From Labilithrix sp. (GTDB taxonomy: Bacteria > Myxococcota_A > Polyangia > Polyangiales > Polyangiaceae): a stretch of DNA of 64,000 bases. Every line of letters begins with the position of its first letter. Position 1 is the first letter of the stretch. The DNA is taken from NCBI GenBank assembly GCA_026128965.1, contig JAHCIY010000002.1:1384108-1448107 (forward strand), written 5' to 3'. Position numbers and translations under genes: made by a program. The notes beneath the pieces were generated by a model. That model was not told the DNA's origin. It saw only the letters and a program-made list of their open reading frames with translations, and made no database searches. Positions 1 to 64,000 of the stretch are shown here, in pieces.

Positions 1-1253
1 AAGGCTCCGAGCGCGGCAGGAACGCGCGCCACGTCGTCCGCCTCCTCGACGACCTCCGCGATCAGGGCGGCTCCCTCTCGAAGGGCGTCCCGATCAAGTC
101 GGGCGGGTCGCTCACCGTCTTCGTGCCGGCGCGCTTCCCGGAGCTGCCGACCGCGATCGACAAGCAGGCGATGGACGCCGCGATCCTGCAGACCGCCTTC
201 GAGGTCCGCGAGCAGAACGCGGGGTCGCCGACCATCTTCGTCACGATGGACACGAACCTCCGCATCCGGGCCGACGCGCTCGGCATGCCGGCGGAGACCT
301 ACGAGAACCAGCGCGTCACGCCCGAGCGCGTCGACACCGGCGTCACCGACGTCGAGGTGTCCGCCGACGAGATCGACGCCTTCTTCCAGGACGGCAAGAT
401 CCCGGTCCCGCCGCACCTCCTCGAGCCGCCGAAGGACGACAAGTCCGTCCGCGACCTCTCCCGCGCCGGAAAAGAAGGGCCCGCGCCGCTCATCGCGAAC
501 ATGTGCATCCTCCTCCGCGATCGGGCGAACGCGTCCCACACCGCGCTCGGCCGCTACGACGCGGGGAAGAAGGAGATCGTCGCGCTCCGCACCCCGCGCG
601 AGGGCGTCATCGGCGTGCGCCCGCGCAACAAGGAGCAGAGCCACGCGCTCGACATCCTCCTCGACGAGAACGTCCGCCTCGTCACGCTGATCGGGAAGGC
701 CGGCACCGGCAAGACGCTCCTCGCGCTCGCGGCTGGCCTCAAGCGCACGATCGAGGACGGCGTCTACACGCGCATGCTCGTCTCGCGCCCGGTCATGCCG
801 CTCGGCCGCGACATCGGCTTCTTGCCCGGCGACGTCGACGAGAAGCTGAACCCCTGGATGCAGCCGATCTTCGACAACCTCGAGTTCCTGTTCTCGAGCG
901 GCACGCGCAAGGGCCCCCGCGCCTACGCCGAGCTCCTCGACAGCGGCCAGCTCCAGGTCGAGCCGCTCACGTACATCCGCGGCCGCTCGCTCCCGCAGCA
1001 GTACATCATCGTCGACGAGGCGCAGAACCTCACCCCGCACGAGGTGAAGACGATCATCACGCGATCCGGAGATGGCACAAAAATCGTCCTTACCGGCGAT
1101 CCTGGGCAAATCGACAATCCGTACGTCGACAGCGCCTCGAACGGCCTCTCCGTCGCGGCGGACCGCTTCCGCGGCGAGAAGGTCGCCGCCCACATCACGC
1201 TGACGCGCGGCGAACGCAGCGAGCTCGCCGAGCTCGCCGCCAACCTGCTCTGA
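1..1253 (+). CDS. PhoH-like ATPase with N-terminal PIN domain (PhoH2/YlaK-type), 5'-partial
   Basis: The frame is open from the window edge. There is a Walker A GKAGTGKT and a PhoH C-terminal region (IIVDEAQNLTPHEVKTIITR...GDPGQID). The N-terminal part resembles a PIN domain. The in-window ATG at 123 is internal. Confidence 0.85.
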   Translation, partial: GSERGRNARHVVRLLDDLRDQGGSLSKGVPIKSGGSLTVFVPARFPELPTAIDKQAMDAAILQTAFEVREQNAGSPTIFVTMDTNLRIRADALGMPAETYENQRVTPERVDTGVTDVEVSADEIDAFFQDGKIPVPPHLLEPPKDDKSVRDLSRAGKEGPAPLIANMCILLRDRANASHTALGRYDAGKKEIVALRTPREGVIGVRPRNKEQSHALDILLDENVRLVTLIGKAGTGKTLLALAAGLKRTIEDGVYTRMLVSRPVMPLGRDIGFLPGDVDEKLNPWMQPIFDNLEFLFSSGTRKGPRAYAELLDSGQLQVEPLTYIRGRSLPQQYIIVDEAQNLTPHEVKTIITRSGDGTKIVLTGDPGQIDNPYVDSASNGLSVAADRFRGEKVAAHITLTRGERSELAELAANLL

Positions 1254-1259
1254 CCACGC

Positions 1260-2426
1260 TCACGGGTGGGCGAGGCGCATGAGGCGCTTGTTCGACGTCC
1301 AGTAGATGCCGGTCGACTCCACCCTCATGTCATGGAGGAGGGGATCCGAGTCGACCTCGAGGATCGGCGGCGCCCCCGCGTCGGCGCCGAGCGGCCATCG
1401 GCGCACGTCGCCGGTGTAGTAGTTGCCGAACCAGAAGGAGCCGTTCCACGGCTCGAGCTGGAACGCCATGACGTGGAGGTTCGAGTGGAGGCGAGGCGGC
1501 GTGCCGTCGGTGAGGTGCACGCTGGAGAGCTCGCTGCGGAGCACGAAGTAGGCGCGCGGGCCGATCACGGTGAGCGCGCTGATGCCGATGCCGCCGCCGA
1601 ACATGTTTTCGAAGAGCGTCCGCGGCGTCGGGTCGGTCGTCTGGGCGGTGCGGACCATCGCCGTTCCATCGGCCATGTACACCGCCCAGACGAGCGTCTG
1701 ACCGCTCACGACGAGCTGGTTGATCCCGTCCTCGTCCGCGGTAAAGACGGTGGGGCTCGCGCAGGTATCGCCGTCGCAGCGGTAGATATGGGTCGAGCGC
1801 ACGCCGTTCGTGACGTAGAGGCCGCTGTCGCCGGACGCGATCAGGTTCGGTTGCGGGAGGTTCGGGATCACCACCTCGGGCGTGCACGCTCCCGCCAGCG
1901 GACAGCGGACGACGCGCTTGCCCGGGTGGTCGCCGAAGTAGACGTGCTCGCCGCGCACGACGAGGTTCGTGCCCAGGCCCGCCGCGCCCGCGCTGTAGAG
2001 GGTCGCGACGGGGCCGCCGTAGATGGGGACGCGTTGCACGTCGCCTCCGCCGGTCTGGTAGTAGACGTGGCTCGAGGTGACGACGAAGGCCTCGGGGGTG
2101 TTCACGTCGATCGCGAGCACGCCCGGCTGGCAGACTCCTGCTTTGCACGCGCCCGGCCCGCAGTCGTGATCGCAGCGCCCGCAGTGACGGGGGTTGTTCG
2201 GGAGATCGACGCACAGTCCAGGCTCCGGCGGTCCCGGATCGGGCGTCGCGGCGTCGACGAGCGGCGTCGGCGGATCGTCGGGGTGGGAAGGCGCGCCCGT
2301 CTCCTCCGGCTCCGGCTCCGGCTCCGGCGATCGCGCGTCCGGCGCGTCGTGGACCGCGGGCTCGATCCCGAGGAGCGCGTTGCACCCCGCGAGGACGGCG
2401 AGCGTCGCGATCGCTGCGCGGCGCAT
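1260..2426 (-). CDS. Lipoprotein with Cys-rich EGF-like module and YWTD-type beta-propeller repeats
   Basis: ATG at 2424-2426 (MRRAAIATLAVLAGC lipobox). Cys cluster CVDLPNNPRHCGRCDHDCGPGACKAGVCQPG. Repeated HVYYQT, LYVTNG, LVWAVY and IYWTSN motifs. The N-terminal 250 aa of the 647-aa track ORF is an R-rich read-through artefact. The ATGA overlap with the upstream gene indicates an operon. Confidence 0.7.
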   Translation of the reverse strand: MRRAAIATLAVLAGCNALLGIEPAVHDAPDARSPEPEPEPEETGAPSHPDDPPTPLVDAATPDPGPPEPGLCVDLPNNPRHCGRCDHDCGPGACKAGVCQPGVLAIDVNTPEAFVVTSSHVYYQTGGGDVQRVPIYGGPVATLYSAGAAGLGTNLVVRGEHVYFGDHPGKRVVRCPLAGACTPEVVIPNLPQPNLIASGDSGLYVTNGVRSTHIYRCDGDTCASPTVFTADEDGINQLVVSGQTLVWAVYMADGTAMVRTAQTTDPTPRTLFENMFGGGIGISALTVIGPRAYFVLRSELSSVHLTDGTPPRLHSNLHVMAFQLEPWNGSFWFGNYYTGDVRRWPLGADAGAPPILEVDSDPLLHDMRVESTGIYWTSNKRLMRLAHP

Positions 2427-3337
2427 CAAAAGCTCGAGCTCCAGGTCGGGAGCCGCGCGCTCGGCGTCGCGCTCGGGGCCGTGAGCCAGATCGCGATCGC
2501 GGCCACGAGCATCGCGCCGCCGGCGATGAACCCGATCGTCGCGACGTTCCCGGCGGTGTTGGCGGAGCGCCACTCGTCGGCGCCCTCCTCGGTCGGGCAG
2601 CGGAAGCGGAAGGTCGTCTGCGGACAGAGGTCTTCGGCGCGGCTCCTCGACGAGAGGGCGAGCGCGCCCGCGATGCTGCCGACGACGAGCCCGGCGACGC
2701 CGCCGCCGCCGAGCGCGAGGGCGAGGGTGCGCCGCCCGGAGCCGGCGGGCGCGTCCGGCGCGGTGGGGGGTGCTTCGCGTCGCGGCGCCGCGAGCTCGGG
2801 CACGGCGACGACCGTGACGGCGCCCTCCTTCGCGGTCGCGGCGAGGCGGAGCGGCGCGCGCCCCGCGGCCGTCGCGGTCAGCGCGTGGGGGCCGGGATCG
2901 AGGACGTGCTCGTCGCGCCACGTCGCGCGCGGGACGACCGCGTCGTCGATCCGGATCTCGAGCCCGTTCGCCACCGACCTCACGTCGAGCTTCACCTTCG
3001 CGAGCCGCGGCGCGAGCGCGGCGGCGCGCTCCTTCGCGAGGCGCTCGCGCTCGAACTTGCCCGCCGCGTGCGCCAGTCGCGCGACGTCGAGGAACGTCGC
3101 GTGCGCCGACGCCGTGCGTCCGAGGTGCTCGTAACAGTCGGCGAGGTTGAAGCGCGTGCCGATCGCGGGCTCGAGCCGCTCGCTCTCCGCGAGCTTTGGA
3201 CATGCCTCTGCGTACTTGCCCTGCGCGACGAGCGCGTTGCCCTGGACGAAGAGCGCCTCGGCGTCGCCCCCGTCGGCGCTGGCGACCGCGGGTGTGCTCA
3301 CCAGGCCCAGGACGACGAGGAGCGTCGCGCGTCTCAT
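2426..3337 (-). CDS. Periplasmic TPR-like protein with C-terminal transmembrane anchor
   Basis: ATG at 3335-3337. Signal peptide MRRATLLVVLGLVSTPAVASA. TPR-like helices (ALFVQGNALVAQGKYAEAC...NLADCYEHLG). C-terminal hydrophobic segment. The stop overlaps the next gene's start (ATGA). Confidence 0.65.
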   Translation of the reverse strand: MRRATLLVVLGLVSTPAVASADGGDAEALFVQGNALVAQGKYAEACPKLAESERLEPAIGTRFNLADCYEHLGRTASAHATFLDVARLAHAAGKFERERLAKERAAALAPRLAKVKLDVRSVANGLEIRIDDAVVPRATWRDEHVLDPGPHALTATAAGRAPLRLAATAKEGAVTVVAVPELAAPRREAPPTAPDAPAGSGRRTLALALGGGGVAGLVVGSIAGALALSSRSRAEDLCPQTTFRFRCPTEEGADEWRSANTAGNVATIGFIAGGAMLVAAIAIWLTAPSATPSARLPTWSSSF

Positions 3338-3342
3338 CCCGG

Positions 3343-4410
3343 CTATTGTCTCACGAGCCGGACGAGCCGACTGCCGGCGTCGTCGGTGACGGCCCAGTAC
3401 AGCGTGCGGTCGGGGCCGATCGCGAGCGCGTGGGCGTTCGGTTGCTCCGCCGCGAGGACCGACGCGGGACTGGACGGCGTCTCGAGCGGGCGCACCAGCA
3501 CGGCACCGTGGGTCGTGTCGGTGTAGTAGATCTGTCCGCCGCGCACGACGAAGCTGCGGATGTCGCCGTCGGCGAGCCGGTGGTTGGGGCCGGCTCCGCC
3601 GAGCTGCGTTTGGTAGAGCCCGTCCGTGGTGGAGAACACGAGCCACGCGTCGGCGACCGACAGCGCGAAGACGCCGAGCGTACCGGCGTCTTGCGGGGGC
3701 GAGACGACGCGCTCGGGGCTTGCGCGCGAGAGGTCACGCGCGAAGATGGTGAGCGGTCCGTCGGCGACCGAGCTCGCCCATACCGCCTCGTCGCTGGTGC
3801 TCGTGATGCTCCAGATGATGCGAGCTCCGCCCTCGGCGATCTGCACGTCGCTGCCCGCGCACGGGAGCACGGGGCAGTGATAGAGGCCGCTGCCCCTCGC
3901 GTACGTGGCGCCAGGGCCTGCGACCGTGAAGATGGATGCGGGCGGCGGGACCACGCGCTCGGGGCCGGTCGCCGCGCACGCGCTCTCCGGGCAGCGGTGG
4001 ACGCCGGCTCTCAGGAAGTACACGGCGCCGTCTTTCGCGACGATCGTCGCGCCGAGTGAGTTCTCCGTGCTCTCGACGAAGGCCTCCGTCTCGCCACCCC
4101 CGATCGGTGCGCGTGAGATGGTGCGGCTCCTGCGGTTCGTCCAGAACACGTGCGTCGCGCCGACCGTGATGGCGTCGATGGCCATGTCCGTTGCGAGCAC
4201 GGCCACGCCGCCGTCCATTACCTCGGGGCGAACGACGCCCGCGCCGGCGTCGTTCGGCGTGACGTCGTCGTCGTCGTCGCCGCTCGGGGCGTCGCGCGGC
4301 ACATCGCGCTGGACGTCTCGTGGAGGATCGTACTCGCCCGCCTCGATGCCGAGGAGGGCGTTGCAGCCGCTCGCCGCGACGAGGAGCGCGAGGAGGGAGC
4401 GTCGCTTCAT
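3343..4410 (-). CDS. Lipoprotein with YWTD-type beta-propeller repeats (paralog of 1260..2426)
   Basis: MKRRSLLALLVAASGCNALLGIE has the same post-lipobox motif (CNALLGIE) as 1260..2426. Motifs HVFWTNR, AVYFLRAG, QIYYTDT and TLYWAVTDD. The start overlaps the kinase stop (ATGA at 4407-4410). Confidence 0.7.
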   Translation of the reverse strand: MKRRSLLALLVAASGCNALLGIEAGEYDPPRDVQRDVPRDAPSGDDDDDVTPNDAGAGVVRPEVMDGGVAVLATDMAIDAITVGATHVFWTNRRSRTISRAPIGGGETEAFVESTENSLGATIVAKDGAVYFLRAGVHRCPESACAATGPERVVPPPASIFTVAGPGATYARGSGLYHCPVLPCAGSDVQIAEGGARIIWSITSTSDEAVWASSVADGPLTIFARDLSRASPERVVSPPQDAGTLGVFALSVADAWLVFSTTDGLYQTQLGGAGPNHRLADGDIRSFVVRGGQIYYTDTTHGAVLVRPLETPSSPASVLAAEQPNAHALAIGPDRTLYWAVTDDAGSRLVRLVRQ

Positions 4411-5768
4411 TCGAAGCGCGACGTCGCGACGCCGCGGGGTGAGGACGCCGCGGGGGCGGACGGCTCGGGGTCGACCTCGGGCTTCGGCTCGAGCTTGGCC
4501 TCGGGTTGCTTGCGTGACTTCGTCTGCCGCTGCTTCGCGCTCGCGGGGGTCGTCGCGCGCGCTTGCAGCTCGGTGACCACGGCGGCCGGCGCGGCCGTCT
4601 CCGGCGTCGGCGCGGGCTCGGAGGCGACCTCGGCCACAGTCGCGTCAGGGGCCGCCGTTGGGGCTGGGGCCGGCGCCGGCCGCGACGCTGCGCCGACGCG
4701 CGCGCGTGGATATACCGCGATCGCCGCGCCGACGACGGCAGCCAGCGCGAGGAGGGCGAGGAGCGCGCCGCGCCGCGTTCTCGCGCGAGGCGCGGTCGCG
4801 ATCGGGCTGAGCGCCAGCGTGTGACGCTGCGCGAGCACGGTCTGCGGCAGGGTCGTGACCGGGAGGCTCGCGGGCGGGAGGCTCCCGGCCGTCATCGCGC
4901 CGACGGTGGGCGCGCCGACGCGGCCGGTCCCGAACGGCGCGATCGCCGCGGCGAACGAGGTGACGTCCGGGAAGCGGCGCTCGGCGGTCTTCTCGAGGCA
5001 ACACGCGATCGCGGCGGCGACCGGTGCGGGTACGGACACATCGAGCGGTGCCGGCGATTCGGTGAGCACCATCGCGTAGATGTCCGAGACGGTCGCGCCG
5101 TCGAAGGCGGGCTTGCCGGCGAGCAGCTCGTAGAGCGTCGCCCCGAGGGCCCAGACGTCCGTGCGACGATCGACGACCTTCGCCGAGCGCATCTGCTCGG
5201 GGGCCATGTAGAGCGGGGTGCCGACCACGTCTTGTGTGCGCGTGAAGCTCGGCGCCGCGTCGGACGTGGGCGCGGCCTTCGCGATTCCGAAGTCGAGCAC
5301 CTTGAGCGACGGCGTGCCGTCGGGTCGCGTCGTGAGGAAGAGGTTCGATGGCTTGACGTCGCGATGGACGATGCCGAGCGCGTGCGCCTCCGCGAGCGCG
5401 GTGCACGCCTGGAGGATGTGATCGATCGCGGTCGCGACCGGGAGCGCGCCGCGCGTCGCCACGAGCTTTCCGAGGTCGTTGCCCACCAGGTGCTCCATCA
5501 CGATATACGGCGGCTCCCCCGGAGACGATCCCACGTCGAGGACGCGCGCGACGTGCTCGCCGCGTATGCGCGCGGCCGCACGAGCCTCGCGGAGGAAGCG
5601 AGCGACGACGACCTCGTCGCGCGCGAGCTCTGCCTTCAGGACCTTGATCGCGACGCGCTCCCCGAGGACGAGGTGGGTGGCCTCGAGCACGATGCCGAAG
5701 CCGCCCTCGCCGAGCGTGCGCTCGACGAGGTACTTTCCGGCCAGGATCTGCCCGCGGTCTAGCGTCAC
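4407..5768 (-). CDS. Ser/Thr protein kinase, membrane-anchored, with Pro/Ala-rich extracytoplasmic tail
   Basis: Kinase motifs VAIKVLK, HRDVKPSNLF, DFG and APE. A TM segment (LLALLALAAVVGAAIAV) follows the kinase domain. GTG start at 5768. Confidence 0.85.
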   Translation of the reverse strand: MTLDRGQILAGKYLVERTLGEGGFGIVLEATHLVLGERVAIKVLKAELARDEVVVARFLREARAAARIRGEHVARVLDVGSSPGEPPYIVMEHLVGNDLGKLVATRGALPVATAIDHILQACTALAEAHALGIVHRDVKPSNLFLTTRPDGTPSLKVLDFGIAKAAPTSDAAPSFTRTQDVVGTPLYMAPEQMRSAKVVDRRTDVWALGATLYELLAGKPAFDGATVSDIYAMVLTESPAPLDVSVPAPVAAAIACCLEKTAERRFPDVTSFAAAIAPFGTGRVGAPTVGAMTAGSLPPASLPVTTLPQTVLAQRHTLALSPIATAPRARTRRGALLALLALAAVVGAAIAVYPRARVGAASRPAPAPAPTAAPDATVAEVASEPAPTPETAAPAAVVTELQARATTPASAKQRQTKSRKQPEAKLEPKPEVDPEPSAPAASSPRGVATSRFE

Positions 5769-5905
5769 CCTCGCGGTATAGCAGCGACCAACGTGTTTTC
5801 ACGTCGCGGGCGATGCAATTCGGAAGACAATGGTTCCGAAGGGTTGCGGTATCGTCGCGCCAGCCCAGCTCCGGCGGCGCCCGGCGCTCGGGGTCCGACC
5901 GCTGT

Positions 5906-6442
5906 ATGCTTCCGCCGATGGTGTATCGTGACGCCGAAGCGGTGACGCGGCTCGCCGTGCTCGTCGTCGCGCTCGCGCTCGGCGGTTGCTCGTCGATCGG
6001 CGGGAGCGCGGTGCGGACGGGGCCGGTGCAGCTCGGCGCGTACTCCGGTCCGGTCGCGATCTACGCGACGGGCCGCCCGCCGCCGGACGCGGTCGATCTC
6101 GGCGTCGTCGAGGTGCACGCGATGCAGCAGGAGGCGACGGTCGAGACGCTCCTCCCGCAGTTCCTCGCGCGCGTCGCGGCGATCGGCGGCAACGTCGCCG
6201 TCATCGAGGGCACGCGCGCGCGCTTCGAGCTCGCGGGGCGCATGCACGTCGAGCAGTACTACTACACGTGCAGCCTCGGCGCGACGTGCTCCGGTACTCG
6301 TGTGTATTCTACAAATGACGAGCTGATGACGCTCTCGATGTTCGGGCGCGCGATGACGACGCAGCTCCCCCCCTCGAAGGACGGGCCGCTCCTCCCGCCG
6401 GCGCCTTCGCCTCCCCTCGAGCCAGAGGACAGCGAGCTGTGA
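5906..6442 (+). CDS. Lipoprotein, YbjQ/DUF74-like domain
   Basis: Signal peptide with lipobox LALGGC. The segment ...ARVAAIGGNVAVIEG resembles the YbjQ/UPF0145 LGA(N/D)AVV(G) motif. The start is uncertain (5906 or 5918). Confidence 0.55.
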   Translation: MLPPMVYRDAEAVTRLAVLVVALALGGCSSIGGSAVRTGPVQLGAYSGPVAIYATGRPPPDAVDLGVVEVHAMQQEATVETLLPQFLARVAAIGGNVAVIEGTRARFELAGRMHVEQYYYTCSLGATCSGTRVYSTNDELMTLSMFGRAMTTQLPPSKDGPLLPPAPSPPLEPEDSEL

Positions 6443-6909
6443 CCCGCCTCTCCGTGCTCCTCCCGCTCTCCGTGCTCCTCGTCGCGTGCGGCCACACCGA
6501 GACGCACCAGGCGATGTTCCGCGCGCCGGAGCCCCCGACCGGCCGCCCGGTGGAGCTCTACCTCGCCGATCAGCCGCTCCCGACCCGCCCCTACTACGAG
6601 ATCGCGCTCGTGCAGGCGATCGGCTTCGGGAGCGAGGCGCATCCGGACGACGTCGCGCAGGCGCTGACGGAGAAGGCGGCCAAGCTCGGGTGCGACGCGG
6701 TCGTGCGCACGTTCCTCGATCAAGGTTATTCGCGCGCCAACGCCGCCGGCGTCTGCGTGAAATGGGTCGGTCCCCCGCAGGCGGCCGGCGCGGCCCCGGC
6801 CGGCGCGCTCCCCCGAGACAACACCGCGCCGCGGCCTTCGACCCCGCTCGTTCCCGCGCCTTCGCCGCGGATCGAGCCGCTCCCGTCCAACCCGTCGCAA
6901 GGGCGGTAG
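6439..6909 (+). CDS. Lipoprotein, YbjQ/DUF74-like domain (paralog)
   Basis: MTRLSVLLPLSVLLVAC lipobox. The ...EKAAKLGCDAVV motif. ATGA overlap with the preceding gene. Pro-rich C-terminus. Confidence 0.55.
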   Translation: MTRLSVLLPLSVLLVACGHTETHQAMFRAPEPPTGRPVELYLADQPLPTRPYYEIALVQAIGFGSEAHPDDVAQALTEKAAKLGCDAVVRTFLDQGYSRANAAGVCVKWVGPPQAAGAAPAGALPRDNTAPRPSTPLVPAPSPRIEPLPSNPSQGR

Positions 6910-6989
6910 CTCGGTCGGCGGGGCGCGCGACGCATCGTGGCAAGGCGCCTCTTGCGCGCGAGAAGGGGTTCGCGCATCGTTCGCCCATC

Positions 6990-8687
6990 ATGGACGAGCT
7001 CGAACGAACCGCGGAGACACCGGCGGTGCAGTCAGTGCGCGGGGCGGCGGTGAAGCTCGAGATGCTCGACGCCGTCGCGGCGTTCACGCTCGCCGAGAAG
7101 ATGACGGGCAGCCAGCTCCTCGCGCACGGCGACCTCGCGACCGCGCTCGCGGCGGCGGACAAGGGCGAGCGCGCCGCGCTCTTCGGGCCGATCGCCGCCT
7201 TCGCGACGATGCGTGACGGCCTCCGCAAGGCCGCCGCCGCGCGCGCCGGCGTCGTCGCGCACGCGATCGCGGGGCACGGCGCGGAGGACCTCGCCGCGCT
7301 GGCCGACCTCGGCTGGGGCGTGCTCTCCGCGTCGGGACCGGAGGACTCGTTCGACCTCACGCTCGTCGCGCATCGCGCGGCGGAGGACTCGGGGGTCCCC
7401 TTCGTCGTCGTGCACGGCCTCGCGAGCTCCGCGCACGCGGCCGGCCGCGGCGTCGCGATGGTCGGCCTCCCGCACGAGCGCGCGATCCAGGCCTTCGTCG
7501 GCGCCGCCGGCGCGCCGCGCGCGCGCGCCACGGCGGGCAGCGATCGCGCCTTCGCCGAGCGCGTGCCCTTCGCGCTCGGGGCCGCGCTGCGCGAGTACGG
7601 CTCCGTGTCGGGCCGGCGTCACGACGTGTTCGACAAGATCCCGCTCGGCGAGTCGCCGCTCGTGCTCGTCGGCACCGGCCCCGTCGGCGACGCGCTCTTC
7701 TGCGCGACGGCGGAGCTCCGCGCGCGCGGCTACGACGTCGGCGCGGTGCACCTCACGTCGCTCCGTCCGTTCCCGGGGCCGCGCCTCGTGAAGGCGCTCG
7801 GTCGCGCGCTCGCGGTCACGGTCCTCGAGCCCGCCGACGAGCCGCTCACGCACGGCGCGCTCCTCGCGCGCGACGTGAAGTCCGCCTTCACCGACGCGCT
7901 CACGTGGATGCCGGGCTTCCCCGGCATCGGCCGCATCCCGAAGCTGTTCGTCGGCGCGGCGGGCTCCGCGTTCGACGTCTCGGACCTCGCCGCCGTCTGC
8001 GAGAACATGCTCGCGGACGAGCACGGCAAGCGCATCTTCTCGTTCGTCGACGTCGAGCACGCGTTGCCGCGCGCGCCCGAGCCGCACGGAGAAGAGGGCG
8101 TCGACGGGCGAGACATCGCGCTCCGCTTCGTCGTCGACGAGATCGGGACCGCCGACGCGGTGCTCGGCGTCCTCGGCCCCGCGCTCGCGAACGGGGTCGG
8201 CCTGCGGGTGCACGGCATCGTCGCCGCGAACGCGCACGGCCCCGGCGCGGTGCTCGACGTCCTCGCGTCGCGCGGGCACGCCCGCGGCGGAATGGCGCGC
8301 CGCCCGCCGCGGCTCGTCGTCGCGACGGAGCGTGGCGTGTCGAGCGCGGGCGCCGTCGTCGCGCTCTCCGACGGCGCGGTCCTCGCGGTCCTCGGGATGG
8401 ATCCCACCGGCGTGCTGCCGGAGGCCGCGCGGACGGTGGTGCGCGAGAAGCGCGCGCGTGTCCTCCCGATCGCGCTCGGCGAGGCGGCGCTCTCGGTCAC
8501 GATCGCGGCGGCTTGCGCCGGCGTCGCGCTCGCGGCGGCGGCGCGGGTGCTCAAGACCCCGCTCGACGGCGCGAGCGTGGCCCGCATCGTCGGCGAGTCG
8601 CTCGGCGGCGACGGCGTGGAGTCGGCGGCGGATCGCGCGCGGCGCGCCTTCGAGGCGACGCGCGACGTCCTCGCCGCCGGCGCGTGA
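6990..8687 (+). CDS. Pyruvate/2-oxoacid:ferredoxin oxidoreductase-like protein (fused alpha-domain II and gamma-like domains, likely non-catalytic)
   Basis: ATG at 6990. The segment LVLVGTGPVGDALFCATAELRARGYDVGAVHLTSLRPFPGPRLVKAL resembles PFOR domain II (transketolase_C-like). A later GxGG-type gamma-like segment is present. No TPP or Fe-S motifs were seen. The upstream part of track ORF 6486 is an artefact. Confidence 0.5.
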   Translation: MDELERTAETPAVQSVRGAAVKLEMLDAVAAFTLAEKMTGSQLLAHGDLATALAAADKGERAALFGPIAAFATMRDGLRKAAAARAGVVAHAIAGHGAEDLAALADLGWGVLSASGPEDSFDLTLVAHRAAEDSGVPFVVVHGLASSAHAAGRGVAMVGLPHERAIQAFVGAAGAPRARATAGSDRAFAERVPFALGAALREYGSVSGRRHDVFDKIPLGESPLVLVGTGPVGDALFCATAELRARGYDVGAVHLTSLRPFPGPRLVKALGRALAVTVLEPADEPLTHGALLARDVKSAFTDALTWMPGFPGIGRIPKLFVGAAGSAFDVSDLAAVCENMLADEHGKRIFSFVDVEHALPRAPEPHGEEGVDGRDIALRFVVDEIGTADAVLGVLGPALANGVGLRVHGIVAANAHGPGAVLDVLASRGHARGGMARRPPRLVVATERGVSSAGAVVALSDGAVLAVLGMDPTGVLPEAARTVVREKRARVLPIALGEAALSVTIAAACAGVALAAAARVLKTPLDGASVARIVGESLGGDGVESAADRARRAFEATRDVLAAGA

Positions 8688-8715
8688 GCTGGGGTAAAAT
8701 CGTGGGCCGGGTCGG

Positions 8716-9687
8716 ATGAGAGCGCCGCTCGTCAGAACGCGTCTCGTCGTCTTCGCGCTCGTCTGCGCGCTGCCGATCCCGTTTGCGCTCGCGGACGACG
8801 GCGGCGCGCCGGCGGCGCCTGCGAGCGCGCCGTCGACCCCGCCGGCGAGCTCGGGCGGTCCTGGGCCGGCGACCGTCCCGATGCCGTCGAGCAGCGTCCC
8901 GCACGTGGTCGAGGGCGAGGAGGCGGACGAGCATCCGGCGCCGAAGCAACCGCCGCAGCAGGTCGTCCTCGTCCGGCAGAGCGTGGTCGTGAAGGACGGC
9001 ATGGCCCGCATCCCGGGCGGCAAGTTCACGATGGGTACCGACGACAAGAAGGCGCCGCCGAACGAGCGGCCCTCGCGCGTCGTCGTCGTGCCGCCGTTCT
9101 GGCTCGACAAGACGGAGGTAACGGTCGGCGCGTACCGCGCGTGCGTCGACAAGGGCGCGTGCCCGCGTCCGGTGCGCTCGAGCCTCGAGTGCACGTGGGA
9201 CAAGGGCGAGCCGCAGCTCCCGATCTCGTGCGTGTCGTGGACGAACGCGTCGACGTACTGCGCGTCGGTCGGCAAGCGCCTCCCGCGCGAGGTCGAGTGG
9301 GAGATGGCGGCGCGGGGGACGACGCCGATCCGTTATCCGTGGGGCGGCCAGAGCGCGGCCGGCTGCGGCGCGGCGGTCACGCTCGCGAGCGAGGCGACGC
9401 AGCGGAGCTGCGGCGGCCGGCGGCCGTCGAAGGTCGGGACCCACATGGCCGGCGCGAGCCCATTCGGAATCCACGATATGAGCGGAAACGTCGAAGAATG
9501 GGTCGCCGACTGGTACGCGGAGACGAGCTCGGACCTCTCCCCGCGCGCGGGCGCGAGCCACGTGCTGCGCGGCGGCGGCTGGCTCTCGACGCCGTCCGCG
9601 TCGAGGACGACGAGCCGCAACTGGGGCTCGGCGCGCGAGGCAGGCCCGAACGTCGGCTTCCGCTGCGCCAAAGACGCAACCGACTGA
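8716..9687 (+). CDS. FGE-sulfatase (SUMF1/formylglycine-generating enzyme) family protein, secreted
   Basis: Signal peptide. FGE-domain motifs RIPGGKFTMG, VSWTNASTYC, RLPREVEWE, DMSGNVEEWVADWY and GFRCA. Confidence 0.8.
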   Translation: MRAPLVRTRLVVFALVCALPIPFALADDGGAPAAPASAPSTPPASSGGPGPATVPMPSSSVPHVVEGEEADEHPAPKQPPQQVVLVRQSVVVKDGMARIPGGKFTMGTDDKKAPPNERPSRVVVVPPFWLDKTEVTVGAYRACVDKGACPRPVRSSLECTWDKGEPQLPISCVSWTNASTYCASVGKRLPREVEWEMAARGTTPIRYPWGGQSAAGCGAAVTLASEATQRSCGGRRPSKVGTHMAGASPFGIHDMSGNVEEWVADWYAETSSDLSPRAGASHVLRGGGWLSTPSASRTTSRNWGSAREAGPNVGFRCAKDATD

Positions 9688-9837
9688 CCCCCCGGTCGCT
9701 CCGCCGCCAGGCGCAGGTGGATCTTCTCCCTGGTCCCCGTCCGCCCCACCTGCAATTACACAGTGACGCTGGAATAACCTCCAACCCATCGAGAACGCGA
9801 CGCTCGCGCTCACGCTTGCGCGCCCACCTGCGCACTC

Positions 9838-9853
9838 GCCGCGTGGCACCCGT
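9838..9853 (+). promoter_or_regulatory. Candidate sigma-54 (-24/-12) promoter
   Basis: gcgTGGCACccgtccTGCgt has a perfect -24 TGGCAC, a 5-nt spacer, and CTGC (consensus TTGC). Confidence 0.2.
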
Positions 9854-9871
9854 CCTGCGTCGTGCCCCGAC

Positions 9872-10192
9872 ATGAGCGAAGCGACCGCGACGTTCCCGAT
9901 GTTCGAGCCCGCCCCCCGCCGCAAGTCCGCGGCCCCGGCCTGCCTCGTCGTCCTGCTCGCGATCCTCGCGGTGGAGCTCTGCCGCCTCCTCGCCGCGACC
10001 CCAGAGCTCCACCGCGCGACGCCCGAGACCCCCGACGTCGAAGCGATCCCGATCGCCCCCATCGACGCCCCCGCCCACGCCTTCGTGCCCCTCGAGCCCG
10101 ACACGCCCCTCAAGCGCGCCCCCACCCGCCGCATCGCAAAGAAACAACCCCCGCGCCCCGACGACGTCCCCTCGACCCGCGACATCTTCTAA
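9872..10192 (+). CDS. Hypothetical small membrane protein
   Basis: ATG ORF with one hydrophobic segment (ACLVVLLAILAVEL). No recognisable domain. Directly precedes the repeat element. Confidence 0.3.
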   Translation: MSEATATFPMFEPAPRRKSAAPACLVVLLAILAVELCRLLAATPELHRATPETPDVEAIPIAPIDAPAHAFVPLEPDTPLKRAPTRRIAKKQPPRPDDVPSTRDIF

Positions 10193-10204
10193 CCCCCACC
10201 CCCA

Positions 10205-10455
10205 CCCGCGATCGCACCCCCTCCCACGCAGCCAGCACCGGCTAAAGCTCGAAGCGGCCGCGATCGCAGCCCCCTCCCACGCAGCCAGCACCGGCTGAAG
10301 CTCGAAGCGGCCACCGCGAGCGCAGCCCCCTCCCACGCAGCCAGCACCGGGGCCCCAGAAGCGGCCGCGCAAGCGGTTGCGAAGCAACCCGAGCGCGCAG
10401 CGCGAGGGCCGTGTCTGGGGTGGGGGTGTCGGGGGCGAAGCCCCCGACGTTGAGT
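10205..10455 (+). repeat. REP/MITE-like palindromic element (copy 1) with three ~57-nt direct sub-repeats
   Basis: Three copies of gcagccccctcccacgcagccagcaccgg.taaagctcgaagcggcc. This is followed by the core ggggccccagaagcggccgc...cgcgagggccgtgtctggggtgggggtgtcgggggcgaagcccccgacgttgag, which contains the perfect hairpin gtcggggg-cgaag-cccccgac. The same core occurs at ~29794, ~44208 (inverted) and ~60480. Confidence 0.8.
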
Positions 10456-10634
10456 TGAGTACGGGAATGGGAGCCGCCGGCGAGGGTTCTCTCCCCGGCG
10501 CGCGGCCTGGGCTTTGGGGCTCGCTGCCCCTGCGGTTGACCCCCCATGGGGATTCGACTAACTCCCCCCGACCTCCCCCGGATCGGCTCGGTTTTGGGCT
10601 CTTTTTTCGGGGAATTGCGGAGTATCGCGATCCG

Positions 10635-11051
10635 ATGTCCTTCTCCTTCCAGAACGTCCCGCCCAAGCAGGGCACGCCCGGCGTCGAGGCCCCCGCCCCC
10701 GCGGGCGGGCAGCAGGCCGCCCAGCCCCCCGGCGGGAGCATGCTCACCATGCTCCTGCCGATCCTCATCCTCGTTCCGTTCCTCTTCATGAGCTTCCGGC
10801 GGAACAAGAAGGAGGCGGAGGCGCGCAAGAACCTGAAGAAGGGCGACAAGATCGTCACCCAGGCCGGCCTCATCGGCGAGCTCGTCGAGCTCGACGAGCG
10901 CGTCGCGAAGGTGAAGATCGCGCCGGGCACCACCGTGTCCGTCCTCGCGAGCTCGGTCTCGTCCTACGACGCCGCGCCGGCGTCCGCGAGCAAGACCGAC
11001 AAGGAGCTCGCCGATCTCAAAGAGGCGAAGGCGACCGCCGACAAGAAATGA
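10635..11051 (+). CDS. yajC: Preprotein translocase subunit YajC
   Basis: ATG at 10635. TM segment followed by the YajC signature KKGDKIVTQAGLIGELVELDERVAKVKIAPG. Lies upstream of secD/secF. Confidence 0.85.
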   Translation: MSFSFQNVPPKQGTPGVEAPAPAGGQQAAQPPGGSMLTMLLPILILVPFLFMSFRRNKKEAEARKNLKKGDKIVTQAGLIGELVELDERVAKVKIAPGTTVSVLASSVSSYDAAPASASKTDKELADLKEAKATADKK

Positions 11052-11072
11052 ACCCAGGCCGAGCCCACATCG

Positions 11073-13151
11073 ATGACCAGCTCTCAGCGTAACTCCTTCA
11101 TCGTGATGGCCGTGGCCGGCGCCGCGGGCTACGCGTTCTATCGCGCCGACAACTTCTGGGGCCTCGTCCTCATGGGCCTCACCGTGATCTGGGCCATCAT
11201 CACGGCGCTGCCGATCATGGACAGCACGTGGCGCTTCAAGGTCGGCTTCGTCGCCGCGACCTTCTTCGGCTCGATCGTCTGCCTCTTGCCGACGTTCGAA
11301 GACCTCTCGCGCGCCAAGGACGGCACCGCGAGGTTCAAGTGCCCGACCTACGTGCGCGATCGCATCGAGTTCGGCGTCGTGAAGGGGCTCGACCTCCAAG
11401 GCGGCCTCCGCCTCGTCTACACGGTCGAGGTCGAAGAGGCGCTCCGCGACAAGCGCGACAAGTTCGCCGACGACATGCGCCAGGACCTGGCGACCTCGTA
11501 CAAGATCCACACCGGCGAAGGCCTCCTCAAGCTCCCCGAGCTCAAGCAGCTCGAGGAGAAGGTGCACATCTTCACGCCCGAGAGCGCGCTCCTCCGCATC
11601 AAGTTCGTCAACCCGGCGGACCTGTCGATGATCGACCAGCGCTTCAAGGAGAAGTTCGCGAAGGAGCTCGCCGAGGTCCGCACGAGCGAGCCGGGCGAGG
11701 TCGTGTTCAAGCTCCGCGCCGAGCTCGAGACGCAGACGCGCGAGCGCGCCGTCACGCAGGCGAAGGACACCGTCAACCGCCGCGTCGACGAGCTCGGCCT
11801 CCGCGAGGCGAGCGTCACCACGCGCGACGAGGACATCATCGTCGAGGTGCCGGGCTCGAACCGCGCGCAGTTCGAAGAGATCAAGGAGATCATCCGCAAG
11901 ACGGCGCGCCTCGAGTTCAAGATGCTCGACGACGAGGCCGACTTCTTCTCCAAGGTCGACGAGAAGCTGGTGCCGGAGGGCATCGAGACGCGGATCGAGA
12001 ACGCGCCGCTCGGCGAGGTGAACGGGCAGAAGCAGAACGCACGCCGCACCTTCTTCTCGACCAAGATCCCGAACGAGTTCGAGGGCAAGAACGTCAAGGA
12101 GGACGAGGTCGCGCGCACGAAGGCGATGCAGGCCGCGCTCGACAAGCTCAAGGCGTTCGTGAAGACGATGGACGTCCCCGACGATCACGTCGTCGGCTAC
12201 GAGAAGACCGAGGACTACGACCCGGACACCGGCAAGGCGACGGAGGACGGCTGGCGTACGTTCTACCTCCGCGCGCGCGCGGACGTGACCGGCGAGTACA
12301 TCACCGACGCGCAGCGCCAGATCGATCAGCGCAGCGGCGTCCCCGAGGTCTACGTCGCGATCACGTTCAGCCCCGCCGGCGCCGACCGCTTCGAGCAGGT
12401 CACCGGCGACAACATCAACCGTCGCTTCGCGATCATCCTCGACGACGTCATCAACTCGGCGCCGGTCATCCGCTCCAAGATCGGCGGCGGCCGCGCGAGC
12501 ATCACGATGGGCTCGGGCGATCAGGACCAGCAGCTCAAGAACGCGGAGAAGCTCGAGATGGTCCTCCGCTCCGGCGCGCTCCCCGCTCCGATCCAGCTCT
12601 CCAACGAGTCGATCATCGGCCCCACCCTCGGCGAGGACGCGATCGCGAAGGGCGCCATCGGCGCGGTCGCGAGCGGCATGCTCGTCCTCGTGTTCATGTT
12701 CATCTACTACCGCAAGTCCGGCCTCGTCGCCGACGCGGCGGTGCTCTTCAACCTGCTGTTCCAGCTCGCGATCCTCGCGTCGTTCAGCGGCACGCTCACG
12801 CTCCCCGGCATCGCCGGCCTCGCGCTCACGATCGGCGTCGCGATCGACGCGAACGTGCTCATCAACGAGCGCATCCGCGAGGAGCTGCGCCAGGGCAAGA
12901 GCGTCCGCGCCGCGGTCGACGCCGGCTACGACAAGGCGTTCACCGCCATCGTCGACGGCCACGTCACCATGTTCATCTCCGGCCTCATCCTCGCCCAGTA
13001 CGGGACGGGTCCGGTCAAGGGCTTCGCCGTGACGCTCATCATCGGCATCATCGCGAGCCTCTTCACCGGCGTGTTCTGCACGCGCCTCGTCTTCGACTGG
13101 TGGGTCCGCGGCGCGAAGGTCAAGCGGCTCAGCGTCGGCGCGGAGTTCTGA
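11073..13151 (+). CDS. secD: Protein translocase subunit SecD
   Basis: 692 aa. N-terminal TM, large periplasmic domain, C-terminal 6-TM SecD/SecF region. Typical yajC-secD-secF order. Confidence 0.9.
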   Translation: MTSSQRNSFIVMAVAGAAGYAFYRADNFWGLVLMGLTVIWAIITALPIMDSTWRFKVGFVAATFFGSIVCLLPTFEDLSRAKDGTARFKCPTYVRDRIEFGVVKGLDLQGGLRLVYTVEVEEALRDKRDKFADDMRQDLATSYKIHTGEGLLKLPELKQLEEKVHIFTPESALLRIKFVNPADLSMIDQRFKEKFAKELAEVRTSEPGEVVFKLRAELETQTRERAVTQAKDTVNRRVDELGLREASVTTRDEDIIVEVPGSNRAQFEEIKEIIRKTARLEFKMLDDEADFFSKVDEKLVPEGIETRIENAPLGEVNGQKQNARRTFFSTKIPNEFEGKNVKEDEVARTKAMQAALDKLKAFVKTMDVPDDHVVGYEKTEDYDPDTGKATEDGWRTFYLRARADVTGEYITDAQRQIDQRSGVPEVYVAITFSPAGADRFEQVTGDNINRRFAIILDDVINSAPVIRSKIGGGRASITMGSGDQDQQLKNAEKLEMVLRSGALPAPIQLSNESIIGPTLGEDAIAKGAIGAVASGMLVLVFMFIYYRKSGLVADAAVLFNLLFQLAILASFSGTLTLPGIAGLALTIGVAIDANVLINERIREELRQGKSVRAAVDAGYDKAFTAIVDGHVTMFISGLILAQYGTGPVKGFAVTLIIGIIASLFTGVFCTRLVFDWWVRGAKVKRLSVGAEF

Positions 13152-13160
13152 GAGGGAGTC

Positions 13161-14378
13161 ATGGAGTTCTTCAAGTCCCACAAAACCTATGACTTCATGT
13201 CCCAGCGCAAATGGTGGATTGCGCTGTCGATCTTCCTCACCATCGCCTCGATCGTCTCGCTCTACGTCCCCGGTCCGAACTACGGCACCGACTTCCGCGG
13301 CGGCACCGAGATCGAGGTCGCGTTCACGAAGACGACCGACGGCGGGCAGATCCGCGAGGCGGTCGTGCACTCGGGGCAGTTCTCCGAGCCGGACGTGGTG
13401 CAGGTCCAGAGCCCGACGTCGGACAGCCAGTTCTTGATCCGCGTCCAGGAGATCAGCACCGTCGACGACACGACGAAGGAGGCGCTCAAGAAGGCGCTCT
13501 GCTTCGGCGTCGAGGGCGACGGGGACGCCGCCTGCCCGAAGAACGCGCAGGCGACGGAGGTGAAGTTCAGCGCCGGCGGCGACAAGCTCGGCGTCCGCTA
13601 CGACACCGAGCCCGACCTCGAGAAGATCAAGCAGCAGGTCCAGACCGTCGCGAACGTGAAGCTCCGCGTATCCGACAAGAACCCGCAGGTCGTGAACAAG
13701 CGCGACCACCGCGTCGAGATCCAGCTCCAGTCGAAGGGCGACCAGCTGATGGACGTCCTCCGCGCGCAGCTCGGCGACGCGGTGCCCGACCACGCCCTCC
13801 GCGTCGAGTGGGTCGGTCCGAAGGCGGGCAAGCAGCTCCGCGACAGCGCGCGCAACGCGGTCGCGCTCTCGATCGTGTTCATCATGATCTACCTCGCGTT
13901 CCGCTTCGACCTGCGGTTCGCGCCCGGCGTCGTCCTCGCGTGCGTCCACGACGCGGTCGTCGTCCTCGGCGCCTTCGTCGTGACGAGACGCGAGGTCACG
14001 CTGTCGACGATCGCGGTCGTGCTCACGATCGTCGGCTACTCGATGAACGACACCGTCGTCGTCTACGACCGCATCCGCGAGAACCTCGGCAAGCATCGCG
14101 GCAAGAGCTTCGGCGAGATCATCAACATGAGCGTCTCCGAGACCCTCTCGCGCACGATCCTCACGTCGGGCGCGACGATGCTCTCCGTCCTCGCGTTCTT
14201 CATCTGGGGCACCGGCGTCCTCAAGGACTTCGCCTTCGGCATGGTCGTCGGCATCGTCGCCGGCACGTACTCCAGCATCTACGTCGCCGCGCCGCTCACG
14301 GAGTGGATCGACAAGCGCATCTCCAAGCGCTCGCAGACCGCGAGCATGAAGAAGCGCCTCCGCGCGAAGCCGGCCTAG
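13161..14378 (+). CDS. secF: Protein translocase subunit SecF
   Basis: RBS gagggag before the ATG. SecF-like TM core (…LSIVFIMIYLAFRF…ILTSGATMLSV…). Confidence 0.9.
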   Translation: MEFFKSHKTYDFMSQRKWWIALSIFLTIASIVSLYVPGPNYGTDFRGGTEIEVAFTKTTDGGQIREAVVHSGQFSEPDVVQVQSPTSDSQFLIRVQEISTVDDTTKEALKKALCFGVEGDGDAACPKNAQATEVKFSAGGDKLGVRYDTEPDLEKIKQQVQTVANVKLRVSDKNPQVVNKRDHRVEIQLQSKGDQLMDVLRAQLGDAVPDHALRVEWVGPKAGKQLRDSARNAVALSIVFIMIYLAFRFDLRFAPGVVLACVHDAVVVLGAFVVTRREVTLSTIAVVLTIVGYSMNDTVVVYDRIRENLGKHRGKSFGEIINMSVSETLSRTILTSGATMLSVLAFFIWGTGVLKDFAFGMVVGIVAGTYSSIYVAAPLTEWIDKRISKRSQTASMKKRLRAKPA

Positions 14379-14627
14379 GCTCCGGCCGTCGGTGAGCTAG
14401 CCTAGCGCCAGGTTTCCCGAATGATCTCGACGTCACCGGGAAGCCGCGGATCGGGTGCGCGCGGCGCCTCGCTCGCTGATGCACGCATATCCAGCGACAA
14501 TCGCTCGGTTTTTTCGAGCGAAATGAGCTCGACTATTTGTTGATGCGAGCGGATGGTCGAGATGGTATGAGCGCGACGCGTCTCGACCGGGGGTGGTCGA
14601 GTTCCGCAGCCCCGAGGGGAATTCGCC

Positions 14628-14909
14628 ATGATGAAGCAGCTCGGTCTCGTCGCGATTGCGGTCTCTCTCCTCGGCGCCGCCGAGCCTCTGTCGACGGACC
14701 GCAGGGTCCACGGCGTCATCACGGCCATCGCGCCGGACACGCTGACGATCGCGAGCGAGAAGCGCGCGGTCACGGGCCGGATCGATCCCGCGCGGACGAA
14801 GGTGACGATCAACGGTCGGCCCGCGAAGGTGAGCGACCTCAAGATCACCGAGCACGCGAAGGGCGAGCTCTGCCTCGACGACGTCTGGCTCGTCATCGAC
14901 GAGCACTGA
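14628..14909 (+). CDS. Hypothetical small secreted protein
   Basis: 93 aa with signal peptide MMKQLGLVAIAVSLLGAA. No recognisable domain. Confidence 0.45.
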   Translation: MMKQLGLVAIAVSLLGAAEPLSTDRRVHGVITAIAPDTLTIASEKRAVTGRIDPARTKVTINGRPAKVSDLKITEHAKGELCLDDVWLVIDEH

Positions 14910-14955
14910 GTCGCGGTCGCCACCCGCAGAAGAAAGAGCGGTTCACCTGGAGCCG

Positions 14956-15726
14956 TTGATCCACTTCCGTGCCCTGCACAAGGCGTTCGGGACGAAGGTC
15001 ATCTACCGCGGCCTCGAGTTCGCGATCGCGCGCGGCGAGACCGTCACCATCCTCGGCGCGTCCGGCAGCGGCAAGAGCGTGATGCTGAAGATGCTGATCG
15101 GGCTCCTCAGGCCCGATCGCGGCGAGATCGTCTTCGACGGCAAGGACGTCGCGGCGATGGACGACGCCGACCTCTATCGCGTGCGCCGGCGCATCGCGTA
15201 CCTCTTCCAGGGCGCCGCGCTGTTCGACTCGCTGAGCGTCGGCGACAACGTCGCCTACGGGCTGCGGGAGCAGAACTGGAAGACGATGACCGAGCCCGAG
15301 ATCGCGCAGCGTGTCGCGGACGCGCTCGCGAGCGTCGGCCTGCCGGGGATCGAGGAGATGCGTCCGAGCGATCTCTCCGGCGGCATGAAGAAGCGCGTCG
15401 GCCTCGCGCGCACGCTGGCGCTCCAGCCCGAGGTGCTCCTCTACGACGAGCCCACCACCGGCCTCGACCCGATCAACACCGCGCGCATCAACAACCTGAT
15501 CCGCTCGATCAAGAAGCGCCTCGGCCTCACCAGCATCGTCGTCACCCACGACATGGGGACCGCGTTCTCGGTGTCGGACCGCATCGTGATGATCGGGAAG
15601 GGGAGGCTGCTCCTCGAAGGCACGCCGGAGGATTTCCGCCGGAGCGAAGACCCGTACGTCCGCGATTTCATCGACGGGAAGGCGCCCGAGATCGAGGACG
15701 TGTCGGTGCTACTCTCGACCTCGTGA
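14956..15726 (+). CDS. ABC transporter ATP-binding protein, MlaF/Mce-associated type
   Basis: TTG start. Walker A GASGSGKS. ABC signature LSGGMKKRV. Walker B LLYDEPT. Followed directly by an MCE-domain gene. Confidence 0.85.
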   Translation: MIHFRALHKAFGTKVIYRGLEFAIARGETVTILGASGSGKSVMLKMLIGLLRPDRGEIVFDGKDVAAMDDADLYRVRRRIAYLFQGAALFDSLSVGDNVAYGLREQNWKTMTEPEIAQRVADALASVGLPGIEEMRPSDLSGGMKKRVGLARTLALQPEVLLYDEPTTGLDPINTARINNLIRSIKKRLGLTSIVVTHDMGTAFSVSDRIVMIGKGRLLLEGTPEDFRRSEDPYVRDFIDGKAPEIEDVSVLLSTS

Positions 15727-16859
15727 AGCGCGAGAAGGCACGAACGTTCCGGGTCGGGCTCTTCGTTTTCTTCGGCATCGTCCTCTCGGCGATCGCGGTG
15801 TTCACCATCGGTGAGAACCGCAAGGCGTGGGACCGCAAGGTCACGTACCACGCGGCGTACGACGACGTCGTCGGCCTTCGGACAGGGTCGGTCGTGCGCA
15901 TGGGCGGCATCGACATCGGCTCCGTCGGCGAGGTCGAGCACGGGAAGGATCCGAACGACAACAAGGTCTACGTCACGCTCTCGATCGCGAAGGCGGAGAT
16001 GGGGCGCATCCGCGCGGGGACGGTGGCGACGATCGAGGCGAAGGGCCTCCTCGGCGACAAGATGGTCGTCATCGCCTGGGATCAGCCGCGCGCGGAGAAG
16101 ATGCGCGCGGAGGGCAAGGACCCCAACGCGGCCGTCGCACCGGACGGGTGGCTCGACACCGCGCCGCCGGGCGATCTCTTCGGCGACGCGCAGAAGGCGG
16201 CGCAGGAGGCGAAGGCCGCGCTCTCGGACATCAAGCGCGTCACGGAGGGGATCGCGGACGATCGGTTCAAGGAAGACCTCCACGGGACGATGTCCTCGCT
16301 CCGCCTCATCCTCGACGGCGTCGCGCTCCGGGACGGTGTCGCGCACAAGATGATCTTCGATCCGGAGGAGGCGAAGAAGGTCGAGCGGATCCTCGGCAAC
16401 CTCGAGGCGACCAGCGCGAACCTCGCGCGCGTGAGCCGGGACGCGAACGAGCTGACGACGCAGATCAAGAACGGCAACGGGCTCGCGCACGCGGCGATCT
16501 ACGACGACAAGCTCGCCCAGGCGACGACCGGCTCGATGATCGAGCTCAACAAGTCGCTCGAGGCGGTGCGGACCGGCAATGGCCTCGCCCACGCGATCGT
16601 GTACGGCGACGATCAGACGCAGCACCTGATGGGCAACGTCAACGCGATGAGCGACGACCTCCGCGAGATCGTGGCGGGGATGAAGGCGGGGCGCGGCACC
16701 GTCGGCGCGCTCCTCGTCGACCCGAGCGTGTACGAGGACATCAAGCTGCTCGTCGGCAACGTCGAACGCAACCAGGTGCTGCGCGCGCTCGTGCGCTACT
16801 CGATCAAGCAGAACGAGGAGCGGAGCCCCGAGCCGCCCCCGCCGGCGAAGGCGAAGTGA
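15723..16859 (+). CDS. MCE-family (MlaD-like) substrate-binding protein
   Basis: GTG start overlapping the MlaF-like stop (GTGA). N-terminal TM, then an MCE domain (…VVGLRTGSVVRMGGIDIGSVGEV…), then a long helical C-terminus. Confidence 0.8.
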   Translation: MKREKARTFRVGLFVFFGIVLSAIAVFTIGENRKAWDRKVTYHAAYDDVVGLRTGSVVRMGGIDIGSVGEVEHGKDPNDNKVYVTLSIAKAEMGRIRAGTVATIEAKGLLGDKMVVIAWDQPRAEKMRAEGKDPNAAVAPDGWLDTAPPGDLFGDAQKAAQEAKAALSDIKRVTEGIADDRFKEDLHGTMSSLRLILDGVALRDGVAHKMIFDPEEAKKVERILGNLEATSANLARVSRDANELTTQIKNGNGLAHAAIYDDKLAQATTGSMIELNKSLEAVRTGNGLAHAIVYGDDQTQHLMGNVNAMSDDLREIVAGMKAGRGTVGALLVDPSVYEDIKLLVGNVERNQVLRALVRYSIKQNEERSPEPPPPAKAK

Positions 16860-16865
16860 CGAACG

Positions 16866-17804
16866 TCAGAGCGTCTTGAACCAGGCCACGGAGAGCTCGG
16901 CCGACTTCTCGTAGATCGGGTAGTGCGGCACGCCCGGGGCCTCGCAGAAGAGGAGGGGCTTTCCCGCGTCGCACCCGTTGAACTTCTCGCAGATGTCGGG
17001 GCTCGCCTTGGTGCGCGCGCCGAAGGGGTTGTCGCAGCCGTGGATGCCGGCGAAGAACTGCGCGTAGTACTCGCTGCCGATGTCCTTGTCGTTCCCGCCG
17101 CCGAGGACGAACATCGGGACCTTCACCGGATTCCAGCAGTCGCCGTTCCCGTCGCCGTCCTTGTCTTGCGGCGCGCCGCCCTGGTGGACCGCGACGGCGG
17201 TGAAGATGTCCTTCCCGCTGCAGAGGAGCTCGCCGATCTGGAACGCGCCCTTGCTGTAGCCGAAGCCCCAGATCTTCCCGGCGTCGATGTTCCGCTTGCC
17301 CTTCACCGCGGCGATGATCGCGGGGACCATCTTCTGGTCCTTGTTGTTGTCGTAGTAGGTCGTGAGGTCGAGCGACTGATCGGTGAACGCCATCACCGCT
17401 TCGGTGCCGGCGACGTTGGTGAGCCCGCTGAAGCCGATGAAGCCACCGGCGTCCTGGCCGTCACCGTGCATCGCGACGATGAGCGGGTACGCCCTCGCCT
17501 CGTCGTAGTCCTTCGGCGCGACCAGCTTGTAGGCGCGCGGCGTGCCGTCGACGTCGACGCTCTCGTCCGAGATGACGACGTCGTTCGAGGGCGGCGGGTT
17601 CCCGCTCGACCCGCTGCTGGTCGTGCTCGTGCTGCCGTTCCCGTTGCTCCCGTTCGAGCTGCCGCCGGACGAGGCGGGCTCGCCGCCGCTGCTCGACGAC
17701 GTGGAGGTCGCGTCGGGCTCGGTCGAGCCTTTGCACGCGATGAGGGCAAGAACGAAGACGGCCACGCCGGAGAGAAGCGAGTTGCGAAGCATGGCCCACA
17801 GCAT
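16866..17804 (-). CDS. Lipoprotein esterase, PHB-depolymerase/feruloyl-esterase-like alpha/beta hydrolase
   Basis: Lipobox LALIAC. Ser/Gly-rich linker. YPLIVAMHGDGQDAGGF and nucleophile elbow GFGYSKGAF. Confidence 0.75.
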   Translation of the reverse strand: MLWAMLRNSLLSGVAVFVLALIACKGSTEPDATSTSSSSGGEPASSGGSSNGSNGNGSTSTTSSGSSGNPPPSNDVVISDESVDVDGTPRAYKLVAPKDYDEARAYPLIVAMHGDGQDAGGFIGFSGLTNVAGTEAVMAFTDQSLDLTTYYDNNKDQKMVPAIIAAVKGKRNIDAGKIWGFGYSKGAFQIGELLCSGKDIFTAVAVHQGGAPQDKDGDGNGDCWNPVKVPMFVLGGGNDKDIGSEYYAQFFAGIHGCDNPFGARTKASPDICEKFNGCDAGKPLLFCEAPGVPHYPIYEKSAELSVAWFKTL

Positions 17805-17817
17805 AGCGTCTCCGCCT

Positions 17818-18900
17818 TCAGCGGCGGAACACGCGAGCGGTTCGCCGCGCGAGCTCGCGGATCGTGAGCGGGGAGCACCCTTCCGCCGTGTTGCTCACGA
17901 GGACGAAGGCTTCCCCACATCCTGCCTCCGACGCGGCGTGCAGGATCGCGACGACGTCCTCGCGCATCTCTTCCTGCGGCTCGACGACGCGATCGAACGG
18001 GGCGAGCTCCGCCTTCCGCTGCGCGTAGCGCGTGTACGGCGGCAGCATCAGGCGCACGACGACGAACGACGCGGTCGGGCTGCCGGCGCGGAGCTGAAGG
18101 CGCAACGACGGCATCGCCGTCCAGTAGTTGAAGACGTGGGCGACGCCGTTCGCGCGCAGCATGTCGAGCCAGCGCGTCCCGAAGAGCTCGGGGTTGCGCA
18201 GCTCGAACGCGAAGCGATGCCCGGCCGGGAGCGTGGCGATGAACGCGTCGACGCGCGCGACGAAGGCGCGCTCGTCGAAGGTGCCGCTCGGCATCGGCGT
18301 GAGCTCGAACACGAACGGCCCCGTCGCCCCCGCGCGCCGGTAGGGCGCGAGCACGTCGCGCCGGAACGTCTCCGCGTCGAGGAAGGCGGGGTTTCGCGCA
18401 CCGGCGCGCGCGCCGTACCGCGGATGGGAGGGGAACACCGCGGTCGTGACCTCGTCCCAGATCTTCGAGACGACGCGGAAGGGCGGGAGCCCCGGCGCGA
18501 GCGTCTTCGCTTCGTCGACCTGCGCTTTGTACTCCGCGAGGTCCTCGTCGCGGAGCGGCCGGTAGTGCGTGCGGTCCATGCCGACGGTGCGGAGGAGCGG
18601 GTGCTGCGCGTACGCGGCGAGCCCGCGCTGCGCGAGGTCGGTCTCGGAGGGGGTGCCTTTCCAGACGATGCCGGCCCAGCCGGGGAACGACCAGCTGCTC
18701 GATCCGAAGCGGATGAACGACGGGACGCGCGCCGCGAGCGCGCGGTCTTCTTCTTCGACGTGAGGCTCGATGAGGGGCGACGTGTCCCCTGCGAAGAGGC
18801 CGAGCTGGTCGTCGTCCTTCACCACAACAGGCCGGCGAGCGGCCCGTTCTTCGCGGTCTCCTGCACGCGGCCGCCGGCGGGGGCCGGGTTCGGCCACCAT
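17818..18900 (-). CDS. DUF72 (YecE-like) family protein
   Basis: The IRFGSSSWSFPGWAGIVW motif is typical of DUF72. The true start may be a downstream GTG. The upstream part of the 736-aa track ORF is an artefact. Confidence 0.7.
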   Translation of the reverse strand: MVAEPGPRRRPRAGDREERAARRPVVVKDDDQLGLFAGDTSPLIEPHVEEEDRALAARVPSFIRFGSSSWSFPGWAGIVWKGTPSETDLAQRGLAAYAQHPLLRTVGMDRTHYRPLRDEDLAEYKAQVDEAKTLAPGLPPFRVVSKIWDEVTTAVFPSHPRYGARAGARNPAFLDAETFRRDVLAPYRRAGATGPFVFELTPMPSGTFDERAFVARVDAFIATLPAGHRFAFELRNPELFGTRWLDMLRANGVAHVFNYWTAMPSLRLQLRAGSPTASFVVVRLMLPPYTRYAQRKAELAPFDRVVEPQEEMREDVVAILHAASEAGCGEAFVLVSNTAEGCSPLTIRELARRTARVFRR

Positions 18901-19436
18901 TTCTCGCTCGATCCTTGGCGCATCACGGTGAGGCGGAGGAGATCGAGCTCCAGCACCGCGACGACGCCGCGCGCCTGCGCGTCGTTCCCGGCGACCTTGA
19001 GCACGTCGCCGGCGACGGCGAGCTGGAGGCCCCACGGTCCGCCGCCGGTGATGCGCGCGGTGATCGGCCAGCGCCCGTATTCGCCGCGGCCGAACGATCG
19101 CCACGCTGCGCCGGCGTCGAACGCGAGCCCCCAGTCGCCGCGCGCGAAGCCGCCGGTGGCGATGCGGATGGAGAGCCCGAGGTCGGTTCCGAGGCCGAAG
19201 AAGGTGGTGCTCCGGAGCATGCCGCCGAGCACGGCGCGCCGGAGCGGATCGGTCCCCACGCCGAGCCCGAAGCTCGCCGCGCCGGTCTGCCGGAAGCGAT
19301 TCGTCGCGTCGTTGTACTGCGCGCCGTACCCCCCGCCGCCGGAGAGGAACGAGCTCACGTCGGCGCGCGCCGGCGCCGCGTGTAGGATACACGCACCCCC
19401 AAGGATCCCGGCAAAAACACGCGCACGGACGCCCAT
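18819..19436 (-). CDS. Gly-rich secreted protein (possible outer-membrane protein)
   Basis: ATG at 19434-19436. Signal peptide MGVRARVFAGILGGACILHAAPARA. Gly/aromatic-rich. The 3' end overlaps the annotated DUF72 start in another frame. Confidence 0.45.
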   Translation of the reverse strand: MGVRARVFAGILGGACILHAAPARADVSSFLSGGGGYGAQYNDATNRFRQTGAASFGLGVGTDPLRRAVLGGMLRSTTFFGLGTDLGLSIRIATGGFARGDWGLAFDAGAAWRSFGRGEYGRWPITARITGGGPWGLQLAVAGDVLKVAGNDAQARGVVAVLELDLLRLTVMRQGSSEKWWPNPAPAGGRVQETAKNGPLAGLLW

Positions 19437-19739
19437 GACGACGAAGACTCGTACTTCGCCAAAGCACCGACCGCAAGCTGCTACGCTCCCACGATGCCCC
19501 GACCCCAAGGCAACCGCAGCCGCGCAGGGGCAGCGTCGCGCGCAGGGGCGTCGCCGCGCGTTGGGGCGGCGTCGCCGCTGGAGTCGAAGCCGCGGGTTGG
19601 GGCGGTGTTGTCGTTGGAGCTTGGGTTGGTTGCGGGGGCGTTGACGTCGGTGCGCGGTGGGGCGGAGCGGGCTTCGGCGGAGGCGCTGGCGTGTGGTGGG
19701 CGCGCCGTCGTCTCGCTTGCGGATGCAGCCGTTGCGGGG

Positions 19740-20645
19740 GTGCGCGAGCGGCGCAGGCTCTTGCTGCGCGGCGCTGGTGTCGCGCTCGCGGTGGTGCTCT
19801 TCGCAGGAATGGGCGACGCCGCGCCCGCGCGCGACGCCGCGTCCGCGCGCGATGACGCGTCCGCGCGCGATGACGCGTCCGCGCGCGATGACGCGCCGTC
19901 GTCGTCTGCCTCGATCGACGCGCCGACTTCCACCAATGCGCCCGCGAGCGAGGCGGTCGCCGAAGTCCCGGCGCCGTCACTGCCCGCGAGCGAGCGTGCC
20001 GACGTCGACGTCGCAGCGGAGCCGCCACCTGTCGACGTCGCGGAGGAGGTGCCCACGACCGCGGAGCCCGCCGAGCCGAGGCCGTGGGGTGAGGCGCTCT
20101 CGACGGTGAGCGTCACGAACCAGAACACGGAGGCCCACGCCGATCTCCGGCTCTACAGCGATCACGGCTCGCTGGAGCTCACGGCGTTGAAGGAGCTCAT
20201 GCGCGTGGCCGCCAGCGTCGCCGACGCGCCGGATCAGGAGAATGGCGAGGTCGCCGAGCCGCTCGACGCGCGGCTCGTGCAGCTCGTGTTCCGCGCCTCG
20301 TATCACTTCGGCGGCGCGCCGATCGTCGTCGTGAGCGCGCGGCGCAGGGGCGCGCACGGCAAACACGGATCCGGCGAGGCGCTCGACTTCAAGCTCGAAG
20401 GCGTCACCGCGTCCGCGCTCGCGAGGTACGTGCGGACGTACCCGCGCGCGGGCATTGGAATCTACACGCATCCGAAGACGCAATACGTGCACGTCGACGT
20501 CCGCGAGCGGAGCTACCACTGGGTCGACGGCTCGCCGCCGGGCGTCACATGGCGCGAGCGGCTGCTCGCCGACCCGACGCAAGAGGCACGCGACGCCTCA
20601 TACGTCGGCACGATGGACCTGCCGGAGACAGCGAGCGAACGCTGA
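19740..20645 (+). CDS. DUF882 / peptidase M15A-like (YcbK-family) protein
   Basis: HGKHGSGEALDFKLEGV…YVHVDVR is characteristic of DUF882. GTG start chosen before the hydrophobic segment. Contains an (ASARDD)x3 repeat. The track ORF starts at 19494. Confidence 0.65.
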   Translation: MRERRRLLLRGAGVALAVVLFAGMGDAAPARDAASARDDASARDDASARDDAPSSSASIDAPTSTNAPASEAVAEVPAPSLPASERADVDVAAEPPPVDVAEEVPTTAEPAEPRPWGEALSTVSVTNQNTEAHADLRLYSDHGSLELTALKELMRVAASVADAPDQENGEVAEPLDARLVQLVFRASYHFGGAPIVVVSARRRGAHGKHGSGEALDFKLEGVTASALARYVRTYPRAGIGIYTHPKTQYVHVDVRERSYHWVDGSPPGVTWRERLLADPTQEARDASYVGTMDLPETASER

Positions 20646-20728
20646 TCGTTCGCCGTCCGCACCGACGCGGCCGAGCGCGGGGTGATCGGCTCGAGCACGC
20701 GCGGCGCGCGCCGGCGACGGCTCGAGCG

Positions 20729-21442
20729 TCAGCCTTCGCGGAGGCGGCGGGCCTGCTCTTGCACCGCGCGCACGCGGTCGACGACCTGCGCGATCGACTC
20801 GCGATGGAAGAGGAGCGTGTTGTGCCCGCACTTGGGGAGCACGACGACGTCGCCGCGCGGGAAGACCGCGCTCTCGGCGGGGACGACCATGATGTCGCCG
20901 TCGCCGACGAAGGACGTGTGCGGGACGTCGTGCACGTGCGCGCGCTCGCGGAGGCGCGCGAGCAGCGGCGAGCGATGCGAGAGATCGCGGCCGACGAGGA
21001 AGGGGAAGGGATGGGCCCGCGTGGTGCCGCCGAACGGCGAGCCGAGCGAGATCGTCTGCGCGACGCGCGTGTGGCCGCCGAGCTCCTGCACGTAGTGGCG
21101 CGCGACGAGGCCGCCGAGGCTGTGCCCGATGAGATGCACGCGGCACCCCGCCGGCACGCGCTCGACGAGGCGCGCGAGGCTCCGCGCGATGCGGTCGACG
21201 CCGACGCCGGGCGCGTGCGAGAAGCTCGCGACCTGCGCGCCGGTGCCGTACGCGAGCGCGCGCTTCATCGGACGCCACACGCCCGCGCTCGCGAAGAAGC
21301 CGTGCACCATCACGATGACGTCGTCCTCGTGCTTGAGACCCGCCGGCACCGACGGCGCGATGTCGCGCGGCATGAGGACCACTTCGCGGAACGTCGAGAT
21401 GGTCTCCGTCACGTGCTGGCGCAGGGTGGCGGGTGTCATCAT
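20729..21442 (-). CDS. Alpha/beta hydrolase (lipase/esterase-like, GHSLGG motif)
   Basis: VIVMVHGFFASAGVW and GHSLGGLVARHY. Confidence 0.75.
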   Translation of the reverse strand: MMTPATLRQHVTETISTFREVVLMPRDIAPSVPAGLKHEDDVIVMVHGFFASAGVWRPMKRALAYGTGAQVASFSHAPGVGVDRIARSLARLVERVPAGCRVHLIGHSLGGLVARHYVQELGGHTRVAQTISLGSPFGGTTRAHPFPFLVGRDLSHRSPLLARLRERAHVHDVPHTSFVGDGDIMVVPAESAVFPRGDVVVLPKCGHNTLLFHRESIAQVVDRVRAVQEQARRLREG

Positions 21443-21504
21443 GCGGCAGTCCCTCAAGAAGAAGCATGATCCGTGCGGACGGTGCAACTATAGGGTGCGT
21501 CTCG

Positions 21505-21987
21505 ATGCCGCTTACGCCCACCCACACGATCGCGGTGACCGTCGCCGACGGCGACATCGACGAGCTCGAGCACGCGAACAACGTGGCCTACGTGCGCTGG
21601 CTGCAAGACGTCGCCGTCGCGCACTCCGCCGCGGTGGGCCTCGACTTCGAGGCGTACCGGCGCATCGGCGGCGTGTTCGTCGTGCGGCGCCAGGAGATCG
21701 ACTACCTGCGTCCCGTCGTTCGCGGCGCGCGTCTCGAGGTGCGCACCTGGATCGACAGCGCGATGGCGGCGAAGTGCGTCCGCGCGACCGAGATCGTCGA
21801 CGAGCACGGCACGACCGTCCTTCGCGCCAAGACGACGTGGGGCTACGTCGACCTCGCGACCGCACGTCCCGCCCGCATCCCGCAAGCGATCCGCGACGCC
21901 TTCATGTTCGGACGCGGCCCCGAATCACGCGACGCCGAACCGCGCGACGCCGAAGCGCGCGCCGCCGAAGCGTGCGACGACGCGTGA
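21505..21987 (+). CDS. Acyl-CoA thioesterase, hotdog fold (YbgC/4HBT-like)
   Basis: ELEHANNVAYVRWLQD…VFVVRRQEIDYLRP is a typical 4HBT pattern. Divergent from the hydrolase gene. Confidence 0.75.
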   Translation: MPLTPTHTIAVTVADGDIDELEHANNVAYVRWLQDVAVAHSAAVGLDFEAYRRIGGVFVVRRQEIDYLRPVVRGARLEVRTWIDSAMAAKCVRATEIVDEHGTTVLRAKTTWGYVDLATARPARIPQAIRDAFMFGRGPESRDAEPRDAEARAAEACDDA

Positions 21988-21990
21988 CCG

Positions 21991-22584
21991 TCAGGAGCCG
22001 CAGTTCTCGAAGCGGAAGCGCGCCGAGAGGGTGCATGTCTGCGCGGGATCGCCTGCGTCGAGCTCGCCGCGCAGCGCGAGCGGGCACGTCACCGTCGCCC
22101 ACGCGCGGCCGCCGGCGGCGCCCTCGAGGTCGCTGAGGTACGCGAGCCGGCAGCCGCCGTTCTGCGCGTACGTCGCGGCGCCGGGCGGACCGGCGCCGAA
22201 GAGCGCGACGCGGAGGTCCGGGAGCGCGACCCCGTCCGGGTTCGCCTGCTTGTCGTACGCCGCGGGGAACCTGCCGTCGACGAGGAACCAGCGCTCGCCG
22301 TTCACGTACGTCTCGCCGTGGATCGTGAACGTCGCGTCGCCGTTGTCGCGCACCGTGCAGACGACGCCCGTGCCCCCCGTTCCGTCGGTGACCGGCGCCG
22401 GCGCGTCGCCGTCCACGCCGAAGCTCCCGACGTTGCGGAGCGAGCCGGGCAGCGCGCACGTGTTGTCCGGCCCCTGGTCGAGCCGCGCGTCGAGGATCGC
22501 CTGCGCGTCCGCCTTGCCCGTCACGCCGCCCGCCGAGCACGCGATCGCCGCGACGCTCACGAACAGGACGCTCGATCGACTCAT
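21991..22584 (-). CDS. Lipoprotein with C-terminal FRFENC motif
   Basis: Lipobox AAIACS. C-terminus …CTLSARFRFENCGS is shared with 26036..26623. Confidence 0.65.
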   Translation of the reverse strand: MSRSSVLFVSVAAIACSAGGVTGKADAQAILDARLDQGPDNTCALPGSLRNVGSFGVDGDAPAPVTDGTGGTGVVCTVRDNGDATFTIHGETYVNGERWFLVDGRFPAAYDKQANPDGVALPDLRVALFGAGPPGAATYAQNGGCRLAYLSDLEGAAGGRAWATVTCPLALRGELDAGDPAQTCTLSARFRFENCGS

Positions 22585-24593
22585 CGCGCGAGCTTATCGC
22601 GCTCGATCGTCGCCGGCGATGCGGCGCGGGGCCGTTCGAGCCAGACATGGTAGTCGCGGTACTCGCCGTCGTGCGCCTCGAGCGTGATGCGCTCGCCCGC
22701 GGTCACGCCGTCGAGCGTCGCGGTCGCGCTGCGCCACGCGCCGTCCGCCGGCGGCTCGAGCTCGAGCTCCTTCGTCGCGCGCGCCGACCGCAGCGTGATG
22801 CCGCGCGCGGCGGCGTCGATCCGCACGCGGAGCAGGAGCGCACCGGGTTCGCTCGCCCGAACGACGAACGACTCGCGCGCGCCGTTCGGGATCGTGCGCC
22901 CGCCGTCGAAGCGGCCCGCGCGGACGTCGAGCGTCGTCCATCCTCCGTGCGGGAGCGGCGGCGTGTAGTCGTGCGCGGCCTCGTCGACGACGTCGGCCAC
23001 GTCGAGCTCGTCGACGACGTCCGCCGCGCGCGGCCCCGGCACGTCGAGCGCGCTCCAGTCCGCGCGGTAGATGCCCTTCGTCGTGCCCCCGCAGATGACG
23101 TTGTCGTCGATCGTGACGCGATCGATCTCCACCCCGAACCGCGAGGTGAGGTTCGAGAACCAGTTCGGGTAGAGCGCGAGGTGGGTGGGGCGCGCGGAGG
23201 GATCGAGCCGCTCGATCAGCTCGATCACCGCCGCCTCGCCGTGGACCGCCGCGCGCACGAACGGCACGCCGCGGTAGCCGCCGAGCCCGAGCGCGTCGAT
23301 CGCCCCGCGCTCCGACACGTACGGGATCGCGCCAGCGTCGCCGAGGAGCACGCGCGCGCCGGCGGGGAACGCCGCGACGCGCGCCCCGACCTCGACGTGT
23401 TGATCGCGGATGTTCGCGCTCGCGGAGCGGAAGTGCTTCACCTGCCCCGGCACCTTCGGCGCCGCGACGCCGATCGCGGCGAGCGCGATCGCGGCGGCGA
23501 GGGCGCGCCTTCGCACGCTCGCGATCGCGAACGACGCGGCGATCCCCACGAGGAGCAGCGCCGGCGCGTAGTAGCGGAAGTTGTGGTACGGCGCGTTGCC
23601 GTTCCAGGTCACGAGCGCCGTCCACGCGATCGCCGACGTCACGCACGCCGCCGCGAGCGCGCGCCGCTCGCGACGGACGAGCGCGAGCACGGCGAGGAGC
23701 GGCAGCACGAAGAGGAGCTTCGGCGTGACCGCGAGCTCGCCGCGCACGACCTTGACCCAGAACGTGATCAGGTTCTCGACGAAGGCGCGCGCGCGCTCCT
23801 CGTCGGAGAGGAACGGGTTCGACGAGAGCAGCTTCAACGCCGCGCCGGCCGAGCGCGCGTCGCCGGTCGCGAGCCGGTTCGCGGCGAGCACGCCGCCGAT
23901 CGCGATCGCCCCCGGCGCGGCCGCGCGCGCGAGCGCGACGAGACCGCTCCGCGCGCCCGCCCCTCGCGCGGCGATCACGGCGAAGACCGCGACAAGGACG
24001 ACCGCCTCCGGACGGAGCAGCACGAGCGCCGCGCCCCAGAGCCCGAGCGTCCATTGCCGCCGTTCGCGCGTCGGTCCGCCGCGCGTGCTCGCGCGCGTCG
24101 CGGCGAGCGCCTCGAGCGCGCGGCCGATCGCCGCCGCGAAGAGCGCGACCTCCATCCCGCTGAAGAGCGCCCAGTCGACGACGCCGATCGAGAGCGGCAC
24201 GAGCGCGAGGAGCCAGGCGAGCCACGGCGGGCACGGACGCACGAGCCGCCGCACCGATCCGAGGAGCGAGGCGACCGACGCCACCGCGACGATCGCCGCC
24301 CACACCCCGAGCGCGCGCCCGCGGAAGCCGGCCAGCCATCCGAGCGCGAGCGCGAGCGCGTAGAGCGGCGACGTCTCGCCCGACGAGTACCCTTGTCCCG
24401 CGATCCACTCGAACGGATGCCCCTGCCCGAGCGAGCGCGCGTAGTCGAAGTGGATGTACACGTCGTCGAGCGGGGCAGGGAACCAGCCGCGACCGGCGGG
24501 GAGCGCGGGCACCCAGAAGGCGGCGCCGAGCGCGAGCGCGAGGACGACGCCCCACGGCTCGATTCGTGTGGTCTGCCCGCGGCCGGCCGCCAT
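22581..24593 (-). CDS. Polytopic membrane protein, putative GT-C-type glycosyltransferase (ArnT/PMT-like) with C-terminal periplasmic domain
   Basis: At least ten hydrophobic helices in the first ~400 aa, followed by a soluble ~250-aa domain. The function is inferred only from topology. Confidence 0.6.
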   Translation of the reverse strand: MAAGRGQTTRIEPWGVVLALALGAAFWVPALPAGRGWFPAPLDDVYIHFDYARSLGQGHPFEWIAGQGYSSGETSPLYALALALGWLAGFRGRALGVWAAIVAVASVASLLGSVRRLVRPCPPWLAWLLALVPLSIGVVDWALFSGMEVALFAAAIGRALEALAATRASTRGGPTRERRQWTLGLWGAALVLLRPEAVVLVAVFAVIAARGAGARSGLVALARAAAPGAIAIGGVLAANRLATGDARSAGAALKLLSSNPFLSDEERARAFVENLITFWVKVVRGELAVTPKLLFVLPLLAVLALVRRERRALAAACVTSAIAWTALVTWNGNAPYHNFRYYAPALLLVGIAASFAIASVRRRALAAAIALAAIGVAAPKVPGQVKHFRSASANIRDQHVEVGARVAAFPAGARVLLGDAGAIPYVSERGAIDALGLGGYRGVPFVRAAVHGEAAVIELIERLDPSARPTHLALYPNWFSNLTSRFGVEIDRVTIDDNVICGGTTKGIYRADWSALDVPGPRAADVVDELDVADVVDEAAHDYTPPLPHGGWTTLDVRAGRFDGGRTIPNGARESFVVRASEPGALLLRVRIDAAARGITLRSARATKELELEPPADGAWRSATATLDGVTAGERITLEAHDGEYRDYHVWLERPRAASPATIERDKLAR

Positions 24594-24619
24594 CTCGCGC
24601 TACACTAGTCGCCTACGTC

Positions 24620-25114
24620 ATGGAGCGCGACGCCGCGAAGTGGGCCGCAGTCGAAGAAGCCACCGAGCTCCTCCACGAGGAGCGTTACAAGGAGGCGCTC
24701 GAGGAGCTCCGCGCCGTCCTCGCGAAGGATCCGGAGAACCACTACGCGTATTTCTACCTCGGCCAGACCTTCTACGAGATCGGCGAGATGCCGCCGGCGC
24801 GCGACGCGTACCAAGCGGCGCTCAAGCTCGCGCCGCAGCACCTCGGCGCGCGCGTCGCGCTCACGCACGTGCTGCGGAAGCTCGGCGAGTCGCGCGGGGC
24901 GGTCGCGGAGGGCCTCGTCGCGCTCGAGCAAGCGCCGACCGACGGCGAGGTGCTCTACGCGCTCGGCCTCGCGTACCTCGCGCGCGGCGACGACGTCTCC
25001 GCGCGTCGCCACCTCGAGGCGTTCCTCCGATCGAAGCCGGAGCTCGAGACGCGGATGGAGGTCGAGGGCCTCCTGATGAGCATGGACGGCGGGCCGGGGC
25101 GGCAGCCGAATTGA
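24620..25114 (+). CDS. TPR-repeat protein
   Basis: TPR consensus (YKEALEELRAVLAKDPENHYAYFYLGQTFYEIGEMPPARDAYQAALKLAP…). ATG at 24620. Confidence 0.7.
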   Translation: MERDAAKWAAVEEATELLHEERYKEALEELRAVLAKDPENHYAYFYLGQTFYEIGEMPPARDAYQAALKLAPQHLGARVALTHVLRKLGESRGAVAEGLVALEQAPTDGEVLYALGLAYLARGDDVSARRHLEAFLRSKPELETRMEVEGLLMSMDGGPGRQPN

Positions 25115-26073
25115 CGCTCCGTCCGGCGATCGTCGGCGGAGCTCCGTCGGACGCGTCGCAGGACGCCGTCGTCTTCCTCTTCCACTACGACGCCGCCGCC
25201 GATCGCGCGACCCCGTGCACCGGCACGCTCGTCGCGCCGCGGCTCGTGCTCACCGCGCGTCACTGCGTCTCGGCCGGCGGCGGCGGCGCGATCGCGTGCA
25301 CGAGCGACGGCACGCAGCTCGGGGGCGGCGCGATCGGCGCCGACTTCGCCGCGCCCGACATCCACGTCTACGCTGGCCGCGAGCGCCCGCCCTTCACGCG
25401 CCAGGCGCCGCGCGACATCGATCCGGCGCGCTGGACGCCGGCGGCGCGGGGCGCGGCGCTGTTCCACGACGGCGCGCGCACGCTCTGCGATCACGACCTC
25501 GCGCTCGTCCTCCTCGACGCGCCGATCGCGGACGTCCCGCTCGCGCCGCTCCGCCTCGATCGCGACGCGCGCGCCGGCGAGCTCGTCGTCGCGATCGGGT
25601 ACGGCAAGGCGTCCGCCGAGTACGAGCCCGCGCGGCAAGAGCGGCGCGACGTGCCGGTGAAGAAGGTCGGACCCGACGACGCGCACCCGGTCCTCGGCCG
25701 GAGCGAGCTCGCGTTCCCGGAGTCGATCTGCGAGGGCGACAGCGGCGGTCCGCTCCTCGCGCAGGACTCCGGCGCGATCGTCGGGATCGTGTCGCGCGGC
25801 GTCACCGGCGATCCGGTCCCCGATCGCCCGGGCGATCACTGCCTCGACGTCGACAACATCGCGACGAAGCTCCCGCCCTTCCGCGGCGTGATCGATCGCG
25901 CGTTCCAGGCCGCGGGCGCGACCCCGCTCGAGGAGCCGGAGCCGCCGGGAGGGTGCTTCGAATGTGCGGCCGCGCGCGGGCACGCCGCGCCGGATCTCGC
26001 GCTCGTGCTCGCGACGGTGATCGTCCTCTACGTCGTTACTGCGCGCAGTTCTCGAAGCGGAACTGCGCGGTGA
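25111..26073 (+). CDS. Trypsin-like (S1 family) serine protease with C-terminal hydrophobic anchor
   Basis: IVGG mature-like N-terminus. Catalytic motifs TARHC, DLALVLLD and GDSGGPL. Putative TTG start overlapping the TPR stop (TTGA). No signal peptide. C-terminal LALVLATVIVLYVV. Confidence 0.65.
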   Translation: MTLRPAIVGGAPSDASQDAVVFLFHYDAAADRATPCTGTLVAPRLVLTARHCVSAGGGGAIACTSDGTQLGGGAIGADFAAPDIHVYAGRERPPFTRQAPRDIDPARWTPAARGAALFHDGARTLCDHDLALVLLDAPIADVPLAPLRLDRDARAGELVVAIGYGKASAEYEPARQERRDVPVKKVGPDDAHPVLGRSELAFPESICEGDSGGPLLAQDSGAIVGIVSRGVTGDPVPDRPGDHCLDVDNIATKLPPFRGVIDRAFQAAGATPLEEPEPPGGCFECAAARGHAAPDLALVLATVIVLYVVTARSSRSGTAR

Positions 26074-26623
26074 CGCGGCACGCGCGGTTGTCGTCCGACG
26101 TGTTGATCGCGTTCGGGCAGTCGATCTCCGCCCAGACGCGCCCCGCCGCGACGCCCATGCCGTCCGTGTAGCGCGCGATGCAGCCGCGATCGCGCTGGTC
26201 GTAGCCGTTGGCGGAGCGCTTGGCGCTCGCGATGACGCGGAGGTCCGTCTGCTCGCCCGTCGTCTTGAACTTGCCTTCGAGCTTGAAGAGGCCGCCCGTC
26301 GCGCCGGAGAGGTTCACCGTGGCGTCGACCGCGAACTCGTCGGTGCCGGACGGGACGACGGAGCACGCGATGCTGACGGTGCCCTGCCCCGCGGCCTCGC
26401 CGTCCTTGACCGGCTTCGAGGGCAGGTTCGCGCCCGGGTTTCCGAACTCGCCGACCTCGAAGAGCGGCCCGCTGTCGCGACAGTCCTTGCCGGTGGCCTG
26501 CTGAACGTCGCCCGAGAACACGACCTGCGGCGTCGCCTTCTCGTCTTCGCCACACCCGGCGCCGAGGATGACGATGGCGGAGCAACAGAGGAAGCTGACA
26601 ATCGCGTGGGTGGCACGGAACAT
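26036..26623 (-). CDS. Lipoprotein with C-terminal FRFENC motif (paralog)
   Basis: MFRATHAIVSFLCCSAIVILGAGC lipobox. C-terminus …CRVTAQFRFENCAQ. Confidence 0.65.
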   Translation of the reverse strand: MFRATHAIVSFLCCSAIVILGAGCGEDEKATPQVVFSGDVQQATGKDCRDSGPLFEVGEFGNPGANLPSKPVKDGEAAGQGTVSIACSVVPSGTDEFAVDATVNLSGATGGLFKLEGKFKTTGEQTDLRVIASAKRSANGYDQRDRGCIARYTDGMGVAAGRVWAEIDCPNAINTSDDNRACRVTAQFRFENCAQ

Positions 26624-26671
26624 CGGAGACTCCGGAAGTAAGAGAGGATCGAACGTTAGCACGAAGCCGTC

Positions 26672-27856
26672 TCAGAGGGCCGCTTCCATGGCGCGGAATC
26701 CCCGGTCGAGGTCCTCCTTCAGGTCCTCCACGTCCTCGAGGCCGACGCTCAGCCGGATGAGCCCGTCCCCGATTCCCAGGTCTTTCCGGGCCTCCGGCGT
26801 CAGGCTCGCGTGGGTCATGATGGCGGGGAGCTCGGCGAGGGACTCGACCCCACCGAGGCTCTCGGCGCACGTGAAGACCTGGAGCGCCTTCAGGAACGCG
26901 GCCGAGGGGGCGGTGCCTTTGCTCCCGACGCGGAGGTCGAACGTGATCATCCCGCCGGGGCCCTTCATCTGCTTCGCCGCGACGGCGTGGCCGCCGTGCT
27001 CCTTCAGGCCGGGGTAGAACACCTTCGCGACGAGCTTCTGCTTGCCGAGGTGCTCCACCAGCGTCTGCGCGCTCTGGACGTGCTGGCGCATGCGCACGCC
27101 GAGCGTCTTCAGCCCGCGGAGGACCATGTAGCAATCGAACGGGGAGGGGACGCCGCCGGTCGACTTTTGGAGGAAGCGGACCTTGTCCGCGAGCGCGTCG
27201 TCGCTCGTGAGGACGGCGCCGCCGACGACGTCGGAGTGGCCGTTCAGGTACTTCGTGGTGGAGTGGACCGCTACCGCCGCGCCGAGGTCGAGCGGGCGCT
27301 GCAGCATCGGCGTCGCGAACGTGTTGTCGACGACGAGCACGGCGCCCGCCTTCTTCGCGACGTCGGCGACGGCGGCGATGTCGATGATCTTCAGCATCGG
27401 GTTCGAGGGCGTCTCGAGCCAGATCATCTTCGTGTTGGGGCGCACCGCCTCGCGGACCTTCGCCGGATCGCTCATGTCGATGAACGACGCGTCGAGGCCC
27501 CACTGCTTCATGACCTTGTCGAAGATGCGGAACGTGCCGCCGTAGACGTCGTCGCTGCACAGCACGTGGTCGCCGGTCTTCAGCGTCATCAGGAGCGCGG
27601 TCGTCGCGGCGCACCCGCTCCCGAACGCGAGCCCGTGCTTCGCGCCTTCGAGGCCGGCGAGGCAGCCCTCGAGCGCGGTGCGGGTCGGGTTACCCGCGCG
27701 CGAGTAGTCGTACGGTCCGCGGAACACGGCGGGCCCGTCCTGCGCGAACGTGCTCGCGAGGACGATCGGCGTCATCACCGCGCCGTGGTTCGGATCGGGC
27801 TCCTGCCCGGCGTGGATGCAAAGCGTGTCGGGCCTCAGCGTGCTACCGGCGGACAT
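26672..27856 (-). CDS. Cystathionine gamma-synthase/lyase (Cys/Met-metabolism PLP-dependent enzyme)
   Basis: 394 aa. …NPTRTALEGCLAGLEGAKHGLAFGSG…VVHSTTKYLNGHSDVVGGAV… The PLP-lysine context TKY is typical of the MetB/MetC/CGL family. Confidence 0.9.
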   Translation of the reverse strand: MSAGSTLRPDTLCIHAGQEPDPNHGAVMTPIVLASTFAQDGPAVFRGPYDYSRAGNPTRTALEGCLAGLEGAKHGLAFGSGCAATTALLMTLKTGDHVLCSDDVYGGTFRIFDKVMKQWGLDASFIDMSDPAKVREAVRPNTKMIWLETPSNPMLKIIDIAAVADVAKKAGAVLVVDNTFATPMLQRPLDLGAAVAVHSTTKYLNGHSDVVGGAVLTSDDALADKVRFLQKSTGGVPSPFDCYMVLRGLKTLGVRMRQHVQSAQTLVEHLGKQKLVAKVFYPGLKEHGGHAVAAKQMKGPGGMITFDLRVGSKGTAPSAAFLKALQVFTCAESLGGVESLAELPAIMTHASLTPEARKDLGIGDGLIRLSVGLEDVEDLKEDLDRGFRAMEAAL

Positions 27857-27865
27857 GCCGCCTCA

Positions 27866-28576
27866 TTAGCACAGGAGCATCCGCGCGGATGCGGGACGCG
27901 CGGCCGGATCGAAGGCCAAGAGACGCGCGATCTGTGCCGGTGCGCCGGCGGGGACGACGAGCGGCTCCTCCGCCGCGACGGCGAGCAGCGCGGGAAAAGA
28001 GTCGCCCGCGCGCGGCCGCTCGCCCGTCAGCGCGTGGAGCAACGACGCGCCCAAGGAGTACAGATCGCTCTCTACGGTGGGCCGCTCTCCGCGCGCGACC
28101 TCGGGCGCCGCGTACTGCACGGTCCCGCGGAACGCGCCGTCGTTCGGCGGGTGGCTGTCCCGCCACCACGCGAGGTCGAAGTCGAGGAGCACCGCGCGAT
28201 CGCCGGCGTCGTCGATCGCGAGGTTCGCGGGGCTCGGGTCGGCGTGGACGACGAGGAGGGGCCCCGCATCGTCGGCGGCTTCGTGGAGCGCGGCGAAGGC
28301 GCGGAGGAGCGCGTCGGTCGCGCGCTCGACCCAGGCGCGCGGGAGGGCTCCGTCGCGCGCGATGCGCTGGGCGAGCGTCGGCATCGCGATCCGCTCGACG
28401 CGGTGCCAGGGCCCGCGCGCGTCTCTTCCGCGGGCGAGGAGGCGGGGCGCGACGCCGAGCGGCCCGAGGCGCTCGAGCAGCGAAGCCTCCGAAATCAGGC
28501 GGTTTGCTGCCTCCGGGACGTCCCGTTCGCGGGGCGAGAGTCTCTTTTCGAAGAAGGACGCCGATTCCTCGATCAT
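27866..28576 (-). CDS. Atypical protein-kinase-like protein (possible pseudokinase / phosphotransferase)
   Basis: HADPSPANLAIDD (HxDxxxxN-like) and DFD instead of DFG. No Gly-rich loop. ATG at 28574-28576. The remainder of the 578-aa track ORF is an artefact. Confidence 0.55.
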   Translation of the reverse strand: MIEESASFFEKRLSPRERDVPEAANRLISEASLLERLGPLGVAPRLLARGRDARGPWHRVERIAMPTLAQRIARDGALPRAWVERATDALLRAFAALHEAADDAGPLLVVHADPSPANLAIDDAGDRAVLLDFDLAWWRDSHPPNDGAFRGTVQYAAPEVARGERPTVESDLYSLGASLLHALTGERPRAGDSFPALLAVAAEEPLVVPAGAPAQIARLLAFDPAARPASARMLLC

Positions 28577-28615
28577 CGGGGTTGCCGATCCGGCCTGCTG
28601 CGCCAAGGTAGGGCC

Positions 28616-29773
28616 GTGCCGAAGCTCGCATCGTACTCCTTCGCGCTGGCGTTGCTCCTCGCCGCGTGCAGCGCAGCCGAGCTGAGCACGCCGCGCGGCG
28701 GCGGCGGCGCGCCGACGGGCACGTCGACGAACCCGGCCGAGGACGAGGATCCCGACGCGCCGGCGTCCGGCAAGGACAAGAAGAAGACGCCGTCCGCGGG
28801 CGACGACGACGACGACGACACGGGCGAGGCGCCGCCCGATCCGCAGCCGGTCACGCTGCGCATGACGAGCGCGGTCACGATCCAGGTGCAGCCGGTCGAC
28901 TCCGGCGCCGCGATCCTCGCCGCGATCAAGGGCGCGAAGAAGAGCGTCCACATGACGATGTACCTCCTCACCGACACCAAGGTCATCGCGGCGCTCGGCG
29001 ACGCGAAGGACGGGGGCCGCGACGTGAAGGTCGTCCTCAACAAGTCGTTCCCGACCAACGGCGGGAGCAACACCGCCGCGTTCGACGCGCTGACGGCGCG
29101 CGGCGTCGACGTCGTGTGGTCCTCCGCGACGTACCGCTACACGCACGCGAAGACGATCCTCATCGACGGCGAGAAGGCGATCGTCATGACGATGAACCTC
29201 ACGCCCTCGAGCCCGAAGACGAACCGCGAGTACATCGCGACCGACGTGGACCCCGCCGACGTCGCCGATCTCGAGAAGGTCTTCGCCGCCGATCGCGCGG
29301 GCGAGGCGGTCTCGCTCGGGTCGAAGCTCGTGCTCTCTCCCGACGGCACGAACACGAACGGCGCGCCGCGGGACTTCCTTCGTGCGTTCATCGACTCGGC
29401 GCAGACGTCGCTCGACGTCGAGGTCCAGACGCTGAGCGATCGCTCGCTCGTCGACGGCATCCTCGCCGCGCACAAGGCGGGCAAGGACGTGCACGTGGTC
29501 ATCGACGGCGACGTGAGCACGACGAACGCGCAGCTCACGGTCATCTCGAAGCTCAAGCAGGCAGGGGTGCCGCTCAAGTCGCTCAAGACGCCGGACCTCC
29601 ACGCGAAGGTCATCGTCGTCGACGGCGCGAAGCTCTTCGTCGGCTCCCAGAACTTCACCGCCACCGCCCTCGACGACAACCGCGAGGTCGGCATCTTCAC
29701 CGACGCCGCAGCCGAGGCCGCGAAGGTAAAGACCCAGATCGCCTCCGACTTCACGAAGGGCGTTGAGCTCTGA
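28616..29773 (+). CDS. Phospholipase D-family (HKD) lipoprotein
   Basis: GTG start. Lipobox LLLAAC. Two HKD motifs (HAKTILIDGEKA… and HAKVIVVDGAKLFVGSQN). Acidic, Lys-rich linker. Confidence 0.8.
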   Translation: MPKLASYSFALALLLAACSAAELSTPRGGGGAPTGTSTNPAEDEDPDAPASGKDKKKTPSAGDDDDDDTGEAPPDPQPVTLRMTSAVTIQVQPVDSGAAILAAIKGAKKSVHMTMYLLTDTKVIAALGDAKDGGRDVKVVLNKSFPTNGGSNTAAFDALTARGVDVVWSSATYRYTHAKTILIDGEKAIVMTMNLTPSSPKTNREYIATDVDPADVADLEKVFAADRAGEAVSLGSKLVLSPDGTNTNGAPRDFLRAFIDSAQTSLDVEVQTLSDRSLVDGILAAHKAGKDVHVVIDGDVSTTNAQLTVISKLKQAGVPLKSLKTPDLHAKVIVVDGAKLFVGSQNFTATALDDNREVGIFTDAAAEAAKVKTQIASDFTKGVEL

Positions 29774-29793
29774 GTTTCACGATGGGTCCGCAC

Positions 29794-29898
29794 GGGGCCC
29801 CAGAAGCGGCCGCCCCAGCGGGCGCGAAGCGCCCCGAGCGCGAAGCGCGAGGGCCGTGTCTGGGGTGGGGGTGTCGGGGGCGAAGCCCCCGACGTTGA
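29794..29898 (+). repeat. REP/MITE-like palindromic element (copy 2)
   Basis: ggggccccagaagcggccgc…cgcgagggccgtgtctggggtgggggtgtcgggggcgaagcccccgacgttgag is near-identical to the core at 10346-10455. Confidence 0.8.
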
Positions 29899-29951
29899 GA
29901 GACCTCTTTCCGAATGGCGCGGAGAAGGGTATGGTCCCCGGTCGACACCAC

Positions 29952-30025
29952 GGTGGGTGTAGCTCAGTCGGTAGAGCGCTGGATTGTGGTTCCGGTTGTC
30001 GCGGGTTCGATCCCCGTCACTCACC
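29952..30025 (+). tRNA. tRNA-His (anticodon GTG) with genomically encoded G-1
   Basis: Manual fold. Acceptor GTGGGTG/CACTCAC. D-arm GCTC/GAGC. Anticodon stem CTGGA/TCCGG with loop TTGTGGT (GTG). T-arm GCGGG-TTCGATC-CCCGT. Extra 5' G pairs with discriminator C73. CCA is not encoded. Confidence 0.85.
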
Positions 30026-30032
30026 CCGCAAC

Positions 30033-30062
30033 GAAAGCCTCGCGAGAAATCGCGGGGCTTTC
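30033..30062 (+). terminator. 13-bp stem / GAAA tetraloop hairpin immediately 3' of tRNA-His
   Basis: gaaagcctcgcga-gaaa-tcgcggggctttc with one U·G pair. No U-tract follows, so it is a processing or termination hairpin. Confidence 0.4.
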
Positions 30063-30161
30063 GCGCACTTGACGATCGCGGTGGAGCGGCTCCGTGCGCG
30101 TTAGCGATTGTGTAGGCAGGAATCTCCGGGGTGGCTCCTGTGCTGAGCAGGCGAAGGAGAC

Positions 30162-30353
30162 GTGATGAGAGCAGCGGAGAACGTGACCCTGATGGTGCCG
30201 GTGATCGACGAGGTGTTCGAGGTGGAGGAGCCGTCCCCCGACTCGGCGCTCCCGCGCGCGCTTCGCGAGTCGATCCGCCGCGCGCCGGCGCGGGCGCGGC
30301 GCGGCTGGGTTCACCGCGAGATCCGCCGCTCGATCCGGCGCGTCGCCGAGTAG
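30162..30353 (+). CDS. Hypothetical small protein
   Basis: 63 aa. Strong RBS aggagac before GTGATG. No domain recognised. Confidence 0.3.
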   Translation: MMRAAENVTLMVPVIDEVFEVEEPSPDSALPRALRESIRRAPARARRGWVHREIRRSIRRVAE

Positions 30354-30409
30354 CTCGCCGCGATCTACGCCGCCGTGGCGCGGCGCCGCCGGAGTCGTAA
30401 GCTGGAGGC

Positions 30410-30859
30410 GTGAGACTCGCCGTCACCGCCCTCGCGTTCCTCGCGCTCGCGCTCGCGAGCGACACCGCGCGCGCGGACGCGCCGAAGGCGAAGGCGGACG
30501 CGATCGTGGGCGAGTGGCTCACCGCGAACGGCGAGGCGCGCATCCGCTTCGCCTTCGAGAACGGCGCCTACGTCGGGCGCATCTCGTGGCTCAAGACCGC
30601 GACGAAAGACGGCAAGCCCATCGTCGACGAGAACAACCCCGACCCCGCGCTCCGCTCACGCACGATGATGGGCGCCGCGATCGTCTGGAACCTGCACTTC
30701 GACGGCTCGGGCTACGTCGACGGCTACCTCTACGATCCCGAGCACGGCAAGACGTACAAGGGCAAGGCGACGGTCGAGAGCCCGACCCGCCTCGCGCTCC
30801 GCGGCTACGTCGGCATCCCGCTCTTCGGCCGCTCCGAGACGTGGACGCGCGTGAGCTGA
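30410..30859 (+). CDS. DUF2147-family secreted protein
   Basis: Signal peptide. IVGEWLTANGEARIRFAFENGAYVGRISWLK… and GKTYKGKATVESPTRLALRGYVGIPLFGRSETWTRV match the DUF2147 pattern. Confidence 0.7.
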   Translation: MRLAVTALAFLALALASDTARADAPKAKADAIVGEWLTANGEARIRFAFENGAYVGRISWLKTATKDGKPIVDENNPDPALRSRTMMGAAIVWNLHFDGSGYVDGYLYDPEHGKTYKGKATVESPTRLALRGYVGIPLFGRSETWTRVS

Positions 30860-30875
30860 CGCGCCACCTCCAAGC

Positions 30876-31898
30876 TCAATCCACCTTCCAGGCCTGCTTC
30901 GCCGTCTTCGCCGCGCGCTCGATGTCCTCGTGATCGACCTCGCGCGCGATCTCCATCGCGACGCCCTCGGTGATCCCGCGCGTCGCGGCGAGGAGGCCCG
31001 ACTCGAGCGCGACGAGGTCGTAGCCGCCCTCGAGCGCGAGCAAGAGTCGACCGTCCGCCGACGTGTCGGCGACGCGACGCAGCGCGCGCGCCATCCAGCC
31101 GAACGCGTCGGCCGAGAGCGCCATCTCCGCGAGCGGATCGCGCGCGGACGCGTCGAAGCCCGCGCTGATGATCACGAGCTCCGGCGCGTACTGCTCGAGC
31201 GCGGGGAGGATCACGCGCTCGAAGACGCCGCGGTAGACGCCGTCGCCGCCGCCGGCGGTGAGCGGCACGTTCACGGTGAAGCCCTCGCCTTCGCCCTCGC
31301 CGGTCTCGCGCACCGCGCCGGTGCCCGGGTAAAACGGGAACTGGTGCGTCGACACGTAGAGGACGTTCGGATCGCGGTAGAACATCTCCTGCGTCCCGTT
31401 GCCGTGATGGACGTCCCAGTCGATCACGGCGACGCGTGAGAGCCCGCGCGCGCGGGCGTGCGCCGCCGCGACGGCGACGTTGTTGAAGAGGCAGAAGCCC
31501 ATCGCCTGATCGGGCCGCGCGTGGTGGCCGGGCGGCCGCACGAGCGCGATCCCGCGCTTCACCGGTCCGTCGAGGAGCGCGTCGACCAGCGCGACCGTGC
31601 CGCCGGCCGCGAGCTCTGCGACCGCGATGCTCTCGGGTCCGAGGTACGTATCCGCGTCGATATAGCCTTCCTCGCCGCGGAGGCCGCCGAGCCACTCGAC
31701 GAACTTCGGGGTGTGCACGCGCGCGAGCTCGGCGGGGGTCGCCGGTCGCGGCGCCACCGGCGCGAACACGAGGCCGCCGTCGCGCGCGCGCTCGATCGCG
31801 GCCTGGGCGGCGTCGAGCCGCTCGGGGCGTTCGGGGTGGTAGGCAGCGGAGCGGTGCTGGAAAAACCGCGGATCCGAAAGGAGAAGCGCGTCAGTCAT
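30876..31898 (-). CDS. Histone deacetylase-family (AcuC/HDAC-like) amidohydrolase
   Basis: ATG at 31896-31898. HDAC motifs RPPGHHA, GFCLFNNVAVAA, IDWDVHHGNGTQ and ISAGFDA. The rest of the 817-aa track ORF is an artefact. Confidence 0.85.
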   Translation of the reverse strand: MTDALLLSDPRFFQHRSAAYHPERPERLDAAQAAIERARDGGLVFAPVAPRPATPAELARVHTPKFVEWLGGLRGEEGYIDADTYLGPESIAVAELAAGGTVALVDALLDGPVKRGIALVRPPGHHARPDQAMGFCLFNNVAVAAAHARARGLSRVAVIDWDVHHGNGTQEMFYRDPNVLYVSTHQFPFYPGTGAVRETGEGEGEGFTVNVPLTAGGGDGVYRGVFERVILPALEQYAPELVIISAGFDASARDPLAEMALSADAFGWMARALRRVADTSADGRLLLALEGGYDLVALESGLLAATRGITEGVAMEIAREVDHEDIERAAKTAKQAWKVD

Positions 31899-31991
31899 GG
31901 GTTGCCGCAGAAGGACGCCGAATGATAGCGTCGAGTCGCTTCGAAGCCTCGCGTCTGCGTGGGGTGGACGGAGAAAACAGGCCGGTACCGA

Positions 31992-33398
31992 ATGCGGAAC
32001 AAGATCATTGCAGTCAACGCCGTGATCGTCCTCATCGTAGGGCTGCTCGCCTTCGCGATCGTGAAGACGCAGCTCTCGCTCGCGACGGGCAGCACGGACG
32101 CGCTGAAGAAGAGCGCGCAGCAGGACGCGGTCGGCGTCGCGGCGAAGCTCCAGCTCGACGGGCTGCGCGCCGAGCGCTGGCTCGCGGCGAAGAGCGCCGA
32201 AAAAGCGACGGGCCAGTCGCTCAGCAAGGCGACGCAGGACGCGCGCGCCGGCGCGGCGCGGCAGCTCTCCGATCAGATCGCGAACGCGGCCACCGCCGCC
32301 CTCGGCGCGAAGCCGTCGTTCGCGGCGGTCGTCGACACGAACGGCAAGATCCTCGGCCGCAACGGCTCCGACCTCACCTCCGGCGACGACGTCGCCGCGA
32401 ACTACCCCGCCTTCAAGGAGGCGCTCGCGAAGACGTCGCCGGGCTCGGACATCTGGGTCGACGCGAAGCGCGCCGACCAGTACCTCGCCTCCTACGTCCC
32501 CGTTCGCGACGACAACGGACGCACGATGATGCTCGTCATCGGCGTCGGCCTGAACGACGCGCTCGCGCGATCGATCGCGGGCACGAGCGGCCGCGGCGTG
32601 CTCCTCGTCAACGACAAGGGCGAGATCATCTCGAGCACGCAGACGACCGACGAGGTGAAGGCGGCGGTCAAGGACGGCGCCGGCGACGTGAAGAACGCGC
32701 TGACGACCGGCACGGTCGTGGGCGGCGGCAACGGCAACGTCTACTTCGCGGCCGCGCCGCTCGACGGCCTCGGCCTCAAGCAGACCGCGGTCGTCGCGGT
32801 CGCGCCGACGACGCTGCTCGAGGGCACCGGCGCGGTGCCGTATTCGATCCTCGGCGCGATGGCGCTCGGCCTCGTCCTCGTCGTCGCGGGCGGCTGGTTC
32901 CTCGGCAACTACATCTCGCAGCCGCTCGCGAAGCTCGAAGAGGGCCTCCTCGCGATCCTCAACGGTCAGAGCGACAAGCGGTTCGACATGGACCACGCCG
33001 AGCTCGGCGGCCTCGCGTTCCGGATCGATCAGCTCCTCAACCAGCTCATGGGCGTCGAGGAGGACAACACCGACGAAGAGGGTCGCGTCTCGAAGGCGCC
33101 GGTCCCGGCCGGCGCGGCGCAGAACGCGTACGGCATCGACCCGAGCTTCGCCGGCGTCGTCCCGAGCTCGAACCCGGGCGTCGGCGAGCCGGCGGACCAG
33201 TACTACGCGCGACTCTACAACGAGTACATCACGGCGAAGCGCGGCCTCGGTGAGGCGGTCGACCAGATCACGCCGGACGTGTTCAAGAACCGCATTCAGA
33301 GCATGGAGCAGGAGGCGCTCGCGAAGCACGGCAAGCCCGTCCGCTACCAGGTCCAGGTGAACGGCCGCGAGGTGCAGCTCCTCGCCGTCGCGATCTGA
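31992..33398 (+). CDS. Membrane sensor-like protein (periplasmic Cache-like domain, HAMP-like linker, uncharacterised C-terminal domain)
   Basis: TM1 IIAVNAVIVLIVGLLAFAIV. ~260-aa periplasmic region. TM2 ILGAMALGLVLVVAGGWFLG. An amphipathic HAMP-like segment. No kinase, MCP or GGDEF output domain was seen. Confidence 0.6.
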   Translation: MRNKIIAVNAVIVLIVGLLAFAIVKTQLSLATGSTDALKKSAQQDAVGVAAKLQLDGLRAERWLAAKSAEKATGQSLSKATQDARAGAARQLSDQIANAATAALGAKPSFAAVVDTNGKILGRNGSDLTSGDDVAANYPAFKEALAKTSPGSDIWVDAKRADQYLASYVPVRDDNGRTMMLVIGVGLNDALARSIAGTSGRGVLLVNDKGEIISSTQTTDEVKAAVKDGAGDVKNALTTGTVVGGGNGNVYFAAAPLDGLGLKQTAVVAVAPTTLLEGTGAVPYSILGAMALGLVLVVAGGWFLGNYISQPLAKLEEGLLAILNGQSDKRFDMDHAELGGLAFRIDQLLNQLMGVEEDNTDEEGRVSKAPVPAGAAQNAYGIDPSFAGVVPSSNPGVGEPADQYYARLYNEYITAKRGLGEAVDQITPDVFKNRIQSMEQEALAKHGKPVRYQVQVNGREVQLLAVAI

Positions 33399-33438
33399 GA
33401 CCGAAACATTCGGCGCCGGCTCGGGGTTTCAGGACGAA

Positions 33439-34185
33439 ATGGGTCTCTTCGATATCTTCAAAAAGAACAGCGGCAAGGGCGACGGCGAGAAGAAGAAGCC
33501 GAGTTCGATCGCGAAATGGGCCGAGTACGCGGGCAGCAAGCGAGCGCAGGCATACGATCGCCAGGAGGCGATCCAGGAGCTCTCGAAGCAGGGGACCGCC
33601 GAGGCGGTGGAGGCGCTGCTCAAGCGCTTCACCTTCCAGATCGATCCGTCGATCACCGACCAGGAAGAGAAGGAGGCCGCGTTCGAGGGGATCCTGAAGG
33701 CGGGGCGCGAGGCGATCGAGCCGGTCCGCGCGTTCGCGATGAAGGCGGAGAGCATCAACTCGCCGCTCCGCGTGATGAAGTCGATCCTGGAGGAGGAGGA
33801 GCTCGTCGACGAGCTGCTCGTCTGGCTCTCGCGCTGGGACACCGAGTACGCGAAGTTCATCGATCCGAAGCTCCAGCTCCTCGAGGAGCTCGGCGAGCGC
33901 AAGCACCCGAAGATCCGCGAGGCGGTGGAGCCCTTCCTCGAGGACGCGAGCGATCCGGCGCGCTTCAACGCCGTCGTCGCGGTGCTCGCGCAGCAAGACG
34001 AGCGCTCGCTCGAGCCGATCCTCAAGCTGCTCCTCGACGAAGAGAGCACCCGCATCCGCGCGAAGATCGCGAACGGCCTCGCCGAGCTGGGCTGGGAGAT
34101 CCCGGACGACCAGCGCGATCCGGTGCGCAAGGTCCTCCCGCCCGAGTTCGGCATCGACGGCGAAGGCAAGATCAAGAAGCGCTAG
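33439..34185 (+). CDS. HEAT/PBS-lyase-like repeat protein
   Basis: Repeated …AIEPL/…ALG…D helical repeats. Acidic. Confidence 0.65.
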   Translation: MGLFDIFKKNSGKGDGEKKKPSSIAKWAEYAGSKRAQAYDRQEAIQELSKQGTAEAVEALLKRFTFQIDPSITDQEEKEAAFEGILKAGREAIEPVRAFAMKAESINSPLRVMKSILEEEELVDELLVWLSRWDTEYAKFIDPKLQLLEELGERKHPKIREAVEPFLEDASDPARFNAVVAVLAQQDERSLEPILKLLLDEESTRIRAKIANGLAELGWEIPDDQRDPVRKVLPPEFGIDGEGKIKKR

Positions 34186-34188
34186 CCG

Positions 34189-34872
34189 TCAGCGCACGAC
34201 CTTCATCCCGAAGAGCGGCGTCTTCAGCGCGCCGTAGAGGCGGACCCAGAGCGGCAGCCACATCTCGGTGCCGCGCGCGTTCGTGATGTCGCCGAGGTCG
34301 ATGACGTCCTTCCAGCCGAACCACTCCTTCAGGATGCGGGTGACCTCCGCCTTCGCGGCGGCGTCGTCCCCGCAGACGATCATCGTGTGCTCGCCGCCGG
34401 CGAGCTGCCGCGGATCGACCATCAGCGGCGCGGCCACGGTGTTGAGCGCCTTCACGACCTTCGTCTTCGGGAGCGCCTTCTGGATCCGTTCGCCGAGCGA
34501 GTCGGTGTTCGACACCGTGAGCGACGGCGGGAAGCCCTTCGAGAAATCGAGCGGGTTCGAGATGTCGATCAGGATCTTGTCGGCGAGGGCGTCGGCGCCG
34601 GCGCTCTCCAGCCCTTCGAGCGCGCCCGTGCCCGACAGCGCGTTGACGACGAGCGCGCCGTGTTTCGCCGCCTCCGCGTGCGTGCCGACCGAGACGCGCG
34701 TGTTCGTCTCGAGCCACGTGCGCAGCGGCGGGAGGCCCGCCATGTCCGGCTCGTTGCGCGCGAGCGTCGCCTTCACATCGCGGGTCCCGATCTTCACGTC
34801 GTGACCGTCTGCGCCGAGCTTGCCGGCGACGATCTTCGCGACGCTGCCCGTGCCGAGGACTCCAATCTTCAT
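34189..34872 (-). CDS. NAD(P)-binding oxidoreductase, NADPH-dependent F420 reductase (NpdG)-like
   Basis: MKIGVLGTGSVAKIVAGKL Rossmann motif. Resembles F420-dependent NADP reductase / pyrroline-5-carboxylate-reductase-like proteins. Confidence 0.7.
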   Translation of the reverse strand: MKIGVLGTGSVAKIVAGKLGADGHDVKIGTRDVKATLARNEPDMAGLPPLRTWLETNTRVSVGTHAEAAKHGALVVNALSGTGALEGLESAGADALADKILIDISNPLDFSKGFPPSLTVSNTDSLGERIQKALPKTKVVKALNTVAAPLMVDPRQLAGGEHTMIVCGDDAAAKAEVTRILKEWFGWKDVIDLGDITNARGTEMWLPLWVRLYGALKTPLFGMKVVR

Positions 34873-34958
34873 GTTCGTCTCTCCTTCCGGACGAAGAAGC
34901 TACGACCGCGACCCACGGTTGACCATGGCGACATCGTCAACATATCGTCAACTATAGG

Positions 34959-35858
34959 TTGACGATCCGGGCCGATCTCTTCGCGGGCATCCTCCCTTTC
35001 GTCCGCACGGCGGAGGAGAAGAGCTTCGGCCGCGCCGCGGTCAGCCTCGGCGTCACCACCGCCGCGGTGAGCAAGGCGGTCCGGAAGCTCGAAGAGGACC
35101 TCGGCGTGAAGCTCCTCGATCGCACCTCACGCGCGGTCACGCTCACGAAGGACGGCGCGGTCTTCCTCGAGCGCTGCCGCGAGGCGGTCCTCGGCGTCCA
35201 GGGCGCGCGCGACGCGATGAGCAGCGCCCGCCGCGAGCCGCACGGCGAGCTCGGCGTCACGTTGCCCTTCATCCTCGCCCCATTCGTGATCCCGAACCTG
35301 CCGCGGCTCGCCGCGCAGTACCCGCGCCTCTCCTTCCGGCTCCAGATCACGGACCGCGTCGCGCGGCTCCCCGATCCGCACCACGACGTCGCGATCCGGA
35401 TGGGCGCGCTCGCCTCCTCGAGCCTCGTCGCGCGCCTCCTTCGCAAGACGCGCTGGACCACGGTCGGCGCCCCGGCGTACCTCACGCGCCGCCCCGCGCC
35501 GCGATCGCTCGCCGATCTCGCGGCGCACAACTGCCTGCGCTTCGTGAGCCCGGACGGGAAGCCGCGCGACTGGTCGTTCGTCGACGGCGCCGCGCCGCGC
35601 ACCGTCCCCGTCCGCGGCAACGTCCTCGTCGACCACGGCGCCCACCTCCTCGCCGCGGCGGAGGCGGGGATGGGGCTCTGCCAGGTCCTCGACTTCATGA
35701 CCGAGCGTTCGCTGAAGGAGGGCGCGCTCGTCGAGGTGCTCGCGCCGTTCGCGGCGGAGGGGCCGAGCATCCACGCCGTCGCGACGCCGGCGCGCGCGAG
35801 CTCCGTGAACGTCCGCGCGTTCCTGCGTTTCCTCGTCGACGTCTTCCGGAAGACGTAG
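34959..35858 (+). CDS. LysR-family transcriptional regulator
   Basis: N-terminal HTH (FVRTAEEKSFGRAAVSLGVTTAAVSKAVRKLEEDLGVKLLDRTSR). Divergent from the oxidoreductase gene. Confidence 0.85.
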   Translation: MTIRADLFAGILPFVRTAEEKSFGRAAVSLGVTTAAVSKAVRKLEEDLGVKLLDRTSRAVTLTKDGAVFLERCREAVLGVQGARDAMSSARREPHGELGVTLPFILAPFVIPNLPRLAAQYPRLSFRLQITDRVARLPDPHHDVAIRMGALASSSLVARLLRKTRWTTVGAPAYLTRRPAPRSLADLAAHNCLRFVSPDGKPRDWSFVDGAAPRTVPVRGNVLVDHGAHLLAAAEAGMGLCQVLDFMTERSLKEGALVEVLAPFAAEGPSIHAVATPARASSVNVRAFLRFLVDVFRKT

Positions 35859-35869
35859 GCGCGCGCGCG

Positions 35870-37333
35870 TCAGCCGCCGCGGAACGACTCGGGGTCGAGG
35901 CCGAAGCGCTTCATCCAGCGGTGGATCTGCATCCGGGTCTTGCCCATCGTGCGGGAGATCTCGCTGATGTTGCCCTTCGTCTTCGTCAGCGCGGCGACGA
36001 GGTCGTCCTTCAGCTTCAGGTCGTCCTCGGAGAGCTCCTTCGGGACCGCCGAGCGCGCGTGTTTGCCGGTGTCCTTGAGGCTCGTCCCGCCGCTGCGCGA
36101 CGAGGGGCGGTCGCGCTCCGGCTCCTCCGGCGCGCGCGACTTCTTCATCGCCTCGCCGACGCTCTCGAGGCGGAGCAGGTCCTCCGTCGACGTGACGAGG
36201 CCGACCGAGAGGATGTGCTCGAGCTCGCGGAAGTTGAGCGGGAAGTGGTGCTGCACGAGGGCGGTCCCGAGATCGGGCGCGAGGCGGATCTTCTCCGCGC
36301 GCTCGCCGGCGATGCGGGGGAGGATGTCCGCGGTGACGAGCCCGATGTCGGCCTTGCGCTCGCGGAGCGGCACGAGGCGATGCACGAACGCGGCGATGCG
36401 GGCGTAGAGATCGGCGCGGAAGCCGGGGTGCGTGTCGATCGGCTTGAGCGTCGCGGCGACGACGCGGAGATCGACCGGCACCGGCTTCGTCCCCCCGACG
36501 GGGAGGACCTCCTTCTCCTGCAACACGCGGAGGAGCGTGGCCTGCGCGCTCGCGGGGAGCTCGCCGATCTCGTCGAGGAACAACGTGCCGCCGGACGACG
36601 CGCGGACGAGGCCGGGCTCGTCCTTCAGCGCGCCGGAGAAGGCGCCCTTCAGGTGACCGAAGAGCTGGCTCTCCACCAGCGTCGGCGCGAGCGCGCCGCA
36701 GTTGATCGCGACGAACGGCCCGCTCCGCCCCGACAGCTTGTGGATCGTCTGCGCGAGGACCTCCTTCCCGGAGCCGCTCTCGCCGAGGAGGAGGATGGAG
36801 AGCTTCGACATCGCGACGCGCACGAGGCGCGGCATCGCCTGCTCCACCGCCGGGACGAGCGTGGCGGTGCCGCGCGGTCGCGACTTCAACGAAGGCGCGT
36901 CGACGGCCGCGGTCTTGATGTTGTCCGGCACCCGCTCCGCCGGATCGAAGAGCACGACCGTCGCGCCGAACGTGATGACGGTGACCTCCTCGAGCAGCGC
37001 CGACGGCGCGCGTTTGCCCTCGACGAACGTGCCGTTGGTGGAGCCCGAGTCCTCGAGCAGCCACGCGCCGTCCTCGCGGAAGATGCGCGCGTGTTTGCCG
37101 GACATGCGCGGGTCCGGGATCTCGAGCACCGCCTTCTTGCCGTCCTCGGCGCGCAGCGAGCGCGTCGCGCCGCGGCCGATGCGCAGCTCGTCGACGTTCG
37201 CGAGCGGGACGCGCATGCCGCTGGAGAGGACGCGCTCGCCCTCCAGAACGACGTAGAGGGCGGGCTCCTCGATGAAGCCGCCCTCGTTCGTCGAGAGATC
37301 CTCGCGCCGGGTCTGCGAGAGCGTATCGGACAT
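35870..37333 (-). CDS. Sigma-54-dependent transcriptional activator with N-terminal FHA domain
   Basis: FHA (ELRIGRG…DPRMSGKHARIF…GSTNGTFV). AAA+ Walker A GESGSGKE. GAFSGA motif. C-terminal Fis-type HTH (ISRTMGKTRMQIHRWMKRFGL). Confidence 0.9.
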   Translation of the reverse strand: MSDTLSQTRREDLSTNEGGFIEEPALYVVLEGERVLSSGMRVPLANVDELRIGRGATRSLRAEDGKKAVLEIPDPRMSGKHARIFREDGAWLLEDSGSTNGTFVEGKRAPSALLEEVTVITFGATVVLFDPAERVPDNIKTAAVDAPSLKSRPRGTATLVPAVEQAMPRLVRVAMSKLSILLLGESGSGKEVLAQTIHKLSGRSGPFVAINCGALAPTLVESQLFGHLKGAFSGALKDEPGLVRASSGGTLFLDEIGELPASAQATLLRVLQEKEVLPVGGTKPVPVDLRVVAATLKPIDTHPGFRADLYARIAAFVHRLVPLRERKADIGLVTADILPRIAGERAEKIRLAPDLGTALVQHHFPLNFRELEHILSVGLVTSTEDLLRLESVGEAMKKSRAPEEPERDRPSSRSGGTSLKDTGKHARSAVPKELSEDDLKLKDDLVAALTKTKGNISEISRTMGKTRMQIHRWMKRFGLDPESFRGG

Positions 37334-37368
37334 CTCGCTCGGCCGACCTCCTCGGAGGAGAGACTAGC

Positions 37369-38259
37369 CTATTCGCTGACCTTCGGGCTCGTCGGCAGAT
37401 GGATGCCGACGCCGACGAAGATCATCTGGTTGAACTTGAAGGTCTGATCCTCGGAGTCGATCTTCAAGTCCGGGAACGACGCGTCCGGGCCCGCGCCACG
37501 CGAGTCGAAGCCGCCGCGGTTGTACGAGAACGGGAACGCGCGGTACTCGACGTTGATGCTGAGGAAGCCCGACGGGTAGAGCGTGAGGCCGAGGCCGAAC
37601 GACGGCGCGATCGCGACGCGGTCGTTCGTGGCGAAGCTCGCCTGCGCGGTGCACGCCGTCTGGCCCGTACCGCCGCAGTTCGCGCGCTCCTTCACGCCGA
37701 CGAACGCGACGCCGCCGTGGAGGTAGAGGTCGGTGTCGACGAACAGCTTCTGGAAGAGGGCGAGCTTGCCGCGGAACGGGCTGAACGAGATCTGGGGCGT
37801 CGCCATCCAGCTCATCTTCCCGGCCTGGTCGCCGAACGCGGGGCTGCCGGCGTTGGCGGGGAGGTTCACCGCCGTGCGCGAGTTACGCGGCGCCGGCGTG
37901 TCGTCGATCCTGTCGGCGAGGTCGGTGTTGAGGCTGAGCGCGTCGGGCGAGAAACCGCCGAAGACGCCGATACCGAGCCAGTCGAAGAGGTTGTACTGGA
38001 GCCGCCCCGAGAGGAAGATCGTGCGCTTGTACTCGTCGAGGAGCGTGAAGCCGCCGCCGAGCGCGATCTCCGCGCGACCTTCGCGGTAGAGACGGAGCTT
38101 GCGGACGGCGGGGGCACCGGCGAGCGGACCGGTGAGCTGGATCTCCTGCGCTTGCGCCTCGGAGGGAGCGGCCGCGACGCCGAGCGCGACGGCGAGCGCG
38201 CCGACGACGCAACGTGCGGTGAAGCTGCGCTTCCGGCTGTTCATCTTGCGCGCTTTCAT
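37369..38259 (-). CDS. Outer-membrane beta-barrel protein (GltA/GltB/NfsA/NfsB-like candidate)
   Basis: Signal peptide …VALGVAAAPSEAQA. Alternating amphipathic beta-strands. Paralog of the upstream gene. ATGA overlap (38256-38259). Confidence 0.6.
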   Translation of the reverse strand: MKARKMNSRKRSFTARCVVGALAVALGVAAAPSEAQAQEIQLTGPLAGAPAVRKLRLYREGRAEIALGGGFTLLDEYKRTIFLSGRLQYNLFDWLGIGVFGGFSPDALSLNTDLADRIDDTPAPRNSRTAVNLPANAGSPAFGDQAGKMSWMATPQISFSPFRGKLALFQKLFVDTDLYLHGGVAFVGVKERANCGGTGQTACTAQASFATNDRVAIAPSFGLGLTLYPSGFLSINVEYRAFPFSYNRGGFDSRGAGPDASFPDLKIDSEDQTFKFNQMIFVGVGIHLPTSPKVSE

Positions 38260-39254
38260 TTCGGCAACCTGTATTCCCAGCTGAACGGCAAGAAGACGCT
38301 GATGCCAACCTGAGCCTGGACGTTCACCGTCAGCGGCTTCTCACCCAACCACGTGCCGGGGTCGGTCTGCTGCGCCTGCGTCGTCCCGACGTTCACGTTC
38401 TCGAGCTGCTCGATGTAGACGTAGTTGCGGACTTCGCCGATGACCGAGAACCAGCGGTTCAAGAAGACGCGGAGACCGAAGCCGAGGTTGAAGGCGATGC
38501 GGTGCTCGTAGTCGAACTTGCGGTTGTCGGGATCGATGACCGCGATCGGACGGGTGAAGAGGCCGCCGACGCCTCCGACGAGGTAGCCGTCGTAGTGGAA
38601 GATGAAGTTCCCGAAGCCGCTGAATTTCCCGTACATCGGGACGTACGTGAAGTTCACCGCGTAGCCCGCGAGGTACTCGTTCAGCGGGACCGCGAGGCGC
38701 GTCGCGCGGCGGTTCTCGAAGTTGAAGTCGGCGTCCCCGTTGAAGGGTTGGTAGTACGTGCCGTTGATGCCGACCGCGAGCACGTTCGTCAGGTAGTAGT
38801 TCACCGCGAGGCCGGGGCCCGGGTGGGTGACGAACTGGTCGTTGAGGCTGAAGCTCCAGTACGGGTTCACCTCGAAGCGACCGCGGCGGAGCGCGTAGAT
38901 CTGCTGCACCGCGTAGACGTCGGCCTTGACGTCACGACCCGCGAGCTTCGCCACGTCCGCCTGCTTGGGGCAGGCGGTGGGGTCGATCTCGCAGATGCCG
39001 CCGCCGGTGTTCGTGTCGCCACCGGTGGTGGGGGGCGGCTCGGGCGGTGGTACGGCGGGCTGGTCGGGCGGCGGCGTGTTCGGATCGTCGATCTCGATGT
39101 CACCGCCCGCCGGCTGCGTGGGCTGGGTGGGCTTTGCTGCCGGTTTCGTCGTTCCCGGTTTGGCGCCGGGCTTCTTCTGCTGCGCGAACGCAGCCGAGGG
39201 CAGCAGCAACAACGCCACCACCAGAAGGAGCCAGCTTCGAGCGTGCTTCATCAA
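38256..39254 (-). CDS. Outer-membrane beta-barrel protein (paralog; Pro-rich N-terminal linker)
   Basis: Signal peptide MMKHARSWLLLVVALLLLPSAAFA. Pro/Thr-rich linker. Beta-strand-rich C-terminal 230 aa ending in an aromatic-rich terminus (…FSWEYRLPK). Confidence 0.6.
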   Translation of the reverse strand: MMKHARSWLLLVVALLLLPSAAFAQQKKPGAKPGTTKPAAKPTQPTQPAGGDIEIDDPNTPPPDQPAVPPPEPPPTTGGDTNTGGGICEIDPTACPKQADVAKLAGRDVKADVYAVQQIYALRRGRFEVNPYWSFSLNDQFVTHPGPGLAVNYYLTNVLAVGINGTYYQPFNGDADFNFENRRATRLAVPLNEYLAGYAVNFTYVPMYGKFSGFGNFIFHYDGYLVGGVGGLFTRPIAVIDPDNRKFDYEHRIAFNLGFGLRVFLNRWFSVIGEVRNYVYIEQLENVNVGTTQAQQTDPGTWLGEKPLTVNVQAQVGISVFLPFSWEYRLPK

Positions 39255-39371
39255 GAACCCCTTCTACGGAACGGCTTGCAAAGCTTCAAAAACATTGAGA
39301 AAATCAGGGGTACTGCAGAGTTGCAGGCCACGATAACACGGATGTTTTTGGCCGAGCAATCCAATTCTCTT

Positions 39372-40613
39372 TCACGCCGCAGCCGCGTCGTCGTCATCCT
39401 TGCCAAACAAGGCCTCGACGAAGTCCGCCGCGACGAATTCCCTGAGATCCTCGGCGCGTTCGCCCAGGCCGATGTAGCGGACGGGGACCTTCAGCTCGTC
39501 GCAGACCCCCAGGACGACCCCGCCTTTGGCGGTTCCATCGAGCTTCGTGAGGATGATGCCGGTGAGCTCGAGGGCCTCCTTGAAGAGCGCCGCCTGCGTG
39601 AGCGCGTTCTGTCCCGTGGTCGCGTCGATGACCAGGAGCGTCTCGTGGGGCGCCCCTTCCATCGCCTTCGCGATGGTGCGCTTCACCTTCTTGATCTCGT
39701 CCATCAGGTTCACCTTCGTGTGAAGACGACCTGCAGTGTCCACGAGAAGAATTTCGGCTCCACTTTCTGTGGCCTTCTTCGTCGCCTCGAAGGCGACCGC
39801 GCCCGGATCGGCGCCTTCCTTGCCCTTCACGACGTCGGCGCCGACGCGTTTGCCCCAGACCTCGAGCTGCTGCACCGCCGCGGCGCGGAACGTGTCGCCG
39901 GCGCCGAGGATCACCTTCTTGCCCTCGGCGTTCCACTTCGTCGCGAGCTTCCCGATCGACGTGGTCTTGCCGACGCCGTTGACGCCGACCATCAAGACGA
40001 CGAGCGGCTTCGCGCCCTTCGGGGGCGCCTGCACCGGGAGCGAGAGGATGCGCGTCGCCTCGGCGCGCAACGCGGCCCACACCGCGTCGCTGTCCGCGAG
40101 CTCGTTCTTCTTCAGCTGATCGCGGAGCCGCTCGAGGATCGCCTGCGTGGTCTTCACGCCGACGTCGCTCGTGATCATCACCTCCTCGATCTGGTCGAGG
40201 ATCGCGGGGTCGATCTCCTTCTTCCCCGTGATGAGCGCCTTCAGCTTCGCCATGAAGCCGCCGCGCGTCGCGGCGAGGCCCTTCCGCAGGCCGGCGACGT
40301 CCTTCTTCGAGACGACGGGCGGGGCCTCCGCGGTCGGCGCGGCCGAGGGCGGCGGCGCGGGCGCTTCTTCTTCCGCTGGGACCTTCGCCGACGGGGCCTT
40401 CGTGGACGGGGCCTTCGTCGACTCCGGCACCTCCGTCTTCGTCGACGGCACCTTCGTGGACGGGACGCTCTCCGCCTTCTTGGCGGGCGGCGGCGCCGCC
40501 TCGGGGCGCTTCGCGGCCGGTTCGGGGAGCGCCGGCTTCTTCCGGAAGAAGAGGAGGTACGCCAGGACCGCCGCCACGATGACGACGCCGATGATGAGGG
40601 GCAGCTTGTCCAT
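39372..40613 (-). CDS. ftsY: Signal recognition particle receptor FtsY
   Basis: N-terminal TM and acidic/Pro-rich region. NG domain motifs [20 protein letters not shown] and [10 protein letters not shown]. Confidence 0.9.
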
Positions 40614-40651
40614 CGAGGTGTGCTCCTTATATGGAGAGCGGCCTTACCCCG

Positions 40652-42442
40652 TCAACGTTGCGTCGGATCGGCGGGTTTGTCGGGCTCGAGCCGCGCGACC
40701 TCGGCCTCGGTCCGGGCGTCGACGTCCCCCGGGCCGAACACCGCATTCTCCATCGCGGCCGCCCATTTGGCGGCGCCGGCCTCGCGCGGATCGCCCTGCG
40801 CGGCGCGGCGGACGTGGCCGGGGGTCGGCTCGGGGCGGACGTCGAAGGGGGCGCCGCGCTTCTTCGCGAACGCGACGAGCTGCGCGAGGAGCGCGCGCCG
40901 TCGCGCCGCGAGCGCGATCGTGAGCTCGCCGGGGGCGGGGAGGGTCTGCGAGAGCCGCGCGTGGAGGTGGCCCTCCGCGATGATGCTCTCGTCGCCGGCG
41001 ATGGGCCCGATGCCCTTCAGCGTGAAGCGGCCGTCCGGTCCGGTCTCGAAGCCGACGAGGCTCGCGCGGCCGTCGAAGGTGCCACGCTCGATCCACACGC
41101 GCGCGCCGGCGATCGGCGTGCCTTCGTGGGCGTCGACGATCTTGCCGGTCCATCCTTCCTGACCGCGCTCGGCGGGGCGCACGACCTCGATGCGCGGCGT
41201 CGGATCGGGGAGCGGATCCGGTTTCCCCGGCGCGGGCTCCGGCTTGATCTTCGGTCCCGACACGCGGCCGACGAGGAAGAACGCGATCACGGCGAGCCCG
41301 GCGAGGAGGAGCGGCGCCTTCGAGAGCAGCGACGGCCCGCGGATCGGCACCCGGATCACCGGCTCGCCGATCGGCTCGTACCAAGGCGCGGACGGGACGT
41401 AGCGGAGGCGCACGAACGCTTCGCTCGACGTCGTCGCGAACGTGAGCGTGAGCCGCGCGATGCCTCGCTCGACCGGCGCCGCGCCGACGACGACCTCGCC
41501 GACGCGCGCCTCGATCGATCCTTCGCCGACGGGGCCGAGGCTCGACGTGACGTCGGCGACGATCGGGATCCCTTCCTCCGGGACCTTCGGCTCGAGCTCG
41601 CCGCGCTCGGCGGCGGGCACCTTCACGTTGACCTTCACGTGACGCTCGATCTCGTGCGTCGTCGTCGTCGCCGCGATGTCGGTGTTGCCGGCGAACGACG
41701 CGCGCAGCTCGCCGACGCCGGGCGGCCCCGCCTTCGCGCCGGAGAACGCGAAGCGCGCGCGTCCGGAGCCGTCCGACGTCGCGCGCGCGATCTCCTCCTT
41801 CTCGTTCGACAGCACGACGACGAGGCCGGGCGCGACGTGCGGCGAGTCCTCGTCGTCGTGCAGCGCGACGGCCTCGACCGTCACGCGCGGCGTGTCGAGC
41901 TCGAGCACCTTCGGCTCGGGATCGAATTTCAAGGCGAGCCCGCGGCGCGAGAGGTCGAAGCCGATCTCGCGCTCGGCGCCGTCGACGAGGCCGCGGCCCC
42001 CGGGCGGCGCGAACACGACCGTCGCTTTGTAGCGATCGGGCTCGAGCGGCGCGCGGAAGCAGAAGCGGCCGGCCTCGTCGGTGGTGATCGCCACCTCCGG
42101 CGCCTCGCGCGGCCCCTGCACCTTCACGACCTGCGCGTGGCCTCTGTCGCACGATCTCGCAGCTCGGATCCCCTCCGCCACCATGGCGTCGTGCGGGTCC
42201 GTCTCGCGCGCGACGCGGACGATCACCGGCTGCCCCGGCATCGCGAGCGAGGCGTCGTCGGTCAATGTGCCGCTGAGGACGAGCTCGGTACGCGCCGCGT
42301 CACCGCCGACCTGCTCCCGCCACCCACGCGCGGAGATCTTCGCCGCTCCACGCACCCGCACTTTCAGCGGCGCGGCGTGCGCGGCCTCGATCATCGCGAA
42401 GAACGCGATGATGAAGAGGCACGCTTGCGAGAGTCTCCACAT
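40652..42442 (-). CDS. Membrane-anchored protein with carboxypeptidase-regulatory-like (CarboxypepD_reg/Ig-like) domains
   Basis: ATG at 42440-42442. Signal peptide. Repeated DEAGRF and GPDGRF beta-sandwich motifs. Internal TM LLLAGLAVIAFFLV. Confidence 0.6.
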   Translation of the reverse strand: MWRLSQACLFIIAFFAMIEAAHAAPLKVRVRGAAKISARGWREQVGGDAARTELVLSGTLTDDASLAMPGQPVIVRVARETDPHDAMVAEGIRAARSCDRGHAQVVKVQGPREAPEVAITTDEAGRFCFRAPLEPDRYKATVVFAPPGGRGLVDGAEREIGFDLSRRGLALKFDPEPKVLELDTPRVTVEAVALHDDEDSPHVAPGLVVVLSNEKEEIARATSDGSGRARFAFSGAKAGPPGVGELRASFAGNTDIAATTTTHEIERHVKVNVKVPAAERGELEPKVPEEGIPIVADVTSSLGPVGEGSIEARVGEVVVGAAPVERGIARLTLTFATTSSEAFVRLRYVPSAPWYEPIGEPVIRVPIRGPSLLSKAPLLLAGLAVIAFFLVGRVSGPKIKPEPAPGKPDPLPDPTPRIEVVRPAERGQEGWTGKIVDAHEGTPIAGARVWIERGTFDGRASLVGFETGPDGRFTLKGIGPIAGDESIIAEGHLHARLSQTLPAPGELTIALAARRRALLAQLVAFAKKRGAPFDVRPEPTPGHVRRAAQGDPREAGAAKWAAAMENAVFGPGDVDARTEAEVARLEPDKPADPTQR

Positions 42443-42580
42443 GGGTGACATCATCGTTGATCGCCCGGAGGTCCAAGCCAATGGACTGCATCGTCGCGTT
42501 GAAGTTTTGGCCGGCGCGGCCGTCGATCTTCCCGCTGAACTATGTGGAGCCAGCGAAAAGCTGTTCCGGAGGCGTGGCGG

Positions 42581-43432
42581 ATGCGTAGACTTGGCTTCGT
42601 GAGACGGCTGCGGGGAAGCGTCATGGCTGCGTCGCTATGTGCGGGCGCGTTGTTCGCGTTCACGCCCGGCGACGCGCATGCGGACAGCGAGCGGATCAGA
42701 TACCTCTCCGAGAAGATGAGGGACAGCGACGCGCGTGTTCGCACGTCCGCCGCGCTCTCGCTCGGCGGAACCAACGACGAAGGCGCGGTCGATCCGCTCT
42801 GCGGCGGGCTCGGCGATCGAGAAGAAGGCGTACGCCAGGCGGCGACGGCGGGCTTGAAGCTCCTCAACAAGCGCAGCGCCTTGCCTTGCCTCGAGGCGCA
42901 CCTGCGCACGGAGTCGAGCGCGGCGGTGAGGGACGCGATCTCGCTCGCGATCAACACGATCAACAAGTCGGGCGGCGGCGGGGACGTGATCAAGGACAAC
43001 CCCAACGCCAAGTACTACATCTCTCTCTCGTCGGTCGCGAACGCGACGAGCCGCGCGAACGCGGAGGTCGAGAAGATCGTCCTCAATTCGGTGAAGGCGA
43101 AGCTCGACGCTGCGGGCACGGTGCAGCTCGCGCCGTCGGCGGGGGAGACGCCGGAGAAGGCGCGGCAGGTGATCAAGGACAAGAAGCTGAAGGGCGGCTT
43201 CTACCTCGCGATCGCGATCGACAACTTCCAGTACGACGGCGGCAACCTTCGCGTGAAGGTGAAGATCGGCGTCTTCAATTACCCGAACAAGTCACTGCTC
43301 GGTAACGTCGACAAGTCGCTCACGGCCCAAGGCGTGTCGAGCGGCGACAAGGCGTCCGAGGACCGTCTCTTGGAGCTCGCGGCGGGTCTCGCCAGCGAGC
43401 AGTTCGCGAACAACGCGTCGCAGTTCTTGTGA
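42581..43432 (+). CDS. Secreted HEAT-repeat protein with C-terminal beta-rich domain
   Basis: Signal peptide. HEAT-like repeats (DARVRTSAALSLG…EEGVRQAATAGLKLL…AAVRDAISLAI). Confidence 0.55.
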   Translation: MRRLGFVRRLRGSVMAASLCAGALFAFTPGDAHADSERIRYLSEKMRDSDARVRTSAALSLGGTNDEGAVDPLCGGLGDREEGVRQAATAGLKLLNKRSALPCLEAHLRTESSAAVRDAISLAINTINKSGGGGDVIKDNPNAKYYISLSSVANATSRANAEVEKIVLNSVKAKLDAAGTVQLAPSAGETPEKARQVIKDKKLKGGFYLAIAIDNFQYDGGNLRVKVKIGVFNYPNKSLLGNVDKSLTAQGVSSGDKASEDRLLELAAGLASEQFANNASQFL

Positions 43433-43448
43433 TCTTGAGAGGAACGTC

Positions 43449-44195
43449 ATGACCACGTCCGCCGAGCCCCGGCCCGCAGCTCCCGTCAAATACAAGCGGA
43501 GCATCAAGAACTACCTGCTAGACGCGAGGTTCCAGCTCAAATGGACCGGGCGCATCATCTTCGTCGCGCTCTTCATCAGCGCGCTGATGGGGTTCCTCCT
43601 CTTCCGCACGAGCGACAAGCTGACGGAGCAGAGCCAGCAGGTCATCGCGCAGGGTGAGAAGCAGATCGCCGAGAGCGAGACGAGCGCGAAGATCGTCGCG
43701 ATGCAGATGGCGGAGAAGTACGCGGACGAGCCGGCGCTCGCCAAGAACTTCAAGGACGAGGAGGACAAGCGCATGGCGGCGCTGCAGCAGCAGCGTGACG
43801 ACCTCAAGGCGCAGGCGCTCAAGACGGCGGAGCAGCAGACGACGATGAAGGTCACGCTCGTCGCAGGCCTCCTTCTCCTCGTCGTGCTCATCGGCATCCT
43901 CGGCATCTTCTTCACGCACAAGGTCGTCGGCCCGATTCACATGATGAAGATCCTCCTTCGTCAGGTCGGCGACGGAAAGCTCAACTTCCACCGCAAGCCC
44001 CGCAAGGGCGACGAGCTCCAGGACTTCTTCCAGGTATTCGCCGAAATGGTCGAAAAGCTGAAGGCCCGCCAAGCCGAAGAGGTAAAGACCCTCGAAGCCG
44101 CGATGGCCGAAGCCAAGGCAACCGGCGCCAGCGACGCCGCAATCGCGAAGATCGCCCTCGTCCGCGACGAGATGCAAGCCGCCCTCGGCAAGTAG
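43449..44195 (+). CDS. Two-TM membrane protein with HAMP domain
   Basis: TM1 IIFVALFISALMGFLLF. Coiled-coil periplasmic segment. TM2 LVAGLLLLVVLIGILGIFF. HAMP segment THKVVGPIHMMKILLRQVGDGKLNF. No output domain. Confidence 0.6.
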   Translation: MTTSAEPRPAAPVKYKRSIKNYLLDARFQLKWTGRIIFVALFISALMGFLLFRTSDKLTEQSQQVIAQGEKQIAESETSAKIVAMQMAEKYADEPALAKNFKDEEDKRMAALQQQRDDLKAQALKTAEQQTTMKVTLVAGLLLLVVLIGILGIFFTHKVVGPIHMMKILLRQVGDGKLNFHRKPRKGDELQDFFQVFAEMVEKLKARQAEEVKTLEAAMAEAKATGASDAAIAKIALVRDEMQAALGK

Positions 44196-44207
44196 TCTTT
44201 CACGGTC

Positions 44208-45235
44208 AGGGGCTTCGCCCCCGACACCCCCACCCCGCGAACACGGCCCTCGCGCTGCGCGCTCGGGTTGCTTCGCAACCGCTGTCGCGGCCGCTTTCGC
44301 GGGGCCCCGGTCCCGCTCGCAAAGCCGCTCGCGCACGGCCCTCGCGCTGCGCGCTCGCGCACGGCCCTCGCGCTTCGCTCGGGTTGCTTCGCACCCGCTT
44401 TCGCGGGCCCGGTCGCAAGCCGCTCGCGCAGCGCGCTCGCGCACGGTCCTCGCGCAGCGCGCTCGTGTTGCTTCGCGCCCGCTGTCGCGGCCGCTTCGCG
44501 GGGCCCCGCTCGCAAGCCGCTAGCGCTCGGCGTGCACGCCGTGCGCGCTCGGTGGTGGGCGCAAGCCGCTCGCGCACGGTCCTCGCGCAGCGCGCTCGTG
44601 TTGCTTCGCGGCCGCTTTCGCGGGGCCCCGGTCGCAGGCCGGCCGCGCTCGGCGTGCACGCCGCGCGCGTTCGGTGGTGGGCGCAAGCCGTTCGCGCTCG
44701 GTGGCGGCTGCGACCGGTCGTGGGGCGCAAAGCCGCTCGCGCTCGGTGGTGGGCTCGGCGCGCCCGCTGTTCGCGCTCCGTAGCGCTCGGGCGTCCGCCG
44801 TTCGTGCTCGGTCGTGGTCGTCGGTCGCCAGCCGTTCTCGCTCGGTGGGGGCTCCGGCACAGCCGGTCGCCTCGGTCATGGGCGCGTTCGCGTTCGCGCT
44901 CGTGGGGTCGCCCAGCCGTTCGCCTCGGTCGTGGGGTCCGCCGGCGGTCGTGAGCCGTTCGCGCTCGGTCGTGGGGGCGCCGGTCGCCAGCCGTTCGCCT
45001 CGGTCGTGGGTGCGCCGGCGGTCGTGAGCCGTTCGCGCTCGGTCGTGGGGGCGCCACCGATCGCCAGCCGTTCGCGCTCGGTCGTGGGGGCGCCACCGAT
45101 CGCCAGCCGTTCGCGCTCGGTCGTAGGGTCGCCACCGATCGCCAGCCGTTCGCCTTGGTCATGGGGGCCGCCGGTCGTGAGCCGTTCGCCTCGGTCGTGG
45201 GGTCGCTGCTGGTCGTGAGCCGTTCGCGCTCGGTC
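44208..45235. repeat. ~1-kb noncoding tandem-repeat array seeded by an inverted REP/MITE-like element
   Basis: Begins with the inverted core (ggggcttcgcccccgacacccccacccc…gggttgcttcgcaacc). Followed by about five decaying partial copies. Then ~10 tandem 39-nt units (ccgttcgcgctcggtcgtgggggcgccaccgatcgccag) with point variants. Units lack unique spacers, so it is not a CRISPR. Confidence 0.8.
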
Positions 45236-45648
45236 GTGGGGCGCGCGGCACGGACAGGCGGGCCACGGGCGCAGACGCGGCGCCGCGGGAGGGACGCCGC
45301 ATCTACGTGCGCTTTCTTTAGGCGCGCACGACTCTCCAGTTCGCTGCGACGCCTTCGGTATGCGGCGTCGCGAGGATCTGCCTTTCGCTCCGCATCGCGC
45401 CTGCATCCCAGCCACCGATCCATTCCCGAGTCCACCACCCAGCCCCCAGCATCCGAGTCGCCGCACGCTCCACCGCAAAGCACCCGCACGACGGCCGCTC
45501 GGCCCTCTTCGCGGGCGTCCGACTTCCGCGTTCGGTCGCGAGCGCAGATGCGGAGCGCGCCGCTGGAGCGGGCCTCTGCACGTCGGGTGTCGGGTTCGTG
45601 CGTGTGGGTTTCACGCAACTTCGCGGTGCGGCGACCGAGCAGCGCGCG

Positions 45649-46128
45649 ATGACGCATGCATCGAAGCCGTCCGGCGACGCAGCGGCCTATGAGCGCGCCG
45701 AACATCCCGCGGCGCGCGAACCTCCCGTTGCGCGTGGCGAACGCTCCGCTGCGCGTGGCGAACGGTCTGCGGTGAGGAGCACCGTGTCGGTTGGGCGTGA
45801 GTACGAGGATGCTGCGGTCGAGGTCCTGCGGGGGGCGGGCTTCGAGGTTCTCTGGCGGAACCTGCGTATCGGGCACCTCGAGGTCGACCTCGTCGCGCGG
45901 CGCGATGACCTCGTGGTCATCGTGGAGGTCCGCTACCGCGGCGGAAGTGCGCTCGACACGGCGCTCGCGAGCGTCACACGACAAAAGCGCGCGCGGCTAC
46001 TCCGCGCCGCTCGCGGCCTCTGGCGCGGGCGCCTGAGCAAGATGCAAGGCATCTCCCGAGTCCGCCTCGACGTGATCGCGATCAACCCCTCCGGCACGAA
46101 GTGGATTGAAGGCGCCTTCACGGAGTAG
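45649..46128 (+). CDS. YraN-family (UPF0102) endonuclease
   Basis: GREYEDAAVEVLRGAGFEVLWRNLRIGHLEVDLVARRDDLVVIVEVRYR matches the YraN core. Start uncertain (ATG 45649 or GTG 45772). Confidence 0.7.
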   Translation: MTHASKPSGDAAAYERAEHPAAREPPVARGERSAARGERSAVRSTVSVGREYEDAAVEVLRGAGFEVLWRNLRIGHLEVDLVARRDDLVVIVEVRYRGGSALDTALASVTRQKRARLLRAARGLWRGRLSKMQGISRVRLDVIAINPSGTKWIEGAFTE

Positions 46129-46139
46129 CGCGCGGGCTC

Positions 46140-46859
46140 CTAGTTGCAGGGGCGCTGCTTGTTGTTCGGGTCGCAGTCGCCCTGGGTGCAGGCCGTCGTC
46201 GGGTCGTAGCCCGTGTTCGTCTTGATGCAGTAGGAGCCCGTGAGGCCCTCGTTGCCTTGGCCGATCGACGTGACGAGGCGCTGGCACTGGAAGCCGTCGG
46301 GGCAGTCGCAGAAGGTCTGGTCGCTCGGCTTCTGGCCGTTGATGTCGGCGCAGCGGCACGAGCAGTAGACCGCCTTGTCGGACGCGCGATCGACGCACTG
46401 CGCGGGGACCGCGTTCTGCTTGCGCGGGTCGACGAACTCGCCCGTCGTCGGGTCCTTCGCGCCCTCGATCTTCGTGTCCGTGCCAGGGATCGTGCACGAC
46501 CGGTCGCCGCCGACCGGCGCCTCGCCGCTCGGCTGCTGGCCGTACGGGCAGGACACGCGGCCGCGGAAGTGGTTCACGAGACAGAGGCGCGTGCGGCACT
46601 GGAAGGACTTCGACTCGACGTTGACTTCCTTCTCGTCGAAGCCGAGGAAGTCCTTGTTGTACTCCTGCTCGGGAGTGCAGGGATCGCCGATGCCCTCCTC
46701 GCAGCTCGCGCCCGCGATGAGCGTGATGCCCGCGACCAAACCGCCCAGCTTGGCCAGCGCCTTCGCCGCGCGCCCCAGGCGCGAGGAAATCCGCGAGGTT
46801 TGCGCCACCGCGGGTGCGGCTGCCGACACGGTGGGACGGGGCAAGGCCTCGAGCGTCAT
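46140..46859 (-). CDS. Cys-rich lipoprotein
   Basis: Lipobox LIAGASC. About 30 Cys residues in the mature part (…CSCRCADINGQKPSDQTFCDCPDGFQCQ…). Confidence 0.6.
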   Translation of the reverse strand: MTLEALPRPTVSAAAPAVAQTSRISSRLGRAAKALAKLGGLVAGITLIAGASCEEGIGDPCTPEQEYNKDFLGFDEKEVNVESKSFQCRTRLCLVNHFRGRVSCPYGQQPSGEAPVGGDRSCTIPGTDTKIEGAKDPTTGEFVDPRKQNAVPAQCVDRASDKAVYCSCRCADINGQKPSDQTFCDCPDGFQCQRLVTSIGQGNEGLTGSYCIKTNTGYDPTTACTQGDCDPNNKQRPCN

Positions 46860-47179
46860 CGACGCGAACGGTACTGGTTTGCGGCAAGGAGCGTCAATCT
46901 CATTCAACATCATCGCGGCACCCCATCGTCCTGAAGGAGTGGCGGAGGCCCACACCGACGGCTCACCCAAGACGACACGCAGGGGGCGGGTCTGTGAGCC
47001 GTCGGCCGACCTTCGGACGACTCGTGAGAGAAGAACCGGCAGCCCCGGTTCCGTGCTTGACAACCTCGCTGCGGCCTCCGTACCATCACGCCGCCCGCGG
47101 GGATTATCTTGTCAAAAACGTTCGGGAATTCCCCGGACGAGCTAGGCTCCGCACCTCACGACCCAGAGGAACCACCAGG

Positions 47180-48925
47180 ATGCGTCTCTCTACACTCCGC
47201 AAGCTCATGATGGCGTCTGCAACCGCGCTGCTGACGCTCTCGCTCGCGACGAATTCGATGGCGCAAGGCAAGAAGCCGAAGGGTGGGAAGCCCGCGCCTG
47301 GTGGCTCGAACACCGTGGAGCTCGACGAGCCGGGTGCGGGCGCGCCCGCGCCGGGCCCCGCGCCGAGGGCGGCCGCCGAGAGCGGACCGCCGCCCGTCGC
47401 GGGTCAGATGACGGAGCAGGCCGCGCAGGCGAAGCGCCTCTTCGACGGCGAGAAATGGGGCGACGCCGCCGCCGCGCTCTACCGCGTCTACAAGGGCGAG
47501 ACCGGCGACGACGAGGGCAACAAGCAGCTCGCGCAGTACCACCTCGCGATCGCGCTCTACCGCCTCAAGTTCTATCAAGGCGCCTACGCGTACTTCTCCG
47601 AGATCGCGGACAAGCCGAACCACCTCAAGTTCAACGAGACGCTCCTCTGGCTCGCCAAGCTCGCGACCGACCTCCCCGAGCCCGCCGACATCGTCGAGCG
47701 CGTCGGCAAGTACAACGACTCGCAGATCGACAAGTTCAACAACTCGAACCAGCGCGAGCTGTACTGGCAGCTGAACTACCTGCTCGGCCGCTACAAGTAC
47801 CGCAACCGCCAGTACGACGACGCGCTGCGCCTGTTCTCGAAGGTGTCGCGCGAGTCGAAGTACTACGTCCGCGGCCAGTTCTTCAGCGGCATCTCGAACG
47901 TCCAGCTCCGCCGCTCCGTCCCCGCGGTCCAGAGCTTCCAGCGCATCGTCGGCGCGATCGACGAGGGCGAGCAGGCGATCGAGGACGAGGACCGCATGCG
48001 CGACCTCGCCTACCTCTCGATGGCGCGCACGTACTACTCGGCGTCGGTCCGCCTCGACGAGTCGAACTCGCCGACGATCGACAGCGCGAAGCTGTCCGCC
48101 GCGGTGAAGTACTGGAACAAGGTCGACGTCGCGAGCGAGTACTGGCTCGACGCCCTCTTCGAGGAGTCGTGGGCGTACTTCATGGCCGGCGACTACGCGC
48201 ACGCGCTCGGCAACATCCACACGATCCAGTCGCCGTACTTCCCGAACTCGTACTACCCGGAGGCGGACATCCTCCGCGCCGTCATCTACTTCGCGAACTG
48301 CCAGTACGACGACGCCGAGACGATCGTCGCCAAGTTTCAGCAGAAGTACCAGCCGCTCTACGACGACCTCGCCAAGGTCCTGAAGCGCTTCCAGGGCGAG
48401 GAGCAGGACGAGCCGTTCTACAAGTTTCTCCGCGAGGTCCGCGACGGCAAGGCGGACCTCCCGCCGCGCATCAAGACCGTCGTCACCAACGCGCTCGGCG
48501 ATCGCCAGCTCCTCCGCCACCTCCAGTACGTGCAGGTGCTCGACGACGAGCAGAAGCGCTACGGCAAGGCGCCGGCGGCGTTCCGCGACTCCGCCCTCGG
48601 CATGGACGTCAAGGACGCGATGCAGCTCGCGCGCGACATCGCCGTTCGTAACGCCGGCCAGCTCGCCCGCGAGCGCTACCAGCGCAACCTCGACGAGCTC
48701 AACGAGCACCTGCGCGACGCGGCGAAGATCCTCATCGACATCACGTCCGCGAAGAGGAACCAGCTCGACGCGGCGCTCGCCGGCTCCCAGGTCACGGTCC
48801 AGGAGTCGGAGCGAAACATCGTGAAGCCGGACGAGGAGCACGTCATCTGGCCGTTCGACGGCGAGTACTGGCGCGACGAGCTCGGGTTCTACCGGCAGAC
48901 CATCACCTCGAAGTGCGGGAGGTAG
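47180..48925 (+). CDS. Secreted TPR-repeat protein (GltC/NfsC-like candidate)
   Basis: ATG at 47180. Signal peptide MRLSTLRKLMMASATALLTLSLATNSMA. Multiple TPR-like helices. Preceded by an AT-rich promoter-like stretch (47100-47135). Confidence 0.75.
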   Translation: MRLSTLRKLMMASATALLTLSLATNSMAQGKKPKGGKPAPGGSNTVELDEPGAGAPAPGPAPRAAAESGPPPVAGQMTEQAAQAKRLFDGEKWGDAAAALYRVYKGETGDDEGNKQLAQYHLAIALYRLKFYQGAYAYFSEIADKPNHLKFNETLLWLAKLATDLPEPADIVERVGKYNDSQIDKFNNSNQRELYWQLNYLLGRYKYRNRQYDDALRLFSKVSRESKYYVRGQFFSGISNVQLRRSVPAVQSFQRIVGAIDEGEQAIEDEDRMRDLAYLSMARTYYSASVRLDESNSPTIDSAKLSAAVKYWNKVDVASEYWLDALFEESWAYFMAGDYAHALGNIHTIQSPYFPNSYYPEADILRAVIYFANCQYDDAETIVAKFQQKYQPLYDDLAKVLKRFQGEEQDEPFYKFLREVRDGKADLPPRIKTVVTNALGDRQLLRHLQYVQVLDDEQKRYGKAPAAFRDSALGMDVKDAMQLARDIAVRNAGQLARERYQRNLDELNEHLRDAAKILIDITSAKRNQLDAALAGSQVTVQESERNIVKPDEEHVIWPFDGEYWRDELGFYRQTITSKCGR

Positions 48926-48933
48926 TTGTTCCC

Positions 48934-51900
48934 ATGAAGCGTGTCTTTCAATCTCTCGCGTTCGGCGGCGTGTTTGCGCTCGCGGCGCACGCGGCGGCGG
49001 CGGAAGTCTGTATCGACGAGAAGGCGAAGAGCACCCTCTCCGCGTGCGGAGGTGGCATCGCGCCGAAGGAGTTCAAAGGGTCGAAGACTCCGACCACGAA
49101 CTTCCACTCCGCGCCGCAGCCCGCCGACCTGAAGAAGAAGGGCGACATCAAGCCCGGCAAGCCGAACATCGAGGAGGCCCCGCGCGACGAGCGCAAAAGC
49201 CGCCTCCAGGCTCGCCAGCGCGCGCTCCTCGTCACGGAGATCCAGGGCCTCGAGCGCCTCTTCGAGACGACGGCGAAGAACAAGCCCGATCGCCCGCAGC
49301 TCGCGCGGCGCCTCGCCGAGGCGTACGTCGAGCTCGAGTCGGCCGCCTTCCGCGACAAGACGCAGGCCGAGATCAAGCGCGACGACATGAAGAAGTCGAA
49401 CCCCGCCGGCGCGGGCCAGCAGCAGACCCAGGCCAACCAGGCCGATCAGGTCATGAAGGCGGCGCGCAAGAAGGCGATCGACAACTACACGATCATCGTC
49501 AACGAGTACCCGACCTACGGCCAGCTCGACGAGGTCCTCTACTACCTCGCCTACGAGTACGAGCAGGCGAACGACCTCGCCAACGCGCGCCGCGTCTACT
49601 TCGATCTCATCAAGAAGGCGCCGCAGTCGAAGTACATCCCGAACGCCTACCTCGCGTTCGGCGAGCTCTTCTTCAACGAGGCGCAGGGCGATCCCTCCAA
49701 GTGGGACCTCGCCGCGCAGGCGTACCAGGAGGTGACGAAGTACCCGGCGCCGGCGAACAAGGTCTACGGCTACGCCTGGTACAAGCTCGGCTACGTCTTC
49801 TGGAACAAGGGCGAGCTCGAGAAGTCGCTCAACGCCTTCAAGAAGACGATCGAGTTCGGCGTCGTCAACTCGCAGCTCCCGGGCGCGAGCAAGCTCGCCG
49901 ACTCCGCGCGCCGCGACGTCATCCCGGTCTACGCGCTGAAGGGCGACCCCGCGCAGGCGTACAACTTCTTCCACAACATCTCGGGCGACTCCTCGGGCAA
50001 CGAGAAGACGTTCAAGATGATGGACGACCTCGGCGTCAACTACCTCGACACCGGCCACTACCAGGAGGCGATCGTCCTCTACAAGGACCTCCTCACCCGC
50101 GATCGCGGCGGTCGTCAGTGCGTGTACCAGGCGCACATCACCGAAGCGACGATGGCGATGAAGTCGTCGAACAAGGACGCGATCGTCAAAGAGATCGATC
50201 AGCAGGTAAAGCTGCACAACGAGGTCCGCGCCGGCAGCTTCACCGCCGAGCAGAAGACGGAGTGCGCGAACAAGACCGCGGCCCTCACGACCGAGACCGC
50301 GATGGCGTGGCACCTCGAGGCGGTCGGCTCGCAGGGCCAGCGCGGCACCGGCGACACCAAGTCGATGGCGCTCGCGGCGCAGCTCTACAAGAAGGTCGTC
50401 GATACCTGGAAGACCGACGAATACGCGAAATTCGAGTTTCCGCGCATCGTCAAGGAAGACTGGCCGACGATCTACAAGATCAAGTACGCGATGGCGGACT
50501 TGCTCTACTTCCAGAAGGACTGGGCGAAGTGCGGCCCCGCCTTCGACGCGGTCGTCGAGGAGAACCCGCAGGCGCCGGAGGCGGCCGAGTCCGCGTACGC
50601 GGCGGTGCTCTGCTACCAGAACATCTACGAAGAGACGCACAAGGGCGACGCCGCGAAGAAGGGCTCGGGCAACCTCCCGGGTCAGGGCGACACGAAGAAG
50701 GGCGACAAGAAGGCCCAGGCCGCGGCCGAGGCGGCGGCGCTCAAGCCGAAGGAGATGACCGACAGCCAGAAGGGCATGGTCTCCGCCTTCAACAAGTACA
50801 TCTGCTACATCAAGCCGGCCGCGGGCGACGCGCAGGGGCAGGAGCAGCTCGTCGAGGTCAAGTACGCGCGCTCGCGTACGTACTTCGAGGCGCAGCACTG
50901 GGACGAGGCCGCGGTCGGGTTCCGCGACATCGCGATGAACCACGCCGACCGTGACGTCGGCATCTACGCCGCGCAGCTCTACCTCGAGAGCGTCAACGTC
51001 CTCGGCTCCCACTTCTCGAAGACGTCGTGCTTCGACGACATGGAGAACGACGTGCCGAAGTTCATCGAGCTCTACTGCTCGGCGGACAAGCTCGCGAAGA
51101 ACCAGGAGCAGTGCACGACGCTCAACAAGATCCAGGTCGACATCCTCCGCCTCAAGAGCCAGAAGCTCGTCGAGCGCGCGGACAAGGAAGGCGGCAAGGA
51201 GGCGATCAGCCTCTACGAGAAGGGCGGCACCGCCTACTTCGAGATGTTCCGGCGCTACTGCCAGGACCCGGTCAACAACAACCAGCCGCCGCAAGCCGAG
51301 AAATGCGACGAAATCGCGTACAACGCGGCGCGCTCGTTCCAGGCCGCGCGCCTCGTCGCGAAGGCGATCACGGTCCGCCGCGCGCTGCTCGCCTACGACG
51401 AGAAGACGAAGGGCAACTCGCCGCTCGCCAAGAAGGCGACCTACGAGATCGGCGGTAACTACCAGGCGATCGCGGTCTACGACCTCGCCGCCGAGTGGTA
51501 CGAGAAGTACGCGAAGACCGACCCGAACGCGCCCGACGCCGACAAGGCGCTCGCCGACGCCGTCGTCCTCCGCCTCGGCCTCGGCCAGGAGGACCTCGCG
51601 ATCCAGGACGCGCAGCTCTTCACGAAGAACTACGGCGGCAAGAAGCCGGCGCAGACGGCCTCGATCGCGTTCGCGGTCGGCGCGCACTACGCCGACAACG
51701 AGCAGTGGGACAAGGCGAAGGGCGCGCTGACGGGCTCGATGAGCACGATCGACAAGGCCGCCCCCGACATCCAGGTCCAGGCGCACGCGACGCTCGCGCG
51801 CGCGTACGAGAAGCTGAAGCAGAACGCCTCGGCGAAGACCGAATACGCGAAGGTCCGCGGCTACTGGTCGAACCCCGGCGCGGCCGAGGAGAAGATCAAG

Positions 51901-52671
51901 GCGGCGTACCCGGACGAGGACGCCAACCAGAAGGAGCGCCGCCTCGCGAAGGCGCTCAACGCCGTCGGCGAAGCGTTCTTCTACGCCGCCGAGGAGAAGC
52001 GCAAGGCCGACGTCGAGCCGGTGAAGTTCCCGGCGTACACCGGGCCCGGCGACAAGGCGACGGTGCTCAAGCACATCAACACGAAGGTCAAGGACTGGTA
52101 CCTGAAGAAGCAGGCCGCCATCGTCAAGACCGAGCCCGAGTACGTGAAGATCCTCGAGCTCAAGCCGGTGCCGCCGCCGAAGTGGGTCATCGCGGCCGGT
52201 TCGCGCGCCGGCCTCATGTGGGGCGACCTCGTCGACGACTTCCGCCGCGCGCCGATCCCGGCGGCGTGGAAGACGGACGCGGAGCTCCGCGGCGCGTACT
52301 TCGACGCGCTCGACAACGCGAGCGAGCCCTACAAGGTCCAGCACGCGAAGCCGGCGCTCAAGAAGTGCCTCGACCTCTCCGTGAAGTACCAGTACTTCGA
52401 CGAGTACAGCCGCGCGTGCGAGGTCTGGCTCGCGAAGAACTACAAGGCCGAGTACCACGTCGTCGACGAGCTCCGCGGCGCCCCGACGCTCGCGAACTCG
52501 GGCCTCGACGAGAAGGCGCCGCCGGTCCTCCCCGACGGCACGTTCTGGCACCCGCAGGCCCCGGCCCCCGAGAAGAACGCGGCGGGCACGGCGTCGAGCG
52601 ACGACGACAACAAGGGCGGCAAGCCCGCGGCGAAGCCCACGAAGCCGGCCGCGAAGCCGAAGAAGAAGTGA
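48934..52671 (+). CDS. Large secreted Lys-rich TPR-repeat protein, 1245 aa (GltD/NfsD-like candidate)
   Basis: ATG 8 nt after the upstream stop. Signal peptide MKRVFQSLAFGGVFALAAHAAAA. TPR-like helical repeats throughout. Lys-rich C-terminal tail. Confidence 0.8.
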   Translation: MKRVFQSLAFGGVFALAAHAAAAEVCIDEKAKSTLSACGGGIAPKEFKGSKTPTTNFHSAPQPADLKKKGDIKPGKPNIEEAPRDERKSRLQARQRALLVTEIQGLERLFETTAKNKPDRPQLARRLAEAYVELESAAFRDKTQAEIKRDDMKKSNPAGAGQQQTQANQADQVMKAARKKAIDNYTIIVNEYPTYGQLDEVLYYLAYEYEQANDLANARRVYFDLIKKAPQSKYIPNAYLAFGELFFNEAQGDPSKWDLAAQAYQEVTKYPAPANKVYGYAWYKLGYVFWNKGELEKSLNAFKKTIEFGVVNSQLPGASKLADSARRDVIPVYALKGDPAQAYNFFHNISGDSSGNEKTFKMMDDLGVNYLDTGHYQEAIVLYKDLLTRDRGGRQCVYQAHITEATMAMKSSNKDAIVKEIDQQVKLHNEVRAGSFTAEQKTECANKTAALTTETAMAWHLEAVGSQGQRGTGDTKSMALAAQLYKKVVDTWKTDEYAKFEFPRIVKEDWPTIYKIKYAMADLLYFQKDWAKCGPAFDAVVEENPQAPEAAESAYAAVLCYQNIYEETHKGDAAKKGSGNLPGQGDTKKGDKKAQAAAEAAALKPKEMTDSQKGMVSAFNKYICYIKPAAGDAQGQEQLVEVKYARSRTYFEAQHWDEAAVGFRDIAMNHADRDVGIYAAQLYLESVNVLGSHFSKTSCFDDMENDVPKFIELYCSADKLAKNQEQCTTLNKIQVDILRLKSQKLVERADKEGGKEAISLYEKGGTAYFEMFRRYCQDPVNNNQPPQAEKCDEIAYNAARSFQAARLVAKAITVRRALLAYDEKTKGNSPLAKKATYEIGGNYQAIAVYDLAAEWYEKYAKTDPNAPDADKALADAVVLRLGLGQEDLAIQDAQLFTKNYGGKKPAQTASIAFAVGAHYADNEQWDKAKGALTGSMSTIDKAAPDIQVQAHATLARAYEKLKQNASAKTEYAKVRGYWSNPGAAEEKIKAAYPDEDANQKERRLAKALNAVGEAFFYAAEEKRKADVEPVKFPAYTGPGDKATVLKHINTKVKDWYLKKQAAIVKTEPEYVKILELKPVPPPKWVIAAGSRAGLMWGDLVDDFRRAPIPAAWKTDAELRGAYFDALDNASEPYKVQHAKPALKKCLDLSVKYQYFDEYSRACEVWLAKNYKAEYHVVDELRGAPTLANSGLDEKAPPVLPDGTFWHPQAPAPEKNAAGTASSDDDNKGGKPAAKPTKPAAKPKKK

Positions 52672-52679
52672 GGGATCCC

Positions 52680-54104
52680 ATGAAGCGCATCACCACGATC
52701 CTCGGAGCCTCCCTCCTCCTCCTCTCCGCCGCGTGCGGAGGGGGAGACAAACAGGACGCGAAGTCGCCGGGCGCCGGCGGCGGCAAGGGAGGCGGCGGCG
52801 GCGCGGCCACCGTGCTCTCGAAGGACGAGCAGGCGAGGTTCAACGCCGCGGTCGACCTCATGGTCGAGCACGACAAGAAGAACGACTGGAACAACGAGAC
52901 CTGCGCCGAGGTCGCGAAGGCGTTCGACGCCGTCGGCCGCAGCGCGCCGGCGCTCTTCAACTCCGGCCTCGCGTACCAGCGCTGCAACGACGACAAGAAC
53001 GCGAAGGCGAAGTTCGAGGCCGCCCTCCAGGCGGACGCGAAGTTCCACCACGCGCGCGCGCAGCTCGCGCTCTACCAGTACAAGGCGGACTCGAACGAGA
53101 ACGCGGCGATCGACGCGCTCCAGCAGGCCGTCACCGACGCGCAGTTCCAGAACGTCCCCGCGCTCGTCAACCTCGCGATGGTCCAGATGGCCCGCGACAG
53201 CGCGCAGGGCGGCCAGGGCTGCAAGGACGACATGGACTGCGCGAAGCTGAACCTGCAGCGCGCGCTCGCGATCGACGACGCGTTCATGCCGGCGTTCAAC
53301 CAGCTCGCGCTCTACTACTTCCAGCTCGCGAAGAAGCGCGCCGGCGCGGTGAAGGGCTCGAGCAAGTCGGCGAAGGGCCGTCAGGTCGTCACCAACGCGT
53401 CGGTCGCGAAGAAGGCGGACGTGCAGCAGCTCGAGCTCGCGGCGCTGGTCTGCTCGCAGGCGATCCGCAAGAACGCGAACTACGCCCCGATCCACAACAC
53501 GGCCGGCCTCATCCAGAACGAGCTCGGTCAGATCAACGGCGCGGTCGCGGAGTTCAAGCAGGCGGCCCAGCTCGATCCGAAGTTCTTCGAGGCGCAGATG
53601 AACTACGCCGCGGTCAACCTCGGCTTCCGCGGCTTCGAGCAGGCCGCGGGCGCGTACAAGCGCGCGCTCGAGATGCGCCCGAACGACTACGACGCGCACC
53701 TCGGCCTCGCCCTCGCGATCCGCGGTCCGATCACCGGCAGCGAAGCCGACTACGACCAGCGCCTCGCCGCGGTGCAGGCGGAGCTCGACGCGGCGAAGAA
53801 GATCGATCCGAACCGGCCCGACGCCTACTACAACGAGGGCATCTTCACCCAGGAGTTCAAGGCGAAGTCCGGCGGCGCGCCGGCGAAGACGATCGCGACG
53901 CTCGAGGAGGCGAAGAAGATCTTCCAGACCTTCCTCGAGAAGGCGAGCGGCAAGCCGGAGTACGACGGCGCGGTCAAGCGCGTGAAGGGCGACGGGACGC
54001 CGAAGGACGCCGGCCGCATCGGCGACATCGACGACACGATCGCCTTCCTCAAGCTCGACGCGAACGCGCAGAAGGACGCCGCGAACCAGGGCGACACGAA
54101 GTAG
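52680..54104 (+). CDS. TPR-repeat lipoprotein, 474 aa (GltE/NfsE-like candidate)
   Basis: ATG 8 nt after the upstream stop. Lipobox LLSAAC. Gly-rich linker. TPR repeats. Confidence 0.75.
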   Translation: MKRITTILGASLLLLSAACGGGDKQDAKSPGAGGGKGGGGGAATVLSKDEQARFNAAVDLMVEHDKKNDWNNETCAEVAKAFDAVGRSAPALFNSGLAYQRCNDDKNAKAKFEAALQADAKFHHARAQLALYQYKADSNENAAIDALQQAVTDAQFQNVPALVNLAMVQMARDSAQGGQGCKDDMDCAKLNLQRALAIDDAFMPAFNQLALYYFQLAKKRAGAVKGSSKSAKGRQVVTNASVAKKADVQQLELAALVCSQAIRKNANYAPIHNTAGLIQNELGQINGAVAEFKQAAQLDPKFFEAQMNYAAVNLGFRGFEQAAGAYKRALEMRPNDYDAHLGLALAIRGPITGSEADYDQRLAAVQAELDAAKKIDPNRPDAYYNEGIFTQEFKAKSGGAPAKTIATLEEAKKIFQTFLEKASGKPEYDGAVKRVKGDGTPKDAGRIGDIDDTIAFLKLDANAQKDAANQGDTK

Positions 54105-54105
54105 T

Positions 54106-54125
54106 CCCTGATCCGTCAGGGCTTG
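54106..54125. terminator. Short hairpin between convergent genes
   Basis: ccctga-tccg-tcaggg lies between the stop of 52680..54104 and the stop of 54116..55884. Confidence 0.3.
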
Positions 54126-55884
54126 ACGAACTCGGCGTCGCGGAAGCGCATGCAGCGCGCGCCCATGCTCGCGGTCTTCATCCGCGGCGTGGACTGCTGG
54201 GTGCGGTGCGCCTGCGTGCTCGCGTAGCCGATGCCGAGACCGCGGAAGTGGTAGCGGCCGTCGGCGCGGAAGACGCCCTCGCTGAGGTTGCCCTTCAGGT
54301 CCATCCACGGCTCTCCGCCGGCGAGCGAGATCGCGTCCGCGGCGACGCGGCCGGGCGCGGCGATGCGGCTCGAGCCGTCGAAGGTGCCGCCGAGGCCGGG
54401 GTTCGGGAACCCGTAGACGCCGAAGCAGGTCTGCGTGCTGTCGGGCGTGATGTTGAGGCCCTGCGGGCAGAGCCCGGCGTTGAGGCCGGCGAGCTGCGGC
54501 GGCATCTGCGGGTTCAGCCCCGTGTCCTGGTGCGGGACCGGGTTCAGCGGCCACGGCCCGCCGGCGACGAAGTCGAACACCTCGTCGGTCATGAGCTGGC
54601 CGCCGTCCCACGCGCAGAACGCGGCGAAGAGGCCCATCGGCGCGCAGTTGAGCGCCTTCTCGTCCATCTGCTCCTTCGTGTACGCCTTGCCGCGCTGCCC
54701 CGCGCCGGCCATCGCCTGGAAGGTCGCGGCGTCGAACCAGAACGTCGAGAAGCCGAAGCTGTTGTCCTCGGTCGTGCAGTTCAGGTTGTGGCTTCCGCCG
54801 TAGTCGGGGTCTGCGCCTTGCGCGATGTATTCGGGGAAGAAATGGAAGGGCCCGAGCTCGAAATTCGCGCCGGTCGAGATCGTCCAGCTGCCGTCGCGGA
54901 TCGTGAACTGCGGCGTCCGCGGGAGCTGCTGGGCCATCTGGTCCTGCGCCGGGTAGGCCTGGTTCTGCGTCGGCGTCGTCGTCGTGTACGTGAGCTGACC
55001 TTGCTGCCAGCCCTCCGGGAGCATCTCCGTCCAGCTCGCGCTCCAGCGCGCGGGGGTGTTCTTCGTGATCCACGCCTTCACGTTCGGGACGCCGTCGGGG
55101 TCCTTCTTCGCGAGCTCTTCGAGGAACACGCGCATGCGTCCGGCGGTGATCTCGTACTTGTCGAGGTAGACCTTCTTGTTCGGCTGGCGCGCGTCGGTGA
55201 ACCCCGGGACGAGCAGCGTCTTGCAGCAGCTCTCGTGCTTCTTGGTCGCGTCGTCGAGCTCGCCGGTCCCGCAGGTCGTGCCGCCGTGCGCGGTCGCGCA
55301 GCTCGGGCCGACGAGGCATTTTTGGTCCGGCCCGCAGACGCCGCCCGCGCAGTCGCGATCGAACTGGCAGCTCCGCTCCCAGTCGCACGGCGGGGAGTGG
55401 ACGCCGCCGCAGTCGACGTCGGTCTGATCGCCGTCCTTCACTCCCGGCTTGTCGCCGCTGCACTTGCCGCCGTCGCACGAGCCCCAGAGGCAGTCTTCGG
55501 CGGCCTTGCACGCCTTGTCGGCGAGGCACTTCGGCGCGTTCGTCGGCACGCCGCCGCCGCAGTCCACGTCCGTCTCGCTCCCGTTCTTCACCCCGTCGAG
55601 GCTCGTTGCCTCCGTGCACGTGCCGTTCGGCTCGCAGATCGTGCTCGCGCAGTCCGCGCCCGTCGTGCACTCTGCACCTTTTCCGCCCCCGAGCTGCTCG
55701 CCGTTCGGTCCGACGACGCAGGGAGGGTTCTTGCACGTGCCGTTGCCGCCGCTGCTCGTGCCGTTGCCTTCCCCGATGAGCTGGGGATCGGCGTGCAGAT
55801 CGTCGAACGTCGTGCAGCTCGCGGCCGCGCCGACGACGGCGGCGAACGAGACCCCCAGGAGCACGCGCGACCGCATCGTCCTCA
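54116..55884 (-). CDS. FGE-sulfatase-domain lipoprotein with Myxococcus-type cysteine-rich repeats
   Basis: Lipobox GAAASC. Two DVDCGG…C.C.C repeats. C-terminal FGE-like domain (…YHFRGLGIGYASTQAHRT…RCMRF). Confidence 0.7.
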
Positions 55885-55938
55885 TCGTACGGAATCCAAG
55901 GAGAGCGGCAATCGCCACCCGCACGCGATACGCTATCG

Positions 55939-56807
55939 AGATGCGCCGCCTGGCAGCGCTCTTCTTCGCAGCTTCGACCTGGATCGTCGTCGCACCGGCC
56001 GCGGCGGCAGGGCAGGGAGATCCCGTCGCGCTCGAAGAGGAATACAAGAAGACGAAGAACGCGAAGCTGCTCCTCAACGCGGCGCGAGCGCATCAGAAGA
56101 GGAAGGCGCCGGCGAAGGCCGCGAACGACTACGCGGCGTACCTCTCCGTCGCACCGGAGAAGGAGCGGAAGGACCGCGCCGCGGCGCAGAAGGCGCTCAA
56201 CGCGCTCGGCGCGAAGCTCGGTCGGTTCGCGATCCGCGCGACGGGATCGAGCAAGCTCGCGGTCGACGGCGAGACGGTCGATCCCGCGTTCGCGGAGTCC
56301 TGGTACGTGACGCCGGGCGCGCACAAGGTCGAGGCCACGTTCGGCGCGCGCGTCGCGACGGAGCAGGCGACCGCGGTGAAGGGGGAGCTCGTCGCGGTGG
56401 TGCTCGCGGAGCCGCCGGAGGAGGCGGCCCCGCTGCCCGTGCCGCCGCCGTCGTCGTCGTCGTCGTCGCGAGGCTCGCCTCCGACCGTAAAGAAATCGAC
56501 CGACAAGTTTTCGCTGCCGCCGCTCGCGGCGTACATCGGCGGCGGCGTCACGGTGCTCTTCGGCGGGCTCACCGTCCTCTCGGCGATCGACGTGCAGAAC
56601 CAGAAGGCGAAGTTCGACGAGGATCGGTCGCAGCAGAACCTCGACGACGGCAAGAGCAAGCAGCTCCGCACGAACGTCCTCCTCGGGTTCACGGCCGGGT
56701 TCGCGGTCCTCACCGGCGTGGTGGCGGTCGTGCTCGTCGACTGGAAGCGCACCGACACGAAGCTCGGCCTTGGCCCGGGCACGGTCTTCCTGGAAGGCAG
56801 GTTCTGA
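55939..56807 (+). CDS. Hypothetical secreted protein with C-terminal TM anchor
   Basis: ATG at 55939. Signal peptide MRRLAALFFAASTWIVVAPAAAA. Ser/Pro-rich linker. C-terminal TM pair. Confidence 0.5.
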
Positions 56808-57014
56808 GAGTCTCCTACCCAAGATCGTGAGCCGGCGAGGTTTCGGGGAACTACGGTCCCAGGGCGCTGTCAGTCTTCGAGCGAACCCGGTCCCGTCTGA
56901 CCGTTCCCACTGGAATTGGCGCACCAATCCTCAAAAGCATTGAGGTTTGGAGAATTTACCCAGGTGCGACCGAAACCGGCTATCGTGATCGAAGCGCACG
57001 AATAGGAGTCGAAG

Positions 57015-57302
57015 ATGAAGAAGCGGGTTCTGATCGGTCTTGTCGCTGCATTCGTTCTCTCGACCGCGTCCGCGGCCTTCGCCCAACAGCCGGGCGGCGG
57101 TGCGGCGGCGGCGAAGGCGACCGGCGGTGGCGGCAAAGACGAGGGCTACGGCTACGAGTTCTCCGACGATCCCCTCGCGGCAGGCGGCTTCGGCCCGAAT
57201 GACGCGACGATCCGTGTGCGCCCCGGCCCGGTGCGCACGACCCTGATTCGTCCGCGCACGTCTTTCGTGCCCGAGATGTTGAAGAGCGTCGAGAACCTCT
57301 GA
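57015..57302 (+). CDS. Small secreted Gly-rich protein, 95 aa (GltF/NfsF-like candidate)
   Basis: Strong RBS aggagtcgaag before the ATG. Signal peptide MKKRVLIGLVAAFVLSTASAAFA. Confidence 0.5.
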   Translation: MKKRVLIGLVAAFVLSTASAAFAQQPGGGAAAAKATGGGGKDEGYGYEFSDDPLAAGGFGPNDATIRVRPGPVRTTLIRPRTSFVPEMLKSVENL

Positions 57303-57399
57303 TCTCATAGGCACCAGACACCCGATCCAGCATCACCGCACCCGCGACCCCCTGGGCGCGGGGCAAAACCGAACCCGCGACCCCCTGACCGAGGGCGCG

Positions 57400-57425
57400 G
57401 GGCAAAAGACCGAAGGTCTTTTGCT
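57400..57425 (+). promoter_or_regulatory. Perfect 10-bp inverted repeat (hairpin) in the leader of the FHA/TonB_C gene
   Basis: gcaaaagacc-gaa-ggtcttttgc. Preceded by two direct repeats of cccgcgaccccctg..gcgcggggcaaaa. No downstream U-tract. Confidence 0.4.
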
Positions 57426-57450
57426 AACCGCCCGAGAAAGACCAGGAAAG

Positions 57451-59712
57451 ATGGAAGGCAAGGCGAAGGTTGCTCTGACGTTCGCGCTCTACCAGGGCGA
57501 TCAGCTCGTGCGCCGCGACACGATCGCCCAGGACATCGTGAAGGTCGGCAAGGACCCGCGCAGTCACCTGCGCGTCGATGACGATCTCGCGTCGCGCATG
57601 CACGCGGTCATCGAGGTCGCGGGCCCGAACGACATCACCCTGATCGATCTCGGCAACGAGCCGGGCACGATGGTGAACGGCCAGCGCGTCAACAAGTGCA
57701 AGGTGCGTCCGGGCGACCAGATCCAGATCGGGTCGACGATGATTCACCTCGAGAGCGCCGAGCTCGCCGCCGGCGCGCCCGCGCCTGCGCCCACCGCGGG
57801 CGGCACCGCCGCGATGCCGGCGCAGTCGGGGATCTCGGCGCCGCCGCCGCCGCCCACCCCGCAGATGGGCCTCGGCGCTCCGCCGCGCAACACGCCGACG
57901 GAGGCGATCCAGCAGCAGCAGCACTCGACGCAGCTCGGCGGTCACGGCGCTCCGCCGCCCCCGCCGGCCGTCGCCGCCGCGGCCGCGAACCCGTTCGGCG
58001 CGCCCTCGGCCTCGCAGCCGCCGCCGAACCCGTTCGCCGCGCCGGCGGGACATGCCAGCGCGCCGCCTCCGCCGCCGCCGCCGAACCCGTTCGCGCAGGC
58101 GAACCCGTTCGCCGCGGTCGCGAGCCCGTTCGCCGCGGTCGCGAACCCGTTCGTCGCGTCCGCCGCGGAGCAGGGCAACTACGGCATCAACGCGCCGGGC
58201 GGTTCGGACTTCGATCCGAACCAGCCGTACACGTTCTCGCTCGTGAAGAGCGGCCCCGAGGTCCATCCCGACGAGGTCGAGACGCACGCGGCGGCGATCG
58301 AAGTCCTCGTGAAGTGGGACCAGAACACGCTCCACGTCCAGCACAGCTCGCCGCCGAAGAGCTTCTTCGTCGGTGAGGAAGCGAGCGACTACTTCATCCC
58401 GAGCGAGACGCTCGGCACGACGCGCGCGCCGGTCGTCGTCGCGCGCGGCGTCAGCGCGACGCTCATCATGCTCCCGCGCTCGAGCGGCACGGTGGAGATC
58501 CCGGGGCAGGGGACGTTCTCGTTCCAGGACCTCATCGCGTCCGGCCGCGCGCGCTCCTCCTCCGAGATGAGCGGCGCGCACGAGCTCGATCTCCCGAACA
58601 ACGCGAAGGCGAGGATGGAGCTCGAGGGCTCGGGTCTCGTCTTCGAGGTCAGCGCCGTCAACGCGGGCAAGTCGCCGCCGGTCGGCGTGTTCTCGAGCCT
58701 CGAGCCGGCCGCGTACATGTTCATCGGCCTCTCGTTCCTCCTCCACATCGGCATCGTCGCCTCGATGGCGTTCTTCATGCCGAAGATGGGCGGCGACGAC
58801 GCCGAGGCGATCGACCGCGATCAGCTCCTGCTCATGCAGAAGATGCTGAACGCCGCGGCCGAGCGCGAGCAGGAGGAGAAGGAGACCGAGCAGCAGCCGG
58901 ACGCGAACGCCGATCAGAAGGAAGGCGGCACCGGCACGCGCGCGAAGGGGGAAGAGGGGTCGATGGGCAACCCCAACACCCAGGACACGAACAAACGCTA
59001 CGGCGTGCAAGGACCCGCCGACAACGCGGACCCGCACATCGCGCGTCAGGCTGCGCTCAAGGAGGCGCAGGAGTTCGGCATGATCGGCCTCATCAACGTC
59101 GGCGCGGGCGGCGATCCCAACGCCCCGACCGCGCCGTGGGGTCGCGACGACTCGCTCGGCAACGACCCGCTCTCCGCGCGCGGCAACATGTGGGGTGACG
59201 CGATCGGCGACGCGTTCGGCGCCGGCGGTCTCGGCCTCTCCGGCGTCGGCGAAGGCGGCGGCGGTCGCGGCGAGGGCATCGGCCTCGGCAACGTCGGTAC
59301 GCTCGGCCACGGCGCGGGCACCGGCACCGGCCAGGGCTTCGGCAACGGCCACGGCCGCCTCGGCGGCTCGCACGCGACCAAGGCCCCGTCGCTCCGTCAG
59401 GGCACGACGCAGGTCAACGGTCGTCTCCCGCCGGAGGTCATCCAGCGCATCGTCCGCCAGAACTTCGGTCGCTTCCGTCTCTGTTACGAGAACGGCCTCC
59501 GCAACAACCCGACCCTCTCCGGTCGTGTCAGCGTGAAGTTCGTCATCGACCGCTCCGGCGCCGTCTCGACCGCGCAGGACGGCGGCTCGGAGCTCCCGGA
59601 CCAGGGCGTCATCAGCTGCGTCGTCCGCGGCTTCGGCAACCTCTCCTTCCCGCAACCGGAAGGCGGCATCGTCACCGTCGTCTACCCGATCATCTTCAAC
59701 CCCGGCGACTGA
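57451..59712 (+). CDS. FHA-domain inner-membrane protein with Pro-rich linker and TonB_C/AgmX-PglI-type C-terminal domain (GltG/NfsG-like candidate)
   Basis: N-terminal FHA (VKVGKDPRSHLRVDDDLASRMHAVIEV…ITLIDLGNEPGTMVNGQRV). PPPP/NPF-rich region. TM AAYMFIGLSFLLHIGIVASMAFF. Gly-rich segment. C-terminal …VIQRIVRQNFGRFRLCYENGL…GRVSVKFVIDRSGAVS… TonB-C-like fold. Confidence 0.75.
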   Translation: MEGKAKVALTFALYQGDQLVRRDTIAQDIVKVGKDPRSHLRVDDDLASRMHAVIEVAGPNDITLIDLGNEPGTMVNGQRVNKCKVRPGDQIQIGSTMIHLESAELAAGAPAPAPTAGGTAAMPAQSGISAPPPPPTPQMGLGAPPRNTPTEAIQQQQHSTQLGGHGAPPPPPAVAAAAANPFGAPSASQPPPNPFAAPAGHASAPPPPPPPNPFAQANPFAAVASPFAAVANPFVASAAEQGNYGINAPGGSDFDPNQPYTFSLVKSGPEVHPDEVETHAAAIEVLVKWDQNTLHVQHSSPPKSFFVGEEASDYFIPSETLGTTRAPVVVARGVSATLIMLPRSSGTVEIPGQGTFSFQDLIASGRARSSSEMSGAHELDLPNNAKARMELEGSGLVFEVSAVNAGKSPPVGVFSSLEPAAYMFIGLSFLLHIGIVASMAFFMPKMGGDDAEAIDRDQLLLMQKMLNAAAEREQEEKETEQQPDANADQKEGGTGTRAKGEEGSMGNPNTQDTNKRYGVQGPADNADPHIARQAALKEAQEFGMIGLINVGAGGDPNAPTAPWGRDDSLGNDPLSARGNMWGDAIGDAFGAGGLGLSGVGEGGGGRGEGIGLGNVGTLGHGAGTGTGQGFGNGHGRLGGSHATKAPSLRQGTTQVNGRLPPEVIQRIVRQNFGRFRLCYENGLRNNPTLSGRVSVKFVIDRSGAVSTAQDGGSELPDQGVISCVVRGFGNLSFPQPEGGIVTVVYPIIFNPGD

Positions 59713-59744
59713 CGCACAGGGCCTCGCGCCCGCCGCCACGGACG

Positions 59745-59784
59745 GAAGCCGCGCTCGCAAGAGTCGCGGCTTTCTCGTTTTTGT
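59745..59784 (+). terminator. Rho-independent terminator
   Basis: gaagccgcg-ctcgcaagagt-cgcggcttt followed by tctcgtttttgt. Lies 33 nt after the stop of 57451..59712. Confidence 0.55.
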
Positions 59785-59836
59785 AACTTTTGCCGTTCGA
59801 GGCGCACCGCCTGCTTCGTGCTACGGTCGAGACGAG

Positions 59837-60445
59837 ATGTCCGCGAACCCGTCGTCCTCCCAGGTCGCTCCGCCGCGGCGCCTCTCCGACGAGGAGTGGG
59901 CCGCGCTGCCGGAGGACGTCGACGGCGAGCTCGTGGACGGCGTCTTGGTGGAGGAAGAGGCGCCGGATTATGCGCACGAGGCCGTCGTCGTTTGGCTGAT
60001 CTACGTGCTCGCCGGCTGGACGCGCTCCCACGGTGGGATCGTCGGTGGCTCCGAAGCGAAGTTCGTCTTGCAGCGCGGTCGTGGGCGGAAGCCGGACCTC
60101 TCGATGTTTCTTCCCGGGGGAGCGAAGCCGCCGCGTCGCGGCGCGGTTCGAGCTGCACCCGACCTGATGGTGGAGGTCATCAGCCGCGCCTCGCGTGACG
60201 TTCGACGCGACCGCATCGAGAAGATGGACGAGTACGCCGCCTTCGGTGTGCGCTGGTACTGGCTCGTCGACCCGGAGGCGCGGACGTTCGAGATCTACGA
60301 GCGGACCGAGGCCGGCATCTACGCGCGCGTCGTCGGCGCCGCGGAAGGCCGCATCGATACCGTCCCCGGACTCGCCGGCCTCACCCTCGACCTCGACGAC
60401 CTCTGGTCCAAGGTCGACGAGCTCCCGGAAGAAGCCCCACCCTAG
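59837..60445 (+). CDS. Uma2-family (DUF820) endonuclease
   Basis: PDYAHEAVVVWLIYVL…RKPDLSMF…PDLMVEVISRAS…DRIEKMDEYAAFGVRWYWLVDPEARTFEIYER matches the Uma2 pattern. Confidence 0.8.
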   Translation: MSANPSSSQVAPPRRLSDEEWAALPEDVDGELVDGVLVEEEAPDYAHEAVVVWLIYVLAGWTRSHGGIVGGSEAKFVLQRGRGRKPDLSMFLPGGAKPPRRGAVRAAPDLMVEVISRASRDVRRDRIEKMDEYAAFGVRWYWLVDPEARTFEIYERTEAGIYARVVGAAEGRIDTVPGLAGLTLDLDDLWSKVDELPEEAPP

Positions 60446-60479
60446 ACCCGCTCGCGCGAGCTCATGTCAGAGATGGCCC

Positions 60480-60638
60480 ACGCGAACGGGGCTGGGGTGT
60501 CGGGCCGAAGCCCCGACGTTGAGAACGGGGCCCCAGAAGCGGCCGCGAAAGCGGGCGCGAAGCGCCCCGAGCGCAAAGCGCGAGGGCCGTGTCTGGGGTG
60601 GGGGTGTCGGGGGCGAAGCCCCCGACCATGAAGAGACT
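60480..60638 (+). repeat. REP/MITE-like palindromic element (copy 4; two hairpin cores)
   Basis: A degenerate core gtcgggccgaagccccgac is followed by a full core …cgcgagggccgtgtctggggtgggggtgtcgggggcgaagcccccgac. Confidence 0.8.
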
Positions 60639-60676
60639 TGGTAGAACGCGCGCGAGTTTCGTATGCTCGCGTCGCG

Positions 60677-61591
60677 ATGAAGAGGCTTCTGGCAGCGGGT
60701 CTGGCGATTGCGGCGCTCTCGGTCACGGGGTGCAGCCGTAACAACATCGAAGCCGTCAACCTCGCGAACGAGGGGGACCAGGACCGGAAGGCGAACAACA
60801 TCGACGGCGCGATCTCGAAGTACGAGCAGGCCGCGAACCTCGACCCCACCAACCACAAGATCCTCGGGAAGCTCGCGAACGCGTACCAGAAGAAAGAGGC
60901 GTGGGACAAAGTCGTCTCCACGTGCGTCCGCGCGGAGAAGGCGGCGCCGAAGTTCGCCAACTACTACGCGCAGCATGGGCACGCGCTGATCAAGCAGGCC
61001 GAGAAGGGCCCCACCGGCTGGGGCGACGCGAAGCAGCCGCTCGAAGAGGCGATCAAGCTCGACCCCAACATCGCCGACGCGCACTTCGACCTCGCCGAGG
61101 TCTTCTTCCACCTCGACGACGAGGCGAGCGCCATTCAGTCGTACTCGAAGGCGATCATGACGAAGCCCGACGAGCTCTCGTTCTACGGGTACCTCGCGGA
61201 CCTCTACAAGAACCTGAACTACATCGACCTCGCCGAGCAGGTCCTCGTCCAGGGCCTCCCGTTCGCGAAGGAAGGCGACAAGGCCCTCTTCAACATCCAC
61301 TCCCTCCTCGGCGACATCTACGATCGCAAGAAGGACCCGCAGAAGGCGCTCACCGAGTACGAGGCGGCGAAGAAGGCATGCGGCCAATGCAACGAGCCGG
61401 GGCAGCCGATCGCGTATTTCAACCTCGGCGCGGCGTACGCCACGCTCCCGACACCTCGCAAGAGCGAGGCGATGTCGAACCTCCAGAGCTTCCAGAAGGT
61501 CGTGTGCAAGGGGGCGGCGGCGCAGCGGTACGCCGACCAGTGCACGCAGGCCCAGCAGCTCGCGACGAAGCTCGGCGGCACACTTCAGTAA
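60677..61591 (+). CDS. TPR-repeat lipoprotein
   Basis: ATG at 60677. Lipobox LSVTGC. TPR repeats (AISKYEQAANLDPTNHKILGKLANAYQKKEAWDKV…). Confidence 0.7.
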   Translation: MKRLLAAGLAIAALSVTGCSRNNIEAVNLANEGDQDRKANNIDGAISKYEQAANLDPTNHKILGKLANAYQKKEAWDKVVSTCVRAEKAAPKFANYYAQHGHALIKQAEKGPTGWGDAKQPLEEAIKLDPNIADAHFDLAEVFFHLDDEASAIQSYSKAIMTKPDELSFYGYLADLYKNLNYIDLAEQVLVQGLPFAKEGDKALFNIHSLLGDIYDRKKDPQKALTEYEAAKKACGQCNEPGQPIAYFNLGAAYATLPTPRKSEAMSNLQSFQKVVCKGAAAQRYADQCTQAQQLATKLGGTLQ

Positions 61592-61770
61592 GCTGCGCGA
61601 CCGAAGCGCTCACAAGCGACGACATCTCGCAATACAAAAGCTCGAGGGCGCCGAACGTGCCGGAAGCCAAAAGAACCGTTCCCAAATCTCGGACGGTTCT
61701 TGTTAGCCTTCCTCACCGGCCGGCGCGCCTTGCGTCCTGCCTTTTTCGGTTTGGATAACCGAGGGAATCC

Positions 61771-64000
61771 ATGGAACTTCAGGAACGTCTGAAGCAGCTC
61801 GAAACCGTTCGTGACTGGCAGGGGCTCGTCGAGGAGCTCGAAAAAGGCATCCAGTCGACGACTGCGAACGAGTCGAAGGCGAGCTTCCATCTGCGTCTCG
61901 GCAAGGTGCTGGAGTCGAAGTTTCTCTCCGGCGTCAAAGCGCTGAAGCACTTCCAGGACGCGTACAAGCTCAATCCGGCGCTCGGCGAGAGCCTCGAAGC
62001 CGCGCGCGCGGTGTACTGGAGCCTCGGCAAGCTGAACATGGTGCAGAAGCTCCTCGAGCTGGAGCTGCGCACGCACAAAGAAGGGGAGGTCGCGAGCGCG
62101 CTCCTCCTCGAGCTCGCCGACGTCCTTTGCGACATGGGCGACTACGACAAGGCGACGAGCACGTACGCGCGCTCGCTCGCGACGAGCGGCGGCAGCAACG
62201 CCGACGCGCGCGCGTGCCTCGAGGACGTGCAGGCCGAGAGCGGCTCCTGGGAGCAGCACGTCGCTGCGCTCCAGAGCGCCGCCGCCTCCGCGGAGCCCGC
62301 TGCGCGCTGCCGCCTCTACCTGCGCGCCGCGCGCATCACGCGCCGCTTCCAGCCGGACGGCGTGCTCGCGCTGCTGCAGGAGGCCTACGCCGCGGACCCG
62401 AGCGACAAGCAGGCCGCCGCGCTCTTCGAGGGCGCGCTCGCGGAGGCGGGGCAGCTCGATCAACTCGATCAGTTCCAGACGCGCCTCCTCCAGGCGGAGC
62501 CGGATCGCGTCCGCCGCGCGCACCTCGCGCTCGTCTTCGGCACGCGCTGGGTCTCGCGTCATCAGAACGTCGACAGCGGCTCGAAGTACCTCGAGGAGTC
62601 GATCAAGCTCGATCCCGAGAACGAGGGCGCCTTCCACTACCTCCGCGACGCGTACGGCCGGAAGGGCGGCGACTGGGATCGCGTGCTCACGCTCGCCGAA
62701 GAGGCCGTCACCGGCGCCGGCGAGAACGGCAACGCGACCTTCCTCCTCGCGCAGGCGGGCACGATCGCGTGGCGTCAGCTCGGCAACTTGATCCGCGCGC
62801 GCACGGTGTTCGAGCGGCTCAACCAGATCTCGCCCGAGCACCCGATCCTCCGTGCCTTCGAGGCGCAGATCGGCGAGCCGCTCGGGCAGCAGCAGAAGAC
62901 ACCGTCGATCCCGCCGCCGGTCCGCCAGAGCGTGCCGCCGCCCGCGCCGACGCCCTCCCCGCGCGACACGGTTCCCCCGGTTCGCCAGAGCGTGCCGCCG
63001 CCCGCGGCGGTGGTCAGCGAGCCGCCGAAGCCGCTCGTCTCCGAGCCGCCGCCCGCGCCCGTCGTCGTCAGCGAGCAGCCCCCGCAGCAAGTGAGCGCGC
63101 CGCCCGCGCAGGTGAGCGCGCCGCCCGCGCAGGTGAGCGCACCGCCCGCCGCCAGCGTCCCCCCCGCCGGCGATCCCGGCAAGATCGCGGAGCTCCGCGC
63201 GCTCGCCGACAAGCAAGAGGCGAACAAGCGCTACAACGAGTACGTCAAGACGCTCCTCCAGCTCGCGCAGCTCGTGCCCGAGCCCGACGAGAAGGTCGCC
63301 CTCTACACGAAGGCAGCCGAGCTCTACACCGGCAAGTTCGCCAACCAGGCGGAGGCGGTGAAGGCCTACGAGGCGGTCATCGCGATCGATCCGGAGAACC
63401 GGAGCGCGATCGACTACCTCCGTGGAATGTACGAAAAGCGTCGAGACTGGGAGAAGCTCCTCGGTCTCGAGCGGAGGGAGGCGGAGCGCCTCTACGGCGA
63501 CGAGCGCGCGCGGAAGTTCCTCGAGATCGCGAAGCTCGCGACCGAGCGCGTCAAGAAGCCGGACGTCTGCATCGAGCTCTGGGGCCAGGTCCTCGAGAGC
63601 GATCCGTCGAACGCCGAGGCGCTCGGCGCGCTCGCCGGCCTTTACGAGCGCAACAAGGACTACGACACGCTCGCGCAGGTCCTCGAGAAGCAGGCCGAGG
63701 TCACCTTCGACAACGCGGCGAAGGTCCAGATCCTCACGAAGCTCGGCACGATCTACGGCGATCGCCTGAGCAACGACGAGGGCGCGGTCAGCGCCTGGCG
63801 CGCGCTCCTCGCGATCGAGCCGAACGACCGCAAGGCGCAGGAGGCCCTCAAGAAGAAGTACCTCGCGCTCGGTCGCTGGGACGACCTCGAGGTCTTCTAC
63901 GCCGAGAGCGGCAAGTGGGACGAGTTCATCCGCGTCCTCGAGCAGCAAGAAGGCAAGGAGACCAACCCCGAAGCCAAGATCGGGATGCTCTTCAAGATCG
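61771..64000 (+). CDS. Large cytoplasmic TPR-repeat protein, 3'-partial (continues beyond window)
   Basis: RBS gagggaa before ATG 61771. The frame is open to the window end, so it is absent from the complete-ORF track. TPR repeats. Central Pro-rich repeat (PPVRQSVPPPA x2, QVSAPPA x3). No signal peptide. The antisense ORF 61585..63948 is an artefact. Confidence 0.7.
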   Translation, partial: MELQERLKQLETVRDWQGLVEELEKGIQSTTANESKASFHLRLGKVLESKFLSGVKALKHFQDAYKLNPALGESLEAARAVYWSLGKLNMVQKLLELELRTHKEGEVASALLLELADVLCDMGDYDKATSTYARSLATSGGSNADARACLEDVQAESGSWEQHVAALQSAAASAEPAARCRLYLRAARITRRFQPDGVLALLQEAYAADPSDKQAAALFEGALAEAGQLDQLDQFQTRLLQAEPDRVRRAHLALVFGTRWVSRHQNVDSGSKYLEESIKLDPENEGAFHYLRDAYGRKGGDWDRVLTLAEEAVTGAGENGNATFLLAQAGTIAWRQLGNLIRARTVFERLNQISPEHPILRAFEAQIGEPLGQQQKTPSIPPPVRQSVPPPAPTPSPRDTVPPVRQSVPPPAAVVSEPPKPLVSEPPPAPVVVSEQPPQQVSAPPAQVSAPPAQVSAPPAASVPPAGDPGKIAELRALADKQEANKRYNEYVKTLLQLAQLVPEPDEKVALYTKAAELYTGKFANQAEAVKAYEAVIAIDPENRSAIDYLRGMYEKRRDWEKLLGLERREAERLYGDERARKFLEIAKLATERVKKPDVCIELWGQVLESDPSNAEALGALAGLYERNKDYDTLAQVLEKQAEVTFDNAAKVQILTKLGTIYGDRLSNDEGAVSAWRALLAIEPNDRKAQEALKKKYLALGRWDDLEVFYAESGKWDEFIRVLEQQEGKETNPEAKIGMLFKI

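Follow-up and report, generated by a model that had tools for sequence, protein, structure and literature searches.

The locus described here raises the question of what a kilobase of tandemly repeated DNA between two co-directional genes of Labilithrix is, from where it arose, and whether it has any function. It lies within a stretch of 64,000 nucleotides, hereafter the window. Around the locus, ftsY is followed by genes for a CarboxypepD_reg protein, a HEAT-repeat protein and a 248-aa membrane protein, then by yraN (UPF0102), by a hypothetical gene on the opposite strand, and by genes for TPR proteins. This order around the array is conserved in all the relatives that were fetched. The gene upstream of the array (43449-44195, + strand, GC3 0.84-0.98) encodes the 248-aa protein, which has two predicted transmembrane segments and a HAMP-like region, and which finds an exact match in two NCBI Labilithrix MAGs. 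This protein matches the full length of the HAMP profile with a sub-threshold score, 14.3 bits versus the Pfam cut-off of 25, so that of the "HAMP gene" named in the preliminary description the HAMP-like region stands, but not a match at the Pfam threshold.

The gene downstream of the array is yraN, located at 45774-46128 on the + strand (Pfam PF02021, E-value 2e-18). Alignment with four orthologues places its true start near 45774 and not at the called positions 45598 or 45604, given that the long ORF is homologous to these orthologues only from about residue 60 onwards. For this reason, the non-coding gap between the gene of the 248-aa protein and yraN, which extends over ~1.58 kb (44196-45773), is larger than was first described. 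The repeats occupy positions 44199-45249 of this gap, and the remainder, from 45250 to 45773, is a unique non-coding spacer without assigned strand, in which the GC3 signal of genes is absent. This spacer contains a weak terminator-like hairpin (45298-45311) and a 21-nt repeat in 2.3 copies (45716-45764) detected by Tandem Repeats Finder (TRF), and it has no similarity to the intergenic DNA of the relatives or to other sequence that was fetched. Terminator and promoter scans gave nothing above shuffles.

It is clear that the tandem-repeat array of about 1 kb is real, as had been claimed. TRF, the check proposed in the preliminary description, was run and does report tandem repeats. At 44906-45244 it finds 8.9 copies of a 39-nt unit (score 410, with 85% matches and 6% indels), together with a higher-order period of 113 nt in 3.0 copies (score 425). 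A 34-nt period (4.7 copies) occupies 44732-44883, and one of 26 nt is found at 44326-44465. The 24-nt core of the unit, AGCCGTTCGCGCTCGGTCGTGGGG, occurs six times at no more than three mismatches, when 0.01 occurrences would be expected. The region is therefore composed of head-to-tail units within the ~10-100-bp range of minisatellites, at a level above chance. Within the 64-kb window the unit core is confined to the array locus, and no tandem array is larger than this one.

The array can be divided in three zones, namely a full copy of a repeat element, here called E, head-less partial copies of E with junction DNA, and short units. The full-length copy of E (~113 nt) is found at 44199-44316 on the + strand, where the covariance model R1 matches it with 110.4 bits (E-value 1.5e-19). 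It starts 4 nt behind the TAG stop codon of the gene of the 248-aa protein, and its head hairpin, GTCAGGGGC-TTC-GCCCCCGAC, is located at 44205-44225. The second zone (44317-44686, + strand) contains units of ~26-133 nt and is covered by the repeat families D4, D7 and D8. In this zone the model R1 matches partial copies of E at 44354-44419, 44442-44495 and 44581-44622, each of them in the same orientation as the full element and followed by the junction module, CGCAAGCCGCTCGCGC. These copies can be considered as decaying because their mismatches sit in the internal hairpins, with the stems of E being lost. The decaying partial copies that had been noticed behind the REP element are thus found, as three head-less copies of E matched by R1. 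This arrangement of one full and at least three partial copies of E in the same orientation, each with its junction module, is that of a tandem REP/REPIN cluster.

The third zone, from 44687 to 45249, is made of ~15 short units whose common core, GCCGTTCGC(GC)CTCGGTSGTGG, derives from the junction. Six of these, at 44687-44914 on the + strand, are degenerate units of 31-53 nt with the junction-derived core GCCGTTCGCGCTCGGTGG and are 50-77% alike in pairwise comparison. The other nine, at 44915-45249 on the same strand, are better kept (31-39 nt, 75-100% pairwise) and belong to two subtypes, characterized by GCGCTCGG or GCCTCGG, which partly alternate as dimers and give rise to dimeric, trimeric and higher-order repeats. 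Among them, a recent triplication (45028-45144) comprises the units at 45028, 45067 and 45106, which are 94-100% identical, with only those at 45028 and 45067 being fully identical. The array stops abruptly at ~45249 with an intact core. Of the approximately ten near-identical 39-nt units that had been reported, the 39-nt period is retained, but the units are about 15 in number, range from 31 to 53 nt, and include a single identical pair among the last nine. The decay towards 45235 that had been proposed runs in the reverse direction, with the degenerate units upstream and an intact core at the downstream end.

The element at the start of the array is a dispersed, hairpin-rich, REP/BIME-like intergenic repeat of ~113 nt. 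The window contains four full copies, all intergenic, one in the sense orientation and three antisense to the flanking genes. Besides the copy in the array, these are found at 10341-10454 (125.1 bits with R1), at 29786-29899 (a single copy, 118.7 bits), and at 60522-60632 (121 bits, followed by a head-only partial copy), all on the - strand, which agrees with the description of the REP element in the array as "inverted". Outside the window, E was found in Labilithrix STL-MYX21 (two copies), in L004, and in a relative with 71% identity. An exact-match scan for the head of E across GTDB species representatives retrieved only Labilithrix STL-MYX21 and one plasmid-like contig, while a BLAST search with 125 nt of E against plasmids gave no match. 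Nothing specific was found in the literature on the repeats of Labilithrix.

The consensus of E was derived from seven full copies, namely the four of the window, the two of STL-MYX21, and the one of the 71%-identical relative. It folds into a 9-bp head hairpin (GTCGGGGGC-TTC-GCCCCCGAC), a C-rich tail, and a long closing stem around three small hairpins. RNAalifold applied to the MAFFT alignment gives 33 pairs, seven of which have compensatory double changes. In the model-fitted alignment, 99.1% of the cells are paired and seven pairs show changes on both sides, versus 0-1 in slid controls; these counts come from seven sequences only and from an alignment fitted to the model, and the MAFFT-based RNAalifold result gives the same seven pairs. 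Among the seven copies, no single-sided (G-U) intermediates were seen in the stems. The closing stem co-varies as a whole, being CCCCGCGAA/TTCGCGGGG in the array copy, CCCCGGAG/CTCCGGGG in STL-MYX21, and CCCCAGA/TCTGGGG elsewhere. Given that E is found in either orientation with respect to genes, the selected structure is as likely to operate on DNA as on RNA, a situation comparable to that of REPs.

The CGTC-tagged REP superfamily (Di Nocera et al. 2013) offers the closest comparison for the head of E, which likewise forms a GC-rich 9-bp stem-loop, often with a CGTC or GGTC start, and is intergenic and present in either orientation. In five of nine heads the stem is preceded by CGTC and in the rest by GGTC. 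In the predicted stem of E, the GTC forms pairs with GAC, whereas the tag is unpaired in the published elements, and the stem of E is without A-T pairs at positions 1-2 and has a loop of 3 nt versus 4-5 nt (PMC3733652). Membership of E in this superfamily was not accepted, because the tag is predicted to be base-paired in E. The published CGTC-tagged families include none reported from Myxococcota. With ~113 nt and five helices, E also differs from the single palindrome of 20-40 bp that characterizes REPs, and its size is closer to that of BIME, MITE or ERIC-class elements.

An observation apart concerns 37 nt of the E head in the array copy, GGTCAGGGGCTTCGCCCCCGACACCCCCACCCCGCG, which are identical (37/37) to a hairpin that precedes a MobA/MobL relaxase ORF by ~15 nt. 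This ORF is located on a plasmid-like contig of MobQ type (~60% GC), which was binned as Tepidiphilus and also encodes KfrA and a resolvase. The hairpin at the same position is ~75% identical in MobQ plasmids of Acidithiobacillus ferrooxidans and Comamonas resistens. This plasmid leader hairpin lies between the start of mobA and a region that we take, from the RSF1010 oriT sequence, to be an RSF1010-like nic/IR region. The shared sequence implies that the head of E and the plasmid leader hairpin have a common ancestry or have undergone sequence exchange.

Local duplications are also seen at other copies of E. A different array, of a 53-nt unit in 2.7 copies (10205-10350), begins precisely where the copy at 10341-10454 has its 3' end, and its unit ends with the E-tail-like sequence GCCGCTTCGAGCTTYAGCCGG. 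A head-only copy at ~60480-60520 lies next to the full copy at 60.5 kb, and in STL-MYX21 the two copies of E are 219 nt apart. Copies of E tend, therefore, to carry local tandem duplications, a pattern that is already known for REP/REPIN clusters. In Pseudomonas fluorescens SBW25, tandem arrays of REPINs including their flanks can reach more than 700 bp, and arrays of 12 REPs are also found (Bertels and Rainey, PMC3116915). The reiteration of REPs or REPINs in tandem together with flanking DNA is thus already documented (PMC3116915, PMC3733652).

The content of the gap between the two genes differs markedly among the relatives. It measures 35 nt in two of them, 107 nt with one inverted E in the 71%-identical relative, 239 nt with a 7-nt (TCCTCGG)n microsatellite in two others, and 679 nt of unrelated sequence in a further two. 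A relative with an 83%-identical protein has a gap of 133 nt that contains a terminator-like hairpin and neither E nor the array, and in one with an 85%-identical protein a different gene is found downstream at this locus. These differences indicate that the insertion of E and the array are young and private to the lineage of the window, and the position of the gap is itself a variable spot. Searches with the unit core gave no true match in JGI metagenome contigs, where two unrelated single matches were attributed to chance, and no match in viral contigs. A match of 15/16 nt (E-value 0.086) between the unit core and the 5' coding region of yraN in the relative with the 83%-identical protein was also judged to be due to chance.

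Taken together, these observations make it likely that the region is a non-coding, lineage-specific minisatellite that arose by local tandem duplication at one copy of E. The array grew out of a REP-like dispersed element, as had been proposed, given the continuity of the graded series that starts with the full E, passes through head-less copies with junction DNA, and ends in units made of the junction alone. In the proposed sequence of events, a copy of E would have inserted just behind the stop codon of the gene of the 248-aa protein, after which its 3' part and the adjacent junction DNA would have been reiterated in units of ~80-130 nt. The junction module alone would then have been duplicated, with the unit growing from 27 to 34 and to 39 nt, followed by duplications of monomers, dimers and trimers, the triplet at 45028-45144 being presumably the latest, while older units would have decayed through point mutations and small indels. 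The units would have multiplied by slipped-strand mispairing between neighbouring copies or by their unequal recombination, and the early duplications may have been favoured by the stable hairpins of E. The graded identity of the units, the recent triplication and the higher-order periods are typical of evolution by unequal exchange. Slippage may still be ongoing, with an instability that is at present probably modest, except for the triplet at 45028-45144, because most units have diverged. This origin from E leaves ~520 nt of the gap (45250-45773) unaccounted for.

With respect to function, the array itself presumably has no dedicated one. A likely passive consequence of its growth is that yraN has been uncoupled and pushed ~1.6 kb away from the gene that it abuts in relatives. 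The head hairpin of E, which is without a U-tract, and its GC-rich copies would be located at the 3' terminus of the message from the upstream gene, like REPs in E. coli, and may have an effect on transcription. The + strand of the array contains 4-6% A and 16-20% T, and a constraint, for example by a candidate binding site, could lie behind this strand asymmetry and the kept 24-nt core.

Several other explanations have to be weighed against this origin by duplication, some of which attribute a product to the array. A gene or pseudogene for a repeat protein, with repeats such as TTERERLAIGGAP, is suggested by a 592-aa ORF on the - strand, by ORFs of 117-200 aa in other frames, and by a modal unit of 39 nt that is divisible by three. 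The stop-free frames that give rise to these ORFs are explained by the scarcity of A on the + strand. Across 44200-45750 all three codon positions have a GC content of 0.65-0.84, whereas the real genes of this region have GC3 values of 0.9-1.0 and GC2 values of 0.3-0.55, and unit lengths of 31-53 nt would disrupt any frame. The 592-aa ORF has no Pfam match, the six-frame concatenated translation of 44880-45252 finds no protein match among 5.8 billion clusters, and no gene is called across the array in the public record. The coding reading is thus already effectively refuted, with practically no probability left to it, and the earlier view of these ORFs as artefacts is confirmed. A search by tblastn for a pseudogene remnant of the WGR-like gene found behind the orthologue in the relative with the 85%-identical protein gave nothing credible. 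CRISPR was likewise rejected, in agreement with the preliminary description, given that the units abut without unique spacers of constant length, the repeats are degenerate and variable in length, and no cas gene is found among the neighbours (HEAT, HAMP-like, yraN, TPR). A functional non-coding RNA, structured or processed, or a 3'UTR or 5'UTR with a riboregulatory role, would be compatible with the location of the array between two genes that share its direction, where it is probably transcribed by read-through, and with the strong structure of the E copy that seeded it. Folding argues against this possibility, since the short-unit array is less stable than its dinucleotide shuffles on both strands (z of +2.9 and +3.1), single short units have no significant hairpin (z of about 0), and the E-derived half, in which the partial copies have lost the stems of E, has a non-significant z of -1.07. 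An Rfam covariance search of both strands of 43000-47000 gave no match at E-values up to 1, and the array is absent from every relative that was examined. The structured RNA that the preliminary description had allowed for is, therefore, very unlikely.

The remaining alternatives concern the DNA itself. An array of binding sites (iterons, a centromere or operators), or a topological, gyrase-binding element similar to BIME-2, would have its core GCCGTTCGCGCTCGGTCGTGG under selection, and is favoured by a core of 21-24 nt that most units retain despite their variable tails, by an imperfect palindromic frame, CCGnnCGCGnnCGG, that can be read from the sequence of the core, and by the marked strand asymmetry. 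Nonetheless, the spacing of the units is irregular (31-53 nt), the unit is found nowhere else in the window, the JGI metagenome contigs or the viral contigs, the array is missing at this locus in all the relatives, and its neighbours (HEAT, yraN, TPR) include no adjacent partition, replication or regulator gene. Recent duplication explains the conservation of the core equally well, and a selected binding site is considered unlikely. Still less probable is a contingency or phase-variable spacer, as suggested in the preliminary description, in which the number of units would switch the expression of yraN or of the operon. The copy number of tandem repeats can change, and one triplet of units, at 45028-45144, is near-identical. 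The repeats found here are not the 1-9-nt near-perfect repeats, within an ORF or between promoter elements, by which contingency loci are recognized, given that the units are 31-53 nt long and mostly diverged (75-90% alike), for which slippage is slower. Moreover, more than 520 nt separate the end of the array from the start of yraN downstream, no promoter-like element was found across it, and relatives manage with gaps of 35-133 nt. An explanation of another kind, which is compatible with the origin by local duplication, is that the unit count is in part an artefact of collapse or expansion during assembly, given that the source is a metagenome-assembled genome and that the 117 nt at 45028-45144 consist of units with 94-100% identity. 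Private substitutions and indels, which anchor reads, are found in most units, and over 20,747 nt the window agrees without mismatches with contig JAHBWE010000008.1 (GCA_019637155.1), although the two may be one and the same assembly. Identical flanking proteins are encoded in a second NCBI MAG, with MCW5812966.1 on a contig of 2.5 Mb. An artefact could shift the count by a few units and could not create the structure of the array; its contribution is improbable, if slightly less so than a selected binding site.

Among known systems, tandem REP/REPIN and BIME clusters, such as those of P. fluorescens SBW25 and the BIME-2 elements of E. coli, resemble the array in the head-to-tail reiteration of a GC-rich hairpin repeat and its flank over several hundred bp of intergenic DNA (PMC3116915, PMC3733652). 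REPs are mostly located downstream of coding regions (PMC3733652), and the array is likewise found behind a gene, between co-directional genes. The differences lie in the seed, given that E has ~113 nt and a multi-branch fold while a REP is a single palindrome of 20-40 nt, and in the units, which shrink and diverge along the array while REPIN-plus-flank modules are near-identical. Furthermore, most of the array (44687-45249) consists of non-palindromic, junction-derived units without a REP-like hairpin. The array also resembles MIRU-VNTR loci and other bacterial minisatellites, in that units of some tens of bp follow each other head to tail in a high-GC genome. MIRUs occupy intergenic regions within operons. 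They are minisatellites whose copy number is variable between strains (PMC3635867). The difference is that a MIRU unit family is found at many loci, whereas the short unit of the array is found at one locus across the window, the JGI contigs and the viral contigs. CRISPR arrays share with it only repeats of ~30-40 nt at one locus.

A more active origin can also be conceived, in which E, with its head hairpin in common with MobQ plasmid leaders, would be an undescribed structured mobile family of Labilithrix that is nicked or recognized by a relaxase-type or RAYT-type HUH enzyme, with replication that is initiated at a nick on its 3' side, or that stalls at its hairpins, spawning the arrays. 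This proposal has little probability, and the action of a relaxase or other HUH enzyme on E is pure speculation. If it were true, the 1-kb array, the array at 10205-10350 and the duplicated copies of E would be footprints of an active process and not of passive slippage.

Returning to the minisatellite that most likely arose by local duplication at E, this array is an ordinary kind of bacterial junk-DNA expansion, a tandem cluster derived from a REP-like element, and as it stands the finding matters little beyond its immediate implications. For the typing of strains in this uncultured lineage, the array offers a candidate VNTR marker, and it serves as a warning for gene callers and assemblers, given its long spurious ORFs and its likely role as a contig break point. 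The family of E may merit a description in the manner of Rfam or Dfam, with its seven compensatory pairs and a head that is common to the leaders of MobQ plasmids. For the biology of the organism, Labilithrix, a member of the Myxococcota, has its own structured REP/BIME-like family, and REP-like elements can seed kilobase-scale minisatellites that split tightly packed gene pairs.

The head of E, the dispersed intergenic repeat from which the main array derives, is identical over 37 nt (44204-44240 in the window) to positions 4280-4316 of contig L002 (JAQUGB010000027.1), an identity that crosses phyla. The matching segment of L002 is a hairpin located approximately 15 nt 5' of an ORF for a MobA/MobL relaxase. 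The contig, binned as Tepidiphilus, is plasmid-like with a GC content of approximately 60%, and KfrA and a resolvase are also encoded on it. Acidithiobacillus ferrooxidans and Comamonas resistens plasmids of the MobQ type (sequences L016 and L017) have a homologous hairpin with approximately 75% identity, and in both it occupies the same site, with an oriT-like nic/IR region followed by the hairpin and then by mobA.

E appears to be modular, given that a variant from Labilithrix STL-MYX21 (L004, 6960-7052), placed between an rpoA-like gene and rplQ, has had its inner domain swapped. The head and the closing stem are kept in this variant, and the place of the inner domain is taken by a terminator-like hairpin with a T-run behind it.

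Local repetition also accompanies other copies of E in the window. The second copy (10341-10454, minus strand) lies within 10205-10454, and its 3' end is directly adjoined by an unrelated tandem array of 2.7 units of 53 nt, the unit of which has E-tail-like sequence at its end. This is followed by a short inverted head-tail fragment, GGGTGGGGGTGGGGG, beside the neighbouring gene's stop codon. Within 60480-60632, the fourth copy has a head-only partial copy, TCTCAACGTCGGGGCTTCGGCCCGACACCCCAGCCCC, behind it, which is a further local duplication of E. Other tandem repeats of the window, with periods of 15-42 nt, are found at 19527-19897, 21913-21979, 57953-58165 and 63081-63149, and are probably repeats inside coding regions of a high-GC genome.

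Directly 5' of the yraN start, a tandem repeat of 2.3 units of 21 nt, GCGCGTGGCGAACGSTCYGCK, is present (45716-45764). It falls within the N-terminal extension with which YraN is predicted by gene callers (174-aa or 176-aa models). In the relatives L006 and L007 (5748-5810), the intergenic position of the main array has a 7-nt microsatellite, (TCCTCGG)n, and then GGCTCCAGGG repeats. This intergenic spot gathers different repeats, lineage by lineage.

The syntenic position of yraN, a UPF0102 gene, is constant among these Labilithrix lineages, but its strand differs. The gene is on the plus strand in the window (45774-46128) and in the relatives L008 (5779-6156) and L018 (996-1193), and on the minus strand in L005 (5851-6213), L006 (5986-6375) and L010 (6426-6812). 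The occurrence of opposite strands at one syntenic position implies that yraN would have undergone single-gene inversions at this variable spot.
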